DNA from: Euryarchaeota archaeon UBA171
GTDB lineage: Archaea; Thermoplasmatota; Poseidoniia; Poseidoniales; Thalassarchaeaceae
Length of the DNA: 64,000 nucleotides
Direction: 5' to 3'
Assembly (NCBI GenBank): GCA_002497295.1
Contig: DANO01000025.1
Location: forward strand, 71,098 to 135,097
Shown here: positions 1 to 64,000 of the stretch, in pieces
Numbering within the stretch: the stretch's first letter is position 1
Layout of the letters: every line of letters starts with the position of its first letter
Translations under genes and position numbers: made by a program
The notes under the pieces: generated by a model
Databases searched by the model: none
Told to the model about the DNA's origin: nothing
The model's input: the letters and a program-made list of their open reading frames with translations, nothing else

Positions 1-2025
1 ATATGCAGAAAACGAGTAGGCAGGCGCGAGTCCCGCTGCTGCGCCTTTATGCATCTTGCCCATGGGGGGAGTCCTGTACGAACCCGACGCAACAAGTGCG
101 CCACGATCTTCTTGTGCCTTGTGAAGAGCTTCAAGATAGGAAATCCCGATCGATGGATCGTCTTTGTTGAACACTCGCCTGTCTCCGATTACGATTCTCT
201 TTTCATCAGCACCCGTTATTTCCGATGCCGCCTTGATCAACTCAGAACGAATCTGCATAGCAGCCGACACAGCAGCATTCGCATTCATGAAAGTAACACG
301 GCTAGAGTACGATCCAAGATCGACGGGAGAAGTATCTGATTCTCTTGACCTTATTCTTATCATGTCCATCGGCAAACCAAGGACTTCAGCAACAGATTGC
401 GCGACAACTGTGTCAGAGCCCTGGCCAATATCAGCTGCACCCGTGTGTATTGTCACCCCTCCATCCATGTCGATTTTCAGATGGACAGTGGCGTGAGGGA
501 ATTTGTTCGGATCCCAGTGAATTGGGAGGCCGCTTCCAGAGATAAAGAAGCCACATCCCACGCCTATCCCTTTTCCGAGGGGCATCTTCCTGAATTTTTC
601 ATCCCAGCCCGATTCTGCCCGAACCCTTTCGAGACATTCCCTCATGCCCATCGAAGTGATCCGGAAGCCAGTTATCGTTGCAGAGTGGGGTGGGAGCAGG
701 TTGGCAAGCCTCAAATCTATCGGGTCCACTCCAAGTTTTTCTGAAATATCGTCTATACCTACTTCCACAGCACACCTGGAGTTAACGGCACCATGGCCTC
801 TCATCGCCCCGCTTGCCGGTTTGTTCGTCCAAACCCTGGCTCCCGTGTAATGAAATGCCCCAATTTCATATGGTGCTGTGTGAAGTACGCCATTGTAGTA
901 CGTGGTGACATGCCCAAAAGATGCAAATCCACCTCCATCAATCAATGCATCCGTTTCTATCCCGCTGAACCGACCTTCATCATCGGCATGAATGGCCATG
1001 GATATCTTTGACGGGTGCCTACCTCGATTGGTCCAGAATACCTCCTCCCGGTCAAAGGTTATCCTGACAGGACGACCGGTCTTCCGAGCGAGAATAGCTG
1101 CACACATTTCATGGGGGAAGGGGTCCGATTTACCCCCAAAACCCCCTCCTACAAACGTCCTATAGACGTTAATTTGGTGCATCGGTATCTCAAGTACGTC
1201 CGCCAATGCGCGGTGCACGTAGTGGGGAACTTGTTGGGGCGTGTAGAGGGTTAGCCGTCCACGAGGGTCCCAGTGTGCGACAACTGCATGCGGCTCTGTA
1301 AATCCGTGATTTACTCCCTTGAATGTCCACGAACTCTCGTGCGATGCGATCGAATCTCCAATACTTTGAATTCTGCCGAATTTTTGGAATACCCGCTTTT
1401 GTACATTTGATTCTCCGATATGGTATCGACCCCTGTCATGAATTGGGTTATCTGAATCCTTCAAACCATCTTTTATGTCGAATATGGGTTCCAAATTTTC
1501 GTACTCGATACGGATAGAATTAGCAGCCAGACGAGCTGTGTCCTCATCTTCGGCCGCTACACATGCAACGATGTCGCCAATATGGCGAACTTTCTCTACG
1601 GCCATCGCATGCTCATCTTTCGTGACTGGCAGAACTCCGAAAGCATGGGGCGCGTCCTCTCCCGTTGCAATGCCAAGAACCCCTGGAATAGCTTCAGCCT
1701 CGCTAGCATCTATCGACAAAACCCTCGCATAATGCCGATCGGTACGTACAAGACGCCCGATTATCTCACCAGGAAGACGGATATCATCACCATACAACGC
1801 TTGTCCGGTCACTTTCCATTTGCTATCTATCAGAGGAGTACGCTTTCCAATCACTCTTCCTGTTACGAGGTCATCATGCCGATGTGGGCCCCATGGCTGG
1901 GGTAGTTCGCCACCTTGACTTTCCGGTATTCTCGCCGACCCTCTCTTTTCTGAGATGGGCGAGGAACCGCCTGAACCCGGACGCGTGAAGTCAAGCTTCC
2001 CTGGTTGTTGTCTGTAACCGACCAT
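1..2025 (-). CDS. Molybdopterin-dependent hydroxylase large subunit (xanthine dehydrogenase / aldehyde oxidoreductase / CoxL family), C-terminus cut by window edge
   Basis: Absent from the ORF track because it runs off the window. My reverse-complement translation from the ATG at 2025 is open for 675 codons to position 1 (MVGYRQQPGK...SFSAY). Family hallmarks are RTFVGGGFGGKSD, ASGAMRGHG and GAADIGQGSDT. It lies 26 nt downstream of the 2Fe-2S subunit gene. Confidence 0.85.
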   Translation of the reverse strand, partial: MVGYRQQPGKLDFTRPGSGGSSPISEKRGSARIPESQGGELPQPWGPHRHDDLVTGRVIGKRTPLIDSKWKVTGQALYGDDIRLPGEIIGRLVRTDRHYARVLSIDASEAEAIPGVLGIATGEDAPHAFGVLPVTKDEHAMAVEKVRHIGDIVACVAAEDEDTARLAANSIRIEYENLEPIFDIKDGLKDSDNPIHDRGRYHIGESNVQKRVFQKFGRIQSIGDSIASHESSWTFKGVNHGFTEPHAVVAHWDPRGRLTLYTPQQVPHYVHRALADVLEIPMHQINVYRTFVGGGFGGKSDPFPHEMCAAILARKTGRPVRITFDREEVFWTNRGRHPSKISMAIHADDEGRFSGIETDALIDGGGFASFGHVTTYYNGVLHTAPYEIGAFHYTGARVWTNKPASGAMRGHGAVNSRCAVEVGIDDISEKLGVDPIDLRLANLLPPHSATITGFRITSMGMRECLERVRAESGWDEKFRKMPLGKGIGVGCGFFISGSGLPIHWDPNKFPHATVHLKIDMDGGVTIHTGAADIGQGSDTVVAQSVAEVLGLPMDMIRIRSRESDTSPVDLGSYSSRVTFMNANAAVSAAMQIRSELIKAASEITGADEKRIVIGDRRVFNKDDPSIGISYLEALHKAQEDRGALVASGSYRTPPMGKMHKGAAAGLAPAYSFSAY

Positions 2026-2051
2026 CTCTTTCTTGTCTTTTGACACCCAAA

Positions 2052-2663
2052 TCAGCCTCCATATTCGGGATCCGGATTACTTGCTGGACGAGTAGTCGAA
2101 ACCAACCTTTCATTAGATGTAATGATCTCAGAGGCTTCCATTATCGAATCCACAATTTGCTGATACCCCGTGCACCGGCAGAGATTCCCCTCTATAGCGC
2201 CCGCGGCCTCTTCTCTTGTAGGTGAGGGATTTGATTCTAACAGCGCAGCGCAGACAACTAAAAAGCCAGGGGTACAAAACCCGCATTGACTTCCGCCGCA
2301 TTCTGCAAACATGGTTTGTATAGGGTGTAGGTGATGACCATCCGCGAGACCTTCCACAGTAGTGATTTCACAGCCTTCCGCTTCTACTGCAAGAGTCATG
2401 CATGACAACTTAGGCTCCCCATCGATAAGAACTGAACAGCATCCGCATGTGCCCATATCACAGCCTCTTTTCGCTCCGAGTGTGCCGACGCCATCTCTCA
2501 ATACGTCAAGAAGAATGTCGTGATCTCTGATGATTATTTGGCGGCTCTTTCCATTGACAGAGGCTGCCCATGCCCTAGTGGAAACCCCATTTTCGACAGG
2601 AAGGGGGCGAGCGACCATGCAACCACCCGGGGTCGGTGGTGTAAGAGAGTTAGGGCTATTCAA
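2052..2663 (-). CDS. [2Fe-2S]-binding small subunit of a molybdenum hydroxylase (CoxS/XdhC-iron-sulfur type)
   Basis: Both cluster motifs are present: GCDMGTCGCCSVLIDG...SC and CGFCTPGF...LCRCTGY. About 40 extra N-terminal residues and a roughly 25-residue C-terminal tail are non-canonical, so the true start may be internal. Confidence 0.9.
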   Translation of the reverse strand: MNSPNSLTPPTPGGCMVARPLPVENGVSTRAWAASVNGKSRQIIIRDHDILLDVLRDGVGTLGAKRGCDMGTCGCCSVLIDGEPKLSCMTLAVEAEGCEITTVEGLADGHHLHPIQTMFAECGGSQCGFCTPGFLVVCAALLESNPSPTREEAAGAIEGNLCRCTGYQQIVDSIMEASEIITSNERLVSTTRPASNPDPEYGG

Positions 2664-3307
2664 CCAAGGTCATCTGCAACCTTGCCCATGATGATATTCT
2701 CAATTAGTTTGAGATGTCCCCCCATGGTCGATCTAGCCATGCCCATTGTTTCTGCAAGATCCTTCACACTTATTTTTCTCTCTTCGGAATAGTATCCCAT
2801 ATCTATTGCGCATCGAAGGACCTCTACTTGACGTTCAGTAAGCAGATTTCTCCACAATCTCGGGCCATCGGCCTTAACTGGCTGAATGCTTATTGAGTCC
2901 CATGGCATCATGAGTTTCAGTAATTCAATCAGCCTCTTCATCGAATCGGTACGCCCAGTAAAGTTGAGCTCAAGCCCCTCTGAATCGAGGCCATATGGCG
3001 GATGCAGATGAATTTTCTCAAGATCAAGCATCATCATGGGCAAGGTGTGTGTAAGGTTCACTGATGCCAGAAATGTTCCCGTGTCTGCATCTGTCTCATG
3101 AACTTCGATAAGATCGAATGTGGAGATTTGCATCACATCATCCAAGACTCCGGAATGAGGTTTGATTTCTGCAAGATGCTCAATACCATCCGTACCCAAT
3201 TTCAGATGAGCAAGAATTTCATAACTCTCAACTTTGTCCATCAACTGCCTGAATTCCTCGATCCCTTCGAGCCCACTCCTGTCCCATCGAAGTCTGACCC
3301 GCCTCAC
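2660..3307 (-). CDS. HTH_10 (bacterio-opsin-activator-type) transcriptional regulator
   Basis: The C-terminal LTERQVEVLRCAIDMGYYSEERKISVKDLAETMGMARSTMGGHLKLIENIIMGK is a typical archaeal HTH_10 domain. It has a GTG start, and its stop overlaps the start of the 2Fe-2S gene by 4 nt. Confidence 0.7.
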   Translation of the reverse strand: MRRVRLRWDRSGLEGIEEFRQLMDKVESYEILAHLKLGTDGIEHLAEIKPHSGVLDDVMQISTFDLIEVHETDADTGTFLASVNLTHTLPMMMLDLEKIHLHPPYGLDSEGLELNFTGRTDSMKRLIELLKLMMPWDSISIQPVKADGPRLWRNLLTERQVEVLRCAIDMGYYSEERKISVKDLAETMGMARSTMGGHLKLIENIIMGKVADDLG

Positions 3308-3398
3308 ATGCTACCTTCTACAGTCACAGATATGAAACTAGTAGTCCAACAACGGCAACCGGACATCAACAAGGAAACCATCTGACTTCTTGTGAAAT

Positions 3399-4208
3399 TC
3401 AGGGATCAGATCTCATGATGTGAATTATCTCGCTACAAACTGAGAACGCAATCTCTTCCACAGTAACTGCATCGATTGGCACCCCTATCGGACATCGGAC
3501 ATCATCTATTTTCTGTGCAGGGGCCCCTGCTGATTTGGCAGATTTCGCGAATGCCCTCCATTTGGTTTTGGAACCGATACAGCCTATTCTCGGCATTTCC
3601 TCACCCTCCATGGTTAGAAAGCCGACAAGTAGACGTTCATCTATCGACCAGTCGTGCCCTAGGAGTAATATATCTGAGAATCTCCCTAAAGATGTTACAT
3701 TTTCTAATTTGAGAAATTGTTCTGCTTTGAGTAAAATAAGCTCTTCTGCATCAGGAAATTTACTCTCAGAGACAAATTCTTTCCTTTCATCAAATACACT
3801 GTAACTCCAACCAAGGAGGCCACATGCTTCGCTTATCGCTTGTGCCACATGCCCGCCCCCCATTAGGAGTAGGTGGGGTTTAGGCTCCAACTTCTCGAAC
3901 GCCACAATTACCCTGCCCCCGCATAGACTGTTGAGGTTAGTGGTAGAAGCATCTTCATTTTCCTTTGAAAGAACAAATGTCTCGACTCCCCCAATCCCTC
4001 CTTCAAGCATGTCTCTTAGCCGAGCCTCAACCTTCATCTCGAGACCAGCGCCACCCACTGTGCCATGAATCAAACCGCTCGAGGATAATGCCATCTTCGC
4101 ACCCACCTTTGCAGGAACGCTACCATTAGACTCCACAATTGAGGCCATAGCGACGCTTTCTAACTTTGCGAGTTGCCCTAAAGACCACTCCAGAGTCCTC
4201 GCCCCCAT
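3399..4208 (-). CDS. XdhC/CoxI-family molybdenum-hydroxylase maturation protein
   Basis: The N-terminal domain reads VAMASIVESNGSVPAKVGAKMAL. The Rossmann part reads HLLLMGGGHVAQAISEACGLLGWSYSVFDERKEF. The ORF track extends to a TTG at 4274; I prefer the ATG at 4208 (MGARTLEW). Confidence 0.8.
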   Translation of the reverse strand: MGARTLEWSLGQLAKLESVAMASIVESNGSVPAKVGAKMALSSSGLIHGTVGGAGLEMKVEARLRDMLEGGIGGVETFVLSKENEDASTTNLNSLCGGRVIVAFEKLEPKPHLLLMGGGHVAQAISEACGLLGWSYSVFDERKEFVSESKFPDAEELILLKAEQFLKLENVTSLGRFSDILLLGHDWSIDERLLVGFLTMEGEEMPRIGCIGSKTKWRAFAKSAKSAGAPAQKIDDVRCPIGVPIDAVTVEEIAFSVCSEIIHIMRSDP

Positions 4209-4302
4209 ACTATAACGCACACTCACATTGTCTTTTTCAGTTACGGAAATAACAAGTCTCAGGATTGGGAACAAATAAGACCGCCATGCTTCTGACCGGA
4301 AC

Positions 4303-5505
4303 GTGAGTCAGACGCTGGATATTGTCATCACTGCTATGCGGGATGCATTCCTTGCCGTCACGGTATTCGTTGCCGCAATGGTGCTCCTATTCAGCTGGCT
4401 ACAGTACCTAACTGCTGGAAGATTCGTTGAATGGATAAGATCAAGTCGAAAGTGGCAGCCGCTTATTGGGGCTCTTATGGGCCTCACTCCTGGATGTGGT
4501 GGCGCCATCATTATGATGCCAATGTATGCAAGAGGGTATGTCACATACGGCACTGTTCTATCTACGTTGATTGCCACTCTCGGGGATTCCGCGTTCGTTC
4601 TTTTCGGAGCGACAATACAAGACCCATCACTCCTGGAGCCTGTTCTTGCAGTCCACTTGATATCATTCATTGCTGGAGTGTCGTGGGGGTATGGTGCAGA
4701 TTATCTTGAGATTACGCCATCTAGACCCTTGGGCCGACTCAGTTTTCGCAATGCCAATCAAACTACTGAGACGGGCGACCAAGAAGAAATTATCGACGAA
4801 AACCTCGATATAATCTCCAGTTTCCCTCGTGAAGAACCAGGGACGCTATCGTATCGCATTGTACATAGTGGATACAGAGTCTGGTGGGCAGTCACATCTG
4901 TCGGACTGGTACTCGGTATAATGCTGATTTTCTGGTTCGCCGAGGATCCAAACTACTCGCCGGAAATTGTATGGGACATATCGACGAGAGATGGCATACT
5001 CACATGGGTCGGTACAATCGGCACCACTCTCTCTATTATCCTATATCTTGCTTCCAAGAGCTTTTTTGCAGATGATACGGAGGCAACAATCGGAGATAAG
5101 TTGAATTCTCTCGACGAGACTCTGACCCATGCTGCCTCAGAGACAGCATTCGTGACTTTTTGGGTTCTTTCTGCGTATCTTGTATTCGAGGTTGCTATGT
5201 CTCTAGGCGGCATATCCGAGTCAGATTTAGCTTCGAATGGCGATGGCGCAATGGCGGTTGTTGTCGCTGCTTCCATAGGGCTGATACCTGGGTGCGGGCC
5301 TCAGATAATCGCGATAACGTCATACATAGAAGGAATCATTTCATTCCCTGCATTAGTGGCAAACGCGATATCGCAGGATGGTGATGCCTTGTTTCCTCTC
5401 TTAGTACGCCACCGAACAGCGTCTCTGTGGGCCACAGTTCACACTCTGTTGCCCGGATTGGCCTCTGGCCTAATATTGCTCTGGATGGGCGTCGACTTTC
5501 CATGA
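4303..5505 (+). CDS. Polytopic membrane protein with duplicated xPGCG motifs; putative metal/metalloid transporter (function uncertain)
   Basis: A 400-aa hydrophobic ORF with a GTG start. Its two halves carry GLTPGCGGAIIMMP and GLIPGCGPQIIAIT, separated by an acidic loop. From memory it resembles the putative 10-TM heavy-metal exporter (ArsP_2-like) family. This was not verified. Confidence 0.55.
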   Translation: MSQTLDIVITAMRDAFLAVTVFVAAMVLLFSWLQYLTAGRFVEWIRSSRKWQPLIGALMGLTPGCGGAIIMMPMYARGYVTYGTVLSTLIATLGDSAFVLFGATIQDPSLLEPVLAVHLISFIAGVSWGYGADYLEITPSRPLGRLSFRNANQTTETGDQEEIIDENLDIISSFPREEPGTLSYRIVHSGYRVWWAVTSVGLVLGIMLIFWFAEDPNYSPEIVWDISTRDGILTWVGTIGTTLSIILYLASKSFFADDTEATIGDKLNSLDETLTHAASETAFVTFWVLSAYLVFEVAMSLGGISESDLASNGDGAMAVVVAASIGLIPGCGPQIIAITSYIEGIISFPALVANAISQDGDALFPLLVRHRTASLWATVHTLLPGLASGLILLWMGVDFP

Positions 5506-6042
5506 AGACTCTATGTCGGGCCATTTTGATTTGAGCATCTGAACATCGGCTTCCGTATCTATATTGAGATTCATATGGGGGTCCTCTACTTCGAACCTCA
5601 TAGGAGCACAGAGGCTACTGAGAGGCGTATCTGGTAGTGCATGCTTGACCGCTTCTATAGATGCCTCGTCAAGAAGTATGGGATGGCCTCCTCTGCCACC
5701 ATTCGATGGGCAGGTACAAACTTCAGAGTCAATAAGGCGTCTGAGAGTTTGGGATGAGAAGCCGGGCCGATCCACCGGCGCTACTATGGCACGCTTTGGC
5801 CATCTAAGAGCCGTAAGACCACATTTTATCGATCCTGTTCTACCGCTATCGGGATCAGAATTAACACAATTAATGGCGCCAAAAAGTGGCACTTCGTCTT
5901 CATCCCACTGCGTAGAGCTAACGACGCAGACCCTAAGCCCATGACTCATCATCATCTGAGCCATTGCTGAGACAAGAGGCCTACCCCCAACTTCAATCAA
6001 AGCTTTGTCCCTGCCAAGTCTTCGACTGAAGCCTCCTGCCAA
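5470..6042 (-). CDS. MobA/MocA-like molybdenum cofactor nucleotidyltransferase
   Basis: The N-terminus LAGGFSRRLGRDKALIEVGGRPLV is the NTP_transf_3 signature. It has a TTG start, and the frame stays open upstream (..NYCII), so the true start is uncertain. The 3' end overlaps the converging membrane-protein gene. Confidence 0.8.
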   Translation of the reverse strand: MAGGFSRRLGRDKALIEVGGRPLVSAMAQMMMSHGLRVCVVSSTQWDEDEVPLFGAINCVNSDPDSGRTGSIKCGLTALRWPKRAIVAPVDRPGFSSQTLRRLIDSEVCTCPSNGGRGGHPILLDEASIEAVKHALPDTPLSSLCAPMRFEVEDPHMNLNIDTEADVQMLKSKWPDIESSWKVDAHPEQY

Positions 6043-6079
6043 GATTATGCAATAATTTTCTGATGATTTATCCAGTATA

Positions 6080-7033
6080 TCACGACCCCATGAAGAGGCG
6101 AATTATGTATGCTCCATATCCAACAAGCATGAGCCCCCCCAGAGGGCGGGAAAGACCCTTTCCGATGAGTATCGAGCAGGCCGCAAGTCCCGAGCTGGCC
6201 ACAAGCACCCATATGTCCAAATCCAAGAACGAATCAGCAATTCCGATTCCGCCGCCGACTATCGAACCTATGCTGAGTACTGCCATCACATTTGCAACAT
6301 TCGACCCAAGTATGTTGCCTATAGCTACGCCTTGCACACCACGTAATGATGCGGTTATCGTGACTGCAAGTTCTGGTAAAGAGGTTCCAAATGCAACCAA
6401 CGTGAGGCCGATAACAGTCTCAGGAACACCCATCGATATGGCAACCCCCTCGCCCCCTTCTATCAGAAAGTCAGATCCATATTTCACCAAAACTAGACCT
6501 CCGATAAATGCAATAGAAGCAATACCCATGCCGCCTGGAATCCACGATTCTCCATCCTCGCTCGAGTCCTCTCCTCTTGTTTTCAGGATGTATGCGAAGT
6601 AGACGCCCATCGAAAATATCGACATCACTCCCAACCATGCAGGGAACTCGCCCAATAGAGTCGCTCCAAGGACTACCCCCGTCGCGACTAGTAGCATCAA
6701 TGCATCTTCTCGAAGATTTTTGTCGGGCTTGGATGTTGCACCAAGAATAATTGCTATTGAAAGGACGAGCATCACATTGGCGATATTCGACCCCAACACC
6801 CCTCCAACAGCCAAATCAACAGACTCTTCCGTGCCTCGGCTTAACGCGTTCAAAACAACTCCTAGCTCAGGAAGACTCGTACCAATTGCAACTAATGTGA
6901 AACCCACTAGGAACGAAGGCATACCAAAATGGCTTGCTATTTTCATTGATCCTTGAACCACCGCCTCTCCTCCAAATACTAGGAGTATGAGGCCAATACA
7001 AAGGAGGACCTCGTCCGGAAGTCCCCCGATCAT
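6080..7033 (-). CDS. Na+/Ca2+ exchanger family (CaCA, YrbG-like) membrane protein
   Basis: Two alpha-repeat signatures are present (GTSLPELGVVLNA and GTSLPELAVTITA), with about 10 hydrophobic segments and an acidic central loop. Confidence 0.85.
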   Translation of the reverse strand: MIGGLPDEVLLCIGLILLVFGGEAVVQGSMKIASHFGMPSFLVGFTLVAIGTSLPELGVVLNALSRGTEESVDLAVGGVLGSNIANVMLVLSIAIILGATSKPDKNLREDALMLLVATGVVLGATLLGEFPAWLGVMSIFSMGVYFAYILKTRGEDSSEDGESWIPGGMGIASIAFIGGLVLVKYGSDFLIEGGEGVAISMGVPETVIGLTLVAFGTSLPELAVTITASLRGVQGVAIGNILGSNVANVMAVLSIGSIVGGGIGIADSFLDLDIWVLVASSGLAACSILIGKGLSRPLGGLMLVGYGAYIIRLFMGS

Positions 7034-7090
7034 GATATGTCCGCAACGCCCAGTGGCATATAAGAAGCGGATGATTTCTCACTCGACCAT

Positions 7091-9922
7091 TCAAATCATT
7101 CTTCGAATATGCGTCGCAACTAAGTTTGAATCTGGGAGCATATAATCTTCGAGAGGAGGCGAAAATGGTACAGGAGTATCCAAAGCGCCAATCACTACAG
7201 GAGGCCCCTCTAGGGACCAAAATGATCCTTCAACTATGGATGAACAAACAGTATGTCCGAAACCGCCGGTCCACTGAGCCTCTTGAAGAACGATTAGTCG
7301 ACCTGTTCGATTAACAGACTCAATACATGTAGCCGAATCAAGAGGATGAAGAGTTCTAAGATCTATTACTTCTACTTCTATGCCCTCTCGAGAGACCATC
7401 TTCGAAGCACTCATTGCAACATGCACCATAGCCCCCCAGGTCACTACCGTGATATCCCTCCCGGGGCGAGTCACACGCGCTTTACCTATCGACGTAGTGC
7501 CCGTCATGATTCGTTGTTCAGCCATCGAAGTGTCCACTGATTGACTGATGCGGTCTCCCCATCCTGTAAGCCCGCCCCTCAACCCATACAGGCCTATATG
7601 CTCCAGAAGTATGAATGGATCATCGGTAGCAGCCCCTTCTAGCAGGAGGTCATAGGCATCTTGGGGATTCGACGGGAATCCAATCAAGAGGCCGGGATCG
7701 TTTAGCAACCAAGATTCAATCATATTTGCATGGAACGGGCCACTTCTTGTTTTCCCGCCAAGCGGTATTCTAACAGTTATCGGCACATCGGCACCCCATC
7801 TCCATCGGAGCTGTGCTGCATTATTCACGAGAGCATTCATTGCTAATGCAGCGAATCCTCCAAACTGTATTTCTGCTACTGGTCGCAACCCCCCCATTGC
7901 TGCACCTGTGGCGCTGTTGATGATGATGGATTCTGAAAGAGGCATGTCGAGTAGCTTATCCCCATGTCCTTTGGCTTTGAGAGCCAGATTGAGGCCGAAT
8001 GCGCCAGCAACCTCCATGTCCTCTCCCATGAATATTGATAGATCCCCAGATCTCTCCGCGATTTCAACCATGGCGCTTTGTATTGCTTTGCTGAACGTCC
8101 ATGCATTAGATGCATCACTGAACTCCATTGGAGTCAATATTGGAGAAGCAGATTTCTCAGAGCCTTTCTCTAGGATTTCCAATTGTTGGTCGTGAGTTCT
8201 TGCATTACTCATCATAGTCACGCCGGTTATCACTGATTCAGGATCAGGCCAAGGCATTGCCTCTACCTTGTAGCGTGCCTCCTCGCAAAGAGCCTCCTCC
8301 TCTTGATAAATCAATTTAACATCTCTAGCGCCAGCTCCCATCTTCCTGATCAAAACCTCGTGATTCGATATCGGCTCTTTATCAGCCCAGTAATTCAGTA
8401 GATCACGATCAACATATCCTGGAGGATTACCGCTCTCAGCGCCCAGATACAGGTCGTCATGATGATGCGCGTGTCCGCACCCACGCATGGTCTCTACATG
8501 GATTATGGACCCGCCTCCTCCTGAAATTGCAAGCTCACGTGCGACAGCAACCGACGCGTAATACGCAGATGGATCAGACCCGTCTATCGTCCAAGCAGGC
8601 AAACCTACAGCAACGCCCTTGTCTCCAAACGTCTCTGCTCCAGATTGCCGCCCCGAGAATGTATCGAGAGCAATTTGATTATTTTGAATAATATAGCAGA
8701 TTGGAAGGCCTCTGACTCCTGCCAGATTTATCGCTTCCCAGAATTCCCCGCTGCTGCTGCACCCTTCCCCTACGGGCGCGAGATGGAATCGCCTTATTCC
8801 CAATCGTTTCGATGCAAGAGCTACTCCCGTAATCGTTGCACTTGCAATCGGTAAAGGTGCAGTGGGCGGAAGTATTCCTTTACTCCAATCTCCTATGTGA
8901 AGGTCCCTGCCCCCGCCTCCAATGTGTCCTCCATTCATTTTAGACTCTGATTTACCCATTTGTGCAGCCATTATCGATAGAGGCGTCTGGCCAAGTGCCA
9001 AGGCAAGTCCGAGATCCCTAATCATAGGGGCAGCAAAATCTGTACCCTTCTCGATAGCCATTCCACAGGCAGCAACAGCTTCCTGCCAAGTTGACCTGAA
9101 CCCCTTTCCGCCAAACCTCGCTCCTTCCGGGGTCTCCACACCTTTTACGAACAAGTCTTTCAGATGCTCATCGAGTATCTTCGTTCTGACCATCCATCGA
9201 TGCCACTCAAGGCGCTGTTCGAGAGTCACTGCAGCCGAATAGGCCAATCTTCTCAGAGTTAGCCGAATATCCAATACGAATCTAGATCTACGCCTTGATA
9301 GATACGTTCTGCCATCCCTCCGTGGCATGATCTCCATTTCTAGAACGTCTCCGACTTCAAGATCATGCAGACGCTCATCGAAAGCCTCGTACAAGCACTT
9401 CGAAAACGATTCCGACCAGTTGTGGAAATCATCTCCATTCATCGATTTGACGGGCAAGTTAGATTCCAGAACAGATGCAACCAAGTTTAGATGTCCATCC
9501 CACCTCTCAGCAACAAATCTTAGGATTTCTGACCGAATAACTTCCCAGTGTAGCGGCTTAGAAAATTTCAGAGGAGCTTCCGGCTGCCAATCCACGCCCC
9601 ATATCGGCGGCAGATCGGATTGCTCCTTCACACCGCTCTCCACCGTATTCTTCAATGCATGATTTCTGCTATCAGCCTCTCGAATTAGTGCCTCTTCGCC
9701 GACCCCAGGTCTCATCCAAACCCTTGCATCAGAGGTCCTACCTTGTCCGCTGCCTGAACGCTCGATAAGCACTCGAGTCCGCTCCGAGCATTTTGAGCAT
9801 CGCCTGTCCAGTGCTTTGAGGCCCCTTTTCGAAGAAAACCATGGTTGATGATGCATACATGCAGGACACCTCCATATCCCTGATGATGGTGTGCTCATGA
9901 TACCTGCAGAACGATAAAGCAC
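7091..9922 (-). CDS. Fused 2-oxoacid dehydrogenase E1 component (alpha+beta in one chain, branched-chain type) with N-terminal Cys4 zinc-ribbon extension
   Basis: The alpha part carries a ThDP motif, VGEGCSSSGEFWEAINLAGVRGLPICYIIQNNQIA. The beta part reads FMGEDMEVAGAFGLN...DMPLSESIIINSATGAAMGGLRPVAEIQFGGFA. The first roughly 210 aa are unrelated and contain CPAC-x19-CSKC. It has a GTG start at 9922, with an alternative ATG at 9898. Confidence 0.85.
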   Translation of the reverse strand: MLYRSAGIMSTPSSGIWRCPACMHHQPWFSSKRGLKALDRRCSKCSERTRVLIERSGSGQGRTSDARVWMRPGVGEEALIREADSRNHALKNTVESGVKEQSDLPPIWGVDWQPEAPLKFSKPLHWEVIRSEILRFVAERWDGHLNLVASVLESNLPVKSMNGDDFHNWSESFSKCLYEAFDERLHDLEVGDVLEMEIMPRRDGRTYLSRRRSRFVLDIRLTLRRLAYSAAVTLEQRLEWHRWMVRTKILDEHLKDLFVKGVETPEGARFGGKGFRSTWQEAVAACGMAIEKGTDFAAPMIRDLGLALALGQTPLSIMAAQMGKSESKMNGGHIGGGGRDLHIGDWSKGILPPTAPLPIASATITGVALASKRLGIRRFHLAPVGEGCSSSGEFWEAINLAGVRGLPICYIIQNNQIALDTFSGRQSGAETFGDKGVAVGLPAWTIDGSDPSAYYASVAVARELAISGGGGSIIHVETMRGCGHAHHHDDLYLGAESGNPPGYVDRDLLNYWADKEPISNHEVLIRKMGAGARDVKLIYQEEEALCEEARYKVEAMPWPDPESVITGVTMMSNARTHDQQLEILEKGSEKSASPILTPMEFSDASNAWTFSKAIQSAMVEIAERSGDLSIFMGEDMEVAGAFGLNLALKAKGHGDKLLDMPLSESIIINSATGAAMGGLRPVAEIQFGGFAALAMNALVNNAAQLRWRWGADVPITVRIPLGGKTRSGPFHANMIESWLLNDPGLLIGFPSNPQDAYDLLLEGAATDDPFILLEHIGLYGLRGGLTGWGDRISQSVDTSMAEQRIMTGTTSIGKARVTRPGRDITVVTWGAMVHVAMSASKMVSREGIEVEVIDLRTLHPLDSATCIESVNRTGRLIVLQEAQWTGGFGHTVCSSIVEGSFWSLEGPPVVIGALDTPVPFSPPLEDYMLPDSNLVATHIRRMI

Positions 9923-9948
9923 ATCATATATTCGATGAATTGATTATA

Positions 9949-9955
9949 ATATAAA
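9949..9955 (-). promoter_or_regulatory. Putative TATA box (TTTATAT on minus strand) for the fused E1 gene
   Basis: It lies 27-33 nt upstream of the GTG at 9922, the spacing expected for a leaderless or short-leader archaeal transcript. Many other TATA-like words occur nearby, so the assignment is weak. Confidence 0.3.
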
Positions 9956-10079
9956 CATAAATTATAATTTTTAAAAATGATATTTTTACATTAAAAAAAA
10001 GTATTACTGAATTTAAATTTACAACATATTATAAATTAAATTATTTTTATATTACATAAATTTTAAAGATATTAGTCGG

Positions 10080-10087
10080 AAATAAAA
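10080..10087 (-). terminator. Putative archaeal oligo-T terminator (TTTTATTT on minus strand)
   Basis: It lies 18-25 nt after the stop of the E1-like/rhodanese gene, at the end of a long co-directional gene string. A T8 run follows at 9993-10000. Confidence 0.3.
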
Positions 10088-10104
10088 CATGAATTAATTT
10101 ATTA

Positions 10105-11199
10105 CTAATATCTTGGAATATTTTGATCAATCTCTCTAGACCAGAGGTCTATCCCCCCTACTAGATTCGATACCCTGGAATCGAATGCTGGCAAACTTCC
10201 AAGATATCTCACTACACTTGCCGATCTAACTCCTGAGTGACAATACACAACAATCGGCACACTGAGTGGTAATTCATCGATTCTGCTGGGCACGTTGAAG
10301 TGCTCAATTCTGAGATCCGTCTCATCTATGGAGGCTATCGACTCCTCATCAGCCCTCCTCACATCGAGAAGGAAGAAATCAACGCCATCATCAATCATTG
10401 ACTTCAGTTGAATAGGCTGAATGGAAGGTGAAATCGAATTATTGGACTTCAATTGCGTAACATCTTCATTCTCTTCTTTCCCTGGGAAACCAATTTGTAA
10501 AATCCTAGTTTTCATCGTCATTGCATCCATAATCAACAATCGACCAGAAAGAGTCTCACCTATGCCTAGCAAGATCTTAATCGCTTCTGCTGCTTGTATT
10601 GACCCAAGGATACCCGTAATTGCCCCAAGAACGCCTGCATCAGCACAACTAGGGGCCAACTCTGGCGGCGGCGGATCGGGAAATAGATCTCTGTAATTAG
10701 GCCCATTTTCGTGATTGAAAACTGAAACTTGCCCCTCAAATCTAAGAACGCTGGCAAAAACCCAGGGTATGCCGAGGCTTTTGCAAGCATCGTTTATGGA
10801 ATAACGAGCCTCGAAACTATCGGTACCATCGATAACTACGTCTGAACCTCCAAGGAGACGTTCAGCGTTTTCAGGACAAACTCGTTCTCCAATCGGCTCA
10901 ATTACGATTTTACTGTCAAGTGCGCTCAGGCGCCTTCGGGCAGATTCGACCTTACTCTCTCCTACCTCGGTTTCAGAATGTATGACCTGTCTTTGGAGAT
11001 TAGACTCATCTACAACGTCATCGTCTATCACTCTAATTTTCCCTATCCCTGCGGCAGCAAGATACAGCAATGCGGGAGATCCGAGACCGCCAGCTCCAAC
11101 AATAGTGACTACGGAATTGGCTAGCCTAATCTGCCCGCCTAACCCTACTTCGTCAAGTACAATATGCCTGCTGTACCTTTCCAGACGTTCTTTTTCCAT
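10105..11199 (-). CDS. MoeB/ThiF/UbaA-type E1-like adenylyltransferase with C-terminal rhodanese domain
   Basis: RYSRHIVLDEVGLGGQIRLANSVVTIVGAGGLGSPALLYLAAAGIG is the nucleotide-binding fold. It is followed by SCADAGVLG, and the C-terminal rhodanese domain has the active-site loop VVYCHSGVRS. Confidence 0.85.
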   Translation of the reverse strand: MEKERLERYSRHIVLDEVGLGGQIRLANSVVTIVGAGGLGSPALLYLAAAGIGKIRVIDDDVVDESNLQRQVIHSETEVGESKVESARRRLSALDSKIVIEPIGERVCPENAERLLGGSDVVIDGTDSFEARYSINDACKSLGIPWVFASVLRFEGQVSVFNHENGPNYRDLFPDPPPPELAPSCADAGVLGAITGILGSIQAAEAIKILLGIGETLSGRLLIMDAMTMKTRILQIGFPGKEENEDVTQLKSNNSISPSIQPIQLKSMIDDGVDFFLLDVRRADEESIASIDETDLRIEHFNVPSRIDELPLSVPIVVYCHSGVRSASVVRYLGSLPAFDSRVSNLVGGIDLWSREIDQNIPRY

Positions 11200-11203
11200 A
11201 ATT

Positions 11204-11605
11204 TCACAACCCCGGAGATATCAATCGTATGGATGAAACAATGAAGCTGAATCTCCCCCATGCGACTGTCATTTTACGCGATTTTGTAGGAGATAGGCTC
11301 ACTCCAAACAATATGAACAATAGCCGTTGAATGAAATTTTGTTGAAGTGCATTTTCGGGTTTTTCTATGTCTAAAAACCACCTTTCTAAATCTGTGAGGA
11401 TACAGTATCCGTCACGAGTGAACCAGAGAATTTCAGTTACGGCGTAGACGATAATCACTGCCCATAAGATCGAATCCCATGGGGAAAGCCAACCTACTGC
11501 AACAAGAAATGTCACTGCAATATGTGTCAGATAGAGGCAATATGCCGCTGCTCTGTTAACGAAAGCAACATCTCCTCGCCCCTGATCAAAAACGCCTCGT
11601 TCCAT
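11204..11605 (-). CDS. Small membrane protein, DUF2784-like
   Basis: It has three to four hydrophobic segments. DGYCILTDLERWF resembles the conserved C-P-L-T-x-L-E-x-W motif of DUF2784 as I remember it. It is packed between trxB and the E1-like gene with 9-nt and 4-nt gaps. Confidence 0.5.
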   Translation of the reverse strand: MERGVFDQGRGDVAFVNRAAAYCLYLTHIAVTFLVAVGWLSPWDSILWAVIIVYAVTEILWFTRDGYCILTDLERWFLDIEKPENALQQNFIQRLLFILFGVSLSPTKSRKMTVAWGRFSFIVSSIRLISPGL

Positions 11606-11614
11606 GGCAACGCC

Positions 11615-12550
11615 TCAATGCTGTGATTCCAGCCATCTTTCTGCATCTATAGCCGCTTGGCACCCCATCCCTGCAGCGGTTATCGCCTGCCGATATCGCG
11701 TGTCGACCACGTCTCCTGCAGCGAAAATCCCTGGGATGCTGGTCATGGTGTGTTCTGAATGTATGATGTATCCCTCTTCATCTGTATCCACTTGGCCTTC
11801 CAAGAATTCAGTTATCGGTCTGTGCCCTATGGCTATGAATGCGCCAGTACAATCGATTTCTTCTAGAGAACCATCTCTAGGGTCTTCCAGCACCGCTCCA
11901 ATAAGCCCTTTATCATCTGAAAGCCACTCTTTCACTTGCCGATGAGCCCTTATTTCGATTTTAGGATGGTTCTTTGCGCGTTCTAGCATGACTTTTGAGG
12001 CCCTAAATACGGCCCTGCGATGGATTATCGTAACTTTACTCGCGAATCTTGTCAAGAATGTGGCCTCTTCCATGGCAGAATCGCCACCACCCACTACAAT
12101 CACTTCATCGCCTCTGAAGAAAGCACCATCACAAGTTGCACAGGTGGATATGCCTCTCCCCTTCTGCCCCTGTTCCCCCTCTGCACCGAGCCATATCGCT
12201 TCAGCACCAGTGCAAATAATGACGGTCTCGGCTCTGAATTCTTCGCCTTCGACCCATATCCCGAATGGTCGCGAGGAAAAATCAACCTTCTCAACATTCT
12301 TATCGACCACTTTAAGTCCAAATCTTTCCGCTTGTGAGCGTAGATCAATCATCATCTCAGGACCACCTATGCCTTGGGGGTACCCTGGAAAGTTTTCAAT
12401 GTCCGAAGTGAGCATTAACTGCCCTCCAGACATGTATCCTGCGAACATCATTGGCTCCATCATGGCTCTAGCCGAGTATAGGCCCGCAGTATACCCTGCT
12501 GGGCCCGATCCGATGATGATGACGTTGTGTACGGCCTGTGACATATGCAC
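11615..12550 (-). CDS. trxB: Thioredoxin reductase
   Basis: It has the FAD-binding motif VIIIGSGPAGYTAG, the redox-active CATCDGAFF, the NADPH-binding motif VVGGGDSAMEEA and a C-terminal GIFAAGDV. The start is the GTG at 12550 or the ATG at 12544. Confidence 0.9.
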   Translation of the reverse strand: MHMSQAVHNVIIIGSGPAGYTAGLYSARAMMEPMMFAGYMSGGQLMLTSDIENFPGYPQGIGGPEMMIDLRSQAERFGLKVVDKNVEKVDFSSRPFGIWVEGEEFRAETVIICTGAEAIWLGAEGEQGQKGRGISTCATCDGAFFRGDEVIVVGGGDSAMEEATFLTRFASKVTIIHRRAVFRASKVMLERAKNHPKIEIRAHRQVKEWLSDDKGLIGAVLEDPRDGSLEEIDCTGAFIAIGHRPITEFLEGQVDTDEEGYIIHSEHTMTSIPGIFAAGDVVDTRYRQAITAAGMGCQAAIDAERWLESQH

Positions 12551-12615
12551 TTCTGAATGCTAGGAGTCCCTTCAACATTGACCATGCGAATCGAAGATTC
12601 TGATTGCCCGACCCG

Positions 12616-13014
12616 TTATCCAATCATTGCTTGAATTGCCTTTATGGCTGCTCTGGCATGGGGCTCCAGTCGAGATTCAATATGCTCGGGCTCTGCACCC
12701 GGTCCGATAATTCCTAGGCCAACCGGTTTGTCATATCCAATCTGGAGCTCAACGAGACTCTTGATCACTGCTTGCCCCATTGCAAGCCCATGGCTCGTCT
12801 GTCCTTTTTCTATGATACCAAGACACGCCACGCCTGCAATCTGCTCATTTTCAAGTAGACGGGCAGTTGCTAGGGGGGCTTCCATTGAACCTGGAACCCA
12901 TACTACTTCTGTTATTTCTAGACCACATTCAGATGCTTCGGATTCAGCATACAAAATCATCTCCCCAACTTCCCTTTTGTGGAATGAGCCGCATACAAGA
13001 GCTATGGAATTCAT
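12616..13014 (-). CDS. ribH: 6,7-dimethyl-8-ribityllumazine synthase (short archaeal type)
   Basis: At 132 aa, VVWVPGSMEAPLATARLLE...ACLGIIEKGQTSHG...DKPVGLGIIGPG aligns with archaeal RibH. Its start overlaps the ribE stop by 4 nt. Confidence 0.85.
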   Translation of the reverse strand: MNSIALVCGSFHKREVGEMILYAESEASECGLEITEVVWVPGSMEAPLATARLLENEQIAGVACLGIIEKGQTSHGLAMGQAVIKSLVELQIGYDKPVGLGIIGPGAEPEHIESRLEPHARAAIKAIQAMIG

Positions 13015-13700
13015 TTGGAGACCCCCTCCAGATTCGATAGTTGATTCCGGTTATTTGAATCCAATAGTGAATTTTTACTTATCATTTTCTTGACAGTATC
13101 CACAACGGCCTGGGTCGACGATTCTATTTCCACATTAACTGTGGATCCCACCTGTTTTCCGGCCAATGTAGTACGTCGTATTGTTTCTGGAATAATGTGG
13201 AGATCAAACCCTCCTGAGTCATGAGTCTTGCCGACTGTCAGGGAGATGCCATCTATTGCAATATATCCCTTCTCGAAGACATATTCGGAGACCTCAGGAG
13301 GCACATGGATTTCGATATCCATCGTCTTAGATCCATTGAGACCCTGTTCGAGAATATCCATTCTCTTTATTTCTCCAACAGCCATTACGTGCCCCGATAC
13401 AAGATGCCCCCCTACTTCATCGCCGTATCTGAGAGCACGTTCCATATTCAACCAGTCACCTGCTTTTCGAAGACAGAGAGTTGAACGTTCTAGAGTTTCG
13501 TGTATAAGGTCGAAGGATATGGAGTCGCCATGAATTTCGACAACAGTCAGACAGACACCATCTAGAGCGACACTCGCTCCAATTTCCAAATTTTCTCCAT
13601 GCCTCGGAGGCAGATCAATTACCCACCTGGTGAATCCATCGAACTGTTTCACCGAACTAAGTTCCGCTTTACCTTCGACGATACCTGTGAACACTACCAA
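13011..13700 (-). CDS. ribE: Riboflavin synthase, bacterial/eukaryotic two-barrel alpha-chain type
   Basis: It begins MVFTGIVEGKAE, has GASVALDGVCLTVV in barrel 1 and GYIAIDGISLTVG in barrel 2, and carries a roughly 25-aa C-terminal extension. Confidence 0.85.
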   Translation of the reverse strand: MVVFTGIVEGKAELSSVKQFDGFTRWVIDLPPRHGENLEIGASVALDGVCLTVVEIHGDSISFDLIHETLERSTLCLRKAGDWLNMERALRYGDEVGGHLVSGHVMAVGEIKRMDILEQGLNGSKTMDIEIHVPPEVSEYVFEKGYIAIDGISLTVGKTHDSGGFDLHIIPETIRRTTLAGKQVGSTVNVEIESSTQAVVDTVKKMISKNSLLDSNNRNQLSNLEGVSK

Positions 13701-14156
13701 TCACTCCTCAAACGGGCCGCCTTCTTCATTTGGCCAAAGATTCAAGATTTTGGCAATTATTTTTCTGGTCCCATCAAGATCGTCTGCAAGGCCATCTACC
13801 CTGATCACATCAACATCGCCGTGGCCATTCGAATCCAACCCTTCTCGGATGGCGTCTATGGAGTGCTTCTGATCATACCCGAGGGCAATAATATCCGGCG
13901 AGATATCATCCAGTATATCGAATATGGGTGTAGAAGGAGGATTCCCTACAATTGCCGAGTTTACCGGTTTCAGTCCCTCAACCATCCTCTTCCGCAAGTC
14001 ATGTGATGTCACTGGCTCATGCTTCCGCTGACGAACTGTGTCGTCATGTGCAACTACGACTACGAGATCGTCCCCCAGCAATTTTGCCTGCTCCAAGTAG
14101 TGTAGATGTCCTGCATGTAGAAGGTCGAATACGCCCACAGCCATTACCCGACTCAC
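13701..14156 (-). CDS. ribL: Archaeal FAD synthetase (FMN adenylyltransferase, cytidylyltransferase fold)
   Basis: VMAVGVFDLLHAGHLHYLEQAKLLGDDLVVVVAHDDTV is the (H/T)xGH nucleotidyltransferase motif in the RibL context. The gene abuts ribE with no gap. Confidence 0.85.
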   Translation of the reverse strand: MSRVMAVGVFDLLHAGHLHYLEQAKLLGDDLVVVVAHDDTVRQRKHEPVTSHDLRKRMVEGLKPVNSAIVGNPPSTPIFDILDDISPDIIALGYDQKHSIDAIREGLDSNGHGDVDVIRVDGLADDLDGTRKIIAKILNLWPNEEGGPFEE

Positions 14157-14167
14157 ACAAACACCCC

Positions 14168-14896
14168 CTAATTTCCAAGTCCATGGGCCTTAAGCAAATC
14201 ATCGCCTGTAAGCATGGGTATGGAATGACGCATCGCATAGATCCGGGCTTCTTCTACGGGAAGCGCACCATCTCCGTCCGGTTGAAGCATCTCAGCTCCA
14301 ATAGTACACGGCCTCAACCCGGCAAGTCTTGCAATGCTCACGGCCAGCTCAGTATGCCCCTGTCGAGCAGTCAATCCCCCCGGTGCTTCTCTACATACGG
14401 GGATATGGCCCGGTGTTCGAAATTCATTGCCCAAGGCCTCACGAGCCTTTTTCGGCGATATATTAGATCGCATCAATTCGTCGCACAACTCCCCAAATCT
14501 CCTCGTAGTCAGCGCTCTATCCCTGTCTGTAATGCCAGTGTACGTATCTCTATGGTTGATTGATAGTGTGAATGCGGACCGGGTATCGTACTGAAGATCG
14601 TTGGTCTTAAGCAAATCAAGAACAGGGTGAAGAGTAGTCAACGCCGGATGAATGTGTATATCTTGAAGCCAAGGTAAATCGAACATGCCCCCGATCTCTT
14701 CGCCTATCGCAAGAAAGAGTAATCCTCCGCAATCTTGTCTAAGTTTTCGTATGACACCCGGACTGGCATATTGAGCCGGCCAGAGTAGATCAGTCTCGCA
14801 CTCTCTGAAAGACGAATCGAAAACCATTACTGGCTTACCTTTGCTGAATGCGTCAACTGCCAAGGCCACTTGATCCGCCCCCCTCGTCGCGTCCAT
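14168..14896 (-). CDS. ribB: 3,4-dihydroxy-2-butanone 4-phosphate synthase (archaeal type)
   Basis: FDSSFRECETDLLW, SINHRDTYTGITDRDRA, FRTPGHIP and RQGHTELAV align with archaeal RibB. The ORF track starts at 15043, but that would overlap the divergent gene, so I use the ATG at 14896 (MDATRGAD). Confidence 0.85.
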   Translation of the reverse strand: MDATRGADQVALAVDAFSKGKPVMVFDSSFRECETDLLWPAQYASPGVIRKLRQDCGGLLFLAIGEEIGGMFDLPWLQDIHIHPALTTLHPVLDLLKTNDLQYDTRSAFTLSINHRDTYTGITDRDRALTTRRFGELCDELMRSNISPKKAREALGNEFRTPGHIPVCREAPGGLTARQGHTELAVSIARLAGLRPCTIGAEMLQPDGDGALPVEEARIYAMRHSIPMLTGDDLLKAHGLGN

Positions 14897-14919
14897 GAGT
14901 CTCCCTCCCGATGTTCTGC

Positions 14920-14925
14920 TAAATA
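14920..14925. promoter_or_regulatory. Putative shared TATA element (TAAATA / TATTTA) in the 74-bp divergent ribB / protease-MFS intergenic region
   Basis: It lies 24-29 nt from the ribB ATG, consistent with a leaderless transcript, and about 46-51 nt from the ATG at 14971. It is the only AT-rich word in the gap. Confidence 0.3.
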
Positions 14926-14970
14926 GGGTGACGTTTCGACCCCATAGGTTTCCAATTGAGCGCAAGTAAC

Positions 14971-17900
14971 ATGAGGCACGCCTCACACGGGAACCTGATG
15001 ACGACCTCGCGTCGAGCAGTTGCCCTCCTGATATTGGCAACATTGCTCATTCCTCTTACCGCTTCTCAGATCTATTCTAGAGATGATGAAAGAGGGGGTT
15101 ATGACCATGCTGGCGAGTGGCAACCAAGGCATGCTCTGGAGATCCATGATGGATGGTGGAACGATTGGTCCAGAGACTCTAACCAAAACATGATTGACGA
15201 TAGGCTTGAATGGCTACTTGAACAACCAACTGAGTTCTATTCCAGTTGGTGGAGAATGGCAGATGCCGGCAATGCAAGGGTATTCATCGATTATGATCAC
15301 CACCCCTCTTCAGCAGATGTCGAGGCGATTGAAGAACTGGGCATTGAAGTTACAATGCGTCCGATATACCTGGACAGTTTGATCGCCACAGTCCCAATTG
15401 ACCTCCTCCATTCTGAATCGCCAATCCTCGATCTATCGGGAGTCGTCATGCTGGAGGATCTAGGTTTGGCTGAAACCCACATGAACGAAGCAGCCCCAAA
15501 TATGGGCGTCGACCAAGTATGGGCTCAGTATGGCTATGATGGAACAGGAGTCACTATCGCTGTACTTGATACTGGAGTGAGGGGAGATCACGAGGGCCTC
15601 AATGATTTGGATGACGAGATTACGTTAGGTTGTGATCAACCCGATCCAGACCCGTTCAACCCAACCCCAATCACAATCGATTGCGATCCAAAGATATCCG
15701 CTTTCTATGATGCTGTAATCACTAACTCCGAGCGACCAGCAAGTGAATCTTATGATTCAGGGACCCATGGTTCACATGTTGCGGGCATTGCTGCTGGCAC
15801 AGGCGGCGGACAAGAGGCGCCTGACGGTTCGGCGTATGTTGGAATCGCACCAGGTGCATGGGTGGTCAATATCCTCGCATGTTGTGAAGGCGATATCCAA
15901 GATGTGATAGAAGGTGCGCAGTGGGCAATTGAGAATAAGAATTCTAAAGGCATAGACATTCTAACATCTTCACTTGGCGAGCAGCAGTTGGAGATTCATT
16001 TCGATAATGACGGCTCATCAGCATGGAGCCAACAGATGGATGCCGTCGCAGCATCTGGAATCATCACATTCCTCTCAGCTGGAAATGAATTTGGTGGCGC
16101 AACATTAGCCGGCTGCAATACCATCGACAGCCCAGGCGATGCAAATCTTCCCATCACAGTCGCAAGTCTGGATAAGGATCTGGGTCTGGCCATCTATTCA
16201 AGCAGGGGTTATACCTCAGATGGGCGAGTCAAGCCCGACGTTTCTACGATAGGATCGAACATAATGGCTCCTGATGCCGCTACCTCTGATGGCTACACGA
16301 GTAAATCTGGAACCAGTATGGCAACCCCGCTCATGGCAGGTATTGCTGCACTGATGGTCGAGGCAAACCCGGATATCGACCACGAACAGGTCAAGTCTAT
16401 CGTAAGTGCTCTCTCGATAGAACGCGATATTCAACTTCTCGACGATCCTGGATTCAATGACTGTAGTGTTTTGGAAACCCGTCCAGATAACGAGTTTGGA
16501 TACGGTCAGGCAGATCCTCTATCTTTCGTACAGGCAGCAGGCGCAATAGATTCTTCCTTGAACGTTTCAATGAACATTGAAACGTTGGAGCATCTAGGGA
16601 ATGAGTCTAGGATATCAGGCACTTCGACAGGCGGGGTTCCAGGCGTCGGATTCGTAGAGGTTATGGTTGGAGGCGACGATTGGAAGCAAGCAGCCGACCT
16701 ATCATCTGGGGGAGACTGGTCGTCTTGGAACATTAAGTTGGATCCACATACTCAGTCAGGCAACTCGACAGTGTATGCCCGGCTGGTGATTAGCGATGAG
16801 AGGATGTCTCCCGTGGATGCCCGAAGAGTCGTACTCGTGGATGAGGCAGCGGGCTCAAGCGGAGGCGCTGGGGGACAGTCTTCCGTTGGAGCATACGTAT
16901 TCTTCATCCCCTTCCTCGCCACTCTTGCACTTCTCGGGTGGACCGCCCTTAGGGAAGACTGGTCCACAAGCCCCGTTAAGAAGCAAGAAAATGATGAGGA
17001 AGATGGCGAATCAACCCCCTCTTCAAATTGGCGAGAAGATCCATTCAGATTCTTGTCCGAATTACGACGGGGAGGACCACTCACCGAGAATGGAACCAAG
17101 AGGCTTCTAACACTGTGCATTCTTTACTTTGCACAAGGCCTCCCATGGGGCTTTGCCAGCGTCACATTTGCGGCATACCTGGTTGACAATGGAGTCCCGA
17201 TTGGCGATATCGCCATACTGTTTGCCACGGTAGCGTTACCTTGGACATTCAAGTGGATATGGGGGCCAGTCGTGGATGCTGTGAATATACCTCGATACGG
17301 CGCTAGAAGGCAATGGGTACTCATAGCCCAGGCAGGTATGGTTGTCACACTGGGGACGCTCCTCCTAGTACCTGACTTGAATGCTGAGATAGACCTAGTA
17401 ACACGCTTATTGTTCGTACACAACATATTCGCTTCCCTACAGGATGTCGGTACAGATGCTCTGGCGGTGGAGATACTTGAGCCAAATGAGGTGGCCAAGG
17501 CCAACGGCTTCATGTTTGCAGCCAAGAGGGCCGGAATTATCGTCGGCGGCGCTGTGCTCGGAGTCTCAGTTACTCAAATCGGCATCAGTGGCGTGATTGC
17601 CATCCAACTCGTACTCCTTTCCCTCATATTGCTCGTTCCACTTACCATGGTCGAGAAGCCAGGCGTCAAATTGTTCCCTTGGTCCAAGTCTGATGAAAGT
17701 CAGTGGTGGGATGATTCAGACGGTCAAGATGATGCACAGGGCATTGACGTCGAAGGATCTGAGGTATCAGAGCCATGGCTGGAAGAGCAGAGATTCAAGA
17801 TTGCTCGGAAAGTCGGATTGACGCTGGATAGTAGGAGAATATCCGTATCTGCATTCTTTACCATAGCGGCTCTGTTAGTGTGGATAGTCGGATTCGCAAT

Positions 17901-18780
17901 AGATGTCTTCACAATCGATTTCAAGCTAGGCGATAACATCAGACAGATCACCAATCCCGTGAGCTACCTCTTCTTCCTGATATCATTAGTCGCATTCGCT
18001 CTTTCCGCGAGAGGGATATTGGGATCGAGCGTGACGAACCCATTAGCACGCCTTCCCGAGGGGACGAGGCGAGGCGTAGCCGAAACCTCATTCTATCTTA
18101 CAAAGGCATTCTCTGTCCGTTCTGCTTTGCTATTGATAGGGCTCTGCTTACTCTCCGAACTCTACATATTCGTGGCCCCAATTGTGATTGACATCTTCAT
18201 CAATGAAGCAGGCTGGTCCCAGGCGAAGTACAATGGAATAGTCGGGGGAATCGTGGTCTTCGGTGCGCTAATTGGCCAAATAATCGGAGGTCTGCTGGGA
18301 GATAGATTCGGCGTAAGGAGAGTTGCGATGGTCGGATTTACTGTACTGGCTCTTGCGAATGCATGTTTCGCACTCCTCGAACCCCTTTGGTCCAACACCT
18401 CGATAATGACAGTCTACCTGATTGCGCAGGCGTTTGTCGGCGGGATGGCGTGGATATGCATCATTTCGCTGAGTATGAGGCTGACATGGAGCAAGGTGGG
18501 AGGAACTCAATTCACAGCATACATGTCCCTGTTCAATCTCTCAGGCGTCTTTGCATACACTCTAACGGAGAGGATGATTTCGGTATTCGACTACAAGTCT
18601 GCCATCTACATTGGTGCTACTTTGACCCTGTTAACAGTGTTCATGCTTGTATTCATTGATGAGGACGAGACTGACAGAATCCTCGAGGGCGATGACATAC
18701 ATTCACAAGATGAGCCAGAAATATTCGAACCAATCCTAGGCGATGTGATGATCGATGAAAAACCCGCTGCAGCAGTTTGA
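14971..18780 (+). CDS. Fusion protein: secreted subtilisin-like (S8) serine protease + single TM + AmpG/PAT-like major facilitator transporter
   Basis: One uninterrupted ORF. The signal or anchor is RRAVALLILATLLIPLTAS. The S8 motifs are IAVLDTGV (Asp), THGSHVAGIAAG (His), LSAGNEFGG (Asn) and SGTSMATPLMAG (Ser). A TM helix VGAYVFFIPFLATLALLGW and an acidic linker follow. The MFS part then carries YFAQGLPWGFA...LPWTFKWIWGPVVD...YGARRQWVL (AmpG-like) and at least 12 hydrophobic segments. The track start is a TTG at 14956; I prefer the ATG at 14971. Confidence 0.85.
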   Translation: MRHASHGNLMTTSRRAVALLILATLLIPLTASQIYSRDDERGGYDHAGEWQPRHALEIHDGWWNDWSRDSNQNMIDDRLEWLLEQPTEFYSSWWRMADAGNARVFIDYDHHPSSADVEAIEELGIEVTMRPIYLDSLIATVPIDLLHSESPILDLSGVVMLEDLGLAETHMNEAAPNMGVDQVWAQYGYDGTGVTIAVLDTGVRGDHEGLNDLDDEITLGCDQPDPDPFNPTPITIDCDPKISAFYDAVITNSERPASESYDSGTHGSHVAGIAAGTGGGQEAPDGSAYVGIAPGAWVVNILACCEGDIQDVIEGAQWAIENKNSKGIDILTSSLGEQQLEIHFDNDGSSAWSQQMDAVAASGIITFLSAGNEFGGATLAGCNTIDSPGDANLPITVASLDKDLGLAIYSSRGYTSDGRVKPDVSTIGSNIMAPDAATSDGYTSKSGTSMATPLMAGIAALMVEANPDIDHEQVKSIVSALSIERDIQLLDDPGFNDCSVLETRPDNEFGYGQADPLSFVQAAGAIDSSLNVSMNIETLEHLGNESRISGTSTGGVPGVGFVEVMVGGDDWKQAADLSSGGDWSSWNIKLDPHTQSGNSTVYARLVISDERMSPVDARRVVLVDEAAGSSGGAGGQSSVGAYVFFIPFLATLALLGWTALREDWSTSPVKKQENDEEDGESTPSSNWREDPFRFLSELRRGGPLTENGTKRLLTLCILYFAQGLPWGFASVTFAAYLVDNGVPIGDIAILFATVALPWTFKWIWGPVVDAVNIPRYGARRQWVLIAQAGMVVTLGTLLLVPDLNAEIDLVTRLLFVHNIFASLQDVGTDALAVEILEPNEVAKANGFMFAAKRAGIIVGGAVLGVSVTQIGISGVIAIQLVLLSLILLVPLTMVEKPGVKLFPWSKSDESQWWDDSDGQDDAQGIDVEGSEVSEPWLEEQRFKIARKVGLTLDSRRISVSAFFTIAALLVWIVGFAIDVFTIDFKLGDNIRQITNPVSYLFFLISLVAFALSARGILGSSVTNPLARLPEGTRRGVAETSFYLTKAFSVRSALLLIGLCLLSELYIFVAPIVIDIFINEAGWSQAKYNGIVGGIVVFGALIGQIIGGLLGDRFGVRRVAMVGFTVLALANACFALLEPLWSNTSIMTVYLIAQAFVGGMAWICIISLSMRLTWSKVGGTQFTAYMSLFNLSGVFAYTLTERMISVFDYKSAIYIGATLTLLTVFMLVFIDEDETDRILEGDDIHSQDEPEIFEPILGDVMIDEKPAAAV

Positions 18781-19018
18781 GGAAGTCGAAACCGACTTCC
18801 TAGTATTTTCAAAGACGGTATGCGGCTATTGTGTGGCTGCAAAGAGACTTCTGGAAGGCTCTCGCATGTCATACACCGAAATCAATCTAGATGACGACAT
18901 CCAGCTACGATCTGACTTGATAATGGCAACAGGGCATAGGACTGTGCCATTAATTTTCGATCTGAGGGCGGAAGTAGTATTCGTCGGAGGATTCGATGAA
19001 CTGAAGACATATCTCTAA
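18755..19018 (+). CDS. Glutaredoxin-like protein
   Basis: At 87 aa it has the CGYC active site, TVPLIF and a VGGFDEL end. It overlaps the 3' end of the protease-MFS gene by 26 nt. Confidence 0.75.
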   Translation: MKNPLQQFEEVETDFLVFSKTVCGYCVAAKRLLEGSRMSYTEINLDDDIQLRSDLIMATGHRTVPLIFDLRAEVVFVGGFDELKTYL

Positions 19019-19599
19019 TTGCCTTCCGACATAATCCTAATCGCATCGACGAGTGAATCCTTCTGATTCAAGTCAACCATGTGCCCCTTTCCGTGGCGAA
19101 GATGAATTACGTTCCATCCGGCATCCTCGAATATCGAGGCTAAGTTCAAGCCATCATCAATATTGACGATATGATCCCTCTCACCGTGCATCCACACCAC
19201 AGATCGGGGGCGGATTGATCTGAGGATTTTTCGAAGTTGCTCTTCTCGTACTGTCATAGTAGCTAGAAGCACGAGACCTACAATACGCTCCTCGATACTC
19301 GTTTCAAGCATTGCCGAGGCTATAGCGCCGCCTTGAGAGAACCCTCCTAAGATTAATTTACCATCAGGGAGGTTTTGTTCGAGACTCTTCATGGATACTA
19401 GAATTTGATCAGCGGGTGTCGCTGTACCAATCACTTCTTCTCGAACCCACCAGGCCCGTCCAGTTCTTGGATGCACATATGTACCCTCAGGACAGACAAC
19501 GTCCCAATCATGCGGGACGAGAGATTCAGCCAGAGGCCTCATTTTTGCAGAGGTTCCAGTCATTCCATGAAGCATTACCAGACGATTCATGATTGACAT
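19015..19599 (-). CDS. Alpha/beta hydrolase (phospholipase/carboxylesterase family)
   Basis: It has the nucleophile elbow GFSQGG, a later GERD, a C-terminal GKGH, and a size typical of this family. Confidence 0.75.
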   Translation of the reverse strand: MSIMNRLVMLHGMTGTSAKMRPLAESLVPHDWDVVCPEGTYVHPRTGRAWWVREEVIGTATPADQILVSMKSLEQNLPDGKLILGGFSQGGAIASAMLETSIEERIVGLVLLATMTVREEQLRKILRSIRPRSVVWMHGERDHIVNIDDGLNLASIFEDAGWNVIHLRHGKGHMVDLNQKDSLVDAIRIMSEGN

Positions 19600-19600
19600 T

Positions 19601-20551
19601 TCAGAGACTCCACGAGTATCCTATCCCTCCGGCAATCATTATGCTGAGATCGGTCTGACCTGTGAAACTAGCCGTCAAGGTATATTCTCCGCTTGGCGAG
19701 GGAATGGTCCCTAATGTCCCGGACTCAGATGAGCCGGGCCCCCAGAATCTTTCGAGCACTGATGATGAGGTGTGATCTCTTAGGGTCAATGTGATACTGG
19801 AACCTCCTCCGCCTGCAGATGCATCCATCAGGTAGATCATCTCGTCCCATGACCCGTCATTGGGGTGTTCTTGGACAAGAAAAGAGTCTTCCACGTCTGC
19901 ATTTGCACCATCGTTTTCATAATCTCTGGAAAGAAGGTCTTTCCCTCTCATGAAATGCACTTCTCCCGAATGCTCTGAGCCACTTTGGGCAAGAGTGATT
20001 CTTAGCAATTCGAGCCCATTAGAATCCTTTCTGACAAACGAGGTGATGAATTCTATTGACTTATCGTAAGTATAGGTCAAGATACCTCCATCTGATCCCG
20101 TCGCAGTAACATACGCCCTTCCACCCTCCAGGGTCGAACGAGCTTCCCAATCTATGTCGAAAAGAGTAAATGTCCATGAGTTACTTGAAAGCGGGAATGA
20201 GAGCACTGGTTGTTCAAATCCGTTTTCAAAGACTCCCAGTGTCGAGTGGGTAATTCTACCAAGGAATGGGTTATGATTGAGAACAGCATGCCTTCTTGCC
20301 TCTTCTTCCGAAGATATTCCGAGCATATACGCAGTCCCTCCCTCCTCTTCATCCGCAGTGGCAACCACAAGGCGTGCAGAGTCGTCATAGAATTCAGGAG
20401 TAGTGAATGTGAATAGCCACCAGTCACCGATTTCCCACTCGGGAACTTCGAGATCTTCACTACCTCCAAGAATGTTGTTTGTAGAGCCCATACACCCCTG
20501 TAGGGCAATGGAAAGAACTGCTAGAGTAGATAGCAACTTGGGTCCGAACAT
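19601..20551 (-). CDS. Secreted protein of unknown function with lipobox-like signal peptide
   Basis: The N-terminus is MFGPKLLSTLAVLSIALQGCMGS. The rest is hydrophilic and acidic with no recognised domain. It lies immediately upstream of the hydrolase gene, with a 1-nt gap. Confidence 0.6.
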   Translation of the reverse strand: MFGPKLLSTLAVLSIALQGCMGSTNNILGGSEDLEVPEWEIGDWWLFTFTTPEFYDDSARLVVATADEEEGGTAYMLGISSEEEARRHAVLNHNPFLGRITHSTLGVFENGFEQPVLSFPLSSNSWTFTLFDIDWEARSTLEGGRAYVTATGSDGGILTYTYDKSIEFITSFVRKDSNGLELLRITLAQSGSEHSGEVHFMRGKDLLSRDYENDGANADVEDSFLVQEHPNDGSWDEMIYLMDASAGGGGSSITLTLRDHTSSSVLERFWGPGSSESGTLGTIPSPSGEYTLTASFTGQTDLSIMIAGGIGYSWSL

Positions 20552-20620
20552 GTCCCTCCGGAGGGGGCATGCGGGAAAGCGATTTCCCGTAACCGGTCAA
20601 AGAAAACCCGATCTTTCAGC

Positions 20621-22684
20621 CTACGCGATGAGGCCAGCGATAACAACTGATACGATCGACATCAACTTGATTAGGATATTCAGCGAAGGCCCGCTGGTAT
20701 CCTTGAATGGGTCGCCAATGGTGTCTCCGACAACTGCAGCGGAGTGAGACTCATCGCCTTTCTCAGCCCCAGGAATCTCGCCTTGCTCGATAGCCTTCTT
20801 GGCATTGTCCCATGCTCCTCCAGCGTTTGCCATGAATAGAGCCATCAATACACCTGTCACTGTCGCGCCGGCAAGAGTGCCGCCAAGAGCCGCTGGTCCG
20901 AGCACATATCCAATCACGACAGGGCTTCCAATTGCGACTAATCCTGGCATAATCATCTCGCGCAGAGCTGCTTGTGTAGAAATATCAACGCAAGTGGCAC
21001 TGTCTGGCTCAACGCCTTCTCGACCTTCCAAAAGGCCGTCAATCTCTCTGAATTGCCGACGAATTTCAGTGATCATTTCCTCTGCTGCGCGTCCTACTGA
21101 CTTCATCGTCATAGCAGCCACAACGAATGGCAAAGCGCCACCAATCAGTAGGCCGATCACAACTTCAGGATTGGTTAGAGAAAGATCTGCTGCCTCGAGT
21201 CCCGCACTAGTCTTGTATGCAGCGAACAGTGCCAGAGCAGTCAGCGCTGCACTTCCTATTGCGAATCCCTTTCCTATTGCAGCGGTAGAGTTGCCAATTG
21301 AGTCTAGACCATCGGTTATTTCTCTAACTTCCTCGCCAAGTCCCGACATCTCTGCAATTCCTCCGGCATTATCCGCGACTGGCCCGTAAGCGTCCACCGT
21401 CATTGTAACGCCAACTGTGCCTAACATGCCCATAGCAGCCATAGCAATCCCGTAGAGACCAGCATCTCCGCCGCCCATTACGTCGTTAGCAAAGTAAATT
21501 CCTCCAGCCATCAGAAGAACGGGGATGAATACCGATTGCATGCCTACAGCCAGCCCTGCAATTGCATTTGTGGCACTTCCAGTCTTCGACGCCTCTCCAA
21601 TATATGGTATAGCTCGTACTTTTATTCCAAAGACGGGTTCGATTCCCGTATAGTATTCAGTGACAAGTCCGATTAGAATACCAACCAACGATCCAATAGC
21701 CACTGCTTGAATTACAGTCGTATCCAGTTCCAAATAATCCAGAGCAAGGTACCCTCCTCCGATGAATAATGCAGCACCGATGAATGTGGTGTTCCGCAAA
21801 GCAGCACCAGGGTGCATATTTTTCATTCCACCAATTGAAAATACCCCGATGATTGAGGCGATGTATCCAACAATTGCTAGAGCGATTGGTACCATGAGGT
21901 AATCAGAACCAAGATCCTCGCTGGCTTGGGCTATGACCATTGCAGCAATGATTGAGCCTACGAATGACTCGAAAATATCAGCACCCATACCGGCAACGTC
22001 TCCAACATTGTCACCAACATTGTCAGCGATTACGCCTGGGTTACGGGGGTCATCTTCGGGAATACCCGCTTCTACTTTGCCAACAAGATCAGCGCCAACA
22101 TCGGCAGCCTTTGTGTAAATGCCGCCACCGACACGAGCGAAAAGTGCGATAGATGATGCACCCATTCCGAACCCAGCGACATTCTCAACAGAAAGGAAAC
22201 CGTTTCCGCCAACTGGATCTGTGAGAACGTACATCAGGGAGATGCCAAATAGCCCTAGACCTCCAACTGCCAGCCCCATCACTGCTCCGCCGTTGTACGA
22301 GGTGGTGAGTGCAGCTGCCTGTCCTCCATTTGCAGCAGCCTGCGCAGTTCGTCCATTCGCACTTGTAGCGGATTGCATCCCGCTGAATCCAGCCGCTACA
22401 CTACACAGGGCACCAATGATGAAAGCAACCATGGTTTCCATGCCGAGGCCGTTATCTTCGCCACCTGCGAATAACAGTCCGGCAACAACAACGATGAATA
22501 CTGCTAGCATTCTATATTCGGCTACGAGGAAAGCCATTGCACCATCCTGAATTCTTGCAGTGATGGTGGCTACTGTTTTGTTTTCAATCTCGATTGAATC
22601 TACCTTTCGATATAGCATGAAAGCTATGAGCAGACCTAAAATTCCTGCTCCCATCCCCATGATCCCAATTTGTTGTCCGTCCAT
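20621..22684 (-). CDS. hppA: Membrane-bound proton/sodium-translocating pyrophosphatase
   Basis: At 687 aa it has about 16 TM segments and the signatures [20 protein letters not shown] and [20 protein letters not shown]. Confidence 0.95.
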
Positions 22685-22723
22685 AATATCACCAGTTAGG
22701 TTGAGACGCCGACCTAGGTTCGG

Positions 22724-22730
22724 TATTTAA
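22724..22730 (-). promoter_or_regulatory. Putative TATA box (TTAAATA on minus strand) upstream of hppA
   Basis: It lies about 40 nt upstream of the ATG at 22684. A GGTGAT Shine-Dalgarno-like word (22688-22693) sits between it and the start. Confidence 0.35.
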
Positions 22731-22800
22731 GGCGATATCCACGTATAGACCAATTAGTCATCACAATACCTCAATTGTTTCATAGCCAACCCCTCTTCCA

Positions 22801-23094
22801 ATGAATACCATGACCGGCATAGACCGCCAGACAGTCCTCGATTCTGTAGGTCCAGTTCAGGCCATATTGGATGCCCATGATGGGGTGGTTAACGTCATGG
22901 ATACATCTGGCGGGGTCATTACCATCTCCTTGGAGGGGGGGTGCACCGGGTGCAGCTCCACGCCAATGACTGCCATGCAAATATACTACTCTCTAATGAA
23001 ACTCGATCAAGTCAATGACGTGATCTTTGTAAATGGTGAACTCCCTGCTTACATGAGGTCATTCATCAATGAAAAACTCGGCATCGAATCATGA
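22801..23094 (+). CDS. NifU C-terminal-domain-like Fe-S assembly protein
   Basis: The 97-aa protein reads HDGVVNVMDTSGGVITISLEGGCTGCSSTPMT, the Nfu/NifU C-terminal CxxC motif. Confidence 0.75.
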   Translation: MNTMTGIDRQTVLDSVGPVQAILDAHDGVVNVMDTSGGVITISLEGGCTGCSSTPMTAMQIYYSLMKLDQVNDVIFVNGELPAYMRSFINEKLGIES

Positions 23095-23103
23095 TGACGC
23101 TAT

Positions 23104-23583
23104 TCATTCATCACGTTCTGCTGCTCGAAGGCGACGAATTTGGTGAGGGTTAACTTCTCCTTGTACCTCTTTCCCCTTCAGATTGAGGTTGGAAGCAGCG
23201 GCCAGAACCAGTGAGAAGACTGCCATCGGCCTCGCCGCATTACGAGAACCCCACAGATCCCCTCCAAGGTAGTGGAGTGAAAATAGGAGGATACTTGCAA
23301 GTATGCAGAATGACATAATCGCACGCTGACCCATGATTTCTGCTTTCTCAGAACGTGCGATAGTGCCAATACTCATCCACAAGATAGCAGAGATTCCACA
23401 TAGGCTCACTGAAAGAGTCTCAAGTGTGTCAACCAGACTCATACTCTCGCCTAAAGCAACATGTCTGTGAAACTTTCCGGGAAGAGTGCAATCCACACAA
23501 CGATAGACGACCTCCCTAATGGGGGCCCATGGTGCGTGTCGGAAGATGGGGTTTACCGACCACTCGTCGCGAAGATCCCCCAT
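23104..23583 (-). CDS. Hypothetical membrane protein
   Basis: It has three hydrophobic segments. The 5' 55 nt overlap the divergent PolX start, so the true start is probably internal, for example M48 at 23442. Confidence 0.45.
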   Translation of the reverse strand: MGDLRDEWSVNPIFRHAPWAPIREVVYRCVDCTLPGKFHRHVALGESMSLVDTLETLSVSLCGISAILWMSIGTIARSEKAEIMGQRAIMSFCILASILLFSLHYLGGDLWGSRNAARPMAVFSLVLAAASNLNLKGKEVQGEVNPHQIRRLRAAERDE

Positions 23584-25463
23584 ATTTCACAAAGAGTCAG
23601 ATTGTGAAAGTTTTCGATCAGGTGGCAATTCTCCTAGAACTCGACGGAGCAAATCCATTCAGAGTAAGGGCATATCAGAATGCAAGCAGAGCCCTTGGGC
23701 AGATGAATCGTCATTTGGTGGATGTCATCGAATCAAATACCTTAACCGATATCAAAGGAATAGGGAAAGGCCTCTCATCTCTAATTGCGGATGTTGTGAT
23801 GACTGGCGAATGGGGGGATATACAATCCCTCTACGACAGAGTCCCGCCAGGCTTAGTTGAGATGGTGGGGATCCCGGGGTTGGGGCCAAAGAGAGCTAGG
23901 ATATTGTCCAAAGAACTCGACGTCTCCTCAATAGAGGCTCTAAAATCTGCATGTGAGAACAATCTGGTCGCCTCCTTGCAAGGTTTTGGGGAGAAAAGCC
24001 AACAGAGATACCTGGAAGGAATCGAGCTTTTTCGCAGAAATCAAGGCAGGACTAGATTGGATGTGGGGTTAAGATTCGGCCTGGCTCTAGAAAAGAGAAT
24101 TTCAGGTATCTCAGGAGTTGAGAAGGCACAACTCGCGGGAAGCGCCAGACGCAGAAGGGAGACCATCGGAGACCTCGATATCGTAGTGGCAACGCGTCCT
24201 GAGAATCGTTCTTCAGTAATCCAATCGATACTCGACTTACCCGGGATTGCAGATATCAAAGGTTCTGGCGAGTCAAAGATCAGTCTCATCCTTGAGCAGA
24301 GTGTTTTGGATACTTCATTCCCAACAGGCAGTATCGACGACGCCCTCAATGAGGCCATTCTTGATCGCTCGGAGGATGCAACCATAGACGCCCAAGTCAG
24401 AATCGTATCGCCTGAGACATTCCCATACACCTTAGCATACTTTACCGGCTCAAAAGAGCACAACATACGTATGAGGAAGATTGCAATAGATAACGGGTTA
24501 AGGCTCAATGAATTCGGACTTATTCCCGAGAAACTCGCTGGGGGCTTGAAGGGTGTAGATGCGGCCAAGCACACGCTCTCATGTGAGAGTGAAGCAGACA
24601 TATATTCCATGCTCGGTCTTCAGTGGGTAGCCCCTGAACTCAGGGAAGATATGGGAGAGATCGAGGCGGCTGCGGTGAATGGTATCCCCGACTTAATAGA
24701 GTCGGACATGATTAGGGGCGCACTTCATAATCACACGGTTGCTTCTGACGGCTCTTGCACCCTTGAGGAAATGGCGTCAGCAGCAATGGATTTGGGTTGG
24801 GAGTATCTTGGAATCGCAGAACATTCCCCTGCATTGAATATCGGAGGTCGAAGTATAGGCGTAGATCCGGTCGATGTATCCATTCAGGGCGATATGATTC
24901 GCGCATTAAATGAGAAATGGGCGGATCGCAATGAAAAGTTCAGGATATTTCATGGCACGGAATGTGACATACTCCCTGACGGAAAGTTGGACTACTCCCC
25001 AGATGTTAGAAATCAATTCCACCACGTAATAGGTTCAGTGCACGCCATTGGCTCTTGGAGATCCCGGGATGAACAGGACAATACTGATGCAATAATCAAA
25101 GCAGTCGAGGACCCAACGTTCACAATATTGGGCCATCCAACTGGCCGTATCCTCCAAGCAAGAGATGGATTCCCTATCGATATGATTCAGATCATTGAAA
25201 AGATGGGCGAGATAAACTCAAATGGCACGCTCAAGGCCATAGAAATCAACGCATCACCATTTCGCCTCGATCTTGATTGGAGGCTCTGCAAGGTTGCCAA
25301 AGAAAATGGGGTGCCTATTGTGATAAATCCGGACGCACATAGCGCAGAAGGCCTCTCCGATGTCTCATATGGCGTAGACATAGCACGCAAGGGATGGCTT
25401 CGCGCAGAAGACGTCCTCAATACCAGATCCGGAGATGAGTTGGACGAGATCCTTGGAGAATAA
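23529..25463 (+). CDS. polX: Family X DNA polymerase with C-terminal PHP domain
   Basis: It has HhH motifs (GIGKGLSS, IPGLGPKRA) and a polymerase-beta nucleotidyltransferase core, GSARRRRETIGDLDIVV. The PHP domain starts at ALHNHTVASDGS, with later HSP..., GTECD and NPDAH metal ligands. Confidence 0.9.
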   Translation: MVRVGRWGLPTTRREDPPYFTKSQIVKVFDQVAILLELDGANPFRVRAYQNASRALGQMNRHLVDVIESNTLTDIKGIGKGLSSLIADVVMTGEWGDIQSLYDRVPPGLVEMVGIPGLGPKRARILSKELDVSSIEALKSACENNLVASLQGFGEKSQQRYLEGIELFRRNQGRTRLDVGLRFGLALEKRISGISGVEKAQLAGSARRRRETIGDLDIVVATRPENRSSVIQSILDLPGIADIKGSGESKISLILEQSVLDTSFPTGSIDDALNEAILDRSEDATIDAQVRIVSPETFPYTLAYFTGSKEHNIRMRKIAIDNGLRLNEFGLIPEKLAGGLKGVDAAKHTLSCESEADIYSMLGLQWVAPELREDMGEIEAAAVNGIPDLIESDMIRGALHNHTVASDGSCTLEEMASAAMDLGWEYLGIAEHSPALNIGGRSIGVDPVDVSIQGDMIRALNEKWADRNEKFRIFHGTECDILPDGKLDYSPDVRNQFHHVIGSVHAIGSWRSRDEQDNTDAIIKAVEDPTFTILGHPTGRILQARDGFPIDMIQIIEKMGEINSNGTLKAIEINASPFRLDLDWRLCKVAKENGVPIVINPDAHSAEGLSDVSYGVDIARKGWLRAEDVLNTRSGDELDEILGE

Positions 25464-25499
25464 CGAATCCTCTTATCCCACCCCTCCTACCAACTTACA

Positions 25500-25700
25500 A
25501 TGGGATTCAGTCGAGCACTCGTTTTCGCATCCATTATGGTGCTGCCTGCGTTCGTGGCAGGACTGGCTGCATGGATTCTCTTCGGAGGTAGCGAGTCTTG
25601 GCAAGATTGGCAGTATCTAACTTGCTATGCAGTTCCTGGGGCGCTGATTATGTCTGCATTCCTGATGGGATATAGGGGATCTAGAGAGGTAGAGCAATGA
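25500..25700 (+). CDS. Small two-TM membrane protein
   Basis: It is 66 aa with two hydrophobic helices. It sits between polX and nth, and its stop overlaps the nth start by 4 nt. Confidence 0.5.
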   Translation: MGFSRALVFASIMVLPAFVAGLAAWILFGGSESWQDWQYLTCYAVPGALIMSAFLMGYRGSREVEQ

Positions 25701-26344
25701 GGCGAGCAGAGAAGGCCCAACGAATCAGTGAAATTCTCGAAAATCTGTACCCAAATACCCCTATACCACTCGATCACAAGGACCCATATACGCTACTAGT
25801 AGCAGTCATGCTTTCCGCACAGACAACTGATAAAAAAGTGAACGAGGTAACTCCAGGACTTTTCGCACTCGCATCAAAACCAGCTGCAATGGCTTCTCTG
25901 GATGTAGGGGACATACAATCAGCAATACGGCAAGTAGGATTGGCTCCAACCAAGGCAAAAAACCTCAAGAAAATGGCTGAGATTATCGTCGACAGAGGCG
26001 GAGTTATTGAGCCGGATTGGGACTATCTAGAGTCCCTTCCTGGCGTTGGCCATAAGACTGCAAGCGTCGTTATGGCCCAAGCCTTTGGGGTGCCCGCATT
26101 CCCTGTCGACACCCACATACACCGCTTGGCTTCCAGATGGGGCCTGTCCAGAGGCACTACGGTCGAACGAACTGAACACGATCTGAAAGCTATTTTTCCA
26201 AAGCCCACCTGGAATAAAAGGCACTTGCAAATCATCTTCTTCGGTAGAGATCATTGCCCGGCAAGGAGGCACGACCTGTCGGTTTGCATGATTTGTGGTT
26301 GGGCCGCTACAAAGAAGAGAATGAGCGAGGAAATGAGGCGTTAA
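25697..26344 (+). CDS. nth: Endonuclease III (HhH-GPD DNA glycosylase/AP lyase)
   Basis: It carries LVAVMLSAQTTDKKVN, LPGVGHKTASVV (catalytic Lys) and VDTHIHR (Asp). The C-terminal cysteine pattern is C-x9-C-x2-C with no obvious fourth Cys, which differs from the canonical C-x6-C-x2-C-x5-C. Confidence 0.9.
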   Translation: MRRAEKAQRISEILENLYPNTPIPLDHKDPYTLLVAVMLSAQTTDKKVNEVTPGLFALASKPAAMASLDVGDIQSAIRQVGLAPTKAKNLKKMAEIIVDRGGVIEPDWDYLESLPGVGHKTASVVMAQAFGVPAFPVDTHIHRLASRWGLSRGTTVERTEHDLKAIFPKPTWNKRHLQIIFFGRDHCPARRHDLSVCMICGWAATKKRMSEEMRR

Positions 26345-26345
26345 T

Positions 26346-26651
26346 CTAAGATCTGAATAACACTATCAGCCCTAGAGTCGAGAATGTCGCCCCTGAAGCA
26401 AGGATGAACGGCCTGTAACTCTCCAACTTCTCCATATTGTCCCTTGCATCATCGCATCTGCCTTCATCCCAATCGGTAATTTGAGCTATCGTGCCAACAG
26501 TCGTGTCGCAGTTTTCTTCAATCCCCTCCTCATACAGACCGATCGCATAACCGCTACCCGCCCAAGCGAGAAGCAATATTCCACCCACCAGAATCAGGAT
26601 GACTGAGAACACCTTCGACAGTTTGCCCATGCTCGTCCCTCTAGTATCCAT
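26346..26651 (-). CDS. Small membrane-anchored protein, unknown function
   Basis: It is 101 aa with N- and C-terminal hydrophobic helices flanking an acidic Cys-containing segment. It is tightly packed, 1 nt from the nth stop. Confidence 0.5.
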   Translation of the reverse strand: MDTRGTSMGKLSKVFSVILILVGGILLLAWAGSGYAIGLYEEGIEENCDTTVGTIAQITDWDEGRCDDARDNMEKLESYRPFILASGATFSTLGLIVLFRS

Positions 26652-26654
26652 GAT

Positions 26655-27413
26655 TCAAACGTTCTTGCGTCTTTGCCGTAAAGCCTCGGCTGCTACGACT
26701 GCTAGCGGGGCTTGAAGATTGTATGACGGCACAAAACCCTGCATCGGAATTTTCACTATGGAATCACACTCTTCGAGTAGGTCTGCTGATATGCCATGTC
26801 GTTCCCCGCCTATCACGAGCATACATCGTCCTGTCAAATCGATATCCCATGGCTCTACGTCACCTGAATCCTCAATCCCAATTATGCGATAGTTGTGAGC
26901 TCTGGCCAAATCAGAAGCTTCACGCCAACTCATCCATTTTACGGGTATAAACCGATCTGCTTTCATCGATGCCCTGGAAGATGCCTTTCTCCCATCAGAA
27001 TTGAGATCGGCATCTACAAACACAGCAGAGCCTCCACTAACTTCGATGGTTCTAATTGCGAATCCGATATTAACGGGATATTGAGCTCCCGAAAGTAACC
27101 AAATTAACTCTCCAGATTCCATTATTTCGCTAGTCTCCGAAGAAGGATCCCTGTGAAGCAGACCAAGCGCTTCCGGAGGCTCTGAAGTAAATGGCATATT
27201 GGCCATCCTCCTAAGATCATTCATCGAACCCTCGATGACCTTCAATTCGCGTTTTGATGCTTCTACTAGTAGTCTGTCCAGCGCTTCCGATCGAGCATCT
27301 CTCAGGACAAGTATGCGAGTCACTGGTCGATCTTCATCAATAGCGTTCAAAATAGCGTCCACCCCTGAAATCTTCAGGCTATCCACCATATTCACCACCC
27401 CTGTCCCATTCAA
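26655..27413 (-). CDS. SpoU/TrmH-family RNA 2'-O-methyltransferase
   Basis: The C-terminal LVIGGERHGISADLLEECDSIVKIPMQGFVPSYNLQAPLAVVAAE matches SPOUT motifs 2 and 3. The start may be the internal ATG at 27389. Confidence 0.8.
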   Translation of the reverse strand: MNGTGVVNMVDSLKISGVDAILNAIDEDRPVTRILVLRDARSEALDRLLVEASKRELKVIEGSMNDLRRMANMPFTSEPPEALGLLHRDPSSETSEIMESGELIWLLSGAQYPVNIGFAIRTIEVSGGSAVFVDADLNSDGRKASSRASMKADRFIPVKWMSWREASDLARAHNYRIIGIEDSGDVEPWDIDLTGRCMLVIGGERHGISADLLEECDSIVKIPMQGFVPSYNLQAPLAVVAAEALRQRRKNV

Positions 27414-27927
27414 TTGGTTGAATTATCTCATTTCTGCGCAAAAAAGGGAGGGTTGATGTCGGGTTGTCATAAACCGCCAGTCTAGCTTGCGAATGGGCAA
27501 CAAGTCCATTATTTTCAATCATTGAAAGTAATTTACTTATCATCCTCAAGCTCTTTCTACGGTGAGAAAGGCCTGAGAATTTCAGAACCGCCACAACTTC
27601 CCCTTTCACATGAAGTAATTCAACCCCCGAGTCAGTAGGTTTTGGAAGATCTCTCATTCTATGCTCTGAAGGCATGGTGAATGCCATAATCGAGGAATCG
27701 CCAGATTCCCACATGTGTACTGGCGCAGTCATTGCAATATTTCGAGATTCATCATTCCTTCCGAATATATACGACGCAATACGCCTAAACGCTCCAGTTG
27801 AATTACGGTAACCCATTCCCTTGGTAACCACTCTTGCTTGAATTGTATCGACATACCCTCTTATCTCAAAACCATCGTAAGTCTCGATTATTTCGAACTC
27901 AGGCTCCTCAAGATTTTCAGACACCAC
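27379..27927 (-). CDS. SOUL/HEBP heme-binding-family protein
   Basis: YDGFEIRGY...GAFRRIASYIFGRN...IAMTAPV...FTMP...RRNEI is the SOUL-family pattern. Confidence 0.7.
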   Translation of the reverse strand: MVSENLEEPEFEIIETYDGFEIRGYVDTIQARVVTKGMGYRNSTGAFRRIASYIFGRNDESRNIAMTAPVHMWESGDSSIMAFTMPSEHRMRDLPKPTDSGVELLHVKGEVVAVLKFSGLSHRRKSLRMISKLLSMIENNGLVAHSQARLAVYDNPTSTLPFLRRNEIIQPIEWDRGGEYGG

Positions 27928-27949
27928 AAAGCAACTCCGGCCGACTAGA

Positions 27950-28723
27950 TTACGAGCTCTTGAGATAAATTGGGATCGGTTTCATCTTGTGGGAGTTGGA
28001 TTCATGCAGTTTCTGATAAATCTCTAACACTTCTTTTTGACGATTAGAGAACTCTTCCCACTCAACCCGATCAACTTGTGCCATCGCCCATTCAAGTTCT
28101 TCGTAAGTTGCGCCGATCTGGTCCTCGTCGGATCTACCGTCTGCCCATAATCCGTCGTTTGGAACCGAATTTTGTATATCTTCAATTATGTCCATTTCCT
28201 TAGCCAAGGAGTAAACTTCTGATTTCAATAAATCCGCAATAGGCGAAATATCGACGCCCCCGTCTCCATATTTTGTATAGAATCCCACTCCGAAATCTTC
28301 TACCTTGTTCCCCGTCCCAACCACAATACCCTTTCTCGAACCAGATATGGCGTAAAGTGTGGTCATCCGCAATCTCGCCCTTGTGTTCGCCAACGATAAT
28401 TCGGATATCTCTAGACCAGCAAGAGCACCTTCAACATATGAATCATAAGATTCAGTTAAGTCAACCAGATGGCTGCTGACATTAGCCCATCTAGATTCTA
28501 GCCATTCTATGTGACGCCCTGCTAAGTTGTATTGAGACGATTCTTGATGAATTGGCATACTGACTACAATTGTTTCTAATCCAGTTTTAGCACACAATGT
28601 CGAAGTAACGGCTGAGTCGATGCCACCTGAAATCCCCACGACTAAAGTGGATATCTCATTTTCATCAGCATACCTTTTGATCCAATCCGAGATGTCCTCA
28701 CAGAGCTTTCCCCAATCTTCCAC
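27950..28723 (-). CDS. nadE: NH3-dependent NAD+ synthetase
   Basis: It has the PP-loop VVGISGGIDSAV, plus VGTGNKVEDFGVGFYTKYGDGG. Confidence 0.9.
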   Translation of the reverse strand: MEDWGKLCEDISDWIKRYADENEISTLVVGISGGIDSAVTSTLCAKTGLETIVVSMPIHQESSQYNLAGRHIEWLESRWANVSSHLVDLTESYDSYVEGALAGLEISELSLANTRARLRMTTLYAISGSRKGIVVGTGNKVEDFGVGFYTKYGDGGVDISPIADLLKSEVYSLAKEMDIIEDIQNSVPNDGLWADGRSDEDQIGATYEELEWAMAQVDRVEWEEFSNRQKEVLEIYQKLHESNSHKMKPIPIYLKSS

Positions 28724-28835
28724 GTATTACCTCACGAGGCGACTGCTAATGGACTATTGTACTCGTCCGAGGCATGTGTGAGGGGCCATCCCTCCCGGGG
28801 GACATTGAAATCAATTGCCCGGGTCGAGAGGCCTG

Positions 28836-31800
28836 ATGGAGACTGAGCAGGGAGGCCGCCTAGACCCGGTAGCACTCGAAAATGATCTCATCCGGCTATG
28901 GAACGATGAAGATACGTTCAAACTGTCCATACAAAATAGAAAAACCTCTGGAAAGCCATTCATATTTCTCGAAGGCCCCCCCACAGCAAATGGTAAACCT
29001 GGAATCCACCATGTCCTCTCTCGGCTGTACAAAGACATGGTCTGCAGGTGGAAGACGATGGAGGGGCGAGTAGTCGAGAGGAAAGCAGGGTGGGATACAC
29101 ACGGACTGCCCGTTGAAATTGAGGTTCAGAAACGATTGGACTTGATGTCTAATGATGCAATTGAAGCATATGGTATGGAGGCATTCAATGAAGCATGTAA
29201 GGAGAGCGTCTGGACCTATGAGCAGGCATGGCGCGAGATGACTGAGCGAATGGGTTTCTGGGTTGATATGGATGATCCATACGTGACCCTACACGACAAT
29301 TACATTGAATCAGCATGGTGGTCTTTGAAGCAGATGCATGACAAAGGCCTATTGTTCAGAGGCCACAAAGTATTGCCATACTGCCCTCAGACAGGCACCT
29401 CATACTCCAGTCATGAGGTGGCTCTGGGATACAAGGAAGTCTCAGAACCAGCTGTCTTCGTCAAGTTCCAACTCGTTGATGATGAGGCATCCATACTAGC
29501 ATGGACGACCACGCCGTGGACATTGCCGGGGAATGTCGGCCTAGCCGTTGGTCCAGACGTAGATTACGTACGTGTTAGAGTCACAGAATCCCCCTCTGGC
29601 GCATGGGATGGGAGAGGAGGCGCAGAGGTGGGTGAAGAGATGATTCTAGCAAAGGATTTGATGGGTAATGTACTTAGACATAAGGTGGAAGTCATATCTG
29701 AGATTAAGGGAGCCGATCTTGAAGGGAAGATGTACCTCTCGCCCTTCCCTGGTGCCATCGATGGAGACAACCATCCAGCTGCCTGGACTGTGGTGACTGC
29801 AGACTTTGTGACGACTACGGATGGAACCGGAATAGTGCATACTGCGGTTATGTACGGAGAGGACGACTACAATCTCGGAATGAAGGCCGGATTCCCCGCA
29901 CAGCACACTGTGGATATGAATGGCCGATTCTTTGATGGAACTCACCCGGAACTCGATGGGAGGTATGTCAAAGAATGCGATGACTCCATCATTAACCTCT
30001 TACAATCATCTGGAAAGCTCTACAGGGAGCATCAGTATGTACATGATTATCCTCATTGTTGGAGGACCGATCATCCGCTGTTGTACTATGCAATGGATAG
30101 CTGGTTTGTCCGTATGACTGCTGTCAGGGACTCAATAATCAAGCACAACGAGTCCGTTGAATGGGCCCCACCTTCCACAGGAACAGGCAGGATGGGTGAA
30201 TGGCTCTCCAATTTGAAAGACTGGGCAATAAGCAGGGAGAGATATTGGGGGACCCCCATACCTGTTTGGATATGCAGTGAGTGCGGTCACGAGCATTGTG
30301 TTGGTAGTCGTGGTGAAATGGAATCCATGCTGTCTGACGGATCCAATTCGCCCAAAGAGCTGCATAGGCCATATGTAGACAACGTCAAGCTCAACTGTCC
30401 ATCCGAGGGATGCTCTGGAGAGATGAACCGTGAGCCCTACGTCATGGATTGCTGGTTCGACTCCGGCTGCGCTTCATTTGCCCAGTGGCATTACCCATTT
30501 GAGAATCAGGAAATTTTCGATTCATCTTTTCCAGTGGATTACATTTGTGAGGCAGTAGATCAGACTCGAGGGTGGTTCTATTCCTTATTGGCAGTCGGAA
30601 CAACAGTCTTCGATAAACCGACTTACAGGAGTTGCCTTTCTCTCGGACACATACTCGATAAGCATGGAAAGAAGATGAGTAAATCAAGAGGCAATGTAGT
30701 TGACCCATGGGATCACTTCAACCTGGAGGGTGCAGATGCGATTAGGTGGTATATGACCACTCAAAGCTCTCCTTGGCAGCCTACAAACTTCGACCCCAAC
30801 GGAGTAAGGGAGTCCTATGCGCGGATGTTCCTGACTCTGTGGAACGTTTACAGATTCCATGCAGACTATGCTGCATTGGACTCATTCAATCGAGCCAGCG
30901 AAGATGATGCCCCAGATATGTCCGATAGGCCCTCAATCGATCGATGGATTCTTTCTCAAGTTAGCAATATGGCTGACACGGTCGACTCTTTCTTCAGGGC
31001 ATGGGATTTCCATAAGGCTGGGAGGGAAATCGAACGCTTCATCGTTGACGATTTATCGAATTGGTACGTCAGGAGATCAAGAAGAAGACTCTGGGACGAA
31101 GCCGAGAGCGCTGACAAGGCGGCATGCCACCATACTTTGCGAGAAGTCCTCCTAGTCACTTGCAGGATAATGGCTCCAATAGCACCATTCATGCCAGATA
31201 GGATACACAGGGACTTGACGGGCGCGTCAGTCCATCTTGCAGATTGGCCCTGTGGTTCCGAGGCCTTGGATAGCACATTGCCCCCTCGAGATACAAAATT
31301 AGAGTCTCGCATGGACCTCGCCAGAAATCTGGCAGAGGCTGGTCGTAGAATAAGGGTCGAGTCGTCCCGCAGACAGAGGCTGCCATGCAGAAAAGGTTGG
31401 ATCGTGGGCGACGCGGACATAGGGGATTTGAAAGACATACTTTCGGAAGAACTCAATGTCGAATCTTTAGAGAATGAAAATGATCTAGAACGATTCCAAA
31501 AGATGGAACTCAAGCCCAATAGGAAAAGCCTAGGCAGGAAATGTACTTCCGACTTACCCTCTGTTCTCAATGAATTCTCGGAAATCGATCCGGATTCATT
31601 CTTGCTCGAAATACAGGCAGGAATAGCACATCTAGCGGGATATCCGATAGTCATGGATGACGTGGAAATCAGAAGAGTCGAGAAAGAAGGCTTTGCGGCG
31701 ATGACCGTGGAAAGCGGAGGCAAAGATGTAACTCTCGTTCTAGACCTGTCTCTGGACGACGAATTGCTATCGAAAGGGCTCGCAAGAGACATAATCCGTC

Positions 31801-32030
31801 GAGTTCAGGCCAAGAGAAAAGAACTCAATCTAAGGATCGAGGCATCCATATCTCTCGAACTATCGCTTTCACAGGACTCGCCCGAATTAGCAGAGGACGA
31901 TTGGAATCACATACTCTCTGAAACAAGGTCGATATCGGGACGTAGGTCTGATAATCAATCTCCAATGGAGTCGTCCTTCGAGCTGGATGGATCAGTAGTA
32001 GGATTCACAGTCACTCCATCCGAGGATTGA
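28836..32030 (+). CDS. ileS: Isoleucyl-tRNA synthetase
   Basis: It is a class I synthetase with PPTANGKPGIHHV (HIGH region) and KMSKSRGN. Zinc-knuckle CSECGHEHC, a CP1 editing region and a size of about 1065 aa are typical. The track start is a TTG at 28815; I prefer the ATG at 28836. Confidence 0.95.
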   Translation: METEQGGRLDPVALENDLIRLWNDEDTFKLSIQNRKTSGKPFIFLEGPPTANGKPGIHHVLSRLYKDMVCRWKTMEGRVVERKAGWDTHGLPVEIEVQKRLDLMSNDAIEAYGMEAFNEACKESVWTYEQAWREMTERMGFWVDMDDPYVTLHDNYIESAWWSLKQMHDKGLLFRGHKVLPYCPQTGTSYSSHEVALGYKEVSEPAVFVKFQLVDDEASILAWTTTPWTLPGNVGLAVGPDVDYVRVRVTESPSGAWDGRGGAEVGEEMILAKDLMGNVLRHKVEVISEIKGADLEGKMYLSPFPGAIDGDNHPAAWTVVTADFVTTTDGTGIVHTAVMYGEDDYNLGMKAGFPAQHTVDMNGRFFDGTHPELDGRYVKECDDSIINLLQSSGKLYREHQYVHDYPHCWRTDHPLLYYAMDSWFVRMTAVRDSIIKHNESVEWAPPSTGTGRMGEWLSNLKDWAISRERYWGTPIPVWICSECGHEHCVGSRGEMESMLSDGSNSPKELHRPYVDNVKLNCPSEGCSGEMNREPYVMDCWFDSGCASFAQWHYPFENQEIFDSSFPVDYICEAVDQTRGWFYSLLAVGTTVFDKPTYRSCLSLGHILDKHGKKMSKSRGNVVDPWDHFNLEGADAIRWYMTTQSSPWQPTNFDPNGVRESYARMFLTLWNVYRFHADYAALDSFNRASEDDAPDMSDRPSIDRWILSQVSNMADTVDSFFRAWDFHKAGREIERFIVDDLSNWYVRRSRRRLWDEAESADKAACHHTLREVLLVTCRIMAPIAPFMPDRIHRDLTGASVHLADWPCGSEALDSTLPPRDTKLESRMDLARNLAEAGRRIRVESSRRQRLPCRKGWIVGDADIGDLKDILSEELNVESLENENDLERFQKMELKPNRKSLGRKCTSDLPSVLNEFSEIDPDSFLLEIQAGIAHLAGYPIVMDDVEIRRVEKEGFAAMTVESGGKDVTLVLDLSLDDELLSKGLARDIIRRVQAKRKELNLRIEASISLELSLSQDSPELAEDDWNHILSETRSISGRRSDNQSPMESSFELDGSVVGFTVTPSED

Positions 32031-32055
32031 ATCGTCCCCGTGCTTCCCCCGCCAC

Positions 32056-33138
32056 ATGAAGCAAGTGCTTGAAGGCGTGAAGATACTTGACCTGTCAAGG
32101 GTTCTAGCAGGCCCGTATGCTGCACAGAATCTCGCAGACTTAGGAGCAGACGTACTCAAGATCGAGGCGCCTTGGGGCGACGATACAAGAGGATGGGGCC
32201 CTCCCTTCACGACTGGTTTTGATGGGGAGGATGTAGCTGCATATTTCCTTTCATGCAATCGTGGCAAGACGATAATTAGGATGAATCTCAAGAAGGATGG
32301 CAAAAAACTTCGAGATCTAGTTGAACAGGCAGACGTAGTCTTGGAAAACTTCCGCCCCGGAACTTTCGATAGATTGGTCGGAGAACTTCCTGATGACACA
32401 ATACTATGCTCGATATCCGGATACGGCGCTACTGGACCAAGGTCATCAGAACCAGGATATGACCTATCTTTACAGGCCAGATCGGGAATCATGTCCATCA
32501 CAGGGGAGGAGGGACGCCCACCGGTCAAAGTCGGCGTGGCTTGGATCGACGTAATAACGGGCCTTCATGCCACATCTGCCATTCTCGCAGCGCTTCTTCA
32601 CAGAGAGAGAACGGGTGAATCTCAGCGCATAGATATCAGCCTATGGGATTGCGCTATTTCCGCACTTGTTAACCAAGCACAGAACAAGATTGCATCAGGA
32701 AAAGAACCAGGACCAATGGGGAGTGCACATCCAAATTTGGTGCCTTATCGTGCCTTCGAAGCATCAGATGGGTGGTTTGTGCTGGCTGTAGGAAGCGACG
32801 CACAATGGCAGCAGATGGTCGAGATTCTCGAGATAGATTGCCAGGAATCATGGTCTACTAATTCAGGGAGAGTGAAAGACAGAATTGGAGTTGAGAGGAC
32901 ACTGTTCAAGATATTCAAAAATGACACAAGAAGGCATTGGGAGAATATTTTGGAGGGAATACCTTGCGCGCCAGTAAATACAATCGGTCAAGCAATGTGC
33001 GACATACAATCTGTCGCAAGAGGCGCAGTATGGAGCGTAGAGGGCGTGCAAACCCTGGCAAACCCGCTCAGGGGGATGTCCCTGACGCCTGCAAAGCCCG
33101 GACAACCCTCTGAAACCTCTTTCGATGTGAATATCTGA
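32056..33138 (+). CDS. Family III CoA-transferase (CaiB/BaiF type)
   Basis: It carries LEGVKILDLSRVLAGPYAAQNLADLGADVLKIE, ISGYG and GHPNLVPY-like AHPNLVPYRAF. Confidence 0.85.
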   Translation: MKQVLEGVKILDLSRVLAGPYAAQNLADLGADVLKIEAPWGDDTRGWGPPFTTGFDGEDVAAYFLSCNRGKTIIRMNLKKDGKKLRDLVEQADVVLENFRPGTFDRLVGELPDDTILCSISGYGATGPRSSEPGYDLSLQARSGIMSITGEEGRPPVKVGVAWIDVITGLHATSAILAALLHRERTGESQRIDISLWDCAISALVNQAQNKIASGKEPGPMGSAHPNLVPYRAFEASDGWFVLAVGSDAQWQQMVEILEIDCQESWSTNSGRVKDRIGVERTLFKIFKNDTRRHWENILEGIPCAPVNTIGQAMCDIQSVARGAVWSVEGVQTLANPLRGMSLTPAKPGQPSETSFDVNI

Positions 33139-33162
33139 CATAATCCAATCAGAATTAACCGA

Positions 33163-33378
33163 CTACGAATTAAGTTTTGAAATACTCGTTATCACGATTC
33201 CAAGAAATCGGAAAATAAGGGGAATTATGAGATACCATAAAAACAAGAATGAAATTCCAATATATGCCGAAAATGAAGAATCACCTCCGATTATTTCATT
33301 CGTCAGGATAATCGATAATACGATTGCAAAGACTGCGTAATCGTAAAATGAGAATATAATTCCAACCACTGTAGCCAT
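33163..33378 (-). CDS. Small two-TM membrane protein (AT-rich gene)
   Basis: It is 71 aa and very hydrophobic, with noticeably lower G+C than its neighbours. It may not be coding. Confidence 0.4.
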   Translation of the reverse strand: MATVVGIIFSFYDYAVFAIVLSIILTNEIIGGDSSFSAYIGISFLFLWYLIIPLIFRFLGIVITSISKLNS

Positions 33379-33432
33379 CGGATCAACCCCTCTCAGGCCA
33401 ATCGAAAAATCTCCGCTATATCATACCAAACT

Positions 33433-34092
33433 TTGTTGGTAATCGATGATATACCCGTCCACATCCCCACTGGCATGTCTGGTACGTCTGCCGTGGATCT
33501 ATTCAGCGAGTGGGCGAAACTCAATCGTGATGAGGGCATGGAGAGGGGCCACTCGCCAAGTGTGGATGCGATTATCTCCGCAGTCAAGGGCCGTCTGCCT
33601 TCTGAGTTCACCGCCATAGACCTAGGATGCGGAAATGGATGGGCCGTTCGTAGACTCAAGAGGATGCCAAGATGTATATTTTCATCAGGTGTAGATGGTT
33701 CCGAGATGATGATTAGCAAGGCTCGCTCAATAGATCCTGAAGGCGAGTATTTCCATGGGATGCTCCCGGAATGGTCTCCGAATGCCCCTGTAAATCTGGT
33801 TCTGAGTATGGAATTCCTGTACTATTTGGAAGATCCAATACGCTTCCTCAAGACTTTACACACGGAATGGGTGCTGCCCGGAGGCTCTGTTGCTTTGGGG
33901 GTAGATCACTACTTAGAAAATGAATCAAGCCTTGCTTGGTCTGAATCCCTGGATGTCCGTATGACAACCCTCTCAGCAGAGGAATGGGAAGACGGGCTCA
34001 GGGCCGCCGGTTTCCAAAAGGTCGAGAGATTCTTCACAGGCGCCAAAGAGGGTTGGAATGGCACACTTGTGTTGATAGGCACAAAACCCTAG
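33433..34092 (+). CDS. Class I SAM-dependent methyltransferase
   Basis: Motif I is AIDLGCGNGWAVRRL, and post-motif II LVLSMEFLYYLEDP follows. Confidence 0.75.
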   Translation: MLVIDDIPVHIPTGMSGTSAVDLFSEWAKLNRDEGMERGHSPSVDAIISAVKGRLPSEFTAIDLGCGNGWAVRRLKRMPRCIFSSGVDGSEMMISKARSIDPEGEYFHGMLPEWSPNAPVNLVLSMEFLYYLEDPIRFLKTLHTEWVLPGGSVALGVDHYLENESSLAWSESLDVRMTTLSAEEWEDGLRAAGFQKVERFFTGAKEGWNGTLVLIGTKP

Positions 34093-34097
34093 ACAAA

Positions 34098-34289
34098 TCA
34101 AGCGAGGTCGAATTTAGAGTCAAGGATACCAAGAGTCGACATTATGTCATCCGTTATCTCGAAGAGAGAATTATCCTTTGTGTAGATTAGTAGTTTCTTA
34201 CCATCGTCACTCGCCTGATACGCGCATATGGCATCCGTTCTTATCCGTGTTATACCGCCTTCAGTTGTGACCTTGATCCACATCGACAT
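34098..34289 (-). CDS. Hypothetical small protein
   Basis: It is a 63-aa ORF with no recognised motif. The coding call rests only on ORF length and the tight fit between flanking genes. Confidence 0.35.
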   Translation of the reverse strand: MSMWIKVTTEGGITRIRTDAICAYQASDDGKKLLIYTKDNSLFEITDDIMSTLGILDSKFDLA

Positions 34290-34413
34290 TATTCCGGGCC
34301 CAATCAGTTCGGGATATAATCCCTATCCAACCATGTCAGGAAGAATATCCGATTAATCAAATGCTTCATTTTGATTTTCCTTGATGCATTGCTCGAATTC
34401 ACTTATCACCAAT

Positions 34414-34420
34414 GAGGTGA
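34414..34420 (+). promoter_or_regulatory. Shine-Dalgarno-like sequence GAGGTGA
   Basis: It lies 4 nt upstream of the ATG at 34425 and is complementary to the conserved archaeal 16S 3' end (..GGATCACCTCC). Confidence 0.4.
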
Positions 34421-34424
34421 GGGG

Positions 34425-35030
34425 ATGACCATGGCGCAATTGTTCGAGTCGGACGGATACATGATCCGACAGAAGGTAGTGAAAATACTCGGAGAGGAGT
34501 TTCACATCTATTCAGATGAATCTATGCAGAGTATGATTGGATACTCAAAGATGGCTGCATTGAAGCTAAAGGAGGACATTAGACTGTACTCGGACGAATC
34601 CAAATCCACAGAGCTATTGATAATCAAACAGAAGGGGATTTTAGATTTCACTGGAGGCTTTAGTATAGTCGATGGACAGACAGGGGAATCACTGGGAACA
34701 TTAAAGCGAAAAGGCATGAAATCCATTCTAAGAGACTCCTGGGTGCTCATTGATGATAAAGAAAATGTGATTGGATCGCTTGGTGAAGAAAGTGGAGGCT
34801 TAGCCCTAATCCGTCGATTCATCCCGTACCTTACCCTAATATTCCCCCAACAATTTCACTTGAGAGTAAACGGGGCCAAGGGCGCGGTGAAATACACGCA
34901 GAAGATGAACCCATTTGTGCATAAAATGTCGGTAAGCGGAGTGAAATCATCAGGTGTAGATCCGAGAATAGCCGCAGCCGCGGGGGTTCTATTGATAGCT
35001 GTAGAGGGAAGACAGGGTCAAGCTGGTTGA
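34425..35030 (+). CDS. Tubby-C-terminal-like / LURP-one-related (scramblase-fold) protein
   Basis: Repeated beta-hairpin periodicity is typical of the family: FHIYSDESMQSMIGY, IRLYSDESKSTELLIIKQK, FSIVDGQTGESLGTLKRK, WVLIDDKENVIGSL. This is recognition by pattern only. Confidence 0.45.
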   Translation: MTMAQLFESDGYMIRQKVVKILGEEFHIYSDESMQSMIGYSKMAALKLKEDIRLYSDESKSTELLIIKQKGILDFTGGFSIVDGQTGESLGTLKRKGMKSILRDSWVLIDDKENVIGSLGEESGGLALIRRFIPYLTLIFPQQFHLRVNGAKGAVKYTQKMNPFVHKMSVSGVKSSGVDPRIAAAAGVLLIAVEGRQGQAG

Positions 35031-35040
35031 AGATAAATTC

Positions 35041-36495
35041 TCAATCTCTGGAGTCGGCTTTCTTCTTGCCCCTGGAACGACTCCTATTCCCTTTTTGCTG
35101 TCTATTGTTGCGTCTGTCCCCGCTTTTGTTCGAGTCCTTATGGCGATTACTCTTACGAGATCTCCTGGACCTCTTGCTGTTGCTACGAGTGTGGCCTTCT
35201 CGCCTACCCTCTGACTTTTCAGGCGGAACCAGGACAAACTCTCTCTCATCCAGGATTTCAGGTTCTGGATTTGTGATATCACACCTTATGCCCACTTGAC
35301 TCTGTATCCTTCGATACTGCCTATTCTGAGATCTCTGGACCAAAGAGACCACTGTCCCAGTAGATCCTGCACGAGCAGTCCTTCCACTTCGATGCTTGTA
35401 CGCCTTTCCATTTTCGGGAGGGTCGTAGTGGATAACGCACCCCACATCATCGACATCAATGCCCCTTGAGGCGACATCGGTTGCTATCAGAACCCGCGCA
35501 CGACCTGTACTGAATTTTCTCATTGATCGATCTCTTTGATTCTGATTCATGCCACCATGGAGAGTAGTATTCGACGAACCCAACTCATCCATCTGTTTTC
35601 CGAGTCTGTTGACGCCTGCTCTTGTTTTACAGAATATTATGCTCCTGCCACATTTCTCGGTGATATATGCCGATAGATCTGCTTTACCTCTAGATTCAAC
35701 TTTCCAGAATATATGTTGCATGCTATCCATGCTTATTTCCTCAGGGCCAATGCCGATTATTGCAGGGTTGTCCTGATATGAATCTACTATCTCTCCCACA
35801 TCATCGTCTAATGTCGCACTGAACAGAATCGTCTGTCGATTTGGGCTACACTCGTCAAGTATGGCGCATACAGGCTCCATGAATCCCATGTCCGCCATCC
35901 TATCTGCTTCATCGAGAACCACGATCCCAACATCGTCAAGACGCAAGGCACCTCTGTCGAGTAAATCAATCAGTCTGCCTGGGCATGCTACCAATATCTC
36001 CACGCCTCTATCCAATTTTCGCAATTGACCTCTGTAGGGTGTCCCACCATAGACGGATAGTACGTCTAGGCCCGCTGAGCGAGCAAGTGGATGGAGAACT
36101 TTACGAATCTGCTCTGCAAGCTCTCTAGTAGGCGTTAGAATTAGTGATGTGGGTCTCTTCGACTCTGCTTTGGCAGTCCTCGATATCAATGGCAATCCGA
36201 ATGCAAGAGTCTTTCCGGACCCCGTGGGGGCTCTGCAGCAGATATCTCTCCCCAGCATTGCATCTGGTATGGCTTCACATTGTACCTCGAAAGGTTCTGT
36301 GAAACCTTCCCCCTCAAGAGCAACGACCAAACTAGGTCCGATCCCTAAATCTGAAAATCGAACCAAGATATGCCTCTGTCTCGCCCGAAACCCTATCCTA
36401 TTTAGTATGGGAGTAGGAAAAAATGGATGCTTGCTCATCATAGCGAGTCTTGAGTCATGCCAGTCCTTCATAGATGTAGTAAAATCCACTGGCAA
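35041..36495 (-). CDS. DEAD-box ATP-dependent RNA helicase with Arg/Lys/Ser-rich C-terminal tail
   Basis: It has a Q-motif region, APTGSGKT, PTRELA, VLDEADRM, SAT and HRSGRTARAG. The last roughly 60 aa are highly basic. The 5' end overlaps the upstream TauE-like gene, so the start may be internal. Confidence 0.9.
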   Translation of the reverse strand: MPVDFTTSMKDWHDSRLAMMSKHPFFPTPILNRIGFRARQRHILVRFSDLGIGPSLVVALEGEGFTEPFEVQCEAIPDAMLGRDICCRAPTGSGKTLAFGLPLISRTAKAESKRPTSLILTPTRELAEQIRKVLHPLARSAGLDVLSVYGGTPYRGQLRKLDRGVEILVACPGRLIDLLDRGALRLDDVGIVVLDEADRMADMGFMEPVCAILDECSPNRQTILFSATLDDDVGEIVDSYQDNPAIIGIGPEEISMDSMQHIFWKVESRGKADLSAYITEKCGRSIIFCKTRAGVNRLGKQMDELGSSNTTLHGGMNQNQRDRSMRKFSTGRARVLIATDVASRGIDVDDVGCVIHYDPPENGKAYKHRSGRTARAGSTGTVVSLVQRSQNRQYRRIQSQVGIRCDITNPEPEILDEREFVLVPPEKSEGRREGHTRSNSKRSRRSRKSNRHKDSNKSGDRRNNRQQKGNRSRSRGKKKADSRD

Positions 36496-37180
36496 TGATA
36501 CCAGTCATCACCCCTCTATGAATTAAATCTGATTTGAGAGACTCAAGCCATTTTTTCCCCATTCTCGCACCCAATACCGCTGACAATACTAGGATGGAGC
36601 ATATTTGAACATGAGCCAGCAAATCTTCGTTCCGAAACACCATGTAAACAGGTATTCTGGAAAGGTCCACGCAAAGCGCAAGGATACTTGCAGTCGCTGC
36701 ATATGCCATTTTATCTGGTAAACGACGAGTCAGAAACATCGCACGAAGTGCACCTTGGTGACCCGAAAGTCCCCCCATAAATCCAGAACCAAAGCCACCC
36801 ATCGTATCATTCGCTTCCGGTATCCGGTATCCAGTCCACCTTTCTGAGAGCGTGAGTAGGGGGAGAATTACCAGAAATGACCCTATGACGACTAGCAAGG
36901 GGTCCTGGGAAACTTGATTCTGCAATCCTGCACCGGCTATCGCCCCAAAGATCAGCCAAACACCGTATCGCTTGAAAGCCGAGAAATCTATCCATTCCCA
37001 CATACTCCAGCATTTTGCAGCGTTATGCGCGCCGTGTACCACCGCTACAACGGCTATTGCTTCATGAGGCGGCATGAACACTAACACGAACGGAGTCAGC
37101 ATGGTGGATAGACCAAAACCAGCTGGAACAGAAAGAGCAGCTGCGATGAAAGCTCCTGCTGCGACAACAATCGTTTCCAT
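36455..37180 (-). CDS. TauE/SafE-family (sulfite exporter-like) membrane protein
   Basis: It is 241 aa with 7-8 hydrophobic segments and the Gly-rich internal repeats (GFGSGFMGGLSGHQG) typical of the family. Confidence 0.7.
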   Translation of the reverse strand: METIVVAAGAFIAAALSVPAGFGLSTMLTPFVLVFMPPHEAIAVVAVVHGAHNAAKCWSMWEWIDFSAFKRYGVWLIFGAIAGAGLQNQVSQDPLLVVIGSFLVILPLLTLSERWTGYRIPEANDTMGGFGSGFMGGLSGHQGALRAMFLTRRLPDKMAYAATASILALCVDLSRIPVYMVFRNEDLLAHVQICSILVLSAVLGARMGKKWLESLKSDLIHRGVMTGIIASGFYYIYEGLA

Positions 37181-37226
37181 CAGTCATGCCTCGCCTAGAT
37201 CTTCGATAACATCCCTTCAAACGCTC

Positions 37227-38672
37227 CTAAAAGGCCCCATGTGGGGCTCCATATTCTACAGGCAGTAACGTTTCAACTCCGAAAAGAGGGTCTGGATCAC
37301 TCGAATCGTGATATGCCACTACAGCCCCGCCATCCGGGAGAATGCCCATCGAGGCGAAATCAAATCTTATGTCAGCCCCCGCTCCACTTGTTGAGTCTAG
37401 ATCGCCAAGTCCAATATTCGTTCTGAGATCCGGCTCAAGTGATTGAGAATAGTCTCGAACATGCCACGATACGTCGATATCCGGTCCACTAGATGATTGA
37501 TACCTCACATTAAGAACGAATAAATCGTGGAAACCATTCGAATGAAACTCCCATTCCTCCAGTTCAGATGCGACCCCTGAAAGATCATATGTCTGATTTT
37601 CCCAAGTCTCTCCTCCATCTGATGACGTCATGTGAGTAAGGATTATGCCGTCGGCCCGGACACAATGAAGAATCCCGCTGGAATCGAATGAGCAATATTG
37701 GGATGGAAGAGATGACCCATTCATTGTCACCCCCGTCCACCAATTCAGAGATGTGTCCAGATAGGCATCATCACCGTCAACAAAATAATCTGGAAAGTAA
37801 AGGCCGCCCGAGGGAACTGGGAAAGCACGCATTTCTTTGTGAGGTTTGGTGTAATCCCATTCCTTTCCAAGAGGTCCGGGCATAAGATCAACTTCTATCG
37901 CAGGAAGATCCGAATCCCTGTCCGGGAACCCGAAGTAGTCGTAGTTCAGACCATCTGTGGAGATTTGTCCGCCAACATTCTGAACCTGATGCCAGAAGTT
38001 CGAGATCACCAAGCTAGCATAGGGCCCATTGCCGTATAACCCTCCACTGATCGGACCAACTACTTCCACTTGCCAAGACCTATCGTAGAATGGCTCTGGA
38101 GTCCTATTGAAGCACCAACTCCACTCTTCATCAGCTGCATCGTAGAAGAAGGCATAGAACTGGTCAGCACCTGATGTCGAGGGATAGGGGAACCACCCCA
38201 TAGCAATCAGGTCGCCGTTGGTGGCCTGTACTATGCTGCCTTCTCCAAGCCCTTCTTGACCAGGAACTGTCGGTTTAGGCTCTAGGCACCCAATTTGAGA
38301 GAATACCGATGGGATATATTCCTGCCATGTTCTACCTCTATCTTCTGACCAGGTAGGGTATTCGCCACCAAAATTCAGTATCCAACCTTCTTTGGTAATG
38401 GCAAGATAATGTTCACAGCAATTCCCTCCCTCTTCATTTCCGAATACGGCCCAGTTCGACTCGCCTATGGAATTGTTATCGAAAGCATACGCGACTGAAA
38501 AGTTACGAATATCGTCGAGCCCCTCAAGCGAAAGTTGCGCAAGGCCCTCATCCCACATCGTAGCATTCTCCGATGCACCTGAGTCCTTGCCCATACAACC
38601 TGAAAGCACTATTGCAGAAAAGAGCAAGGCTGTTATCCACTCTCTCATTATAATCGGCCCATACCCCGACAT
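37227..38672 (-). CDS. Secreted BNR/Asp-box repeat (sialidase-like beta-propeller) protein with lipobox-like signal
   Basis: The signal is MREWITALLFSAIVLSGCMGK. The Asp-boxes are SEDRGRTW and SSDGGETW. Confidence 0.7.
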   Translation of the reverse strand: MSGYGPIIMREWITALLFSAIVLSGCMGKDSGASENATMWDEGLAQLSLEGLDDIRNFSVAYAFDNNSIGESNWAVFGNEEGGNCCEHYLAITKEGWILNFGGEYPTWSEDRGRTWQEYIPSVFSQIGCLEPKPTVPGQEGLGEGSIVQATNGDLIAMGWFPYPSTSGADQFYAFFYDAADEEWSWCFNRTPEPFYDRSWQVEVVGPISGGLYGNGPYASLVISNFWHQVQNVGGQISTDGLNYDYFGFPDRDSDLPAIEVDLMPGPLGKEWDYTKPHKEMRAFPVPSGGLYFPDYFVDGDDAYLDTSLNWWTGVTMNGSSLPSQYCSFDSSGILHCVRADGIILTHMTSSDGGETWENQTYDLSGVASELEEWEFHSNGFHDLFVLNVRYQSSSGPDIDVSWHVRDYSQSLEPDLRTNIGLGDLDSTSGAGADIRFDFASMGILPDGGAVVAYHDSSDPDPLFGVETLLPVEYGAPHGAF

Positions 38673-38737
38673 TAATGGAAATTTTGCTAATATGCGGTTT
38701 ACTGTTGCAGTAACTAACTGGGTCTACAGGAAGTGAA

Positions 38738-40171
38738 TCAAAGGTCCTTCATCCTCCAGATAGTGCCAGATTCACCATCCTCGATAACGACTCCAAGTTC
38801 GGAGATTACATCTCTGATTCTGTCAGCCTCAGCCCAATTACGTTCAGAGCGTGCTTCCTCTCTCATCGCGATGAAGGACTCGACTTTTTCCCTTATTTCA
38901 TCGCGTCGTTCAGATGCCTGGCCTACCATCCTCTGGAGCGACTCTTCATCGGGAAGGAGTCCGAGTACATCCCCCGCATATGCTGAAAGCCAGCCTACAC
39001 AAGCAGAGGCCACCGAGTGGTCCTGGGATGAATTGGCTTGCCTCAGCATCTTTACCACCGATTGCATCTCTGCAATTGCAACTCTTGTATTGAGATCATC
39101 ATCCATTCCCCGTATTAGTGAATCTTCAGCATTTTTGAGCGACTCAATATCGCTCCATTGCCTTGCAATACTGACCCCTCCTGCTGATATGATCGATTCA
39201 ATCAGCCTGCCATGATTTTTCTCAGCATCATCAAGAAGAACTTGGTTGAAATCAATCGGTTGTCGATATGGCGCATTGACTAGTGCGTATCTGAGCACCA
39301 TCGGACCGACCGCATCGATGGCGTCAGAAACTGTCCAAAAGTTACCAAGAGACTTCGACATTTTCTCCCCATCCACGTTTATCATCCCGTTATGCATCCA
39401 ATGTCTTGCAAAAGGCTCGACATTGAAACAGCACTCTGATTGGAATATTTCTGCTTCATGATGTGGAAACATTAGGTCTGAACCGCCCCCATGGATGTTA
39501 ACCTGGTGCCCAAAGTGTTCGTGAACCATCGCTGAGCACTCAATATGCCAACCAGGCCTCCCCCTTCCAAAGGGGCTATCCCAACTCGGCTCACCCGGTT
39601 TTGCAATCTTCCAGAGAGCGAAGTCTCTGTGGTCTCTTTTACCTGCTCCAGTGGAAGCAACTCTCCCCCCGGCACCCGATCGAACCATCTCGAGCGTCTG
39701 TCCTGTTAACCGCCCATACTTCTCAGGCGCAGTATCAATTTCGAAGTAGACCCCATCTCCAGCCAAGTATGCGTGCCCCTTTTTGACTAGGGTTTCAATC
39801 ATTGAGATTATCCCCTCAATACTTTCTGTAACTCTTGGATAGGCATCAGCATCAAGCACATTGAGTCTATTCATCGATATCCTGTAGTCCGATATATGGC
39901 GATTCGCCACCTCAAGAAAGTCGACACCTTCTTTTTTCGAAGCATCGATTATCGTATCGGATATGTCTGTGAAATTTGTAACATATCTAACACGAATACC
40001 TTGGAATCTGAGCCATCTCACCAGGGTGTCGAATGCTATGGCTTGACGAGCATGACCGATGTGGCTGGGCGAATAGGGAGTGATTCCACAGGCATATATC
40101 GTGACTTCTTCGCCTGAGACATCAATCTCCTGCTTTGTACGCGACGATGTGTTGAAAAGCCTCAGAGGCAC
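38738..40171 (-). CDS. cysS: Cysteinyl-tRNA synthetase
   Basis: It carries CGITPYSPSHIGHAR (HIGH), KMSKSLGN and the zinc-ligand context HIECS. Confidence 0.95.
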   Translation of the reverse strand: MPLRLFNTSSRTKQEIDVSGEEVTIYACGITPYSPSHIGHARQAIAFDTLVRWLRFQGIRVRYVTNFTDISDTIIDASKKEGVDFLEVANRHISDYRISMNRLNVLDADAYPRVTESIEGIISMIETLVKKGHAYLAGDGVYFEIDTAPEKYGRLTGQTLEMVRSGAGGRVASTGAGKRDHRDFALWKIAKPGEPSWDSPFGRGRPGWHIECSAMVHEHFGHQVNIHGGGSDLMFPHHEAEIFQSECCFNVEPFARHWMHNGMINVDGEKMSKSLGNFWTVSDAIDAVGPMVLRYALVNAPYRQPIDFNQVLLDDAEKNHGRLIESIISAGGVSIARQWSDIESLKNAEDSLIRGMDDDLNTRVAIAEMQSVVKMLRQANSSQDHSVASACVGWLSAYAGDVLGLLPDEESLQRMVGQASERRDEIREKVESFIAMREEARSERNWAEADRIRDVISELGVVIEDGESGTIWRMKDL

Positions 40172-40194
40172 ATGCAGTCACCCTATGCCAATGG

Positions 40195-40890
40195 TCATGA
40201 ACCTCTCGCCGCATTAACCAATGCAGCGTACATCTGATACTGATTCATTCTCTCGGGGTGCCATTGCAGCCCATGGAAGAATTTCAGATGTTCATACGTA
40301 ACTGACTCAATGAGGCCATCATGATTCGCCCTTCCAGTTACTTTCAGGCCCCCGCTATCTCGAACCCCCTGGTGATGTGTGGAATTAACCGATACACATT
40401 CCCCCATCATCCGTTGTATTTCGGTACCCTGTTCGAAAGTGACTTCATGATCAGAAAACGCACCATTCCATGAACCATGCGACTCGTGACCAGAGGTCTT
40501 TGGGAGATGCTGGTGCATGGAGCCACCTTCTGCAACACACATTATTTGCATACCTCGGCATATGCCTAATACCGGGAGGTCCGCCTCAATCGATGCCTTG
40601 ATTAGCCCAATCTCACGCCTATCTTGCTTGGGATATGTGTCGAGAGTATCGGGGTCTAGATCAGCACCATACATCGAGGGATCAATGTCTGGCCCACCGG
40701 AAATGACTAGTCCGTCTATTGCCGATATTATATCAACAGAATCATCTTCTGGTGGAAGGATAACTGGAATGCCGCCCCCATCTATCACAGCAAGAGCGTA
40801 CGTTGAAGGTATCACGGTCGCATCCATGTCCCATGGGCCCCATTTCGTCATGCGAGTTGGTGCAGTGATCCCAATTATCGGCCTACTCAT
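40195..40890 (-). CDS. Peptidase C26 / class I glutamine amidotransferase-like gamma-glutamyl hydrolase (PuuD-like), copy 1
   Basis: It has the GICRGMQ nucleophile elbow and the LQWHPE catalytic His-Glu. The track ORF extends to 40992; I prefer the ATG at 40890 (MSRPIIGITAP). Confidence 0.8.
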   Translation of the reverse strand: MSRPIIGITAPTRMTKWGPWDMDATVIPSTYALAVIDGGGIPVILPPEDDSVDIISAIDGLVISGGPDIDPSMYGADLDPDTLDTYPKQDRREIGLIKASIEADLPVLGICRGMQIMCVAEGGSMHQHLPKTSGHESHGSWNGAFSDHEVTFEQGTEIQRMMGECVSVNSTHHQGVRDSGGLKVTGRANHDGLIESVTYEHLKFFHGLQWHPERMNQYQMYAALVNAARGS

Positions 40891-40928
40891 GGCAACCCCT
40901 CTGCGTCCAAGGGGATGAACCCATCCAC

Positions 40929-41612
40929 TCAAATTGCAGCACGTATGAGTGCAGATACGATTGACTTCTGGCCAAGGGCCTCCGGATGCCACTGGACCGA
41001 CATCACGAATTCCCGCGACGGGTCTTCTAAACCCTCAATCAGACCATCTTCTGATCTGGCATTTACTTCCAGACTTCCTGGATCCGATACGCCCTGATGG
41101 TGTGCCGAGTTCACATTAGAAGATAGCCCAAGAATCTTGAAGAGTTTCGATTCAGGTACTATGGATACCTCATGTTTGGACCATTTACCGCCCCATGCGC
41201 CATGTTTTTCGTAAGGGGTGGTGGTAGGGAGGTGCTGATGGAGAAGACCTCCGTACGAGACAGCCATGAGCTGGTGCCCTCTGCAGATGCCGAGTATCGG
41301 CAACCCCCTTTTCTTTGCAGAATCAATTAGTGCAAGCTCCCACATGTCCTGTGAGGGCCGTACATCATTTGTCTCTGGCACAGGATCACATCCATATGTG
41401 GCCGGATCGATATCCCTGCCTCCGGCAATTATCAGCGCGTCTATCGCACCAACACACGCCTCAGGGTCCCCTCCCTCTGATAATATCAGTGGTAGGCCCC
41501 CACATCCCTCTACAATCGAGGGATAATTCCATGGGAGCATGACCACATCGCGATCATCAGATTCGTAATCCCTCTTGTTGACGGAAGAAGTGATGCCGAC
41601 CCTCGGTTTCAT
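40929..41612 (-). CDS. Peptidase C26 / class I glutamine amidotransferase-like gamma-glutamyl hydrolase, copy 2 (tandem paralogue)
   Basis: It has GICRGHQ and VQWHPE and is about 40 percent identical to copy 1 by eye. I prefer the ATG at 41612 (MKPRVGITSS) over the track start at 41717. Confidence 0.8.
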   Translation of the reverse strand: MKPRVGITSSVNKRDYESDDRDVVMLPWNYPSIVEGCGGLPLILSEGGDPEACVGAIDALIIAGGRDIDPATYGCDPVPETNDVRPSQDMWELALIDSAKKRGLPILGICRGHQLMAVSYGGLLHQHLPTTTPYEKHGAWGGKWSKHEVSIVPESKLFKILGLSSNVNSAHHQGVSDPGSLEVNARSEDGLIEGLEDPSREFVMSVQWHPEALGQKSIVSALIRAAI

Positions 41613-41616
41613 CCAA

Positions 41617-42027
41617 TCAGCTCTCTCGATTAAGGCGAGCATGCCTGAATGATTTGACTCCTGCAAATATGAATGAGGCCCCAACAAGCACCAGCAACAT
41701 GTGGGAAACCAATACAAGATTGGACATTTCAGAGAAGCCGGTCAACATTCTCGATGCTCCTGCCAGGAACATAATCAGGGCCACAGCCATTGAAGCATGC
41801 ATGTAGTGATGCCTATTCGCCTCGTTGAATTTTGAAAGCACGCCCATCATAAGCAATGGCAAGCCCATGAAAGCCGGAATCATTGCGGTAATGGAAGGGT
41901 CCGCACCCTCTGCAGGAGTCTGGGTAAAGTAAGAGAATAGGCCCCAGAAGATTAAGATGCACCCATACATGTTTGCGAGCCCGGGAATCGTCATCCCCCA
42001 TTGGGTAAATTCGTCGCTCATGAGCAC
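41617..42027 (-). CDS. Four-TM membrane protein, unknown function
   Basis: It is 136 aa with four hydrophobic helices and lies 4 nt upstream of C26 copy 2. Confidence 0.5.
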   Translation of the reverse strand: MLMSDEFTQWGMTIPGLANMYGCILIFWGLFSYFTQTPAEGADPSITAMIPAFMGLPLLMMGVLSKFNEANRHHYMHASMAVALIMFLAGASRMLTGFSEMSNLVLVSHMLLVLVGASFIFAGVKSFRHARLNRES

Positions 42028-42097
42028 GCGTGTCGGAAGCGATTTATGATAATCTCGATTGAAATTCGGCGGTTAATGTTAGACCATACCTATAATT

Positions 42098-44170
42098 TCA
42101 ATCCAAAACACGATTTCGATTCAGATCTCCTCTTCGATTGCCCGGCATGTGGGGGTGTGATGCAACGAGCCTAGATTCTGTTGTTTTACCCTCTTCTTCT
42201 TCTTCTTCCATCTGCACCATTTTCTCCCACAGGATCTCAGCCAAGTCTTTGACGTCCATTTCACATCCGATTGAGTCCAAACCGTCTTTCACCATCACAG
42301 AGCAAAATGGGCACCCTATCGCAACCGTATCGGCTCCTGTTTCTGCCAACTCTTTGGCCCGGATTACATTGACGCGTTTATCGGCGTCCTCCTCCATCCA
42401 CATCTGTGCGCCACCTGCTCCGCAACAAAATGAATCAGTCCCGTGCCGTTCCACTTCAATGTCCACCCCTCCAATGACTGCCCTAGGAGCTTCTACCTCG
42501 CCACCAATTCTCCCTAGATAGCACGGGTCATGGAATGTTACGCTATCTTCATGATCGACGATTCTCGGCAACCGCCCCTCGTCCTGTAATTTGGCTAGGA
42601 TTTGCGAATGATGCAGCACTTCTAGCTTATCTGCGCCATAGTCTGGATACTCCTTGCCCAACGTATGGAAACAGTGAGGACAAGATGCCACGATCCTCTT
42701 GACGCCCAACTCTTGGAATGTAGACACATTGGCCTCTGCGAGCATCTGGAATAGATACTCATTCCCTGCTCTTCTTGCTGGATCTCCAGAGCACCCTTCT
42801 TGCATACCCAATATACCAACGTCTAATCCTGCTTCTTTCAACAGAGATATTGTAGCCCTCGCAACTTTTTGATTACGCTCATCGAAACTTGCCGCACACC
42901 CCACGAAGTAAATGTATTCGGCGGGCTCGCCGATCTTCACATCAAGATCACTGGCCCAGTCTCCTCTCTCATGAGCCCCAAATCCGTATGGATTCGAGCC
43001 GGATTCCAAATTACCCATGGCGACATTCAATTGCTCGGGATATTCCATGGTCTCCATCATAGCATTACGTCGAAGATCGGTCAATTTAGGGACGTGTTCT
43101 ATGTAAAGTGGACAGGCATCGACACAGGCATGACAGGTAGTACAAGCCCACACTGCATCTGCGGAAAGACGTTCCATCATGGTTTCATCGGGAGTCTCTC
43201 CGGAGAGCAATATCGGGGCATGTTCATTGGCATACGATCTGACATCGTGGACTATCTGCATCGGGTTGAGCGCCTTCCCCGATTCATATGCCGGGCACAC
43301 GTCTTGACACCTTGCGCAGGAAGTACAGGCCCATCCATCAATGAGCTGCCTCCAGGTGTATTGGCTGAATGTCGAGACTCCGAAAGTATCGATATCCAGC
43401 TCCTCAAGAGAAACAGCCATGCCGCTATCGTCAACAGCCAATGGACGCATTTTCGCCATAGGGGTACGATCGAAGAAAAAGACATTGGGAAGCGCCATTA
43501 CCAGATGCATATGCTTGGAAAGAGGGATGAGGATGAGAAAGCAACATATAGCCGCCATGTGCATCCAATAGGATATGATCACGAAGGTGTCGGAAACTCC
43601 CGCCTGTGCCACTAAATAGCCTAGAGGTTCCCAGAATGCGGACGGCCCCTCAGCAGACTCAACTACGAACGATGTAGTCGTAATTGTGAATATCAGCACA
43701 AGTATTGCATTTCCCTCTAATTGTGACTTGCCCTTCAACTTCTCAGGCGTAAAAACAACTCTTCTCGTCAAAGCTGCGACACACCCAATCAATGCAGACG
43801 TATATCCCAGTTCGACCATCCCATTCCAAGGCCCAACGAGTATTTCCGGGAGGAAAGATCCAGAGAACCAATTCGCCGTGGCAAGATCGAACATATCGCT
43901 TGATAGCATAAGGAATCCCCAGAACATCAGGACATGCAAACCTCCTGCTACTCGATCCTCAAGTACGCGCTTCTGGCCTAGCCATCCAGTTACGACTTCC
44001 ACCACTCTGCTGAACCAAGCATCTGTCCTAGGGTCTGGGCTGCCCCTTAGAACCAGGCGAATCGCCTTCTGAACTTGGTAGACGAAGAATGCAATTGAGA
44101 TACCGCCCAATGCTAGGAGAAGAACCCACCCGGGGATGCCATTGTAATCGATAAGCAATGGGTGTTCCAT
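42098..44170 (-). CDS. Membrane-anchored Fe-S oxidoreductase, HdrD/GlpC-like (NarI/DsrM-like TM domain + 2x[4Fe-4S] + two CCG domains)
   Basis: It has an N-terminal domain of 5-6 TM helices, the ferredoxin motifs CTSCARCQDVCP and CTTCHACVDACP, and CCG-domain cysteines (VGCAAS, CPHC, PCYLGR, FCCGAGG). I prefer the ATG at 44170 (MEHPLLIDY) because the track start at 44302 overlaps mvk. Confidence 0.85.
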   Translation of the reverse strand: MEHPLLIDYNGIPGWVLLLALGGISIAFFVYQVQKAIRLVLRGSPDPRTDAWFSRVVEVVTGWLGQKRVLEDRVAGGLHVLMFWGFLMLSSDMFDLATANWFSGSFLPEILVGPWNGMVELGYTSALIGCVAALTRRVVFTPEKLKGKSQLEGNAILVLIFTITTTSFVVESAEGPSAFWEPLGYLVAQAGVSDTFVIISYWMHMAAICCFLILIPLSKHMHLVMALPNVFFFDRTPMAKMRPLAVDDSGMAVSLEELDIDTFGVSTFSQYTWRQLIDGWACTSCARCQDVCPAYESGKALNPMQIVHDVRSYANEHAPILLSGETPDETMMERLSADAVWACTTCHACVDACPLYIEHVPKLTDLRRNAMMETMEYPEQLNVAMGNLESGSNPYGFGAHERGDWASDLDVKIGEPAEYIYFVGCAASFDERNQKVARATISLLKEAGLDVGILGMQEGCSGDPARRAGNEYLFQMLAEANVSTFQELGVKRIVASCPHCFHTLGKEYPDYGADKLEVLHHSQILAKLQDEGRLPRIVDHEDSVTFHDPCYLGRIGGEVEAPRAVIGGVDIEVERHGTDSFCCGAGGAQMWMEEDADKRVNVIRAKELAETGADTVAIGCPFCSVMVKDGLDSIGCEMDVKDLAEILWEKMVQMEEEEEEGKTTESRLVASHPHMPGNRRGDLNRNRVLD

Positions 44171-44283
44171 CCGTAATCTCTCCGGCGGGGGGGTGTCCCG
44201 TGTAACTACGTCGTATACAAGGAGGCCTTGAACATCACGTAAGTACGCGAAGGGGCTATCCCCAATACCGGGTACGGGAGGAC

Positions 44284-45249
44284 ATGGCAGAAGCGCGTGC
44301 ACCCGGAAAGGCGATTCTGTTCGGGGAGCATGCAGTTGTCTATGGCCACCCAGCCGTTGCTGTTGCGATTGAAGCAGGCGTAAATGTCACGGTTTCAGAT
44401 AATAAGGAATGGGCGGTCGAAGGTAGGCCACTCGACTCAATACGGCATCCGCATCTGAAATCGATAATATCCAGGATGCCACAGGGACCAGGACCCTACT
44501 CTTTTCAGATATCTAGTACGCTTTTTTCTGCAGCTGGACAAGGGTCATCCGCAGCCTTATCTGTAGCCGCACATCTTGCTCTCAGCAATCAGATCGGCGA
44601 ATCATCTAGCGTGATAGATGCTGCCAAATCCGGACATTTGGCGGAGGCTGCTGCTCAATCCGGACGCGCCAGTCCGACAGATACGGCCACCAGCGCTCTT
44701 GGCGGTTGCGTCGTCGTCTCATCGTCACTTCCGCCTATGGTAAAGCACGTGTTCGGGGCAGAATTGGAAACCTCTGAAGGTCTTCGAACATGGGATGTAG
44801 GTACTATCGATCTCCCAGACGATTCCAACCCTCCATCACTGGTCCTCGGATTCACCGGGAACTCATCGAAAACGGGAAAAATGGTCGCCATGGTTGCAGA
44901 TTTGATATCTTCGAACCCTGAACGAAAATCCGATTTAGATTCAATAGGGGAAATCACTGCAGTGGGACTGGTCGCTCTTGCCTCTGCTGAGTGGGAAGCA
45001 GTCGGTATGGCCATGAATGCATGTCATGATAGACTCGAGGCACTTAACCTAAGCACGCCATTCTTAGAGAAGTTGATCGCAGCCGTACGCCCTTATTCTC
45101 TCGGAGCCAAACTTACTGGTGCGGGCGGTGGCGGGTGTATGATGGCTCTGACGAGAGATCCCGCACGTGTCGCTCAGATGATGGAGCTACATGGCGCTAA
45201 AGCCATGATAAGCTCATTTCACAACAAAGGGGCTCAGATTTTAGGCTGA
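44284..45249 (+). CDS. mvk: Mevalonate kinase (GHMP kinase)
   Basis: It carries APGKAILFGEHAVVYGHPAVAVAI, the GHMP motif AAGQGSSAALSVA and the C-terminal KLTGAGGGGCMMAL. Confidence 0.9.
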   Translation: MAEARAPGKAILFGEHAVVYGHPAVAVAIEAGVNVTVSDNKEWAVEGRPLDSIRHPHLKSIISRMPQGPGPYSFQISSTLFSAAGQGSSAALSVAAHLALSNQIGESSSVIDAAKSGHLAEAAAQSGRASPTDTATSALGGCVVVSSSLPPMVKHVFGAELETSEGLRTWDVGTIDLPDDSNPPSLVLGFTGNSSKTGKMVAMVADLISSNPERKSDLDSIGEITAVGLVALASAEWEAVGMAMNACHDRLEALNLSTPFLEKLIAAVRPYSLGAKLTGAGGGGCMMALTRDPARVAQMMELHGAKAMISSFHNKGAQILG

Positions 45250-45266
45250 TTTCCCGCCACACCCCC

Positions 45267-45273
45267 TTATATA
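45267..45273 (+). promoter_or_regulatory. Putative TATA box TTATATA upstream of tbp
   Basis: It is centred about 26 nt upstream of the ATG at 45296, implying a leaderless mRNA. A second TATATAA at 45277-45283 is too close to the start to serve that codon. Confidence 0.35.
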
Positions 45274-45295
45274 CGGTATATAATCACGATATGCC

Positions 45296-46048
45296 ATGAA
45301 GAGTGATGAAGAACGCTTGACTGTAGTCAACGTAGTCGCATCTACAAGAGTCGCCGAAGAACTAGACCTACCTGACATCGCAATCCAACTGAATTGTGAA
45401 TATGAGCCGGAGCAATTCCCCGGCGTCGTCTATCGAGTCGTGGACCCGAAACTTGCCATCTTGATGTTCCGATCAGGAAGAGCCGTGTGCACAGGCGGGA
45501 AGAATGAGGAGAATATCCATGAGGGAATCACCCGCATGATAGGGGATTTAAGAGCAGCAGGAATCGAGACTTGGGAGATAGAAGACGTCAAGATCGAGGT
45601 TCAGAATATGGTCGCCACATATGCACTGCACTATCCCGAAGATTACAATGGAACTGCACGCATGGACGACATCAATACCCGTGTAATAGATCTTGATGAG
45701 GGAGAAATACGTCCTGCTGATGACGAAGAGATTGAAGTTTGGAATGCAATGACAAAGGAAGAACAAGAAAAGTTCGGCAAATTCCAGATCCGTGGAATAA
45801 AGCAGGGAGAGCCATTGGCCACAATGCCCAGGAAACTCAATCTGAACAACCTTACGTTCCACCTGCCTTTCGATAAGGTAGAATACGAGCCAGAGCAGTT
45901 CCCGGGTCTGATTTACAGGTTAGACTACCCACGTGTTGTGTGTTTGATTTTCGGAAGCGGTAAGATGGTGATAACCGGCGCGAGAAGGAAAGATGAGATT
46001 TTAGAAGCCGTCCAATTCATTCAGGATGAGTTGGCCGACCTACTCTGA
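45296..46048 (+). CDS. tbp: TATA-box-binding protein with a large insertion in repeat 2
   Basis: Both TBP repeats are recognisable: VNVVASTRV...EYEPEQFPGVVYRV...FRSGRAVCTGG and IEVQNMVATYAL...EYEPEQFPGLIYRL...FGSGKMVITGA. The protein is 250 aa against about 180-190 for typical archaeal TBPs, because of an insert at about aa 112-177. Confidence 0.9.
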   Translation: MKSDEERLTVVNVVASTRVAEELDLPDIAIQLNCEYEPEQFPGVVYRVVDPKLAILMFRSGRAVCTGGKNEENIHEGITRMIGDLRAAGIETWEIEDVKIEVQNMVATYALHYPEDYNGTARMDDINTRVIDLDEGEIRPADDEEIEVWNAMTKEEQEKFGKFQIRGIKQGEPLATMPRKLNLNNLTFHLPFDKVEYEPEQFPGLIYRLDYPRVVCLIFGSGKMVITGARRKDEILEAVQFIQDELADLL

Positions 46049-49000
46049 GAATACGACAAGTGATTATACCCTTGACTTCCGTCAGAGGGTTGTGTTTGAC
46101 AGATCACGCTTGCGAGATTTTGTATTTTGGACAGCGGTTGCAATCCTGTTGTTTCCTTCATCGCCATATGATTCCGTATCCGAAGAGATACGCGAAGAAA
46201 AGCTCGATCAGAGATTCTCCCATTCATCAGGTTCTGTCGATACACCTTCCTGGAAAATCAATGATCGATGGTTCTATGATGGAGAGTTGGACGTTTACGA
46301 TTTCATTGCTAGTAGCGGCGTTTCAACCAACGTAAATACGCTCACAGGAACTCTTGATGTCCAAGTTACAGACATATTGGAGATCAACGTAGGAGGGGTT
46401 CAGACAATTGTGTATGAGGCCACCGGACAGGGGGATTATCGTGCAGACAACATACAGCTTGAAGGTCAGAATGGAGATGTAATTGTCGAGTTGGAGACTG
46501 TATCGTTAATCCGAGCTAGCGATATGGCTGTTATCAGCCAGACAGCGACAATCGATATTGAATTCGATGGCCCGTGGTGGGTGTGCCTGTTGATAAGTTG
46601 CGATATCGCCTCAATAACTGCCGCTAACGAATATTGGCCCCCTCTTGAGAGACATGACTTTCCACTGTATGTGGGCGACTCGTGGGTGAATGATTACACG
46701 GTGAATACGACTTATTCCGGCTCGTCTGCGTATGTGGACATACCCCAGGACTCTTCTGAGCAGGTCGAGACAACATCTACAGTGGTGCAGGCTGGCTATC
46801 CCGGAGTAAGCAACTCCGGCTGTGCTGTGAGTTACAATGTGACTGCGACAGATGTCAATGGAAGCATAGTTGGTTACGGTTGGCACTGTGACTCGATAGG
46901 GAACGACGTCCTAACTCTGAATGAGGTTACACTCGGACTGATGGCGGAACATGAGATTCGATTCTCAAGTCTTGCATTCAGGTCTACTGAGGTCCATGTG
47001 GACTTGGGATACCCCCTCTCACCATTCAATCTTGAATCCCCCATATGGGTCAATGTTACAGATAGTTCTGGCACTCCCTTGCAAGATACTGATGTGGAAG
47101 TTAGGTATGATGCGACAGGTTTTGGGACAACTCTCACGACCGCTTCCAACGGATCAGCATTCCTTTCTCTCGATTACGGCGCATATGGTGACGACTCGTA
47201 TGTTGTCGGGGAATACGGTTCACACGGTATTTTGGCTAGAGTTGGAACAGATAACATAGGAGTCTCAACAGTTACACTTGACCCCGACATACATGAGGTA
47301 GATCTCAAACTAGAATCTGTTTCAATTTCGGTTGAGCGCAACAGATCCAATACAATCGAAACCATCCCTTCGCCGTACGATGCTGTGCCTGGAGACATAG
47401 TTACCATGTCAGTACCGATTGTAAATGACGGTCTAATGCAAGCATCCTCTGGCCTTGTGGAGGCATTTGGAAGCAACACGGGCGCCATAGGTTCGGAACC
47501 ATTCCCCTCTTTGCCTTCCCTCGGAACTTATGTTGCCAACTTCGAGTGGACAGTCCCTGAAATAATGGGCAATGAATTGATCTCATTCTCGATAGATACT
47601 GGAGAATCCGATGGCAACCCTTCGAATGATGATGCTGACATATTCGTCTACGTAGGCAGGCTTCCCCATGCTGAAGTATCTATCCCCTCCGACCCCCTCA
47701 CGCTTACAGACGTCATCATCGATGCCACAGCATCGAATGATCCAGATGGTGGCGAAGTAATATGTAAAATCGAATCTCAGATGCCCGATGGAACGGTTCA
47801 GAGTGCCATTGGTTGTACACATTCTCAGGCATGGTCGGATGATGGTCAGTACAACGTAACAGTCACAATTACTGATGACGAGGGCGATATCAGCCAGGTA
47901 AGCACCACTGTGAATGTCCTCAATCGCCCACCAGAAGCAACACTACTACCATATGTTTCCTCGATTGTAATAGGTGATCAGATTACACTGCAATTGGAGA
48001 ACGTAAGAGACCTTGATACGAATACGCCCACTTCACCAGTTGAGATCAGCTGGAATGAGTCCTGTATCCAGGGCACATTGGGCGTTTCATGTACATTCAC
48101 TCCAAGTCAAGAGGGCGATGTGGCCGCATCAGTCACTATCGTGGATGATGACGGCGCTCAGACCACAATCAATGCAAATATACTGGTATTGAATGCCCCG
48201 CCTGTACTGGAATCTATACAAGTCTGGTTTGGCCCAAACCGCCTATCGCAGGACTCAAGGGGACTCTACACAATAAATGAGGGGGATTTACTGAGATTTA
48301 CGGCCGTGGCATCCGATAGTCCAGGTGACATGTCCACTTTGTATGCAATGTGGAGGCCAGATGCAGATTCGTCGTCCGGACCGATCGTGGAAGACTACTC
48401 TCCCGACTTCACTACAGAGTATGTGTACACTACATCAGGATTCCATCTTCTGGCCATAGAGATATTCGATGATGACGGGGCATCAACTGGAATCACAACT
48501 GTGCCCATAGAGGTCATCAACACCCCTCCAACAATTGATCCTGTGTCTCCACCACTGCCGGTTTTCGAAGACTCCCCCCTTACGATCTCCGTCTCGGTAA
48601 GAGATACTCCAGGCGACTTGGAGAATATTGAGATATGCTGGGATCTTGATTTGACTATAGATACATCAGCATCAGGTTCATTAGACGACGACTGCGACTA
48701 CACGGGTTCTAATTTTGATTATACCTGGGGGGATTCTAATTCTGCTCCTACATCTATAATTTTGCACATATCTGATGACGACGGCGCAACTGCTTCAGTC
48801 GAGATTCCCATAACTGTAAGGAACAAGGCTCCAATTGCTTTCGGAGTAATCTCTGAAGAATCGCCCACGGAAGGCGACATAGTCATCTTTTCAGCCCAAG
48901 GATCATCGGATACGCCATACGATTTGCCAAATCTGGATTACGCCTGGGACTTGGATATCATGTCTGATTCGGATGGAGATGGGGATTCTGGGAACGATAG

Positions 49001-49463
49001 AGATCTCATTGGATATTCCACTCAAAATACGTTTAACAAAGAAGGAACCAGAGTGGTCCGACTCATCGTAAGCGACGGAACTGAATCATCCTACTGGGAT
49101 GTCGAGGTATCCGTTAATCCAGCTCCGCAGCCATTCGGTATGATTGCAGCCTCAATAGGCGTACTTGTCGTGGTAGCTTTCGCTGTGACTATGATTCTTC
49201 GAGGACGTGGAAAGGGACTAGATGATCCAGCCTTGAATACGCGTGACGTTAGTGGAGAAACCAGAAGACCGATTAAGCCGAGTAAGTCGATCCCCATTCA
49301 AAAAGAGATAGTCAATGAAGACCCAATACGCGAATCTATGGAGGATCTTGCAGAGAAACTCTACGGCTCCAAAACCGATGCCCCGACTTCCCGATCCGAT
49401 GAGGATATCAGCGCCATTTCATCTTCTTTGAGGGAAGCACTGATGGAAGATGACCCTTCCTGA
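46026..49463 (+). CDS. Giant cell-surface protein with multiple PKD-like domains and C-terminal TM anchor
   Basis: An N-terminal anchor (FVFWTAVAILLFP) is followed by at least five PKD-like modules ending in recurring strings: VTVTITDDEGDISQVSTTVNVLNRPP, ASVTIVDDDGAQTTINANILVLNAPP, LAIEIFDDDGASTGITTVPIEVINTPP, IILHISDDDGATASVEIPITVRNKAP, VRLIVSDGTESSYWDVEVSVNPAP. A TM helix (IAASIGVLVVVAFAVTMIL) and a cytoplasmic tail follow. Confidence 0.8.
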   Translation: MSWPTYSENTTSDYTLDFRQRVVFDRSRLRDFVFWTAVAILLFPSSPYDSVSEEIREEKLDQRFSHSSGSVDTPSWKINDRWFYDGELDVYDFIASSGVSTNVNTLTGTLDVQVTDILEINVGGVQTIVYEATGQGDYRADNIQLEGQNGDVIVELETVSLIRASDMAVISQTATIDIEFDGPWWVCLLISCDIASITAANEYWPPLERHDFPLYVGDSWVNDYTVNTTYSGSSAYVDIPQDSSEQVETTSTVVQAGYPGVSNSGCAVSYNVTATDVNGSIVGYGWHCDSIGNDVLTLNEVTLGLMAEHEIRFSSLAFRSTEVHVDLGYPLSPFNLESPIWVNVTDSSGTPLQDTDVEVRYDATGFGTTLTTASNGSAFLSLDYGAYGDDSYVVGEYGSHGILARVGTDNIGVSTVTLDPDIHEVDLKLESVSISVERNRSNTIETIPSPYDAVPGDIVTMSVPIVNDGLMQASSGLVEAFGSNTGAIGSEPFPSLPSLGTYVANFEWTVPEIMGNELISFSIDTGESDGNPSNDDADIFVYVGRLPHAEVSIPSDPLTLTDVIIDATASNDPDGGEVICKIESQMPDGTVQSAIGCTHSQAWSDDGQYNVTVTITDDEGDISQVSTTVNVLNRPPEATLLPYVSSIVIGDQITLQLENVRDLDTNTPTSPVEISWNESCIQGTLGVSCTFTPSQEGDVAASVTIVDDDGAQTTINANILVLNAPPVLESIQVWFGPNRLSQDSRGLYTINEGDLLRFTAVASDSPGDMSTLYAMWRPDADSSSGPIVEDYSPDFTTEYVYTTSGFHLLAIEIFDDDGASTGITTVPIEVINTPPTIDPVSPPLPVFEDSPLTISVSVRDTPGDLENIEICWDLDLTIDTSASGSLDDDCDYTGSNFDYTWGDSNSAPTSIILHISDDDGATASVEIPITVRNKAPIAFGVISEESPTEGDIVIFSAQGSSDTPYDLPNLDYAWDLDIMSDSDGDGDSGNDRDLIGYSTQNTFNKEGTRVVRLIVSDGTESSYWDVEVSVNPAPQPFGMIAASIGVLVVVAFAVTMILRGRGKGLDDPALNTRDVSGETRRPIKPSKSIPIQKEIVNEDPIRESMEDLAEKLYGSKTDAPTSRSDEDISAISSSLREALMEDDPS

Positions 49464-49468
49464 GGGTC

Positions 49469-49948
49469 GTGAAGTGGCTACAAAGAGCCCTCGGCCTCCC
49501 TGTCGCACCCGACTCCGAAGATTGGAACAGAAATGGCGGAGATGTACGTGGAGTGGGCGACGATCATCCCTTCCATCAGTTGGACAAAGCAGTATGGTCA
49601 GAGCGGACAAGCAGAATAAATCCAAGGCCCTCTAGTGTCGTTAGATACCTAAAACCAAACGACAGATTGGGGATAGATGCGAATATTCTCGATGATGCCC
49701 TCAGATCTGGTGAGACAGTGATAGTCGATCTCTCAGGCTTGAGGCACGTGGAAACACAACGCGGGGCATTGAGAAAGAGAATAGGAGACTCAGCATCAAG
49801 AATTGGAAGGCCTGCATTCAGAATAGATTCAGAGGGATGCCTCCTCGTTGTGCCTGGCAGAGGCGTGCGAGTTGATCAGAAGCGCCATGTGCTCGGAACA
49901 GCTATTTGGCAGGATTCTAATTCAGAAAAAGAGTCTCTACCAATCTAA
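49469..49948 (+). CDS. sepF: SepF-like cell-division protein (FtsZ membrane anchor)
   Basis: It has an N-terminal amphipathic MKWLQRALGL and a C-terminal core, GETVIVDLSGLRHVETQRGALRKRIGDSASRIGRPAFRIDSEGCLLVVPGRGVRV, that matches the SepF/DUF552 pattern. It has a GTG start 5 nt after the PKD-gene stop, with GAGGG upstream. Confidence 0.55.
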   Translation: MKWLQRALGLPVAPDSEDWNRNGGDVRGVGDDHPFHQLDKAVWSERTSRINPRPSSVVRYLKPNDRLGIDANILDDALRSGETVIVDLSGLRHVETQRGALRKRIGDSASRIGRPAFRIDSEGCLLVVPGRGVRVDQKRHVLGTAIWQDSNSEKESLPI

Positions 49949-50785
49949 GGCATATGCCCATCCAGATGGCCCGATATCATTCGATAAGGTTCCATCTGAA
50001 ATCTGAATAAGCCGTGGACGACGTTCTTCACCGTCTTCCAATGCAAGTGTGACTGAGTTGATTTCCAATATTATCAGACTAGCTTTACAATTTCTTGGAA
50101 GATTTCTAATTTCTACGACCTCAGCATGTACAGTAGCAATCGCGGTGGAAAGAAGATCTCCCGATTCACATTCAATCAATCTTCCAGAGACAAGATCCCA
50201 TTCACTCACATCGCTGGGATGGGGCTGAGCAGATATTTCCACATCCATTGCACTACGTCTATCTCCGAGAAGCGCGTGAATAGATACTTCCGAGCCCACC
50301 CCTCCCTTCACTATGTTCTGGAACGTATTTCGGATACGACCTCCTTTGTCCGAAGACAGACTCATTGCAATCAATGGGGGCGTATTCGAAAGAATACTTA
50401 CCGAGGACATGGGTGCCAGATTGCGGGCGCCACTTGAATCACGAGTTCCAACTAAGAATACCGGACGCGGACCGATTACTCTTGCAATTAGCCCCCTACG
50501 TTCGACATGGCTCAATTTTGCAATGTCTGTTGACAGTATCTCCGATCCAAGTGGTTCCGGAGCGCTTGGGAGGGCGCTATCCGAACTCCCATCTAACCAT
50601 TCATCAAGAGCACCTGATATGACTTCTGAAGCAGAGTATGCAGTGAAATCTCGATACGCTTCCCATCTGCTAATTTCAATATCGCCACCTCCTCTTTCGA
50701 TCTTCCTTTCCAAGGACAAATCAGCATATTTGACACATCTGCCCAAGAAGGAGGAAATGAACTCTCGCTTATCCTCAATTTTCAA
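49937..50785 (-). CDS. Flavin reductase-like (FMN-binding split-barrel) domain protein with about 95-aa N-terminal extension
   Basis: GPRPVFLVGTRDSSGARNLAPMSSVSILSNTPPLIAMSL is the flavin_reduct signature. The N-terminal part is unassigned. Confidence 0.65.
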   Translation of the reverse strand: MKIEDKREFISSFLGRCVKYADLSLERKIERGGGDIEISRWEAYRDFTAYSASEVISGALDEWLDGSSDSALPSAPEPLGSEILSTDIAKLSHVERRGLIARVIGPRPVFLVGTRDSSGARNLAPMSSVSILSNTPPLIAMSLSSDKGGRIRNTFQNIVKGGVGSEVSIHALLGDRRSAMDVEISAQPHPSDVSEWDLVSGRLIECESGDLLSTAIATVHAEVVEIRNLPRNCKASLIILEINSVTLALEDGEERRPRLIQISDGTLSNDIGPSGWAYALDW

Positions 50786-50804
50786 AGATCAAGGCCCCCT
50801 GAAA

Positions 50805-51281
50805 TCACTCTTCTACAACTATTCCCATCTCAGTTGCAATTCTTTCAACATGGCCCGTAGCCCTGACATTGTATTTCGCGATTGAAATAATGCCCTTGGA
50901 GTCAATTACAAATGTGGAACGAACAGTTCCCATGTATGTCTTTCCATAGTTTGTTTTCTCTTTCCAAACTCCGTATGCCTCTTGAACTTTCAAATCCTCA
51001 TCAACAATCAAATCAAATTGTAATTGGTTGTTCTCTGAGAAACGTACATGTGATTTCGCGGAATCCTTCGAGACCCCCATCACCCTGTATCCTTTAGAGC
51101 GAAATACCTCGTACGCGTCTCTGAAGTCACAAGCTTCCTTGGTACACCCTGGAGTACTGTCTTTAGGATAGAAAAAGAGCACTAGACCATTCCCATCAGA
51201 AAGGATGCTTTCGAGAGACACCTCTGTACCATCTTGTATACGAGCTTTGAACGAGGGCGCCTTCTGGCCTGCTTCTAACAT
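50805..51281 (-). CDS. bcp: Thiol peroxidase, Bcp/PrxQ-type peroxiredoxin
   Basis: It has FFYPKDSTPGCTKEAC with the peroxidatic and resolving Cys. I prefer the ATG at 51281 (MLEAGQKAPSF) because the track start at 51344 overlaps the divergent gene. Confidence 0.85.
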   Translation of the reverse strand: MLEAGQKAPSFKARIQDGTEVSLESILSDGNGLVLFFYPKDSTPGCTKEACDFRDAYEVFRSKGYRVMGVSKDSAKSHVRFSENNQLQFDLIVDEDLKVQEAYGVWKEKTNYGKTYMGTVRSTFVIDSKGIISIAKYNVRATGHVERIATEMGIVVEE

Positions 51282-51368
51282 GGCTGCACGACACACTACA
51301 GTCACATGAAGCCTCGTACCGCCCCATCGCAACCCTATGTTCATCTCCTCCCTGCCTCATTGGGGTGC

Positions 51369-53129
51369 ATGGAGGTACCCGGCGAGCTCGCTGCCATGCT
51401 TGCTGGAGAGCATGGTCCGACACGTCAAAAGGCGGCACGATTAGTGACCGACCTCGCCCTTGCCGCTGGAGCAAATCAATTCACTAAGGCTTCTAATGCG
51501 CATGTTTCCGGCGTCTCTGTGATTACTGGCGGAGTCGGTCTTAGACGGTTTCTTGCAGATTTAGCTTCAGACGGAGATGCCAAGGTCGCTATACCCACTA
51601 CTCTGAACTCAGCCGGATGCGACTCTTCTAAGATTAATCAGATGGGAATTGATTATCCTGATTTCATGATCCTGCAAGCCGAGATAGTGACCTCCTACTG
51701 GGAGATGGGCATCCAAACAACTCTGTCATGCACGCCTTACGATCGCGATTCAGAATCAAGTAGCGGGATAGGTAGCTGGGCAGAATCGAACGCTGTGTGC
51801 TTTGCGAATACGTACACAGATTTAGCCACAAACAGGGAATCGGGTCTTTCAGCACTTTCCACAGCCTTGACCGGATGGGCCCCACTTTGGGGGCTCCACC
51901 TCCCGTCTAACAGGAAGCCGAATATCCTGGTGAACGTTGAATGCAACCTTACCGACTCCACAGACTTCTCAGTTCTAGGAGATTGGATAGGCCGGCAAAT
52001 CGAGTCAGACTGGACACTCCCATTCGGGCCGATGCCCAGGATACAGGGCTTGCCCGTGAGTGCTACATTTGAGATGAAGAAGGCACTCACCGCAGCAGCA
52101 GCAAATTTCGGTTGCCCGATGCTTTGGGCAGACGGCCTAACGCGGGACGCTCCAGATTCCGAATATCAGGGCTCGGTCACTTTCACACAAGAAGATCTTG
52201 ACGCGTGCTATGGCCGGCTCGCCCCGACCGGCCGAGTAGACCTAGTTGTCATTGGATGCCCGCAGGCAAGCATAGGGGAAGCACGTGCAGTGGCGGCAGA
52301 GGTACGAGCAAGAATGGAGTTGGGTGAAAAGATACCCGATCATCGTCTATGGCTATTCACATCGGGCACGGTGCACGATCAACTTCTCGCAGATGGCACA
52401 TCAGATATTCTGGAAGAAGGGGGCGTGCTTCTTCTAAGGGACACTTGTCCCGAAGTTACTCCGTACAACAGGAATCGGTACAACTACCTGCTCACCAATT
52501 CCATGAAAGCCGAACATTATCTCACTAGTGGTTTGAATTCAATGCCTACGAGCGTTGCTAGAATACCTGAGTGTGTAGCGCATGCATTCGATCCAGATTT
52601 ATCCTCCGGGCCTCCTCCCTCACTTGAAAAATCTCATGCAAAAGAAATGATTTCTACTAAAACATGGAAGAGTGGAGACATTTTACTGAGAGGATCCGGA
52701 TTACCAAGCCAGCATTCATTCGAGGTGACTGCTAGAGCGCTAGTCACAGACATACCGATCACATACCTCGGATATGTGGATCCAGAAACAGGTATTGTAA
52801 CTGAGCCTGGACACCCCCTTCATGGACAGGCTGTAGGCGGGAAGGTTCTCGTCTACCCGAGAGGTTCAGGATCCACTGTAGCCCCTTATGTGCTGATGGG
52901 TCTCTCTTATGGGGGAAAGGCGCCTGCAGCAATCTTGAACAGGGACGTTTGTCCTCTTACCCTTCCTGCCGCTTCTATACAGGCAATACCATATGGCCAT
53001 GGCTTCGATACCGATCCTACTATTGAGATAAATTCTGGAGACCTCGTGAAAATGACTCTCAACGATGGCATCGTCTCAGTCACTATATTGGATCGCTCAC
53101 CATCTCCGGATAAGGCGGAATCAGTATGA
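51369..53129 (+). CDS. Aconitase X (AcnX) family dehydratase, fused large (DUF521) + small swivel (DUF126) domains
   Basis: The N-terminal part reads AHVSGVSVITGG...AIPTTLNSAGCD and LSCTPY. The C-terminal part reads ITYLGYVDPETGIV...HPLHGQAVGGKVLVYPRGSGSTVAPYVL...GKAPAAIL (DUF126 pattern). I prefer the ATG at 51369 (MEVPGELA). Confidence 0.75.
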   Translation: MEVPGELAAMLAGEHGPTRQKAARLVTDLALAAGANQFTKASNAHVSGVSVITGGVGLRRFLADLASDGDAKVAIPTTLNSAGCDSSKINQMGIDYPDFMILQAEIVTSYWEMGIQTTLSCTPYDRDSESSSGIGSWAESNAVCFANTYTDLATNRESGLSALSTALTGWAPLWGLHLPSNRKPNILVNVECNLTDSTDFSVLGDWIGRQIESDWTLPFGPMPRIQGLPVSATFEMKKALTAAAANFGCPMLWADGLTRDAPDSEYQGSVTFTQEDLDACYGRLAPTGRVDLVVIGCPQASIGEARAVAAEVRARMELGEKIPDHRLWLFTSGTVHDQLLADGTSDILEEGGVLLLRDTCPEVTPYNRNRYNYLLTNSMKAEHYLTSGLNSMPTSVARIPECVAHAFDPDLSSGPPPSLEKSHAKEMISTKTWKSGDILLRGSGLPSQHSFEVTARALVTDIPITYLGYVDPETGIVTEPGHPLHGQAVGGKVLVYPRGSGSTVAPYVLMGLSYGGKAPAAILNRDVCPLTLPAASIQAIPYGHGFDTDPTIEINSGDLVKMTLNDGIVSVTILDRSPSPDKAESV

Positions 53130-55243
53130 TCGAGGAAAGCCCTCCTTGCAGGCCGCAGGATTTTGGAAAGTTCGAGATTGTAGACAGGGATGGAGCTGCT
53201 AGAATAGGGAAAATCCATACTAATCATGGGATATTGACCACACCCACTCTTTTGCCAGTTGTAAATCCGAACATACTGACCGTTGAACCAAGAGAGATGT
53301 GGGACAAATTCGGTTTCAGAGCATTGATTACAAACTCGTATGTGATATGGAAGCATGAGAAACTTCGTGAAAAGGCGCTGGAAGAGGGCGTACATGAACT
53401 CCTGAATTTCCCTGGGGTGATTATGACCGACTCGGGCACCTTCCAGTCATATGTCTACGGGGATGTCGAGGTTGGAATCGAGGAGATTGTTGAATTTCAG
53501 CGAGATATCGGAGTGGACATAGGAACCATGCTTGACGTCTTCGGCCGTCCCGACATGACCAGGGAAGAGATAGAGGCCGCCGTAGACACAACTGCGAATC
53601 GTGCCAATGCATCTCTTTCATCGGCAGGAGAAAAATTACTTCTGAATGGACCCATCCAAGGAGGGACACATCAGGATTTGAGGGCGGAATCATCTTCCAG
53701 AATGGCTGCTTCAGAAGTGGGCGGGAGGGGATTCTCAGTCCACCCAATAGGAGGCATTGTCCCGCTCATGGAAACACAGAGATATTCCGATCTTTTCTCG
53801 GTGATACTCTCTTCCATGTCAGCACTACCTTCAGATCGCCCAGTCCATATCTTTGGCTGCGGACACCCCCTGCTATTCCCACTTTGCATTGCTCTCGGAG
53901 CAGATCTTTTCGACTCAGCAGCATATGCCCTCTTCGCCAAAGATGGGAGGATACTATCCGAGGAGGGGACCCACAGGATAGATTCTGCTGTGGAGTGGCC
54001 TGTCTCGTCAAGATATCTTGAGGATTATACGCCAAGGGAGGTTAGGGAGATGGACAAGAAATCCAGAACTGCACTTCTCGCGAGACATAATCTTGAGGTC
54101 ACACAGAGGGAACTCTCCCGCTGCAGGGAGGCCATAAGGAACGGGTCAATATGGAATCTCGCTGAACGTAGAAGTCATGCATCTCCTCATCTCAGGAAGG
54201 CGTTTAAGCAGGTACTCGAAGCCATCCAAGATGGGCCGGAAATACCATCTGGACGCCGAATGGCATCAATTATTTCTTCAACCGATCCAGTTCGGCCCTC
54301 CTCTGAACCATTCAGCGAAGACGTCTCCAAAAGACCACACATCATCCATGCTGGTACGTTACTAGAAAATAGGTGGAAATTACCAGGATCATGGTGGGAC
54401 GGGTCGACTGGACCCCCATCGAGTGTTGTGATATTGCATGGAAGCAATCCTCCATGGAGAACTGCATACGGGAGTGTAGTAGCAGAGATCCTTCAAGATG
54501 AACCTAAGACTGCAATATTCGTAAAAACACCTCTTGGACTGATACCCTACTCTTTGGAGGATTTATCGCCATGGTGCCGCATCGAGGGCAATGATGATTC
54601 AATACCCGGCGATCCTAATCTAAAAGAATCTTACATCCGATTAGATCGCCTGAGCTTGGATAAAATCCCTCTCGAATACAGAATTGCATCTGATTCGGAT
54701 ATCATGATGAAGAACGAGATTAGAGCATGGTTGGATAGGTGTTCCACGGTGGACAGACTCGCAGTCCTTTGTGGTGTGAAACCTTCTGACGGGTGCCGAA
54801 TAACAGACGGAATGAATGTCAGACATTCCAAGACGGGGAGGCCCGTAAACGTGCTGTCCAAAGATCGTCACTTATTCTCGCCCCGATTGAATGATGGGGG
54901 GATATCCCTTGCATTGGAAGGTGCCAAGGCGATTCACTCACTAATGGACATCCAACCGCCCCTCGGATTTTCCAACCATCAGGAAAATCATCTCCAGACT
55001 CATCCCGGTATTGCAAGAGTCACAATCCACTCTGATGCCATACCATTCGTGGGGGCTGGCAGGAATGTTATGCATGGGTTTGTAATCGGAGCGGACGAAT
55101 GGATTACTGTTGGGCAGCCATGCTTGGTCGTAGATGAAAATGGAACTCTCGTAGCACATGGGAACTCTAATTCAACCATGCATGAAATGTCGGTACTAAG
55201 AAAGGGCGTTGCAGTAAGAATCAGAGAGGGTGCTCTGCCTTGA
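53126..55243 (+). CDS. tgtA: Archaeosine tRNA-guanine transglycosylase (ArcTGT) with C-terminal PUA domain
   Basis: It carries FEIVDRDGAARIGKIHTNHGILTTPTLLPVVNP, MTDSGTFQ (catalytic Asp), HIFGCGHP...GADLFDSAAY (nucleophile Asp) and a C-terminal PUA-like domain, VVDENGTLVAHGNS...GVAVRIREG. Its start overlaps the AcnX stop by 4 nt. Confidence 0.85.
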   Translation: MIEESPPCRPQDFGKFEIVDRDGAARIGKIHTNHGILTTPTLLPVVNPNILTVEPREMWDKFGFRALITNSYVIWKHEKLREKALEEGVHELLNFPGVIMTDSGTFQSYVYGDVEVGIEEIVEFQRDIGVDIGTMLDVFGRPDMTREEIEAAVDTTANRANASLSSAGEKLLLNGPIQGGTHQDLRAESSSRMAASEVGGRGFSVHPIGGIVPLMETQRYSDLFSVILSSMSALPSDRPVHIFGCGHPLLFPLCIALGADLFDSAAYALFAKDGRILSEEGTHRIDSAVEWPVSSRYLEDYTPREVREMDKKSRTALLARHNLEVTQRELSRCREAIRNGSIWNLAERRSHASPHLRKAFKQVLEAIQDGPEIPSGRRMASIISSTDPVRPSSEPFSEDVSKRPHIIHAGTLLENRWKLPGSWWDGSTGPPSSVVILHGSNPPWRTAYGSVVAEILQDEPKTAIFVKTPLGLIPYSLEDLSPWCRIEGNDDSIPGDPNLKESYIRLDRLSLDKIPLEYRIASDSDIMMKNEIRAWLDRCSTVDRLAVLCGVKPSDGCRITDGMNVRHSKTGRPVNVLSKDRHLFSPRLNDGGISLALEGAKAIHSLMDIQPPLGFSNHQENHLQTHPGIARVTIHSDAIPFVGAGRNVMHGFVIGADEWITVGQPCLVVDENGTLVAHGNSNSTMHEMSVLRKGVAVRIREGALP

Positions 55244-55316
55244 ACAAGATGATCTTCGCGGGGATTGATTGATAGGTTGCTTGAACAATAGACAAACACG
55301 CAATGGAGGATAAGGT

Positions 55317-56282
55317 GTGAGTGATTCAGTTATCCGGATACGCGGACTCAGGAAGATGTATGGCCCACACGTCGCCCTTGACGGCGTTGATTTGGATATA
55401 GGTGCCGGCGGAGTAGGGATACTGGGGCCAAATGGTTCCGGAAAATCGACTTTGTTCAAGTGTATATTGGGGCTGATAAGAATCACTGAGGGGGGCGGCA
55501 CGGTTCTTGGAAAGGACATCGTGACCATGGGCTCCGAGATACGCTCTAGAATAGGCTACATGGCGGAATACGATTCTCTAGATCCAGCCCTAACTGCCGT
55601 CGACCATGTGAGATATGCCGGAGAACTCCTTGGAATGCGCCCAGATCAAGCAACACAGAGGGCACATGAAGTGCTACAGTACGTGGGTTTGGAAGATCAG
55701 AGGTATCGTACTATCGACAGCTTCTCGACAGGCATGAGACAGGCCACAAAACTGGCATGTGCAATTGTCCATGATCCCGAGATACTTTTCTGTGACGAAC
55801 CCACCAATGGCTTGGATACGTCTGCTAGGCAATTCATGCTTGACACGCTTAGAAGAACCATCTCTGACGGAGGAGGTACCGTGATTATGACTAGTCATGT
55901 CATGGAGGATATACAGGGTGTGTGTGAGCGAGTAGTAATGCTTTCTGGAGGGAAAGTCGTCCTTGAAGGCCGTATAGACGAACTCGCACGCCAAATTACT
56001 AGAGAAATCGAAATATCCGTCTGGGGCGGAGCCACAAAGCTCGAGGAATGGCTGCTGACAAAAGGACATCGTGTTAGGAGAATGGGACGCGTAATGAGGG
56101 TTGAAATGAAGGGTGATGAAACAATCCCAGCAATTCTTCTTGGGGCGTCTGAGACCGATGCCCAAGTTAGAGTATTGAAGGAGTATGAGCCAGATTTGGA
56201 AGATATCTTCCTCCTAATCATGCAACGGCTGGGGAAAGAGGCAAAGGGCGCTTCTGCCATTATCGGGGGCCGTGAAGAATGA
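55317..56282 (+). CDS. ABC transporter ATP-binding protein (ABC-2 exporter type), subunit 1
   Basis: It has Walker A GPNGSGKST, signature FSTGMRQ, Walker B ILFCDEPTNGLD and H-loop TSHVM. It has a GTG start with a GGAGGA SD 7-12 nt upstream. Confidence 0.9.
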   Translation: MSDSVIRIRGLRKMYGPHVALDGVDLDIGAGGVGILGPNGSGKSTLFKCILGLIRITEGGGTVLGKDIVTMGSEIRSRIGYMAEYDSLDPALTAVDHVRYAGELLGMRPDQATQRAHEVLQYVGLEDQRYRTIDSFSTGMRQATKLACAIVHDPEILFCDEPTNGLDTSARQFMLDTLRRTISDGGGTVIMTSHVMEDIQGVCERVVMLSGGKVVLEGRIDELARQITREIEISVWGGATKLEEWLLTKGHRVRRMGRVMRVEMKGDETIPAILLGASETDAQVRVLKEYEPDLEDIFLLIMQRLGKEAKGASAIIGGREE

Positions 56283-57286
56283 CTGAATCTGATAGCACCG
56301 TAGCTCTCGGTGAAGCCAGGATAGAGGCGGCATACGGCTCAGGCGATGGCGATGACGATTCATCTGCAACCGTGGCAAGGCCTATGCAAGGCAGGATATT
56401 CGAGCAGATATACCGTCCATGGAATGGACCTCTCGGTCCGCGGTGGGTCAGAAACTATGCAATCTACAGACATCACGTATACGGTATAATATCAGGCACA
56501 GGCCATCGTCGCTATCATCCATTCGTAAGGCTCTTGCTCCTCGTTGTTATTTTGGGATCGATGACCCCGATACTCATGTTATTACTTTCCACCATGGTGA
56601 GTGACGATGCAACAGGATTTCTGAATAGGATGTGGGGCGTGAATAGATACAATTTGTGGGGGAACGTGCTCGGTTATTTTCCACGCAATCTTTGCATGTG
56701 GCCATTATTGACGGCTCTTGTAGTCGGTGGTTTGGTATCCGACGACAGGAGAAATGGGACTAGTGCGATTTACTTCTCGAGGCCTGTTTCACGGCTTGAT
56801 TACGCAGCTATGAAATGGCTAAGCGCTGCCTCCGTCCTCGCTATAGTGATCCTTCTAACATACATGATGTACTATTCCGCGGCTGTCGTCTTCAAAGGAG
56901 AGGGTTGGTCGTTCATAGCCGACACGATACCAATTTTCATGGGAGGATTATTGGCCGGAATCTTCCTCGTATTTACTTACACAACGATAGGAATCGCACT
57001 TTCAAGCATAAGCACGAGTCGATTCACAGCATCAATTTCATTCCTGGGATACATCCTCGGCTCCAAACTCGTTGCATGGCTAATAGAAATACAGTTCGAT
57101 ACCACTTACGTGTACATGGTCAGCCCATATGACTGTCTAGCCCATGTTGGACAGTGGTTGGTCGGCCTCCCATACAACTACGATCACCCTCTCGCACTAT
57201 CGGCCATATCATTGGTAGCGATTAATGCGGCTTCATTGGCAATATTCGCAAGCCGCGTGGCATCACTGGAGGTGACTAGGGAATGA
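56279..57286 (+). CDS. ABC-2-type permease-like membrane protein, subunit 1
   Basis: It has six hydrophobic segments and the string IYFSRPVSRLDY typical of ABC-2 family permeases. It overlaps both neighbours by 4 nt. Confidence 0.65.
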   Translation: MTESDSTVALGEARIEAAYGSGDGDDDSSATVARPMQGRIFEQIYRPWNGPLGPRWVRNYAIYRHHVYGIISGTGHRRYHPFVRLLLLVVILGSMTPILMLLLSTMVSDDATGFLNRMWGVNRYNLWGNVLGYFPRNLCMWPLLTALVVGGLVSDDRRNGTSAIYFSRPVSRLDYAAMKWLSAASVLAIVILLTYMMYYSAAVVFKGEGWSFIADTIPIFMGGLLAGIFLVFTYTTIGIALSSISTSRFTASISFLGYILGSKLVAWLIEIQFDTTYVYMVSPYDCLAHVGQWLVGLPYNYDHPLALSAISLVAINAASLAIFASRVASLEVTRE

Positions 57287-58218
57287 CAAAACCACCTGCT
57301 GTGTCTCTAGATCATGTGTCGAAGTGGTACGGCCAGGTCATAGGCATCAATGACATATCAATTGCAATTGATGGGGGTGTAACGGGCATCCTGGGTATGA
57401 ACGGTGCAGGGAAATCAACTCTCTTCAAACTCTTGATGGGCAGAATCCGGCCGAGTAAAGGATCTGTACGACTCTTTGGAACTAATCCTTGGGAATCACC
57501 TGCTCCATATCGAAGAATTGGCTATGTTAGCGAATCAGAGAGGATGTATGATTGGATGACTTCGATTGACTTCGTATCCACTCTTGCCAGACTCCACGGC
57601 ATGACCAGGTCAGAAGCCGAATTTCGAGCTGAACAGGCTCTTTCCTTTGTCGATCTTGGAGACGTTCTGAACAAGGAGGTCGGCAAGTACAGCAAGGGTA
57701 TGCGCCAACGAGTAAAAATCGCAGCAGCGCTCGTCCACGACCCTGACTTGCTCATCCTAGACGAGCCTCTACATGGCTGCGACCCCTTAGCACGAACTAG
57801 CATAATGAACGTGATCCGGGAAATAGGTTCACGGGGAAAGACAGTATTGCTATCGAGCCACATACTGGAAGAAATCGAAAGAATAACCGAGCAGATAGTC
57901 ATCCTTCATGCAGGTAGGCTCGTCGCCCTTGGAAATCTACATGCAATTAGAGCAATGCTTGACAAGCATCCTCATCGAATACTGATACATTGTGAAGATG
58001 CAAGAGCCCTCGCATCAAGCTTCATCGACAAACAACCTGTTTATGGCGTCAGATTCCTAGACAATGAGCGACTCGAGATAATGACAAAAGATCTCTCTGA
58101 GGCGCATTCTATTTTACCAGCGCTAATCCTTGAGTCAGGAGTCCCGATACACTCTATTGAGAATCCAGATGATAATTTGGAATCTCTTCTCGGCTATCTT
58201 GTAGGTGATTCAGGATGA
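57283..58218 (+). CDS. ABC transporter ATP-binding protein (ABC-2 exporter type), subunit 2
   Basis: It has Walker A GMNGAGKST, signature YSKGMRQR, Walker B LLILDEPLHGCD and H-loop SSHIL. Confidence 0.9.
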   Translation: MTKPPAVSLDHVSKWYGQVIGINDISIAIDGGVTGILGMNGAGKSTLFKLLMGRIRPSKGSVRLFGTNPWESPAPYRRIGYVSESERMYDWMTSIDFVSTLARLHGMTRSEAEFRAEQALSFVDLGDVLNKEVGKYSKGMRQRVKIAAALVHDPDLLILDEPLHGCDPLARTSIMNVIREIGSRGKTVLLSSHILEEIERITEQIVILHAGRLVALGNLHAIRAMLDKHPHRILIHCEDARALASSFIDKQPVYGVRFLDNERLEIMTKDLSEAHSILPALILESGVPIHSIENPDDNLESLLGYLVGDSG

Positions 58219-59846
58219 GCAGGGGGGATCGGATAGACTCCGAAGGAAGACGCCTAGCTACTACTGTGTGGACAGCTCTTGACAGAAAAGCTGGAGCGAT
58301 AATCGAACTCACAGTCAGGCAACTCAAGAACAAGACCTCCACATGGACTGTAATGGGCGTCTCTGTCCTATTGCTAACACTCCTCTCAGCGTTCTATATC
58401 GACTCGGTAAGGGAAGGCTTCGAATCCATCGATAATGATGGTGACTCTGTTGATTTCGATGGCGATGGCTATCCTCTTGGACAGGAGATGAAGTACGGGT
58501 CCAGCGATTACGATGAAAGAGAATACCCTGGCGCTGCTATTTTCATACCCGAGAATCAAATTAACTACTGGGGCGTTAGAACACATTCTGGAAACTACAC
58601 CTGGCAAGCCTCTGGCCCATCCAAATTCACAGGAAGTTGGGAAAATATCTCCACTAATTATGCTGAATATGGTGATGAATGCCCTGAAATAATCGGAGAG
58701 GATCTGGCGAATACCCCCTACGGATATAGCTCATTTGCATGCACTCTTGCCGACAACTCCGTGTATGTCCAATTCTTGAGATTCGATGGAAACGGAACTC
58801 TGGCAGTCGCCGAAGGCTGGAACGCAGAGTATGGTAGAACAACCGAGAGCTACTATGTCGCACCAGATCCGCCAAGCGCGTATATCGATGAAGACGGACT
58901 GGACTGGGACTCTGAAAACCCCTCTCAAAGCCAGGGATTCGATGATGACGGAGACTGCACTCAAGAGGGATACTATCTCCCTACGGGAAGTCAGAATGAC
59001 GATGATAACAGGAATGGCGTGGCCTGCGACGTGCAGTGGATAAGAGGTCCGGATGGCTCTGTGCTGCAGATAAATCCGGATTATCTGGTCGATGAGGATC
59101 CTGTTGACTCAGAACTTCTGGGGGAATCTTCCCACAGGTCGTTCATAATCGCGACTGGGAAAATCGCATTCGCCATGATTATCGGTATATTCATGCCTCT
59201 ATTCTTGGCGCTCGGACTTATCCGTGATGAGAGTGAGAATGGAACTTTACATTATTTACTTTCAAAACCAATTCACCGTGGAGAATTCATAGTATACAGA
59301 CTCTCTGGGTATCTCATATTCACCGGCGGTTTCGTACTTGCGATGTCTCTCCTTATGGCTGCTGTTACTGTAACTCTCGGGCCGGATGGCAATAGGTTGG
59401 GAGACATCAACGTCTGGTTCGGGATAGGCGTAGTAACTGTGTTATCTCTTGCAGCATATGGCTCAATCTTCAATGCAATGGGTCTCGCATCCCCGAAATA
59501 TGGTGTTTATTTTGCGCTGGTGTACGGCGTATACGAATTCGCAATGGCCGTCATGACATTATTCGGAGCAGATCTAGTCCCGATAATCTCAGTTTCTCAT
59601 TGGTCTCTTCAAATGATAGATGCGATTGTAATTCTAGCTTGGCCGGATACCATCATGCTCGCCCAGATGGCCACTGCATTCAATCTTGAAAGTGGTTTAG
59701 CATTCTTCTGGAACCCTCCTGTACACACTTTCGGAACAGGCTCATCAGCCCTAGCAATGAGCCTTAGCGTAGTCGTACTTCTCGCATTCATAACACTCCC
59801 AGTACTCATCGGTCAATCCATATTCAATAGGAGGGAGATTGATTGA
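58215..59846 (+). CDS. ABC-2-type permease-like membrane protein with about 270-aa Asp-rich extracytoplasmic domain, subunit 2
   Basis: An N-terminal TM is followed by an ectodomain with Ca-binding-like loops (DNDGDSVDFDGDGYP, DEDGLDWD, DDDGDC, DDDNRNGVACD). Then come HYLLSKPIHRGEFIVYR and five more hydrophobic segments. Confidence 0.65.
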   Translation: MSRGDRIDSEGRRLATTVWTALDRKAGAIIELTVRQLKNKTSTWTVMGVSVLLLTLLSAFYIDSVREGFESIDNDGDSVDFDGDGYPLGQEMKYGSSDYDEREYPGAAIFIPENQINYWGVRTHSGNYTWQASGPSKFTGSWENISTNYAEYGDECPEIIGEDLANTPYGYSSFACTLADNSVYVQFLRFDGNGTLAVAEGWNAEYGRTTESYYVAPDPPSAYIDEDGLDWDSENPSQSQGFDDDGDCTQEGYYLPTGSQNDDDNRNGVACDVQWIRGPDGSVLQINPDYLVDEDPVDSELLGESSHRSFIIATGKIAFAMIIGIFMPLFLALGLIRDESENGTLHYLLSKPIHRGEFIVYRLSGYLIFTGGFVLAMSLLMAAVTVTLGPDGNRLGDINVWFGIGVVTVLSLAAYGSIFNAMGLASPKYGVYFALVYGVYEFAMAVMTLFGADLVPIISVSHWSLQMIDAIVILAWPDTIMLAQMATAFNLESGLAFFWNPPVHTFGTGSSALAMSLSVVVLLAFITLPVLIGQSIFNRREID

Positions 59847-61036
59847 ATGATCAGATGAAAAGATTCGGAGGGGATCTTTCTACCATGTGGCGATTCGACA
59901 TACTCCCGCCTATCAAGAGACTCTCGTGGTGGTGGTGGTGGTTCATCCTAGTTCTACCAGACTCGAAACACCCTGAGAGATCCCGGCAACTCATGGTTCT
60001 TTGGTCAACCAAGGAGACTCCCTCGATTAGGGTGAACAACCATTGGTGGAAGCCCGGGGCCAGGATGGCAATTGATGAGCATGATGGCCACGTTCTGCCG
60101 GGAATGGTGTGTGCATGGTGGTATGATGGGGATGTGATGCACGAGCCAGCTCGTATGACCGAATGCCGAATTGCAGCATTAACAGACACACATCCTGATT
60201 GGCCAGGAGAAGGGATGGGCATAGGCGGCGGAGCAGTGGTTCCCCTCACAAGCGATGATCTGTCCTTCGGCATGCTGCCCGACCTAAGCAAGATGTGGCT
60301 TTCATTCAAGCCAGATCATGAGTCAAACCCCGACCTTCCAAAATCCTTCGAGGCAGAATTGACTCCTTGGTGGGAACGCCCAAGCAGCGCAACATATGCG
60401 AATAACGTCTACGCAATGGGGATGGGGTATGATATCCTCAGAATACATGCTATGAAAGCCAAGGTATTGATTGACGGAGAGGCTGTAGAAGGTTCAGCAT
60501 ACTTTCAGAAGGTGACTGTGCAGGCTCCTAGCGTTCCCTGGTTCTGGGGTTTCCTCCATTTTGATGATGGGACATACCTGGATTGGTTCTTACCTCACAT
60601 CTCAGGGTCGATGTCAAAGAAAGACTCAGCACCCTGGTCCAAAAGGGATTCAATAAGATGGCCAAGTAATGCCAGGGGCCTGATGCACGATCGATCCAGA
60701 GGCACTACTGAGAAACTCGAGCAAGGATCGATTGAACTCATTCGTCCAGATGAGCCAAATGCATTGAGAGATTCAGATGGTTCGCTACTTCCAAGATTCA
60801 GGATAAGACTCCATAACGACAGAGTGAATGTGGAGCTCCAAGTAAGAGCCACTTCAAGGGCGCACTGGACTTTCGATCAACCCACTCGAGCAGGCCTAAC
60901 AAGTCATCTCACATACAACGAGTACCCTCTCGAAGTAGAGCATATCCTCCTATCTGACGAGGCCGGCGACAGGAATATTTCAGACTTCAAGTGGATACGC
61001 GGCAATGCAGAGCATGCCTGGGGAATCCTAAATTGA
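59843..61036 (+). CDS. Hypothetical Trp-rich protein, weak resemblance to tocopherol cyclase / CrtC / AttH lipocalin-like beta-barrel families
   Basis: It is 397 aa and carries SWWWWWFILVLPDS...LMVLWST near the N-terminus and GSAYFQKVTVQAPSVPWFWGFLHFDDG in the middle. These recall the W-rich entry motif and the G-x-aY-x-EK-x-W-G...W-x-W motif of those families. This is recalled from memory and unverified. Its start overlaps the preceding permease stop by 4 nt. Confidence 0.55.
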   Translation: MNDQMKRFGGDLSTMWRFDILPPIKRLSWWWWWFILVLPDSKHPERSRQLMVLWSTKETPSIRVNNHWWKPGARMAIDEHDGHVLPGMVCAWWYDGDVMHEPARMTECRIAALTDTHPDWPGEGMGIGGGAVVPLTSDDLSFGMLPDLSKMWLSFKPDHESNPDLPKSFEAELTPWWERPSSATYANNVYAMGMGYDILRIHAMKAKVLIDGEAVEGSAYFQKVTVQAPSVPWFWGFLHFDDGTYLDWFLPHISGSMSKKDSAPWSKRDSIRWPSNARGLMHDRSRGTTEKLEQGSIELIRPDEPNALRDSDGSLLPRFRIRLHNDRVNVELQVRATSRAHWTFDQPTRAGLTSHLTYNEYPLEVEHILLSDEAGDRNISDFKWIRGNAEHAWGILN

Positions 61037-61057
61037 AATGAAATATCTCAAACAACC

Positions 61058-61987
61058 ATGGCCAATACCGGGGACCAACTCAATAGTGAGGCTACTAGGA
61101 ACAAAATACCTACGTTGACAGACTCCGAGCAAATTCTATGGATAGGCCACCCTACAGCACGTAGCATGTATGGGAGATATGTTCTAGGGGGCTTGATGGG
61201 AGGGGTGTACTTATTTTTCTGGTGGGCGAATATGTCTGAAAGACCACAGGGGGAAGGGCAGATGGCATTTGTAATCAAGACGCTTCATCTTGGCGCAGAC
61301 CTCTCAGGTGTCTTCGGACTCTTGCTGGTTATGCTAATACTTGCTAAAATAATCCATTTTTCCAATGGCCCTGCCTCCGGAAAGTGGACCATCCTGTGGG
61401 TCGTCTTTTCAGCCGTATTGCCAGCTCTCTGGGTCTCCATGGAAATCGGTATCAACGTTGCTGGCTTTTTTGGGGACGGAGATTTCCCCCTGCCTAGCTG
61501 GGGTAATGGCTACTATTTCCTTCTGGGCCCCATGTTTGCAGGGGTTCTGATTGCATTCACGGCGATTTACCAAAGAGCATTCACATATGCAATAACTGAT
61601 CGCCGGATACACCTGATTAAGCGATTCATGTATCTCGATGCGAATAGCCAGAGCATCGGATACGACAGAATCGAGAATCTCATCGTCCAGACGTCAATCA
61701 CTAGCAGATTGCTTAGATTCGGAACGATACAGATACTCACCGCTTCAGGCCTGAATATTGCATCCGACTCGACTTCTGTAGCAGCAGGAGTATCGAATGA
61801 CATTCCAAATGACGAGCCTCCAGGGGGGATACGGAAACTATTCTCGGGGATTGGATTATTCCTCTCGTTCAAAAGAACTAGGCCGAAGGCGGTGAATGAA
61901 CCTGAGTCCTGTATATACGGAATTCATGCTCCTGAGAAGATACATCTTCTAATTAATCAGACATCCGATGCATTCCGGATGTCGTAA
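61058..61987 (+). CDS. Membrane protein with bacterial-type PH (bPH_2/YdbT-like) domain
   Basis: It has SEQILWIGHPTARSMYGRY, then several TM helices, then ITDRRIHLIKRFMYLDANSQSIGYDRIENLIVQTSITSRLLRFGTIQILTAS, the bPH_2 pattern. Confidence 0.65.
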   Translation: MANTGDQLNSEATRNKIPTLTDSEQILWIGHPTARSMYGRYVLGGLMGGVYLFFWWANMSERPQGEGQMAFVIKTLHLGADLSGVFGLLLVMLILAKIIHFSNGPASGKWTILWVVFSAVLPALWVSMEIGINVAGFFGDGDFPLPSWGNGYYFLLGPMFAGVLIAFTAIYQRAFTYAITDRRIHLIKRFMYLDANSQSIGYDRIENLIVQTSITSRLLRFGTIQILTASGLNIASDSTSVAAGVSNDIPNDEPPGGIRKLFSGIGLFLSFKRTRPKAVNEPESCIYGIHAPEKIHLLINQTSDAFRMS

Positions 61988-62064
61988 ATGGGCCTGACGA
62001 TCCTCTGGGCACAGGCATATCGTTGATAACCGAAAGCATCTTGGTTGTAGTACGAGGGATTCGC

Positions 62065-62610
62065 ATGTCCGAAGAAGATATCATCACAATAGCTGCACAA
62101 CACATCACTCGAGGCGATTATATGACTGCAATGTCGATATTTGAGGAGCACGTAAGCACTTCTCCGGACGACCCTGCTGGATACCACGGCTGGGCAGAAG
62201 CAGCAATGTTCGAAATACAAGAAAATGGAAATTTTGATGAAAAAGGGAATGATAGAATAAATGAGGGCAAAGTCCAATCTTATCTAAAAAAAGCAGCTGG
62301 TTTAGAACCAGATAATGCTGAGTACCAAGCTGCACTTGCAAATGCTCTCATCGAGTTCGATCGTGTCCCCATGGCTATCCGAGAATTCAAGAAACTGATT
62401 GAGCTTGGTAAGAAAACAGAGGATGTCGATGTTTCATTCCATCTTTATGAAGCTGCTAAACAATTAATTGATTGTATCGATGTTAAGGTTGGTTATGATC
62501 GAAGTGAGCAGTTTGCAAGACAATTTATTCCCGTTGCAATAGAATTTGCCATCCTAGGATTAGGTTTTTCTTCTGTCGAAGAAGCAATGGAGCACTTGGC
62601 CGAGGAGTAA
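62065..62610 (+). CDS. Hypothetical helical-repeat (TPR-like) protein
   Basis: It is acidic and predicted helical, with TPR-like segments (GDYMTAMSIFEEHVSTSPDDPAGYHGWAEA, PDNAEYQAALANALIEFDRVPMAIREFKKLIELG). I prefer the ATG at 62065 over the track start at 62023. Confidence 0.45.
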   Translation: MSEEDIITIAAQHITRGDYMTAMSIFEEHVSTSPDDPAGYHGWAEAAMFEIQENGNFDEKGNDRINEGKVQSYLKKAAGLEPDNAEYQAALANALIEFDRVPMAIREFKKLIELGKKTEDVDVSFHLYEAAKQLIDCIDVKVGYDRSEQFARQFIPVAIEFAILGLGFSSVEEAMEHLAEE

Positions 62611-62612
62611 AT

Positions 62613-63503
62613 GTGTGGCCCGGCCCAGAAGCCGAGAGTTTCGTCCTCGCAGTAGGCTATCACGGTGCAGCGTACAGCGGATCACAAATACAACCCGATA
62701 TGCCTACAGTACAAGGCGAGATAAAGGACATCATCGAAGAATTGAATTGGTCTGAGAATGCAAAAATACGGCTATCATCGAGAACGGATGCAGGCGTAAG
62801 CGCGAGAATGAACTTAATCGATCTGGAACTCGAACAGTCACTCATGAAGAACTTAGACGAATCTAGAATCATCAGGGCTATTGGAGATAGGCTGTCACCA
62901 CAGCTATGCGTATGGGGTGTTTTTAGAAGAAAATCTTCCTTACCAATACGGCTAGCAGCTTCTCGCACCTATTTGTATCGTCTAGATATGATTCATGGTT
63001 GGAAAAATGATTCAGATCAGAATATTCTGGAAGAAATATGTTCAATTTTCTCTGGAAAACATGATTTTTCAGCCTTCTCGAGACCGGATCCTGAAAGACT
63101 CCCCATCAGGACTGTCGATGAGTGCGCGCTCTGGAGGCGCGAAGATGGCGGAATCATCGGATTCAAAGTTACAGCCGAGTCATTCCTGTGGAATCAGGTT
63201 AGAAGAATGGCTTCAGCGATCAATGCAGTGAATAGCTCAAATTCAAGCATTGATGAAATCGTGGATGCCCTTCGGAACCCTGGCCGTGCTAGGGATTTAG
63301 GCAGAGCTCCGGCCGATGCACTACTGCTCTGGAACATCCAGCACAGGGACACCCCCCTCTCATGGATCGCCCCTCTCCCGGAATTGTCGTTTCACGCGCC
63401 TCCGCTTAGTTCAGACCCTAGAAGCATAGCACGCTGGCGCGCTACAGCTTTATCTGAGATACATACGCTTCTCGAGTCCGATTGGACTTCTAGGTTCACC
63501 TGA
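62613..63503 (+). CDS. truA: tRNA pseudouridine synthase A (TruA/Pus1 type)
   Basis: It carries LAVGYHGAAYSGSQIQP and SRTDAGVSA (catalytic Asp) and has a GTG start. Its 3' end overlaps the converging ribK by 8 nt. Confidence 0.85.
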   Translation: MWPGPEAESFVLAVGYHGAAYSGSQIQPDMPTVQGEIKDIIEELNWSENAKIRLSSRTDAGVSARMNLIDLELEQSLMKNLDESRIIRAIGDRLSPQLCVWGVFRRKSSLPIRLAASRTYLYRLDMIHGWKNDSDQNILEEICSIFSGKHDFSAFSRPDPERLPIRTVDECALWRREDGGIIGFKVTAESFLWNQVRRMASAINAVNSSNSSIDEIVDALRNPGRARDLGRAPADALLLWNIQHRDTPLSWIAPLPELSFHAPPLSSDPRSIARWRATALSEIHTLLESDWTSRFT

Positions 63504-63945
63504 CAATCAAGGAAACAAAGTCCCCATCATCGGCAGGAAGCAACTCTCTAAGAAATGAACTTGCAATTATTTCAGCAGTCTCAGTATGCCGTGTAAGGTC
63601 TGGAATGAGTATGGCACATCCATGCCAAGAAGAGCCATCTCTCGATATTGAGGCCAGGAATGCCGTAGCCCCTCCAAATGAGCGTCCCTCTCTCTCAAAA
63701 CCATTTATTCTCCGGGGTTCGACATCTTCGATAGTATCGCCATCACACAGACCAGCCACTGCCCTCAGACCGGCGTATATCTCCAGGTTTTCCCCTATGA
63801 CTTCGATATTCAAAGTTCCAGGCCACGCAGTTGCACCTAGTACCTCTCTAAACTGCTCCTGGTAGTGCGGCTGGGACATGAAAACCTGAGCTCTCCCGAG
63901 GCCACTCGCCACCTTGCCCTGTATTTTTATCCCCATCACGCCCAC
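63496..63945 (-). CDS. ribK: CTP-dependent riboflavin kinase (archaeal type)
   Basis: GKVASGLGRAQVFMSQPHYQEQFREVLGATAWPGTLNIEV matches the archaeal RibK signature G-x-V-x-SG-x-G...Y...LG...P-x-PGTLN. It has a GTG start preceded by AAGGTG. Confidence 0.8.
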   Translation of the reverse strand: MGVMGIKIQGKVASGLGRAQVFMSQPHYQEQFREVLGATAWPGTLNIEVIGENLEIYAGLRAVAGLCDGDTIEDVEPRRINGFEREGRSFGGATAFLASISRDGSSWHGCAILIPDLTRHTETAEIIASSFLRELLPADDGDFVSLIVR

Positions 63946-64000
63946 ACCTTTTCTACATCTGCCTCACAATATTCTCGCAATCACTGTTTACGGCTGTAAT

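Follow-up and report, generated by a model that had tools for sequence, protein, structure and literature searches.

Peptidase-containing ABC transporters (PCATs) combine a C39 peptidase and a bacteriocin exporter on one chain, in which cleavage and transport are coupled. Tk-SP of Thermococcus kodakarensis is a secreted soluble enzyme, a broad-specificity degradative protease, and SLC33A1 (AT-1) moves its substrate from the cytosol into the ER lumen. For the permease AmpG, the roles of individual residues, including Lys and Asp residues for substrate and proton, and the extra helices have been described (PMC12214514). In A. baumannii, AmpG1 has a periplasmic domain to which the hydrolase Slt binds; the pair was modelled as coupling cleavage to import (PMC13507758, JBC 2026). 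Marine Group II (MGII) archaea have been described as photoheterotrophs that degrade proteins and transcribe their subtilases at high levels (PMC9723583; PMC6864105; PMC6336850). A literature search turned up no account of a protease fused to an MFS transporter; the gene analyzed here, from an MGII planktonic archaeon, encodes such a fusion, which is conserved in dozens of species and in more than one species group.

The gene lies at positions 14971-18780 of the window (the whole 64,000-nucleotide stretch of DNA that was analyzed), on the + strand, as do all features given below. The ORF listing of the window shows a single unbroken frame from TTG at 14956 or ATG at 14971 to 18780, with 1269 codons plus a stop from the ATG; 1274 stop-free codons would be expected by chance in random sequence at about 3e-27. 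A database protein (P0001) is 100% identical to the 1269-aa product. Because Met10 (nt 14998) is invariant in homologues and many of them begin there (alignment A1), we placed the start at this codon, which is probably the true one. The order of parts was confirmed as signal peptide, propeptide, S8 subtilase, beta-sandwich, Gly/Ser tether, TM0, acidic linker and a 14-TM PAT/AmpG-like MFS permease. The initial annotation had described four parts on one uninterrupted ORF, which the ORF listing, Pfam and NCBIfam bear out, and every motif that it quoted was located in the protein: IAVLDTGV (starting at aa 196), THGSHVAG (265), SAGNEFGG (369), SGTSMATP (446), VGAYVFFIPFLATLALLGW (639; nt 16885-16941, within TM0), YFAQGLPWGFA (719), LPWTFKWIWGPVVD (756) and YGARRQWVL (776).

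The ectodomain begins with a Sec-type signal peptide, MTTSRRAVALLILATLLIPLTAS (aa 10-32; 14998-15066), which has a hydropathy peak of 2.13 and small residues (A/S-S) at -3/-1 that are kept among homologues (alignment A1), and which is presumably cleaved. Tat export of the protein seems unlikely because the RR of the signal peptide is not conserved. An N-terminal extension and subtilisin-type propeptide follow (aa 33-172; 15067-15486). Although a Pfam search of the protein gave no match of Inhibitor_I9 to this region, AlphaFold model 2 (with DSSP) has a beta-alpha-beta-beta-beta propeptide core at aa 101-163, and the best Foldseek matches of the ectodomain model were ProN-Tk-SP, which includes the propeptide (3afg), and pro-subtilisin E in its unprocessed form (3whi); the propeptide is presumably removed. 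The Peptidase S8 catalytic domain (aa 191-512; 15541-16506) matched PF00082 with an E of 1.6e-43 (149.5 bits; cutoff 21.8) and PDB 3afg/9ues with an E of ~5e-34 in the sequence search, and the ectodomain model matched subtilisins with a Foldseek TMt of 0.85-0.88. The protease is complete, as had been proposed from its four motifs: catalytic Asp200 (15568-15570), His266 (15766-15768) and Ser449 (16315-16317) and oxyanion-hole Asn372 (16084-16086) are invariant in alignments A1, A2 and A5. C-terminal of the protease, model 2 contains an all-beta, jelly-roll-like domain (aa 525-626; 16543-16848) of about 8 strands with pLDDT 86-92, which is covered by the 3afg structural alignment and has an equivalent in Tk-SP. 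The propeptide region and this beta-sandwich were both missing from the initial annotation.

A Gly/Ser-rich flexible tether, AGSSGGAGGQSS (aa 627-638; 16849-16884; pLDDT <50), which varies among homologues (alignment A1), leads to TM0 (aa 639-661; 16885-16953), an out-to-in helix (hydropathy 1.93; model helix 639-661) that connects the ectodomain to the MFS. Next comes an acidic, indel-rich cytosolic linker (aa 662-707; 16954-17091; hydropathy and alignment A1). With TM0 running from outside to inside and the MFS helices even in number (14), both MFS termini would lie in the cytoplasm, and the K/R residues sit in the motif-A loops, on the cytoplasmic side of the MFS. Hydropathy and loop charges thus support a self-consistent predicted topology, in which, as previously suggested, one TM crossing puts the protease outside and the MFS N-terminus inside. 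The full-length AlphaFold model (pLDDT 60, pTM 0.49, S8 half mostly <50) was too poor to reveal whether the protease docks on the permease.

The MFS half has 14 TM helices after TM0, arranged as 6 + 2 extra + 6 (hydropathy; DSSP on the AlphaFold model), in agreement with the 12 or more expected. Pfam MFS_1 matched it with 98.9 bits (cutoff 33.4), with BT1 and Acatn also matching, and the top NCBIfam match was the AmpG family TIGR00901 (aa 710-1227), followed by the RhtX/FptX siderophore importers. The affinity to AmpG and the PAT family that the first helices had suggested was recovered by NCBIfam, by sequence matches to solved structures, by Foldseek and by N-lobe alignment. The N-lobe, TM1-TM6 (aa 708-893; 17092-17649; Pfam, NCBIfam, AlphaFold and alignments), carries the PAT-family residues K761, D769, R779/R780 (motif A), D825, D829, E834 and R853; among homologues, motif A and the charged residues K761, D769, R779/R780, D825, D829 and R853 are invariant. 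A central acidic loop and two extra TM helices (aa 894-1029; 17650-18057; hydropathy, alignment, DSSP) separate it from the C-lobe, TM7-TM12 (aa 1030-1229; 18058-18657; Pfam MFS_1 1064-1237, hydropathy, Foldseek), which has a second motif-A-like loop, GGLLGDRFGVRR. The extra helices are poorly conserved and are missing from two variants with other ectodomains (X-MFS P0124 and M28-MFS P0126). The acidic cytosolic tail (18658-18777; alignments) opens with the motif FID-E/P-DETDR-x-LEG, common to all ectodomain variants. Because the TIGR00901 score, 127.7 bits, is below the family cutoff of 350, the substrate is not predictable from homology. The host is an archaeon without murein, and with that score the muropeptide-like or glycopeptide substrates once proposed are unsupported.

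The fusion is genuine and did not arise through misassembly. The architecture recurs in more than 120 full-length clusters (1255-1330 aa, 58-100% identity) from ENA, NCBI, JGI, Tara and Logan assemblies. Among 80 GTDB Poseidoniales species-representative loci, 56 encode S8-MFS, 49 of them as complete ORFs, and none of the 56 has a stop at the junction between protease and MFS. Three single-cell genomes (AG-422-I22, AG-343-E09 and AG-422-I18) are among the 56, and the continuous ORF also stands in a 1.6-Mb contig (L089). The fusion is kept in frame in every relative examined, and the grounds on which the initial annotation would have given up the claim do not tell against it. Marine Group III (MGIII) encodes a 47%-identical fusion of 1166-1176 aa in an unrelated gene context, and the fusion either predates the MGIIb/MGIII split or spread between both. 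Purifying selection is equally strong on the two cores (dN/dS 0.00-0.06), with values of 0.00-0.02 for the S8 domain, 0.00-0.05 for the beta-sandwich, 0.00-0.01 for the N-lobe and 0.01-0.06 for the C-lobe; the N-terminal extension and propeptide gave 0.05-0.08. The linkers are relaxed (0.09-0.26), at 0.09-0.26 for the linker plus TM0 and 0.12-0.23 for aa 894-1029. Invariant catalytic and transporter residues, purifying selection and fold matches together predict that both halves are functional.

The neighbours of the fusion gene are riboflavin genes, a glutaredoxin (Grx), a hydrolase and an H+-PPase. The glutaredoxin-like gene (18755-19018; Pfam Glutaredoxin, E 4.5e-14) overlaps the 3' end of the fusion gene by 26 nt, from which co-transcription had been proposed. 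The gene is adjacent and co-directional across MGIIb, where it is probably co-transcribed with the fusion gene, but the overlap ranges between -25 and about +100 nt, the gene is inverted in the M28 lineage, and it is absent next to the MGIII fusion. It therefore looks like conserved local synteny rather than an obligate partner.

A new finding was that TM0 and the MFS are, judged by homology, a platform with swappable ectodomains. The ectodomain is interchangeable and not always a protease, because orthologous TM0+MFS modules in sister lineages carry others, namely a Cys-rich domain X, an M28 aminopeptidase or a blue-copper (type-1 copper) domain. TM0 itself is homologous across all of them (hhalign of A4 against A1, probability 95.9, aa 604-667). 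M28 or X replaces S8 at the same syntenic slot in other lineages, X in 20 of the 80 MGIIb species, and the blue-copper relatives are located elsewhere, the domain being found on many MGIIa-type proteins. The MFS of X-bearing proteins is 64-70% identical to that of the window, whereas many S8-bearing ones are only 51-57% identical. The M28 variant, from another Poseidoniales lineage, joins a Vibrio-leucyl-aminopeptidase-like domain to a homologous TM0 and orthologous MFS in the slot Grx / alpha-beta hydrolase / unknown / H+-PPase / GATase / NifU, and is confined to one narrow lineage (~7 clusters, 98-99% identity).

The best reading, to which we give somewhat less than an even chance, is that a surface subtilase zymogen is fused, for cleavage and import, to a proton-coupled MFS permease of the PAT family (AmpG/SLC33A1-like). 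The Sec signal would export the N-terminal half, and the propeptide would fold the S8 domain and then be removed by autoprocessing. The mature protease and beta-sandwich would remain outside, hung by the flexible tether from TM0, which would pack beside, or lead into, the permease. Extracellular proteins or peptides would be cut within nanometres of the permease mouth, and oligopeptide-sized products would be imported on the proton gradient. We infer a peptide substrate, an inward direction and a kinetic coupling of cleavage to uptake; if true, diffusive loss of products in dilute seawater would be reduced. The swap of an M28 aminopeptidase for S8 at an orthologous locus gives Rosetta-stone support to cleavage and import, the AmpG1-Slt model (PMC13507758) is a precedent, and the protein-degrading way of life described for MGII also counts in its favour. 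Against it, the characterized PAT-family substrates are muropeptides and acetyl-CoA, with siderophores for RhtX/FptX, none of them a plain peptide, and MGII also encodes ABC oligopeptide transporters (PMC6336850). The claim of peptide coupling is weakened by the non-protease ectodomains on the same TM0+MFS, and the narrowness of the M28 lineage and the flexibility of the tether also count against it.

Because such non-protease ectodomains exist, we keep alive a less probable alternative, in which TM0+MFS is a generic membrane platform whose permease cargo is unrelated to the protease products, and the fusion is kept because it ensures 1:1 expression and holds the protein at the surface, in a genome that is streamlined. 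S8 and X alternate at one slot on a nearly unchanged MFS, X-MFS lands in two places within the S8-MFS radiation of the MFS tree, and homology between X-MFS and S8-MFS starts only at the last ectodomain strand, linker and TM0 (hhalign); blue-copper and other ectodomains are attached to MFS modules of 62-66% identity, and a flexible tether implies no fixed geometry. However, one TM helix would suffice as an anchor, yet the 14-TM core is constrained like the protease and retains motif A together with the charged residues of its cavity. Two unrelated peptidase classes were recruited to the same module, and the persistence of the fusion since before the MGIIb/MGIII split, or its spread between them, also speaks against a mere anchor.

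It is improbable that the MFS is an exporter whose cargo, a precursor or small molecule, is matured outside by the tethered subtilase, for which NisT/NisP and peptidase-containing ABC exporters are analogies, or that the protease acts on surface proteins of its own cell. The PAT family is not restricted to uptake, SLC33A1 being among the two closest solved relatives, and S8 enzymes include leader peptidases; the weak NCBIfam matches include mycosin and PatA/PatG-type maturation proteases. But no precursor-peptide or biosynthetic genes were found near the fusion gene, the surroundings in MGIII differ once more, Tk-SP, the S8 relative closest among solved structures, is degradative, and an M28 leucyl-aminopeptidase-like ectodomain suits nutrient degradation better than maturation. 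Still more improbable is a regulatory role, in which the protease domain or propeptide is a sensor or plug controlling the permease and proteolysis serves activation rather than nutrition: the exchangeable ectodomains might serve as different sensors, and the conserved tail motif hints at a regulatory interface, but the strictly conserved catalytic tetrad and subtilisin-like substrate-binding fold would be needless for a mere plug, and the idea is without precedent. That a chimeric assembly or missed frameshift joined two separate genes has next to no probability, given the same continuous ORF in hundreds of independent assemblies, the single-cell genomes and contig L089, the absence of a split case among the assemblies and genomes compared, and codon-level purifying selection at the junction, with nothing found in its support.

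Cleavage and import can be set against the known systems part by part. Tk-SP (3afg, 9ues) has the same order of propeptide, S8 and C-terminal beta-jelly-roll and is the best match in sequence and in fold (E 2e-26, 587 columns), but at ~24% identity, and its solved chains (427-539 residues) lack TM0 and a transporter. For the C-terminal half, the best match in structure is AmpG (E. coli / Yokenella regensburgei; 9c3f, 8zgz, 8zke, 9j9z; PAT family, TC 2.A.1.25), with a Foldseek E of 1e-11 and a TMt of 0.85 for 8zke. The N-lobes align across ~180 residues, with AmpG K62, D70, R79/R80, D125, D129, D134 and R153 corresponding to K761, D769, R779/R780, D825, D829, E834 and R853, and both have two extra helices between the lobes, those of the fusion being the counterparts of the 'extra helices' in E. 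coli-type AmpG. The proteins differ in that identity is only 16-18%, with a score under the TIGR00901 cutoff, Tyr152 of AmpG is Lys852 here, AmpG has neither TM0 nor ectodomain, and the fusion host lacks peptidoglycan. Of the solved structures, SLC33A1 (9m0s, 9mun) matches best in sequence (E 1.7e-09, or 3e-11 when only the N-lobe is used); it shares the PAT N-lobe signature and is also matched by Foldseek and through Pfam Acatn; it is a eukaryotic ER transporter of acetyl-CoA, a nucleotide cofactor, with no fused enzyme and the opposite physiological direction. Mycosin (MycP), the S8 subtilase of type VII secretion, also stands outside the membrane on one C-terminal TM helix beside a transport machine, but it is a separate polypeptide of a secretion complex without a fused secondary transporter, and TIGR03921 matches the fusion weakly (56 bits, far under the cutoff of 278.75). 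The PCATs likewise have peptidase and membrane transporter on one chain, but their peptidase is a cytoplasmic cysteine enzyme, the transporter an ABC exporter and the logic cleave-and-export. In the bacterial AmpG1-Slt pair, a PAT-family permease is physically linked to a hydrolase through an extracytoplasmic domain; there the link is a non-covalent binding domain and Slt, a lytic transglycosylase, attacks the wall of its own cell, whereas here the protease is part of the same polypeptide as the permease.

The fusion of an S8 subtilase with an MFS transporter (S8-MFS) is encoded by a single ORF at 14956/14971-18780 (+), which the ORF listing of the window gives as 1269 codons counted from the ATG and for which a random-sequence estimate puts the chance probability of such length at about 3e-27. 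The initial annotation had described one uninterrupted ORF, and all eight of the motifs that it quoted were present where it placed them. Pfam assigned Peptidase_S8 to aa 191-512 (E 1.6e-43; residues are numbered from the ATG at 14971) and matched the C-terminal half to MFS_1, BT1 and Acatn. Hydropathy and DSSP on AlphaFold models indicated a signal-type helix at the N-terminus, after which the next credible transmembrane segment is TM0 (aa 639-661), followed by six TM helices, a long acidic loop, two extra helices, six helices and an acidic tail. Because the 14 helices after an out-to-in TM0 put both MFS termini and the K/R-rich motif-A loops (TM2-3 and TM8-9) inside, the topology proposed for the protein is self-consistent, as had been claimed. 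In the models, aa 33-172 are predicted to be an N-terminal extension with propeptide and aa 525-626 a beta-sandwich domain. The gene likely starts at Met10 (nt 14998), which is an invariant Met. Tat export was rejected as unlikely, since the RR pair is not conserved and homologues show GRS and GRH.

The protease half is, by both sequence and modelling, an S8 subtilase. Pfam PF00082 scored 149.5 bits against a gathering threshold of 21.8, with profile positions 1-288 of 288 covered. D200, H266, N372 and S449, in the Asp-His-Ser order with the oxyanion Asn, were invariant in alignments of 20, 39 and 33 sequences, the last of which takes in stand-alone S8 relatives. A pseudoprotease was rejected on this invariance of the catalytic tetrad. 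An AlphaFold model of aa 1-700 had a mean pLDDT of 75 (S8 core, about 85-95) and matched the mature subtilisins BPN' and Carlsberg in Foldseek with TMt 0.85-0.88 and an rmsd of about 3.3 A. Its top matches were ProN-Tk-SP (3afg; E 2e-26, 587 columns) and unprocessed pro-subtilisin E (3whi), and Tk-SP was also the closest solved structure by sequence. Pfam gave no match to the Inhibitor_I9 propeptide in the fusion protein. A beta-alpha-beta-beta-beta unit at aa 101-163 was modelled at pLDDT 77-88, and the matched 3afg and 3whi structures contain the propeptide, with low whole-chain TM-scores.

The transporter half is, by sequence and model alike, an MFS protein of the PAT family (TC 2.A.1.25: AmpG / AT-1). 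Pfam MFS_1 scored 98.9 bits against a threshold of 33.4, and the helix layout is 6 + 2 + 6. A full-length AlphaFold model (aa 70-1269) had a mean pLDDT of 60 and a pTM of 0.49, its S8 half being too poor for the protease-permease geometry to be read. The top 50 Foldseek matches of this model were all MFS proteins except two Tk-SP (3afg) chains matching the protease half, and the MFS half (pLDDT 70-90) best matched AmpG (8zke, TMt 0.85) and SLC33A1, so the C-terminal part has the transporter fold on which the initial annotation's proposal depended. Motif A (G-x-x-x-D-R/K-x-G-R-R/K) occurs in the TM2-3 loop (WGPVVD...YGARR) and is repeated in the TM8-9 loop (GGLLGDRFGVRR); most of the motif-A residues of the two loops are invariant in alignment A1 (D769, G777, R779, R780, G1106, G1107, L1109, G1110, D1111, G1114 and R1116). 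The closest solved and curated relatives were PAT members by Pfam Acatn, NCBIfam, PDB and Foldseek, and the PAT N-lobe signature (FK-x-x-W-x-P-x-x-D ... G-R-R; S-x-Q-D-x-x-x-D) is present.

The earlier reading of AmpG/PAT signatures holds for the PAT affinity, and the curated cutoffs for AmpG proper were not reached. The best NCBIfam model, TIGR00901 (AmpG family), scored 127.7 bits over aa 710-1227, below its cutoff of 350, and PRK11010 (55.3 vs 756) and PRK11902 (76.2 vs 656) also fell short. Residues K62, D70, R79/R80, D125, D129, D134 and R153, which experiments place in motif A and the substrate/proton site of AmpG (PMC12214514), align to K761, D769, R779/R780, D825, D829, E834 and R853 of the fusion. 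Of the AmpG substrate-pocket residues, K62, D125 and R153 are kept and Tyr152 is replaced by Lys852, while the C-lobe residues R365, D238 and E326 did not align by sequence. The Lys and Asp residues and the motif-A Arg of the AmpG site are also found in SLC33A1; they mark the PAT family rather than one substrate. The matched proteins came from Poseidoniales, Thalassarchaeaceae or Marine Group II/III archaea (MGII, MGIII). Marine Group II/III archaea are not known to make murein. A genuine muropeptide function was rejected, given scores under the cutoff and an archaeal host.

The fusion is real. In a protein search, over 120 clusters (1255-1330 aa) shared the Pfam content of the fusion at 58-100% identity; they were drawn from ENA, NCBI, JGI, Tara and Logan assemblies with contigs up to 1.3 Mb; the JGI label is "subtilisin family serine protease/MFS family permease". 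An all-against-library HMMER search added a second fusion cluster (P0122; 47% identity, 1166-1176 aa), which UniRef and NCBI assign to Marine Group III / Poseidoniia. A scan with an MFS-only alignment found 573 relatives in GTDB species representatives, and the ORF at the locus was classified for the best 80 of them, all Poseidoniales and mostly Thalassarchaeaceae (Marine Group IIb, MGIIb). S8-MFS was present at 56 of these 80 loci (as a complete ORF at 49, truncated at the edge of the contig at 7), another ectodomain at 20, and 4 were cut at the 5' end. None of the best 80 loci encoded protease and MFS as separate genes, the arrangement in relatives that would have spoken against the initial annotation. 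Of the S8-MFS loci, three (L044, L055, L056) are from single-cell genomes and one (L089) is on a 1.6-Mb contig. In each of two species-representative MAGs, TMED192 (L017/L018) and SP42 (L020/L022), near-identical S8-MFS genes lie on two contigs; strain mixtures in the bins are a likelier cause than true paralogues.

Selection on the parts was estimated as Nei-Gojobori (NG86) dN/dS against close relatives (dS 0.27-1.0). The values were 0.00-0.02 for the S8 core, 0.00-0.05 for the beta domain and 0.05-0.08 for the propeptide; 0.00-0.01 for the MFS N-lobe and 0.01-0.06 for the C-lobe; 0.09-0.26 for the tether, TM0 and cytosolic linker; and 0.12-0.23 for the central loop with the extra helices. 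The transporter core is thus constrained as strongly as the protease core. The tail evolves fast (0.3-0.8) outside a cytosolic motif directly after TM12, FID-(E/P)-DET-(D/R)-R-x-LEG (18652-18690, aa 1228-1240), which is common to the S8, X, M28, cupredoxin and Marine Group III versions.

Relatives of the MFS half matched from TM0 or slightly upstream onward, and their N-terminal domains differed. Common to all ectodomain variants were TM0 (FF-I/L-P-F/W-F...), the acidic linker, the TM1 motif LY-x-AQG-x-PWGF and the C-terminal FID-x-DET-x-R. One variant, the 869-aa P0126, whose cluster counts 134 members and contigs reaching 157 kb, has a Peptidase_M28 ectodomain, whose closest solved relative is the Vibrio leucyl aminopeptidase and in which the metal-ligand motifs HxD, DDG, EE, D and DH are visible. 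This M28 domain is joined via a homologous TM0 to an orthologous MFS (L007-L009; gene 6001-8610 in L007) and occupies the slot of the window gene (Grx / hydrolase / unknown / H+-PPase / GATase / NifU), with the glutaredoxin (Grx) gene on the opposite strand. A search seeded with its MFS indicated one narrow lineage (about 7 clusters, 98-99% identity). In its sister clade, to which some proteins named Ca. Poseidoniaceae belong, most ectodomains are cupredoxin or X2, one of the types without a family match. P0129 and many others (P0364-P0405) have a domain of the plastocyanin/azurin type (PF00127) that carries type-1 copper ligands (H ... C-x-x-H-x-x-M). Many Poseidoniales proteins of 636-690 aa are such cupredoxin-MFS fusions (for example L014/L015, gene 6001-7983), and their locus lies elsewhere in the genome, adjoining acyl-CoA dehydrogenase and 3-hydroxyacyl-CoA dehydrogenase genes; X2-MFS also occurs outside the S8-MFS slot.

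The ectodomains of P0124, P0127 and P0128 gave no Pfam or PDB match, and for type X there was no Pfam match even at E 10 and no PDB match by sequence or profile. X-MFS occupies the S8-MFS slot in P0288 (L012/L013) and at 20 of the 80 best GTDB loci, in MGIIb species (L027-L040, L043, L051, L057-L059 and L074; ectodomain, for example, at L030:4290-5102). The protein has about 890 aa, with a Cys-rich ectodomain of about 250 aa in place of the propeptide, S8 and beta domains and with the conserved motifs YMYFWG, GYGEI, SGNCGG and CSGSFRMYYS. The MFS of the main X-MFS group is 64-70% identical to that of the window, compared with 51-57% for many S8-bearing relatives. X-MFS appeared at two places within the MGIIb S8-MFS radiation in an NJ tree, of which only shallow, well-supported groupings were used, its deep-node bootstraps being unreliable (reference tree and replicates were rooted differently). 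Profile-profile comparison showed that the homology between X-MFS and S8-MFS starts at the last ectodomain strand and continues with linker and TM0 (aa 604-667), which makes the region from this strand to TM0 the swap boundary. The chassis of TM0 and MFS is not protease-specific, as the blue-copper and X-type ectodomains show. At aa 852-853 (nt 17524-17529), the S8/X clade of MGIIb and MGIII has Arg (motif AKR) at the position equivalent to AmpG R153, and the M28, X2 and cupredoxin proteins seen (P0126, P0127 and P0129) have Leu, Ser or Met there (KL, KS, HM). This difference in the cavity tracks clade, not ectodomain type.

The fusion gene is flanked on one side by a divergent riboflavin cluster (ribH, ribE, ribL-like, ribB) and on the other by Grx (+), an alpha/beta hydrolase (-), a 316-aa gene (-) and an H+-PPase (-), and this slot is conserved in all of the 80 best GTDB loci and in a 60%-identical relative. 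The mechanical ORF of ribB (DHBP synthase; 14168-15043 (-)) would overlap the fusion-gene start (14956-15043, +). Its Pfam match starts 13 residues downstream of a Met encoded at 14896, a position that makes it more likely that the two genes are divergent and non-overlapping, separated by some 100 nt of intergenic DNA (14897-14997) with a TAAATA element near 14921. The 316-aa protein (19601-20551 (-)) has a lipoprotein-like N-terminus (LALQGCMGS) and no Pfam match, and across essentially all 80 Poseidoniales loci its gene keeps its place between the genes for the ectodomain-MFS protein and the H+-pyrophosphatase. The 64-kb window had no tRNA or Rfam matches.

The Grx gene (18755-19018) does overlap the fusion-gene 3' end by 26 nt, from which co-transcription had been proposed. 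Grx lies downstream on the same strand in all MGIIb loci, its start falling between -25 and about +100 nt of the stop (in L074, at +311 nt), and the overlap as such is thus a variable feature. In Marine Group III the fusion has another context, with TGT upstream and an RRM protein downstream, and no Grx beside it. The fusion gene by itself forms the conserved unit, and the Grx link is MGIIb synteny that probably reflects co-transcription. Grx as an obligate partner was rejected, because MGIII lacks it and the M28 lineage has it in the opposite orientation. Contexts of the stand-alone MFS relatives P0130, P0133 and P0134, on short contigs, were uninformative; the gene abutting P0133 resembles an alpha/beta hydrolase (GHSFGG motif, read from sequence) and has no subtilase motifs.

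The best-supported reading, to which we give a little less than an even chance, is that a tethered ectoprotease feeds an adjacent proton-coupled permease. The N-terminal half would be exported by Sec, and S8 would fold with the help of the propeptide and then undergo autoprocessing, which would leave mature S8 and the beta domain on a flexible tether at TM0. The tethered S8 would cut extracellular protein locally, and oligopeptide-sized products would be imported through the permease. The architecture behind the cleave-and-import proposal of the initial annotation is confirmed, and the proposal is the best-supported reading, with a substrate and a direction that are inferred. This reading draws on the long conservation of the fusion and the equal constraint on both halves, on an additional, unrelated class of peptidase (M28) having been recruited independently to an orthologous chassis, and on a coupling model from Acinetobacter baumannii together with MGII proteolytic ecology. 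In A. baumannii, AmpG1-Slt binding and mutant data led to a model of a PAT permease physically coupled to an extracytoplasmic hydrolase (PMC13507758), and proteolytic ecology is described for MGII in PMC6336850, PMC6864105 and PMC9723583. Against the import reading, however, known PAT substrates are not plain peptides, blue-copper and X-type ectodomains occur on the same chassis, and the model offers no usable interdomain geometry. We also propose, tentatively, a modular "process-and-import" family in Poseidoniia (MGII and MGIII), in which a chassis of the extra N-terminal helix TM0 and a PAT-type proton-coupled permease would have its ectodomains (subtilase, M28 aminopeptidase, blue-copper and at least two domains without a family match) swapped at one orthologous locus and the substrate would be pre-processed at the transporter mouth.

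A co-localisation or anchor model, in which coupling would be mere co-localisation, is less probable. The equal constraint on both cores argues against the MFS as a decayed anchor, and a decayed MFS serving as a mere anchor was rejected on its dN/dS of 0.00-0.06. Export followed by processing is improbable, and a regulatory role of the ectodomain would be very surprising. An artefact of chimeric assembly or a missed frameshift has a negligible chance, being excluded by the lack of split cases and by the same ORF in single-cell genomes.

MGII archaea are among the most abundant surface-ocean heterotrophs. They are uncultured, and protein, both dissolved and particulate, is believed to feed them. 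When a free-living cell releases its enzymes into dilute water, most of what they yield diffuses away. Joining the protease covalently to an importer would be a minimal remedy, needing a single gene that acts at the inner membrane and comparable to the "selfish" uptake of Bacteroidota. If the process-and-import reading is true, the S8 version would be the first case of an extracellular protease joined covalently to a secondary transporter, and would give abundant planktonic archaea a mechanism for capturing the hydrolysis products of high-molecular-weight protein without diffusive loss. For transporter biology, an N-out helix and an enzyme ectodomain on an MFS protein would be an unusual architecture. 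Nature supplies a series of domain swaps (S8, M28, cupredoxin, unknown) on a permease that hardly changes, and this series suits tests of whether the ectodomain dictates the MFS substrate. In databases the fusion proteins go under "hypothetical protein" or "MFS transporter", and surveys based on localisation likely count them as extracellular S8 peptidases; this annotation is corrected even if the coupling is mere co-localisation.

The initial annotation knew of no characterised protease-MFS fusion, and no publication describing one was found in the literature searched or in MGII genomics and transcriptomics papers. Among PMC6336850, PMC6864105, PMC9723583 and a further MGII paper, one lists S8 genes among predicted extracellular peptidases and one a subtilase among highly transcribed genes, neither noting a transporter half. 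Each half belongs to a known superfamily, and the fusion is neither AmpG, by the curated cutoffs, nor a peptidase-containing transporter (PCAT). The closest functional analogues are AmpG1-Slt of A. baumannii, PCATs and mycosin. AmpG1-Slt differs in being non-covalent, bacterial and devoted to cell-wall recycling. In PCATs a cytoplasmic C39 peptidase lies N-terminal to an ABC exporter, whereas the fusion joins an S8 protease, predicted to be extracytoplasmic, to an MFS protein, and the likeness is one of logic only. Mycosin is a TM-anchored S8 protease beside a secretion machine.

Follow-up and report, generated by a model that had tools for sequence, protein, structure and literature searches.

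The 64,000-nucleotide stretch analysed here (the window), from the Thalassarchaeaceae genome UBA171, carries a forward-strand gene for a TATA-binding protein (TBP) of 250 amino acids. TBP is among the most conserved transcription proteins of archaea and eukaryotes, with a core whose length is generally taken to be constant. The protein matches Pfam family PF00352 with two repeats (171.7 bits against a cut-off of 22.9, E = 2.9e-51), and phmmer matched it to TBPs of the PDB at E = 1e-42. The landmarks of the gene are:

45267 to 45273, plus strand: putative TATA-like element TTATATA, centred ~26 nt upstream of the ATG, read from the sequence
45296 to 46048, plus strand: tbp open reading frame, 250-aa TATA-binding protein, stop codon included
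45593 to 45625, plus strand: strand S1' of repeat 2, residues 100-110 (DSSP on the AF2 model), bearing N104 and V106
45842 to 45862, plus strand: helix H1', residues 183-189 (DSSP on the AF2 model)
45881 to 45907, plus strand: C-terminal stirrup EYEPEQFPG, residues 196-204, with E198, E200 and the DNA-kinking F202

An earlier, sequence-only reading had proposed that a string of 66 residues at 45629-45826 is a 65-residue acidic insertion within the second TBP repeat. Translation of the open reading frame returns this string exactly, as H112...M177 of a 250-aa TBP. A phmmer alignment with M. jannaschii TBP from the PDB covers residues 6-114 (repeat 1 and S1') and resumes at residues 182-190, leaving residues ~115-180 unaligned. 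When the protein was aligned with TBPs of 183-201 aa, the additional residues were not scattered in the manner of ordinary loop variation; they lie together in a single block, flanked by 'QNMVATYAL' (S1') and 'LNLNNL' (H1'). Between the last residue of S1' and EYEPEQFPG the protein has 88 aa, as opposed to 20-26 aa in canonical TBPs, a range seen in ~43 other TBP cores. Hence, the insertion comprises ~64-68 aa (residues 112-180, nucleotides 45629-45835), its 3' end lying slightly beyond the coordinates first given. Thus, phmmer, the multiple alignment and DSSP on the AF2 model agree that the insertion is discrete and internal to the saddle, where it occupies the loop that joins S1' and H1' in the second repeat. 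Canonical archaeal TBPs (2Z8U from M. jannaschii, 1PCZ/1AIS from P. woesei, 1MP9 from S. acidocaldarius) share with the window TBP the two PF00352 repeats and the saddle. They are ~180-190 aa long with an S1'-H1' loop of 2-4 residues, whereas the window TBP has a 68-residue insert, predicted to be folded, and ends directly after H2' without an acidic C-terminal tail. H1' itself exceeds by two residues the helix of roughly half the canonical TBPs in the comparison, and F188 and H189 within it are clade-specific.

The position of the putative TATA-like element, ~26 nt 5' of the ATG, is as expected for a leaderless archaeal mRNA and speaks for M1 as the start of the protein. The N-terminus, M[KL]SDEERL, is conserved in all homologues. 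Together, this motif and the position of TTATATA suggest that the start was mis-called in the database versions of 252-281 aa.

Apart from the insertion, the protein has the hallmarks of a working TBP. Across 130 Poseidoniales sequences there is no variation in the eight residues that we take, by homology with yeast and human TBP, to contact DNA in the minor groove (Asn and Val on S1 and S1' and two Phe pairs: N12, V14, F41, F58, N104, V106, F202 and F219), nor in the EYEPEQFPG stirrup. PMC7221094 describes a contact between two conserved glutamates of the C-terminal lobe and TFIIB/TFB, made with an Arg and a Thr. We infer from the sequence that the corresponding residues are E198 and E200, located 18-20 residues after the insert and just past H1'. 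The contact Asn, Val and Phe residues and these putative TFB-contacting stirrup glutamates are the same as in canonical archaeal TBPs. The intact saddle, the DNA-contact residues and the putative TFB-contact glutamates suggest that this TBP probably still serves as a general TATA-binding factor.

Poseidoniales (Marine Group II archaea) are uncultured and rank with the most abundant archaea in surface ocean waters. We detected the 250-aa form, at 98-99% identity, in six independent metagenome-assembled genomes (SAT1510, SAT1553, TMED192, UBA250, UBA52 and SP42). In the three loci compared, flanking DNA was only 86-90% identical to the window, indicating that the loci derive from distinct populations. 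An assembly artefact, raised as a possibility in the earlier reading, is thus rejected. The insert is also conserved across the lineage: we identified thousands of homologues with an insert at the same site, single sequences recurring on up to 723 contigs. Shorter insert forms likewise occur on thousands of contigs (hundreds per form, contigs of up to 2 Mb). Source labels of the insert forms are Thalassarchaeaceae (MGIIb), Poseidoniaceae (MGIIa), Poseidoniales and 'marine group II/III'. When 1.8 billion cluster representatives were searched exhaustively, the full-length insert forms corresponded to about one cluster at 50% identity, and the next complete relatives were proteins of 183-201 aa at 50-58% identity. 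The nearest labelled cluster free of the insert is a 182-aa protein from a 'Thermoplasmata archaeon'.

We asked whether the insert-bearing protein is the general TBP of these archaea or, as had been suggested, a specialised paralogue. Forms of 211, 231, 237-250, 255 and 452 aa share a single syntenic slot, immediately 3' of a mevalonate (GHMP) kinase gene, in the order Fer4/CCG protein (upstream, opposite strand), GHMP kinase, TBP. A large PKD surface protein follows TBP directly, except for the 255-aa form, where it lies ~6 kb downstream. Among 80 Thalassarchaeaceae loci, the order GHMP kinase-TBP-PKD was kept wherever the flanks were long enough. We found no second TBP in the window, and none in ~12 kb around each of the 80 loci. 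Two TBP contigs in the TMED192 genome are 97.8% identical and collinear, and hence represent strain redundancy, not paralogy. A specialised copy working beside a canonical housekeeping TBP, comparable to the multiple TBPs of haloarchaea, would draw support from one insert-free relative, the nearest TBP without the insert (P0129; 183 aa, 56-58% identity, on a 1.4-kb contig). However, the best 120 matches to P0129 include no insert-free TBP labelled Poseidoniales; some of its closest matches bear the insert, and the remainder have a canonical loop here and owe their length to something else. Moreover, the short relatives nearest in sequence sit in virus-like contexts. Given the shared slot of all length forms and the lack of a second gene within the intervals searched, we give the paralogue hardly any credence. 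The search for a second, insert-free tbp covered the window, the locus flanks and these 120 matches. The protein appears from synteny to be the single orthologous TBP of Poseidoniales, and apparently their sole copy.

The proposal of a single 65-residue acidic unit was borne out as to the insertion but not as to its unity, since comparison of the length forms divides the insert into three nested layers: a base finger, a module nested within it and a clade-specific tip. Acidity holds in part only: the 68 residues include 17 D or E and 10 K or R, which gives a net charge of -7 (the core carries -13). The layers in the window TBP are:

45629 to 45679, plus strand: tier 1, N-terminal arm of the base finger, residues 112-128, HYPEDYNGTARMDDINT
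45680 to 45796, plus strand: tier 2, nested head, residues 129-167, a module of ~33-36 aa with a hairpin, a helix and a strand predicted by AF2
45749 to 45784, plus strand: tier 3, tip, residues 152-163, MTKEEQEKFGKF, 12 aa, predicted helical (helix 154-160)
45797 to 45835, plus strand: tier 1, C-terminal arm of the base finger, residues 168-180, IKQGEPLATMPRK

The base finger, ~20 aa with the consensus HYPEDYxGxxR/K...G[ED]PLAxxPRK, was found in every Poseidoniales length class and in the virus-like protein P0127. In the abundant proteins of 204-206 aa it constitutes the entire insert (for example P0516, on 295 contigs of up to 2.04 Mb). Y113, P114, E115, Y117 and G119 of the N-terminal arm are conserved at 96-99%, and G171, L174, P178 and R179 of the C-terminal arm at 93-100%. 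The commonest total length of the insert among Poseidoniales forms is ~53 aa. Tier 2 consists of a hydrophobic strand, a Gly turn, the motif hydrophobic-R-x-x-T-[DE]-E-E, an acidic stretch and an Arg. It can be aligned between MGIIa and MGIIb, which have this motif in common; hence, we consider the two versions homologous. Tier 2 is missing from the forms of 204-213 aa. A neighbour-joining tree built from the core only did not resolve gains and losses of tier 2, because the core is too conserved and the length classes interleave. Tier 3 is a clean 36-nt in-frame insertion relative to 238-aa proteins, confined to the clade of the window and present in only 2% of the Poseidoniales alignment; differences within the tip in this clade are mostly synonymous. 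Three other proteins (P0121, P0300 and P0319) have unrelated tip sequences at the same sub-site. We also considered tandem duplication as the origin of the insert and rejected it, the sole repeated word in the insert DNA being a 7-mer. One protein of 213 aa (P0057) is a natural deletion of the head from which exactly 37 codons are gone; the deleted stretch is flanked by an imperfect direct repeat, CCGTG[T/G]AATA.

We predicted the structure of the window TBP with AF2. The better of two runs, based on a diverse alignment of 111 sequences, gave a mean pLDDT of 92.8 and a pTM of 0.81, with a pLDDT of 84-93 over the insert, a confidence that derives there from Poseidoniales sequences alone. The second run used a shallow alignment in which all sequences were at least 75% identical, and it modelled the core poorly (mean pLDDT 58.9). 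The two runs, built on different alignments, gave identical secondary structure for the insert: a beta-hairpin (125-132/138-140), helices at 143-151 and 154-160, and a strand at 165-168. Helix 143-151 starts at the conserved T/D-[DE]-E-E motif. In both models DSSP assigned beta-bridges at residues 112, 120, 173 and 178; since DSSP names no bridge partners, that the two base arms pair into a stalk is our reading of the models. Hence, the insert is predicted to be a folded mini-domain with a stalk and a head. In the AF2 model the core adopts the saddle fold, which is defined by a ten-stranded sheet and four helices. Foldseek matched it to 44 TBP chains at E <= 1e-11 and superposed the core on M. 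jannaschii TBP (2z8u) with a TM-score of 0.92 and an rmsd of 1.6 Å. The query-normalised TM-score was only 0.65 and the matched chains extended over ~170-190 residues of the core, indicating that no solved TBP covers the insert. A disordered acidic tail or linker would be of low complexity, with little predicted order and fast evolution; we rejected it, given the pLDDT of 84-93, the defined strands and helices and the near-invariant motifs of the base. The idea of a loop resembling an acidic tail thus fares poorly, both because a folded stalk and head are predicted and because overall acidity is not conserved in the MGIIa (Poseidoniaceae) version of the insert, where acidic and basic residues are roughly balanced.

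Searches for relatives of the insert itself were negative. The insert alone had no Pfam match even at E <= 10; against the PDB, phmmer gave no match and the best hit of a profile search had E = 0.7, which is at chance level. Foldseek searches of the PDB and BFVD with the whole AF2 model matched the TBP core only, leaving the insert uncovered. Inteins have a Hint splicing domain of at least ~130 aa, conserved residues at the splice junctions and a patchy distribution. We rejected an intein or other mobile insertion on four grounds: no Pfam match at E <= 10, a length of only 68 aa, a base present across the order, and evolution together with the host protein at dN/dS values of 0.02-0.05. We found no description of the insert in the literature covered on Marine Group II/Poseidoniales TBP and on archaeal TBP insertions, a coverage that excluded most subscription journals. 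Likewise, the passages searched in PMC7221094 and PMC5501381 describe no internal insertion in a TBP core. Insert-bearing proteins are already present in databases as plain 'TATA-box-binding protein'. Thus, TBP itself was already known, and what appears to be new is the conserved insert inside its core, of which we found no description. The two papers survey other lineage-specific elaborations of this universal initiation factor, namely haloarchaeal TbpA-F, the eukaryotic TRF/TBPL proteins and the N-terminal extensions of eukaryotic TBP. Those elaborations are extra copies or terminal additions, whereas that of Poseidoniales is internal and is found in what is apparently their only TBP.

To measure constraint, we calculated dN/dS by the Nei-Gojobori method over 211 pairs of loci. 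Ratios were 0.012 for the core, 0.020 for the base arms and 0.051 for the nested module; they are approximate, since dS in the insert is near 1. All three parts are under strong purifying selection, the nested module accepting ~4 times more amino-acid change than the core. Such selection would be equally expected of a purely structural element. We considered that the insert may be a tolerated embellishment, an expanded loop with its own small hydrophobic core that has neither a specific partner nor a regulatory role and is kept only because misfolding would harm an essential protein. Low dN/dS is compatible with a constraint on folding alone. Tier 2 is missing in many Poseidoniales lineages, tier 3 differs among lineages, the deletion variant P0057 exists, and another lineage tolerates a second large insertion, in the linker between the repeats; all of this is consistent with a tolerated embellishment. 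However, surface residues without function normally drift faster than a dN/dS of 0.02-0.05 would allow. In addition, the base finger is near-invariant across the order and survives in virus-like copies (P0127 and P0149) whose cores have diverged to ~50% identity. We consider a mere embellishment unlikely on balance. The survival of the finger in such diverged copies suggests that it matters in the Poseidoniales transcription machinery, while the many lineages without tier 2 indicate that the head is dispensable for basic function.

A second alternative takes up the charge of the insert. The acidic helix T-D-E-E-V-E-A-E-D might fold back onto the basic DNA-binding face, or onto flanking basic residues, and so regulate the protein from within. 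By analogy with the acidic C-terminal tails of archaeal TBPs, or with the DNA mimic TAND1 of TAF1, such a module would tune the affinity for DNA. The net charge of -7, to which this helix contributes, and the missing C-terminal acidic tail are in keeping with the idea. However, acidity is not a conserved property, as the heads of MGIIa are roughly balanced in charge, and only T[DE]EE is retained, a motif that looks like a structural helix N-cap; these two observations weaken the case for an acidic DNA mimic. The head is, moreover, predicted to be compactly folded, not a flexible mimic, and forms with the base only are wholly without it. We regard such a module as improbable.

The insert might instead touch DNA directly. 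In TBP structures the S1'-H1' loop emerges from the central strand S1' along the saddle's long edge, close to the bent DNA. The conserved basic residues at the foot of the arms, R122, R166, R179 and K/R180, could reach the backbone beside the TATA box, which would lengthen the footprint or stabilise the bent complex. Conservation is complete at R179 and 72-84% at R166 and R122, and K/R180 is conserved as well. Against this, acidic and aromatic residues abound in the arms (YPEDY, MDD), and a finger of this kind seems to us very improbable.

The explanation that we prefer, with a probability of about 0.55, is that the orthologous TBP of Poseidoniales has acquired by nested insertion a mini-domain that provides an accessory surface. 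Its anatomical and evolutionary part, as described above, we hold with high confidence. A loop of 2-4 residues between S1' and H1' would have grown in steps: a two-armed base finger, now found across the order; then a beta-hairpin, capped helix and strand inserted at the tip of the finger, present in MGIIa and MGIIb and lacking in other lineages; then lineage-specific additions at the tip of that module, 12 residues long in the window. The functional part, an accessory surface on the TFB-side lobe, is tentative, and this location is taken from position along the chain alone. Finger and head would add surface to the C-terminal lobe that binds TFB, and could act in the assembly or regulation of the pre-initiation complex. 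TFB, TFE, RNA polymerase or a lineage-specific regulator could be the partner; the earlier reading had likewise suggested a new interaction surface, for TFB, TFE or a regulator, and this is still the most plausible idea of the function. The conserved finger would then be the essential element and the variable head a lineage-specific modulator. No gene for TFB, TFE or a regulator lies beside tbp, and clade-specific substitutions at 39 positions of the core are scattered, pointing to no docking site. According to passages of PMC5501381, the archaeal activators Ptr2 and TFB-RF1 act by stabilising TBP-DNA or TFB-DNA complexes. By analogy, a lineage-specific surface on TBP would be a natural target for factors of this type.

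An entire order of globally abundant ocean archaea carries a TBP with an insertion, predicted to be folded, inside its saddle. The length forms make up a natural series (base alone, base and head, base with head and tip, and a 452-aa protein that bears another insertion), which is a ready deletion set for biochemistry. Such a set could show whether archaeal TBPs have evolved additional regulatory surfaces, which to date have been associated chiefly with eukaryotes. The 452-aa orthologue lies in the same syntenic slot and has a further insertion of ~200 aa in the linker between the repeats, for which we found no match in Pfam or the PDB.

Short TBPs closest to that of Poseidoniales occur in virus-like contexts. 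One of them (P0287) adjoins genes for an ATP-dependent DNA ligase and a clamp loader amid many small unannotated ORFs; a homologue of this ligase, 56% identical, occurs on a viral contig in IMG/VR. Another (P0149) lies in a similar array of unannotated ORFs on the same strand. A third (P0289) is encoded on a 170-kb contig, and its TBP family is common to seven IMG/VR loci; a gene neighbouring it had no relative in IMG/VR. Scans of IMG/VR with the window TBP and with P0127 gave no match, the phage collection searched contained no Poseidoniales viruses, and the magrovirus literature searched contained no mention of TBP. TBP genes are known on the genomes of ANMV-1 and of the haloviruses HRTV-9 and HJTV-2 (PMC5474096), and the virus-like contigs described here likewise encode TBPs.

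The head, variable on an otherwise ultra-conserved and essential initiation factor, might also reflect a struggle between viruses and host for the transcription machinery, in which it would stand on the side of the host. Under such a scheme, Poseidoniales viruses would carry captured TBPs, some of them with a finger, to redirect host TFB and RNA polymerase, and the head and tips of the host protein would diversify so as to keep the machinery preferentially open to the host TBP or to escape viral factors. We regard this as a long shot. In a milder version, finger and head could form an archaeal docking hub for regulators, independent of the TAF, Mot1 and NC2 surfaces of eukaryotes.

The virus-like proteins differ among themselves at the site of the insert. 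Those of the virus type nearest to the Poseidoniales TBP (P0289 and L090-L095) are wholly without the finger, and P0287 and P0149 retain a short version of it. In contrast to the TBPs of ANMV-1, HRTV-9 and HJTV-2, two of the virus-like families found here thus bear a short finger of the Poseidoniales type (YPEEYEG...EPLAG). The base finger is a simple sequence marker of Poseidoniales-type TBPs, including the copies on virus-like contigs, and may help to link viruses to their hosts.

TBPs with a short base finger were found in densely packed, virus-like surroundings (P-numbers are homologous proteins; L-numbers are loci on other contigs).
L084:3339-3944, L085:2-607 and L086:1959-2564, P0287, a 201-aa TBP
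L087:3361-3966 and L088:2863-3468, P0149, a 201-aa TBP
Both proteins have a base finger of the Poseidoniales type, ~20 aa long (YPEEYEG...EPLAG and FPNDYEG...), and at both sets of loci the ORFs lie on one strand and are in the majority unannotated. Because the neighbours of P0287 include a clamp loader resembling RFC as well as an ATP-dependent DNA ligase, we suggest that this TBP belongs to a viral genome; a homologue of the ligase, at 56% identity, is present on an IMG/VR contig (L101). The magrovirus papers that we checked make no mention of a TBP.

A further TBP family, 186-196 aa long, is without the Poseidoniales base finger, the TBPs of L090 and L091 having just a few additional residues at the finger site.
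L082:8001-8573 and L083:8001-8573, P0289, a member of this family
L090-L095 and L098, loci of its IMG/VR members
Members have in common the motifs EYEQEQFPGMVYR and LPF[DE]K[TS]EYEPEQFPGLI and one of the SSGKCVITG type, and, among cellular proteins, they come closest to the TBPs of Poseidoniales, at 47-50% identity. Besides a 170-kb contig crowded with ORFs that have no annotation, viral contigs in IMG/VR, 34-166 kb long, carry members of the family.

Among the orthologues of the window TBP, one form carries a second insertion on top of that in the S1'-H1' loop.
L089:8001-9359, 452-aa TBP (P0285/P0122), in the order GHMP kinase, TBP, PKD giant (a large surface protein)
This insertion, of ~200 aa, lies in the inter-repeat linker, at a point that falls between residues 98 and 100 in the window TBP (about nt 45590), and had no match in Pfam or PDB. 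We detected the 452-aa form on 24 contigs, the longest of 127 kb.

The nested head module at the tip of the base finger is flanked by an imperfect direct repeat with a spacing of 111 nt.
Window 45679-45688 and 45790-45799, 10-nt repeat copies, CCGTG[T/G]AATA
Exactly the 37 codons bracketed by these copies are missing from P0057 (213 aa; one 1.2-kb contig); the loss could have arisen naturally by slippage, or the assembly may have collapsed here.

Two contigs of MAG TMED192 carry the TBP locus.
L003, on NHIP02000009.1, and L004, on NHIP02000014.1
Since the two are collinear and 97.8% identical across 8.2 kb, we rejected duplication of tbp; they represent strain-level redundancy within the bin.

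Database versions of several homologues (P0099, P0100, P0108, P0112 and others) are 252-281 aa long, with N-terminal extensions of 14-43 aa. M[KL]SDEERL is common to all homologues of the window TBP, and a TTATATA element lies ~26 nt upstream of its ATG (window 45267-45298). On sequence grounds, the starts of the longer versions are probably mis-called.

Other genes and reading frames in the window are as follows.
14956-18780, + strand, uninterrupted 1274-aa reading frame with subtilase and MFS/BT1 transporter domains
23529-25463, family-X DNA polymerase with PHP domain
44284-45249, mevalonate kinase, upstream of tbp
51306-53129, aconitase-X family gene (AcnX and swivel domain), ~5 kb downstream of tbp
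Phosphomevalonate dehydratase, an enzyme of the mevalonate pathway in archaea, belongs to the aconitase-X family. In the 1274-aa frame, Peptidase_S8 spans residues 196-517 and MFS/BT1 residues 719-1242; this putative protease-transporter fusion would be unusual, if it is one gene.

Follow-up and report, generated by a model that had tools for sequence, protein, structure and literature searches.

A five-gene ABC-2 operon of Poseidoniales archaea with a calcium-loop ectodomain and a predicted AttH-fold protein

The original AttH gene is part of attEFGH, an operon that also encodes an ABC transporter. Hydroxy-GDGT lipids in archaea are made by an AttH-like hydratase (bioRxiv 10.1101/2025.10.20.683597). 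Among ABC-2 systems, NosDFY moves nothing across the membrane and acts by an ATP-driven conformational change of its periplasmic partner (PMC13685413), and the pmtABCD operon of Staphylococcus aureus encodes two separate transporters (PMC9974410). Here we describe an operon that resembles each of these in part.

In the 64,000-nt stretch of Poseidoniales DNA analysed here (the window), five plus-strand genes form a single unit. As given by the open reading frame listing, it runs from an ABC ATPase with a GTG start (NBD1, 321 aa, 55317..56282) through an ABC-2 permease (TMD1, 335 aa, 56279..57286), a second ATPase (NBD2, 311 aa, 57283..58218) and a second ABC-2 permease (TMD2, 543 aa, 58215..59846) to a fifth gene, g5, whose product is predicted to adopt an AttH/CrtC-hydratase-like fold (397 aa, 59843..61036). 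The initial annotation had reported 4-nt ATGA overlaps between the four ABC genes, and both the reading frames and the junction letters agree, with ATGA at the three internal ABC junctions (56279, 57283 and 58215). The overlap was also said to continue into the fifth gene at 59843-59846, as it does, although it reads TTGA there: g5 begins with TTG, with GGAGGGAG 5-7 nt upstream. An alternative g5 start, ATG, lies at 59855. Of the window's 40 pairs of same-strand neighbours, 7 overlap by 4 nt, and four of these seven are consecutive, all inside the module. Across 11 diverse relatives, start codons fall at -4 or -1 at nearly all of the three internal ABC junctions and the spacing between TMD2 and g5 is -4 to 27 nt, whereas the flanking genes stand farther off (upstream 35-125 nt, downstream 21-151 nt). 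The 73 nt that precede NBD1 showed no clear TATA box by eye. As had been claimed, no substrate-binding protein is encoded among the neighbouring genes.

The Poseidoniales (Marine Group II), which are uncultivated, rank with the most abundant archaea in surface ocean waters; to our knowledge, their envelope and lipid composition are unknown. The literature that we found on their ABC transporters deals with amino-acid uptake systems only. Orthologues of TMD2 are present in 64 of 65 and 89 of 90 sampled genomes of two Poseidoniales families (153/155), and the gene order, which the initial annotation had proposed to check across archaeal MAGs, is conserved in both families and syntenic throughout the order. 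Outside Poseidoniales, only generic ABC-2 transmembrane matches were obtained (E-values 1e-6 to 1e-13), and TMD2 orthologues are not recognisable there. Within the order the module is a core gene set, present in single copy and flanked by housekeeping genes. Its ten-gene neighbourhood is wholly syntenic, which makes adjacency by itself weak evidence. The ABC parts are ordinary and of known kinds, and the value of the operon lies in their lineage-specific combination: a near-universal, order-specific gene set, likely acting at the membrane or cell surface, that provides work on heterologous expression with a defined target.

Both ATPases are members of the ABC ATPase family PF00005 (NBD1 99 bits, NBD2 97 bits; cut-off 25), and all of the expected motifs were located on the plus strand. 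In NBD1 these are Walker A GPNGSGKST (55425-55451), the Q-loop in GYMAEYD (55554-55574), the signature FSTGMRQ (residues 136-142, 55722-55742), Walker B with its catalytic Glu and the D-loop ILFCDEPTNGLD (55782-55817), and the H-loop TSHVMED (55890-55910); the NBD2 counterparts are GMNGAGKST (57394-57420), GYVSESE (57520-57540), YSKGMRQR (residues 136-143, 57688-57711), LLILDEPLHGCD (57748-57783) and SSHILEE (57853-57873). The Q-loop residue of both is Glu in place of Gln. The catalytic motifs of both ATPases are kept in 11 loci, and since all of them are retained, the two ATP sites look competent. The signatures singled out by the initial annotation are both present, but they align with the ABCA signatures LSGGMQRK and YSGGNKRK and are normal ABCA/DrrA-type variants rather than a special feature. 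The best solved relatives of the NBDs are the lipid exporters ABCA4, ABCA1, ABCA7 and ABCA3, followed by NosF and Rv1218c; PmtC (6xjh) is also among the NBD matches.

Both permeases match PF12679 (ABC2_membrane_2; TMD1 35.1 bits, TMD2 38.5 bits, cut-off 27.2), as do 21 of 21 TMD2 orthologues, and TMD1 and TMD2 are the sole PF12679 genes in the genome. An alignment of 12 TMD1 orthologues reveals a conserved cytoplasmic N-terminus of ~75 residues, a short outer loop, the motif SDDRRNGTSAIYFSRPVSRLDY (56738-56803, plus strand) and an invariant C-terminus, SLEVTRE. The only motif that TMD1 shares with TMD2 is ExxGT..P.R, and judging by their sequences the two are almost unrelated, so they do not stem from a recent duplication. 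With the NBDs 37% identical to each other, the earlier description of two distinct ATPases alternating with two distinct ABC-2 permeases is borne out. The layout does not establish a "hetero" assembly, because pmtABCD, which shares it, encodes two separate transporters; co-conservation and gene coupling fit one heterotetramer and two homodimers alike.

The profile-HMM searches proposed in the initial annotation reached no curated family (DrrA, GldA/F, NodI, Pmt or Nos) at its cut-off. The top NCBIfam matches were DrrA, NodI and lantibiotic-protection ATPases, with scores far below the cut-offs. For the DrrA subfamily (TIGR01188), the NBDs scored 212 (NBD1) and 187 bits against 312.45; for GldA (TIGR03522), 163 and 173 bits against 402.6; and for PmtA, 99 and 113 bits against 350, with PmtC at 101 bits against 375. 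TMD1 scored 33 bits against 288.5 for GldF (TIGR03518), and NodI membership was likewise rejected below its NCBIfam cut-off. Membership of the Gld systems, which the initial annotation had named as analogous in layout, fails at these GldA and GldF scores. The shared order with pmtABCD raises the question of whether the genes encode two homodimeric ABC-2 transporters (NBD1 with TMD1, NBD2 with TMD2) that protect the cell by exporting amphipathic peptides, toxins or xenobiotics or by clearing them from the membrane, a reading with which the PmtC match, the identity of the top NCBIfam models and the near absence of relationship between the permeases all agree. We consider it unlikely: those NCBIfam scores are all far under their cut-offs, no peptide or biosynthetic genes adjoin the operon, and a single-copy core set of a whole order, placed beside housekeeping genes, would be unusual for immunity or drug efflux.

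Hydropathy gives TMD2 a cytoplasmic N-terminus, TM1 at residues 44-62, an ectodomain at 63-316 (58401..59162, plus strand), TM2 at 317-335 and further TM helices. The alignment of TMD2 orthologues has invariant columns in a cytoplasmic motif after TM2, RDESENGTLHYLLSKPIHRGE (59223-59285, plus strand), and at a membrane glutamate, Glu441, in YEFAM (59532-59546, plus strand). The AF2 model of TMD2 is of moderate confidence (pLDDT 73.8, with the Asp-rich loops below 60); its best Foldseek match is NosY (7o0z/7o0y; probability 1.0, target TM-score 0.59), followed by ABCG25, ABCG5/8, ABCG1 and Rv1217c. Neither TMD2 nor a TMD2 profile gave a meaningful match when searched against the sequences of the PDB. 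Both permeases are of the ABC-2 class (NosY/ABCG/ABCA-type, "type V"), by PF12679 and, for TMD2, by model fold as well.

The ectodomain between TM1 and TM2 faces outward, with flanks that, read from the sequence, obey the positive-inside rule. It is large and Asp-rich, as the initial annotation had it, but it measures ~254 aa, not ~270; it has a pI of 4.05, with 12.4% Asp, 4% K+R and four cysteines (156, 176, 248 and 271). The calcium-loop motifs quoted earlier are also there: the Asp strings lie in conserved columns, and calcium-loop strings, probably of TSP3 type, make up the conserved core. Module A, IDNDGDSVDFDGDGYPLGQEMKYG (58428..58499, plus strand), is a probable repeat of this type, with D73, D75 and D77 unchanged across 21 orthologues. 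The 22-residue model PF18884 (TSP3_bac) matches 6 of the 21 in the same alignment columns (best E-value 2.4e-6), with the window's own copy below the reporting threshold, and the same profile region matches a 1009-aa protein of the same genome that bears TSP3_bac. Module B (YIDEDGLDWD ... GFDDDGDC ... DDDNRNGVACDV ... VDEDP; 58881..59102, plus strand) is a second Asp-rich block, with invariant columns at I224, E226, D227, D230, D243, D244, G246, D247, C248, D263, N265, C271, D289, V292, D293, E294, D295 and P296; its invariant cysteine pair, Cys248/Cys271, presumably forms a disulfide. A Pfam search with the isolated ectodomain, module B included, gave no family at E-values up to 10. Between the modules lies a variable beta-sandwich insert (residues ~106-215, 58530..58859, plus strand) carrying the Cys156/Cys176 pair, delineated by AF2 strands (pLDDT 80-89) and the orthologue alignment; it occurs in 13 of 21 aligned orthologues and is absent from all Poseidoniaceae and some Thalassarchaeaceae.

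The initial annotation had also raised a mechanotransducing role, and the NosY-like fold of the TMD2 model would fit it. In such a NosDFY-like machine nothing would be transported: ATP cycles at the NBDs would be relayed by the TMDs, and the ectodomain fused to TMD2 would in turn grip and release a partner on the extracytoplasmic side. Candidates for this partner are a surface or S-layer protein with the same TSP3 repeats, or a metal or cofactor being delivered. The large ORFs of the same genome contain 19 TSP3_bac repeats, the ectodomain core is invariant throughout Poseidoniales, and NosF ranks with the best matches of the NBDs, just as NosY is the best match for TMD2. However, true exporters (ABCG, Rv1217c) match TMD2 almost as well, the ectodomain is not a NosD beta-helix, the operon holds no candidate partner gene, and neither NosD (PF05048) nor NosL (PF05573) had a match in the 85%-complete genome or in the operon, so that we think this role rather improbable. 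With NosD and NosL not found, Nos function and membership of NosDFYL were rejected. Far less probable still is a NatAB-type pump that extrudes Na+ or another small cation and uses the acidic ectodomain as a cation sink. Glu441 and the strong acidity of the ectodomain would suit such a pump, as would the additional matches of some TMD2 orthologues to PF12698 (ABC2_membrane_3), the NatB/YhaP family, but no NatA or NatB model appears among the listed NCBIfam matches, a second, unrelated subunit pair would be superfluous, and the Asp strings match the structural calcium repeats of the organism's surface proteins.

The product of g5 is Trp-rich and all-beta, with no predicted TM helix. Its AF2 model (pLDDT 88.2, pTM 0.89) is matched by Foldseek, at probability 1.0, to AttH (2ich, E 6e-9), kievitone hydratase (7a0q) and a pericyclase (7dmo), with E-values of 6e-9 to 2e-6 and TM-scores of 0.46-0.54 for the best chains, which suggests an AttH/CrtC fold. 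Pfam searches with g5 and with nine distant homologues, and a search of the PDB with a g5 profile, gave no AttH/CrtC membership, and no such link emerged when ten remote matches from an exhaustive g5 profile search were run against Pfam; because the sequence searches gave none, the predicted relationship is one of fold only. The g5 family is small, with only 320 representatives among 1.84 billion proteins. In every Poseidoniales genome compared, g5 is directly downstream of TMD2. No ABC genes were found beside its homologues in other Thermoplasmatota (28-34% identical), so the link between g5 and the ABC genes may be positional.

We favour, at a probability of about 0.4, the reading that the operon encodes an ABC-2 machine of the export type, acting on a hydrophobic substrate embedded in the membrane, with the AttH-fold protein as its cytoplasmic partner. 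The kinship of the NBDs to the ABCA lipid exporters, the fold of TMD2 near ABCG and Rv1217c, the lack of a binding protein nearby, and the likeness of the predicted g5 fold to AttH and kievitone hydratase, together with the AttH-like hydratase behind archaeal hydroxy-GDGT lipids, support it; against it stands the closest fold, NosY, which is part of a machine without transmembrane transport. On this model, ATP binding and hydrolysis at the two NBDs would drive the TMDs to pull a hydrophobic compound, most plausibly an isoprenoid lipid or lipid-like molecule, from the membrane and move it outward. At the outer face it would be received or guided by the TMD2 ectodomain, made rigid by calcium. 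The presumably co-transcribed AttH-fold protein would modify the compound or hand it over at the cytoplasmic face. MG-II appears to be without a tetraether synthase (PMC8941075), so a GDGT substrate is unlikely. A more specific version, which we regard as a long shot, is lipid handling peculiar to the Poseidoniales: the AttH-fold protein would hydrate an isoprenoid double bond, and the ABC-2 machine would move the product to the outer leaflet or surface by way of the calcium-stiffened ectodomain. The hydratase substrate would then be a membrane lipid or a carotenoid-type compound. If true, this would provide a first handle on the membrane chemistry of Marine Group II archaea.

Each of the known systems matches this operon in some respects and departs from it in others. 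GldAFG and DrrAB are among the top NCBIfam matches (the DrrA subfamily and GldA for both NBDs, GldF for TMD1), but no GldG-like accessory gene was recognised in the Poseidoniales operon. AttH/CrtC-type hydratases, including the archaeal hydroxy-GDGT synthase Hgs, have the two-lobed all-beta fold predicted for g5 (2ich, 7a0q), whereas g5 has no sequence-level match to their Pfam or PDB members. The Staphylococcus aureus pmtABCD operon (PmtCD, 6xjh) has an identical order of ATPase, ABC-2 permease, ATPase and ABC-2 permease, with related NBDs; its substrates are amphipathic peptides, handled by two separate transporters, and we know of no large ectodomain in the Pmt permeases. NosFY, from the NosDFY(L) copper-delivery machine (7o0y, 7o0z, 7znq), provides the closest fold for TMD2 and one of the best NBD matches, NosY is an ABC-2 permease under the COG label that JGI assigns to TMD2 orthologues, and, as in the TMD2 system, the working part is extracytoplasmic; NosFY is, however, a homodimeric pair served by a separate NosD beta-helix and NosL, whereas the Poseidoniales operon encodes two unlike pairs, with a TSP3-like ectodomain fused to TMD2. 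Both NBDs find their best sequence matches in the eukaryotic lipid exporters ABCA1, ABCA3, ABCA4 and ABCA7 (E-value about 1e-50), which have the same S-x-G-M type of signature and, like TMD2, carry a large ectodomain between TM1 and TM2 and a conserved acidic motif after TM2. In ABCA these parts are fused in a single chain, with ectodomains, unrelated in sequence to ours, on both halves, whereas the Poseidoniales distribute them over four genes and place an ectodomain on one permease.

The module comprises five consecutive plus-strand ORFs in our reading of the window: the ATPase NBD1 (55317-56282, 321 aa), the permease TMD1 (56279-57286, 335 aa), a second ATPase NBD2 (57283-58218, 311 aa), a second permease TMD2 (58215-59846, 543 aa) and the fifth gene, g5 (59843-61036, 397 aa). 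The initial annotation described a run of ATGA-type 4-nt overlaps continuing into the fifth gene, and this is what we find at the three junctions between ABC genes; the overlap into g5 is also 4 nt, but it reads TTGA. A TTG start for g5 is plausible because it is among the four of five starts with a Shine-Dalgarno-like string (GGAGG/AGGTGA) 5-10 nt upstream; the alternative is an ATG at 59855. Such overlaps are common, being present in 7 of the window's 40 same-strand neighbour pairs, and four of the seven occur consecutively in this module. In 11 diverse relatives, -4 or -1 start codons are available almost everywhere at the three internal ABC junctions, the TMD2-to-g5 spacing is -4 to 27 nt, and the gaps to flanking genes are longer (35-125 nt on the upstream side, 21-151 nt on the downstream side), all taken from the start codon closest to each stop, a choice biased towards short gaps. 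The upstream AcnX and ArcTGT genes (51306-55243) likewise overlap by 4 nt, at 53126-53129.

Labels on database hits assign this genome to the Thalassarchaeaceae (Marine Group IIb). Among the genomes sampled from the two Poseidoniales families, 64 of 65 and 89 of 90 have a TMD2 orthologue; the sister family within the class gave only weak matches, in 5 of 43 genomes, and the rest of the phylum only generic ABC-2 transmembrane matches. The order ArcTGT, NBD1, TMD1, NBD2, TMD2, g5, bPH protein, TPR protein, TruA is shared by loci of both families, even where TMD2 identity is as low as 38%, so the synteny that had been proposed as a check on the module is borne out. The bPH_2-domain membrane protein 3′ of g5 (61058-61987) is conserved in most relatives but is not obligatory, as one genome (G066, locus L026) lacks it and has the TPR gene directly after g5.

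Both ATPases match PF00005, and judged from their sequences both ATP sites are intact: Walker A, signature, Walker B (Asp-Glu), D-loop and H-loop are kept across 11 loci. The signatures FSTGMRQ and YSKGMRQR, previously singled out as departing from LSGGQ, are indeed present, but they align to the ABCA signatures LSGGMQRK and YSGGNKRK and are ABCA/DrrA-type variants rather than peculiarities. By sequence, the best solved relatives of the NBDs are ABCA4, ABCA1, ABCA7 and ABCA3, followed by a Thermotoga ABC-2 ATPase, NosF and Rv1218c, with PmtC lower in the list. The Q-loop Gln of ABCA proteins is replaced by Glu in both NBDs (GYMAEYD at 55554-55574 and GYVSESE at 57520-57540) in all 11 loci compared. 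NatA- and GldA-like ATPases, too, carry Glu at this position.

Both permeases score above the gathering threshold of PF12679 (ABC2_membrane_2) and are the only such genes in the genome. Because the NCBIfam neighbours of the NBDs (DrrA subfamily, GldA, NodI and lantibiotic-protection ATPases) all score far under cut-off, as does GldF for TMD1 (33 bits against 288), and TMD2 has no NCBIfam match, no curated family of known substrate fits the set, in keeping with the initial annotation, which had named profile searches as a check. The NBDs are 37% identical and the TMDs share only an ExxGT..P.R motif after TM2, so the pairs are both old and distinct. In several Thalassarchaeaceae genera (loci L020-L024, e.g. 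L023:7887-9749), TMD2 carries an additional 50-90 residue Pro/Ala/Glu-rich cytoplasmic N-terminal extension, and the TMD1 N-terminus is likewise variable in length. The modelled fold of TMD2 (pLDDT 73.8) is ABC-2, or "type V", closest to NosY and then to ABCG25, ABCG5/8, ABCG1 and Rv1217c. NosDFY moves no substrate across the membrane, ATP instead driving an outside partner (PMC13685413); a mechanotransducer of this kind would account for the resemblance to NosY but is unlikely here, given that neither NosD nor NosL was found in the window's genome (85% complete).

In the hydropathy profile of TMD2, TM1 covers residues 44-62 and TM2 residues 317-335. The intervening residues 63-316 (pI 4.05, 12.4% Asp, 4% Lys+Arg, four Cys) would lie outside, a placement that fits both their acidic composition and the Arg/Lys-rich N-terminus. 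An alignment of 21 orthologues resolves this ectodomain into module A (residues 72-95, IDNDGDSxDxDGDGYPxGQExKYG), conserved throughout the order; a variable insert (~106-215), found only in part of Thalassarchaeaceae and predicted by AF2 to be a beta sandwich (pLDDT 80-89); and module B (223-296), in which 18 positions, Cys248 and Cys271 among them, are invariant and which has no Pfam match. The Asp-rich loops were modelled at low confidence. Six of the 21 orthologues reach Pfam TSP3_bac in the module A columns, the window's own copy being sub-threshold. The same repeat has 19 matches in ORFs of 1000-2100 aa, probably large surface proteins, in this genome (G000, contigs C3, C7, C16, C18, C25 and C28; loci L037-L045), making it a common building block of the organism's surface proteins.

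For g5, which has no predicted TM helix, AF2 gives a confident model (pLDDT 88.2, pTM 0.89) with matches, at probability 1.0, to AttH (2ich), kievitone hydratase (7a0q, 7a0t) and a pericyclase (7dmo); searches with g5, its profile and distant homologues found no sequence-level link to those families. The g5 family is small, with only 320 representatives among 1.84 billion proteins, and has no Pfam model; its numerous invariant Trp, His, Asp and Glu residues (e.g. YFQKVxVQAPSxPWFWGxLHFxDG, GNAEHxWG) suggest an enzyme. In two relatives the match falls in two pieces (G018:C24:10256-11778 and G076:C40:33970-35129), which could be a frameshift or assembly error. Within Poseidoniales g5 lies directly 3′ of TMD2 in every genome compared; homologues in other Thermoplasmatota families (28-34% identity) never adjoin ABC genes. 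In two of these non-Poseidoniales genomes a solitary homologue and an ArcTGT-like gene are 2-4 kb apart (L030:3315-4427 with 8486-10678; L032:7743-8888 with 10249-11358), a proximity hinting that in an ancestral Poseidoniales genome the ABC genes came in between ArcTGT and g5. According to a recent preprint (10.1101/2025.10.20.683597), archaeal hydroxy-GDGT lipids are the product of an AttH-like hydratase. Since tetraether synthase is missing from almost all MG-II MAGs (PMC8941075), GDGT is an improbable substrate in this case.

Part classes, intact ATP sites, topology, conservation and operon packing are established. We favour, with a confidence of about 0.4, an export-type ABC-2 machine for a hydrophobic, probably isoprenoid lipid-like compound. 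What it carries, in which direction, and what g5 contributes are inferences on our part: the machine would extract the compound from the membrane and pass it outward along a calcium-stiffened TMD2 ectodomain, and the AttH-fold product of g5 would work from the cytoplasmic side.

Heteromeric assembly, as the initial annotation had it, remains an assumption, since pmtABCD has the same order as NBD1-TMD1-NBD2-TMD2 yet its products form two distinct transporters (PMC9974410). On that precedent the module could be two independent transporters that handle amphipathic peptides or xenobiotics, which we consider unlikely; a NatAB-like pump for cations strikes us as very improbable. The operon is real, conserved and lineage-specific, and its parts are of known kinds; what is new is their combination.
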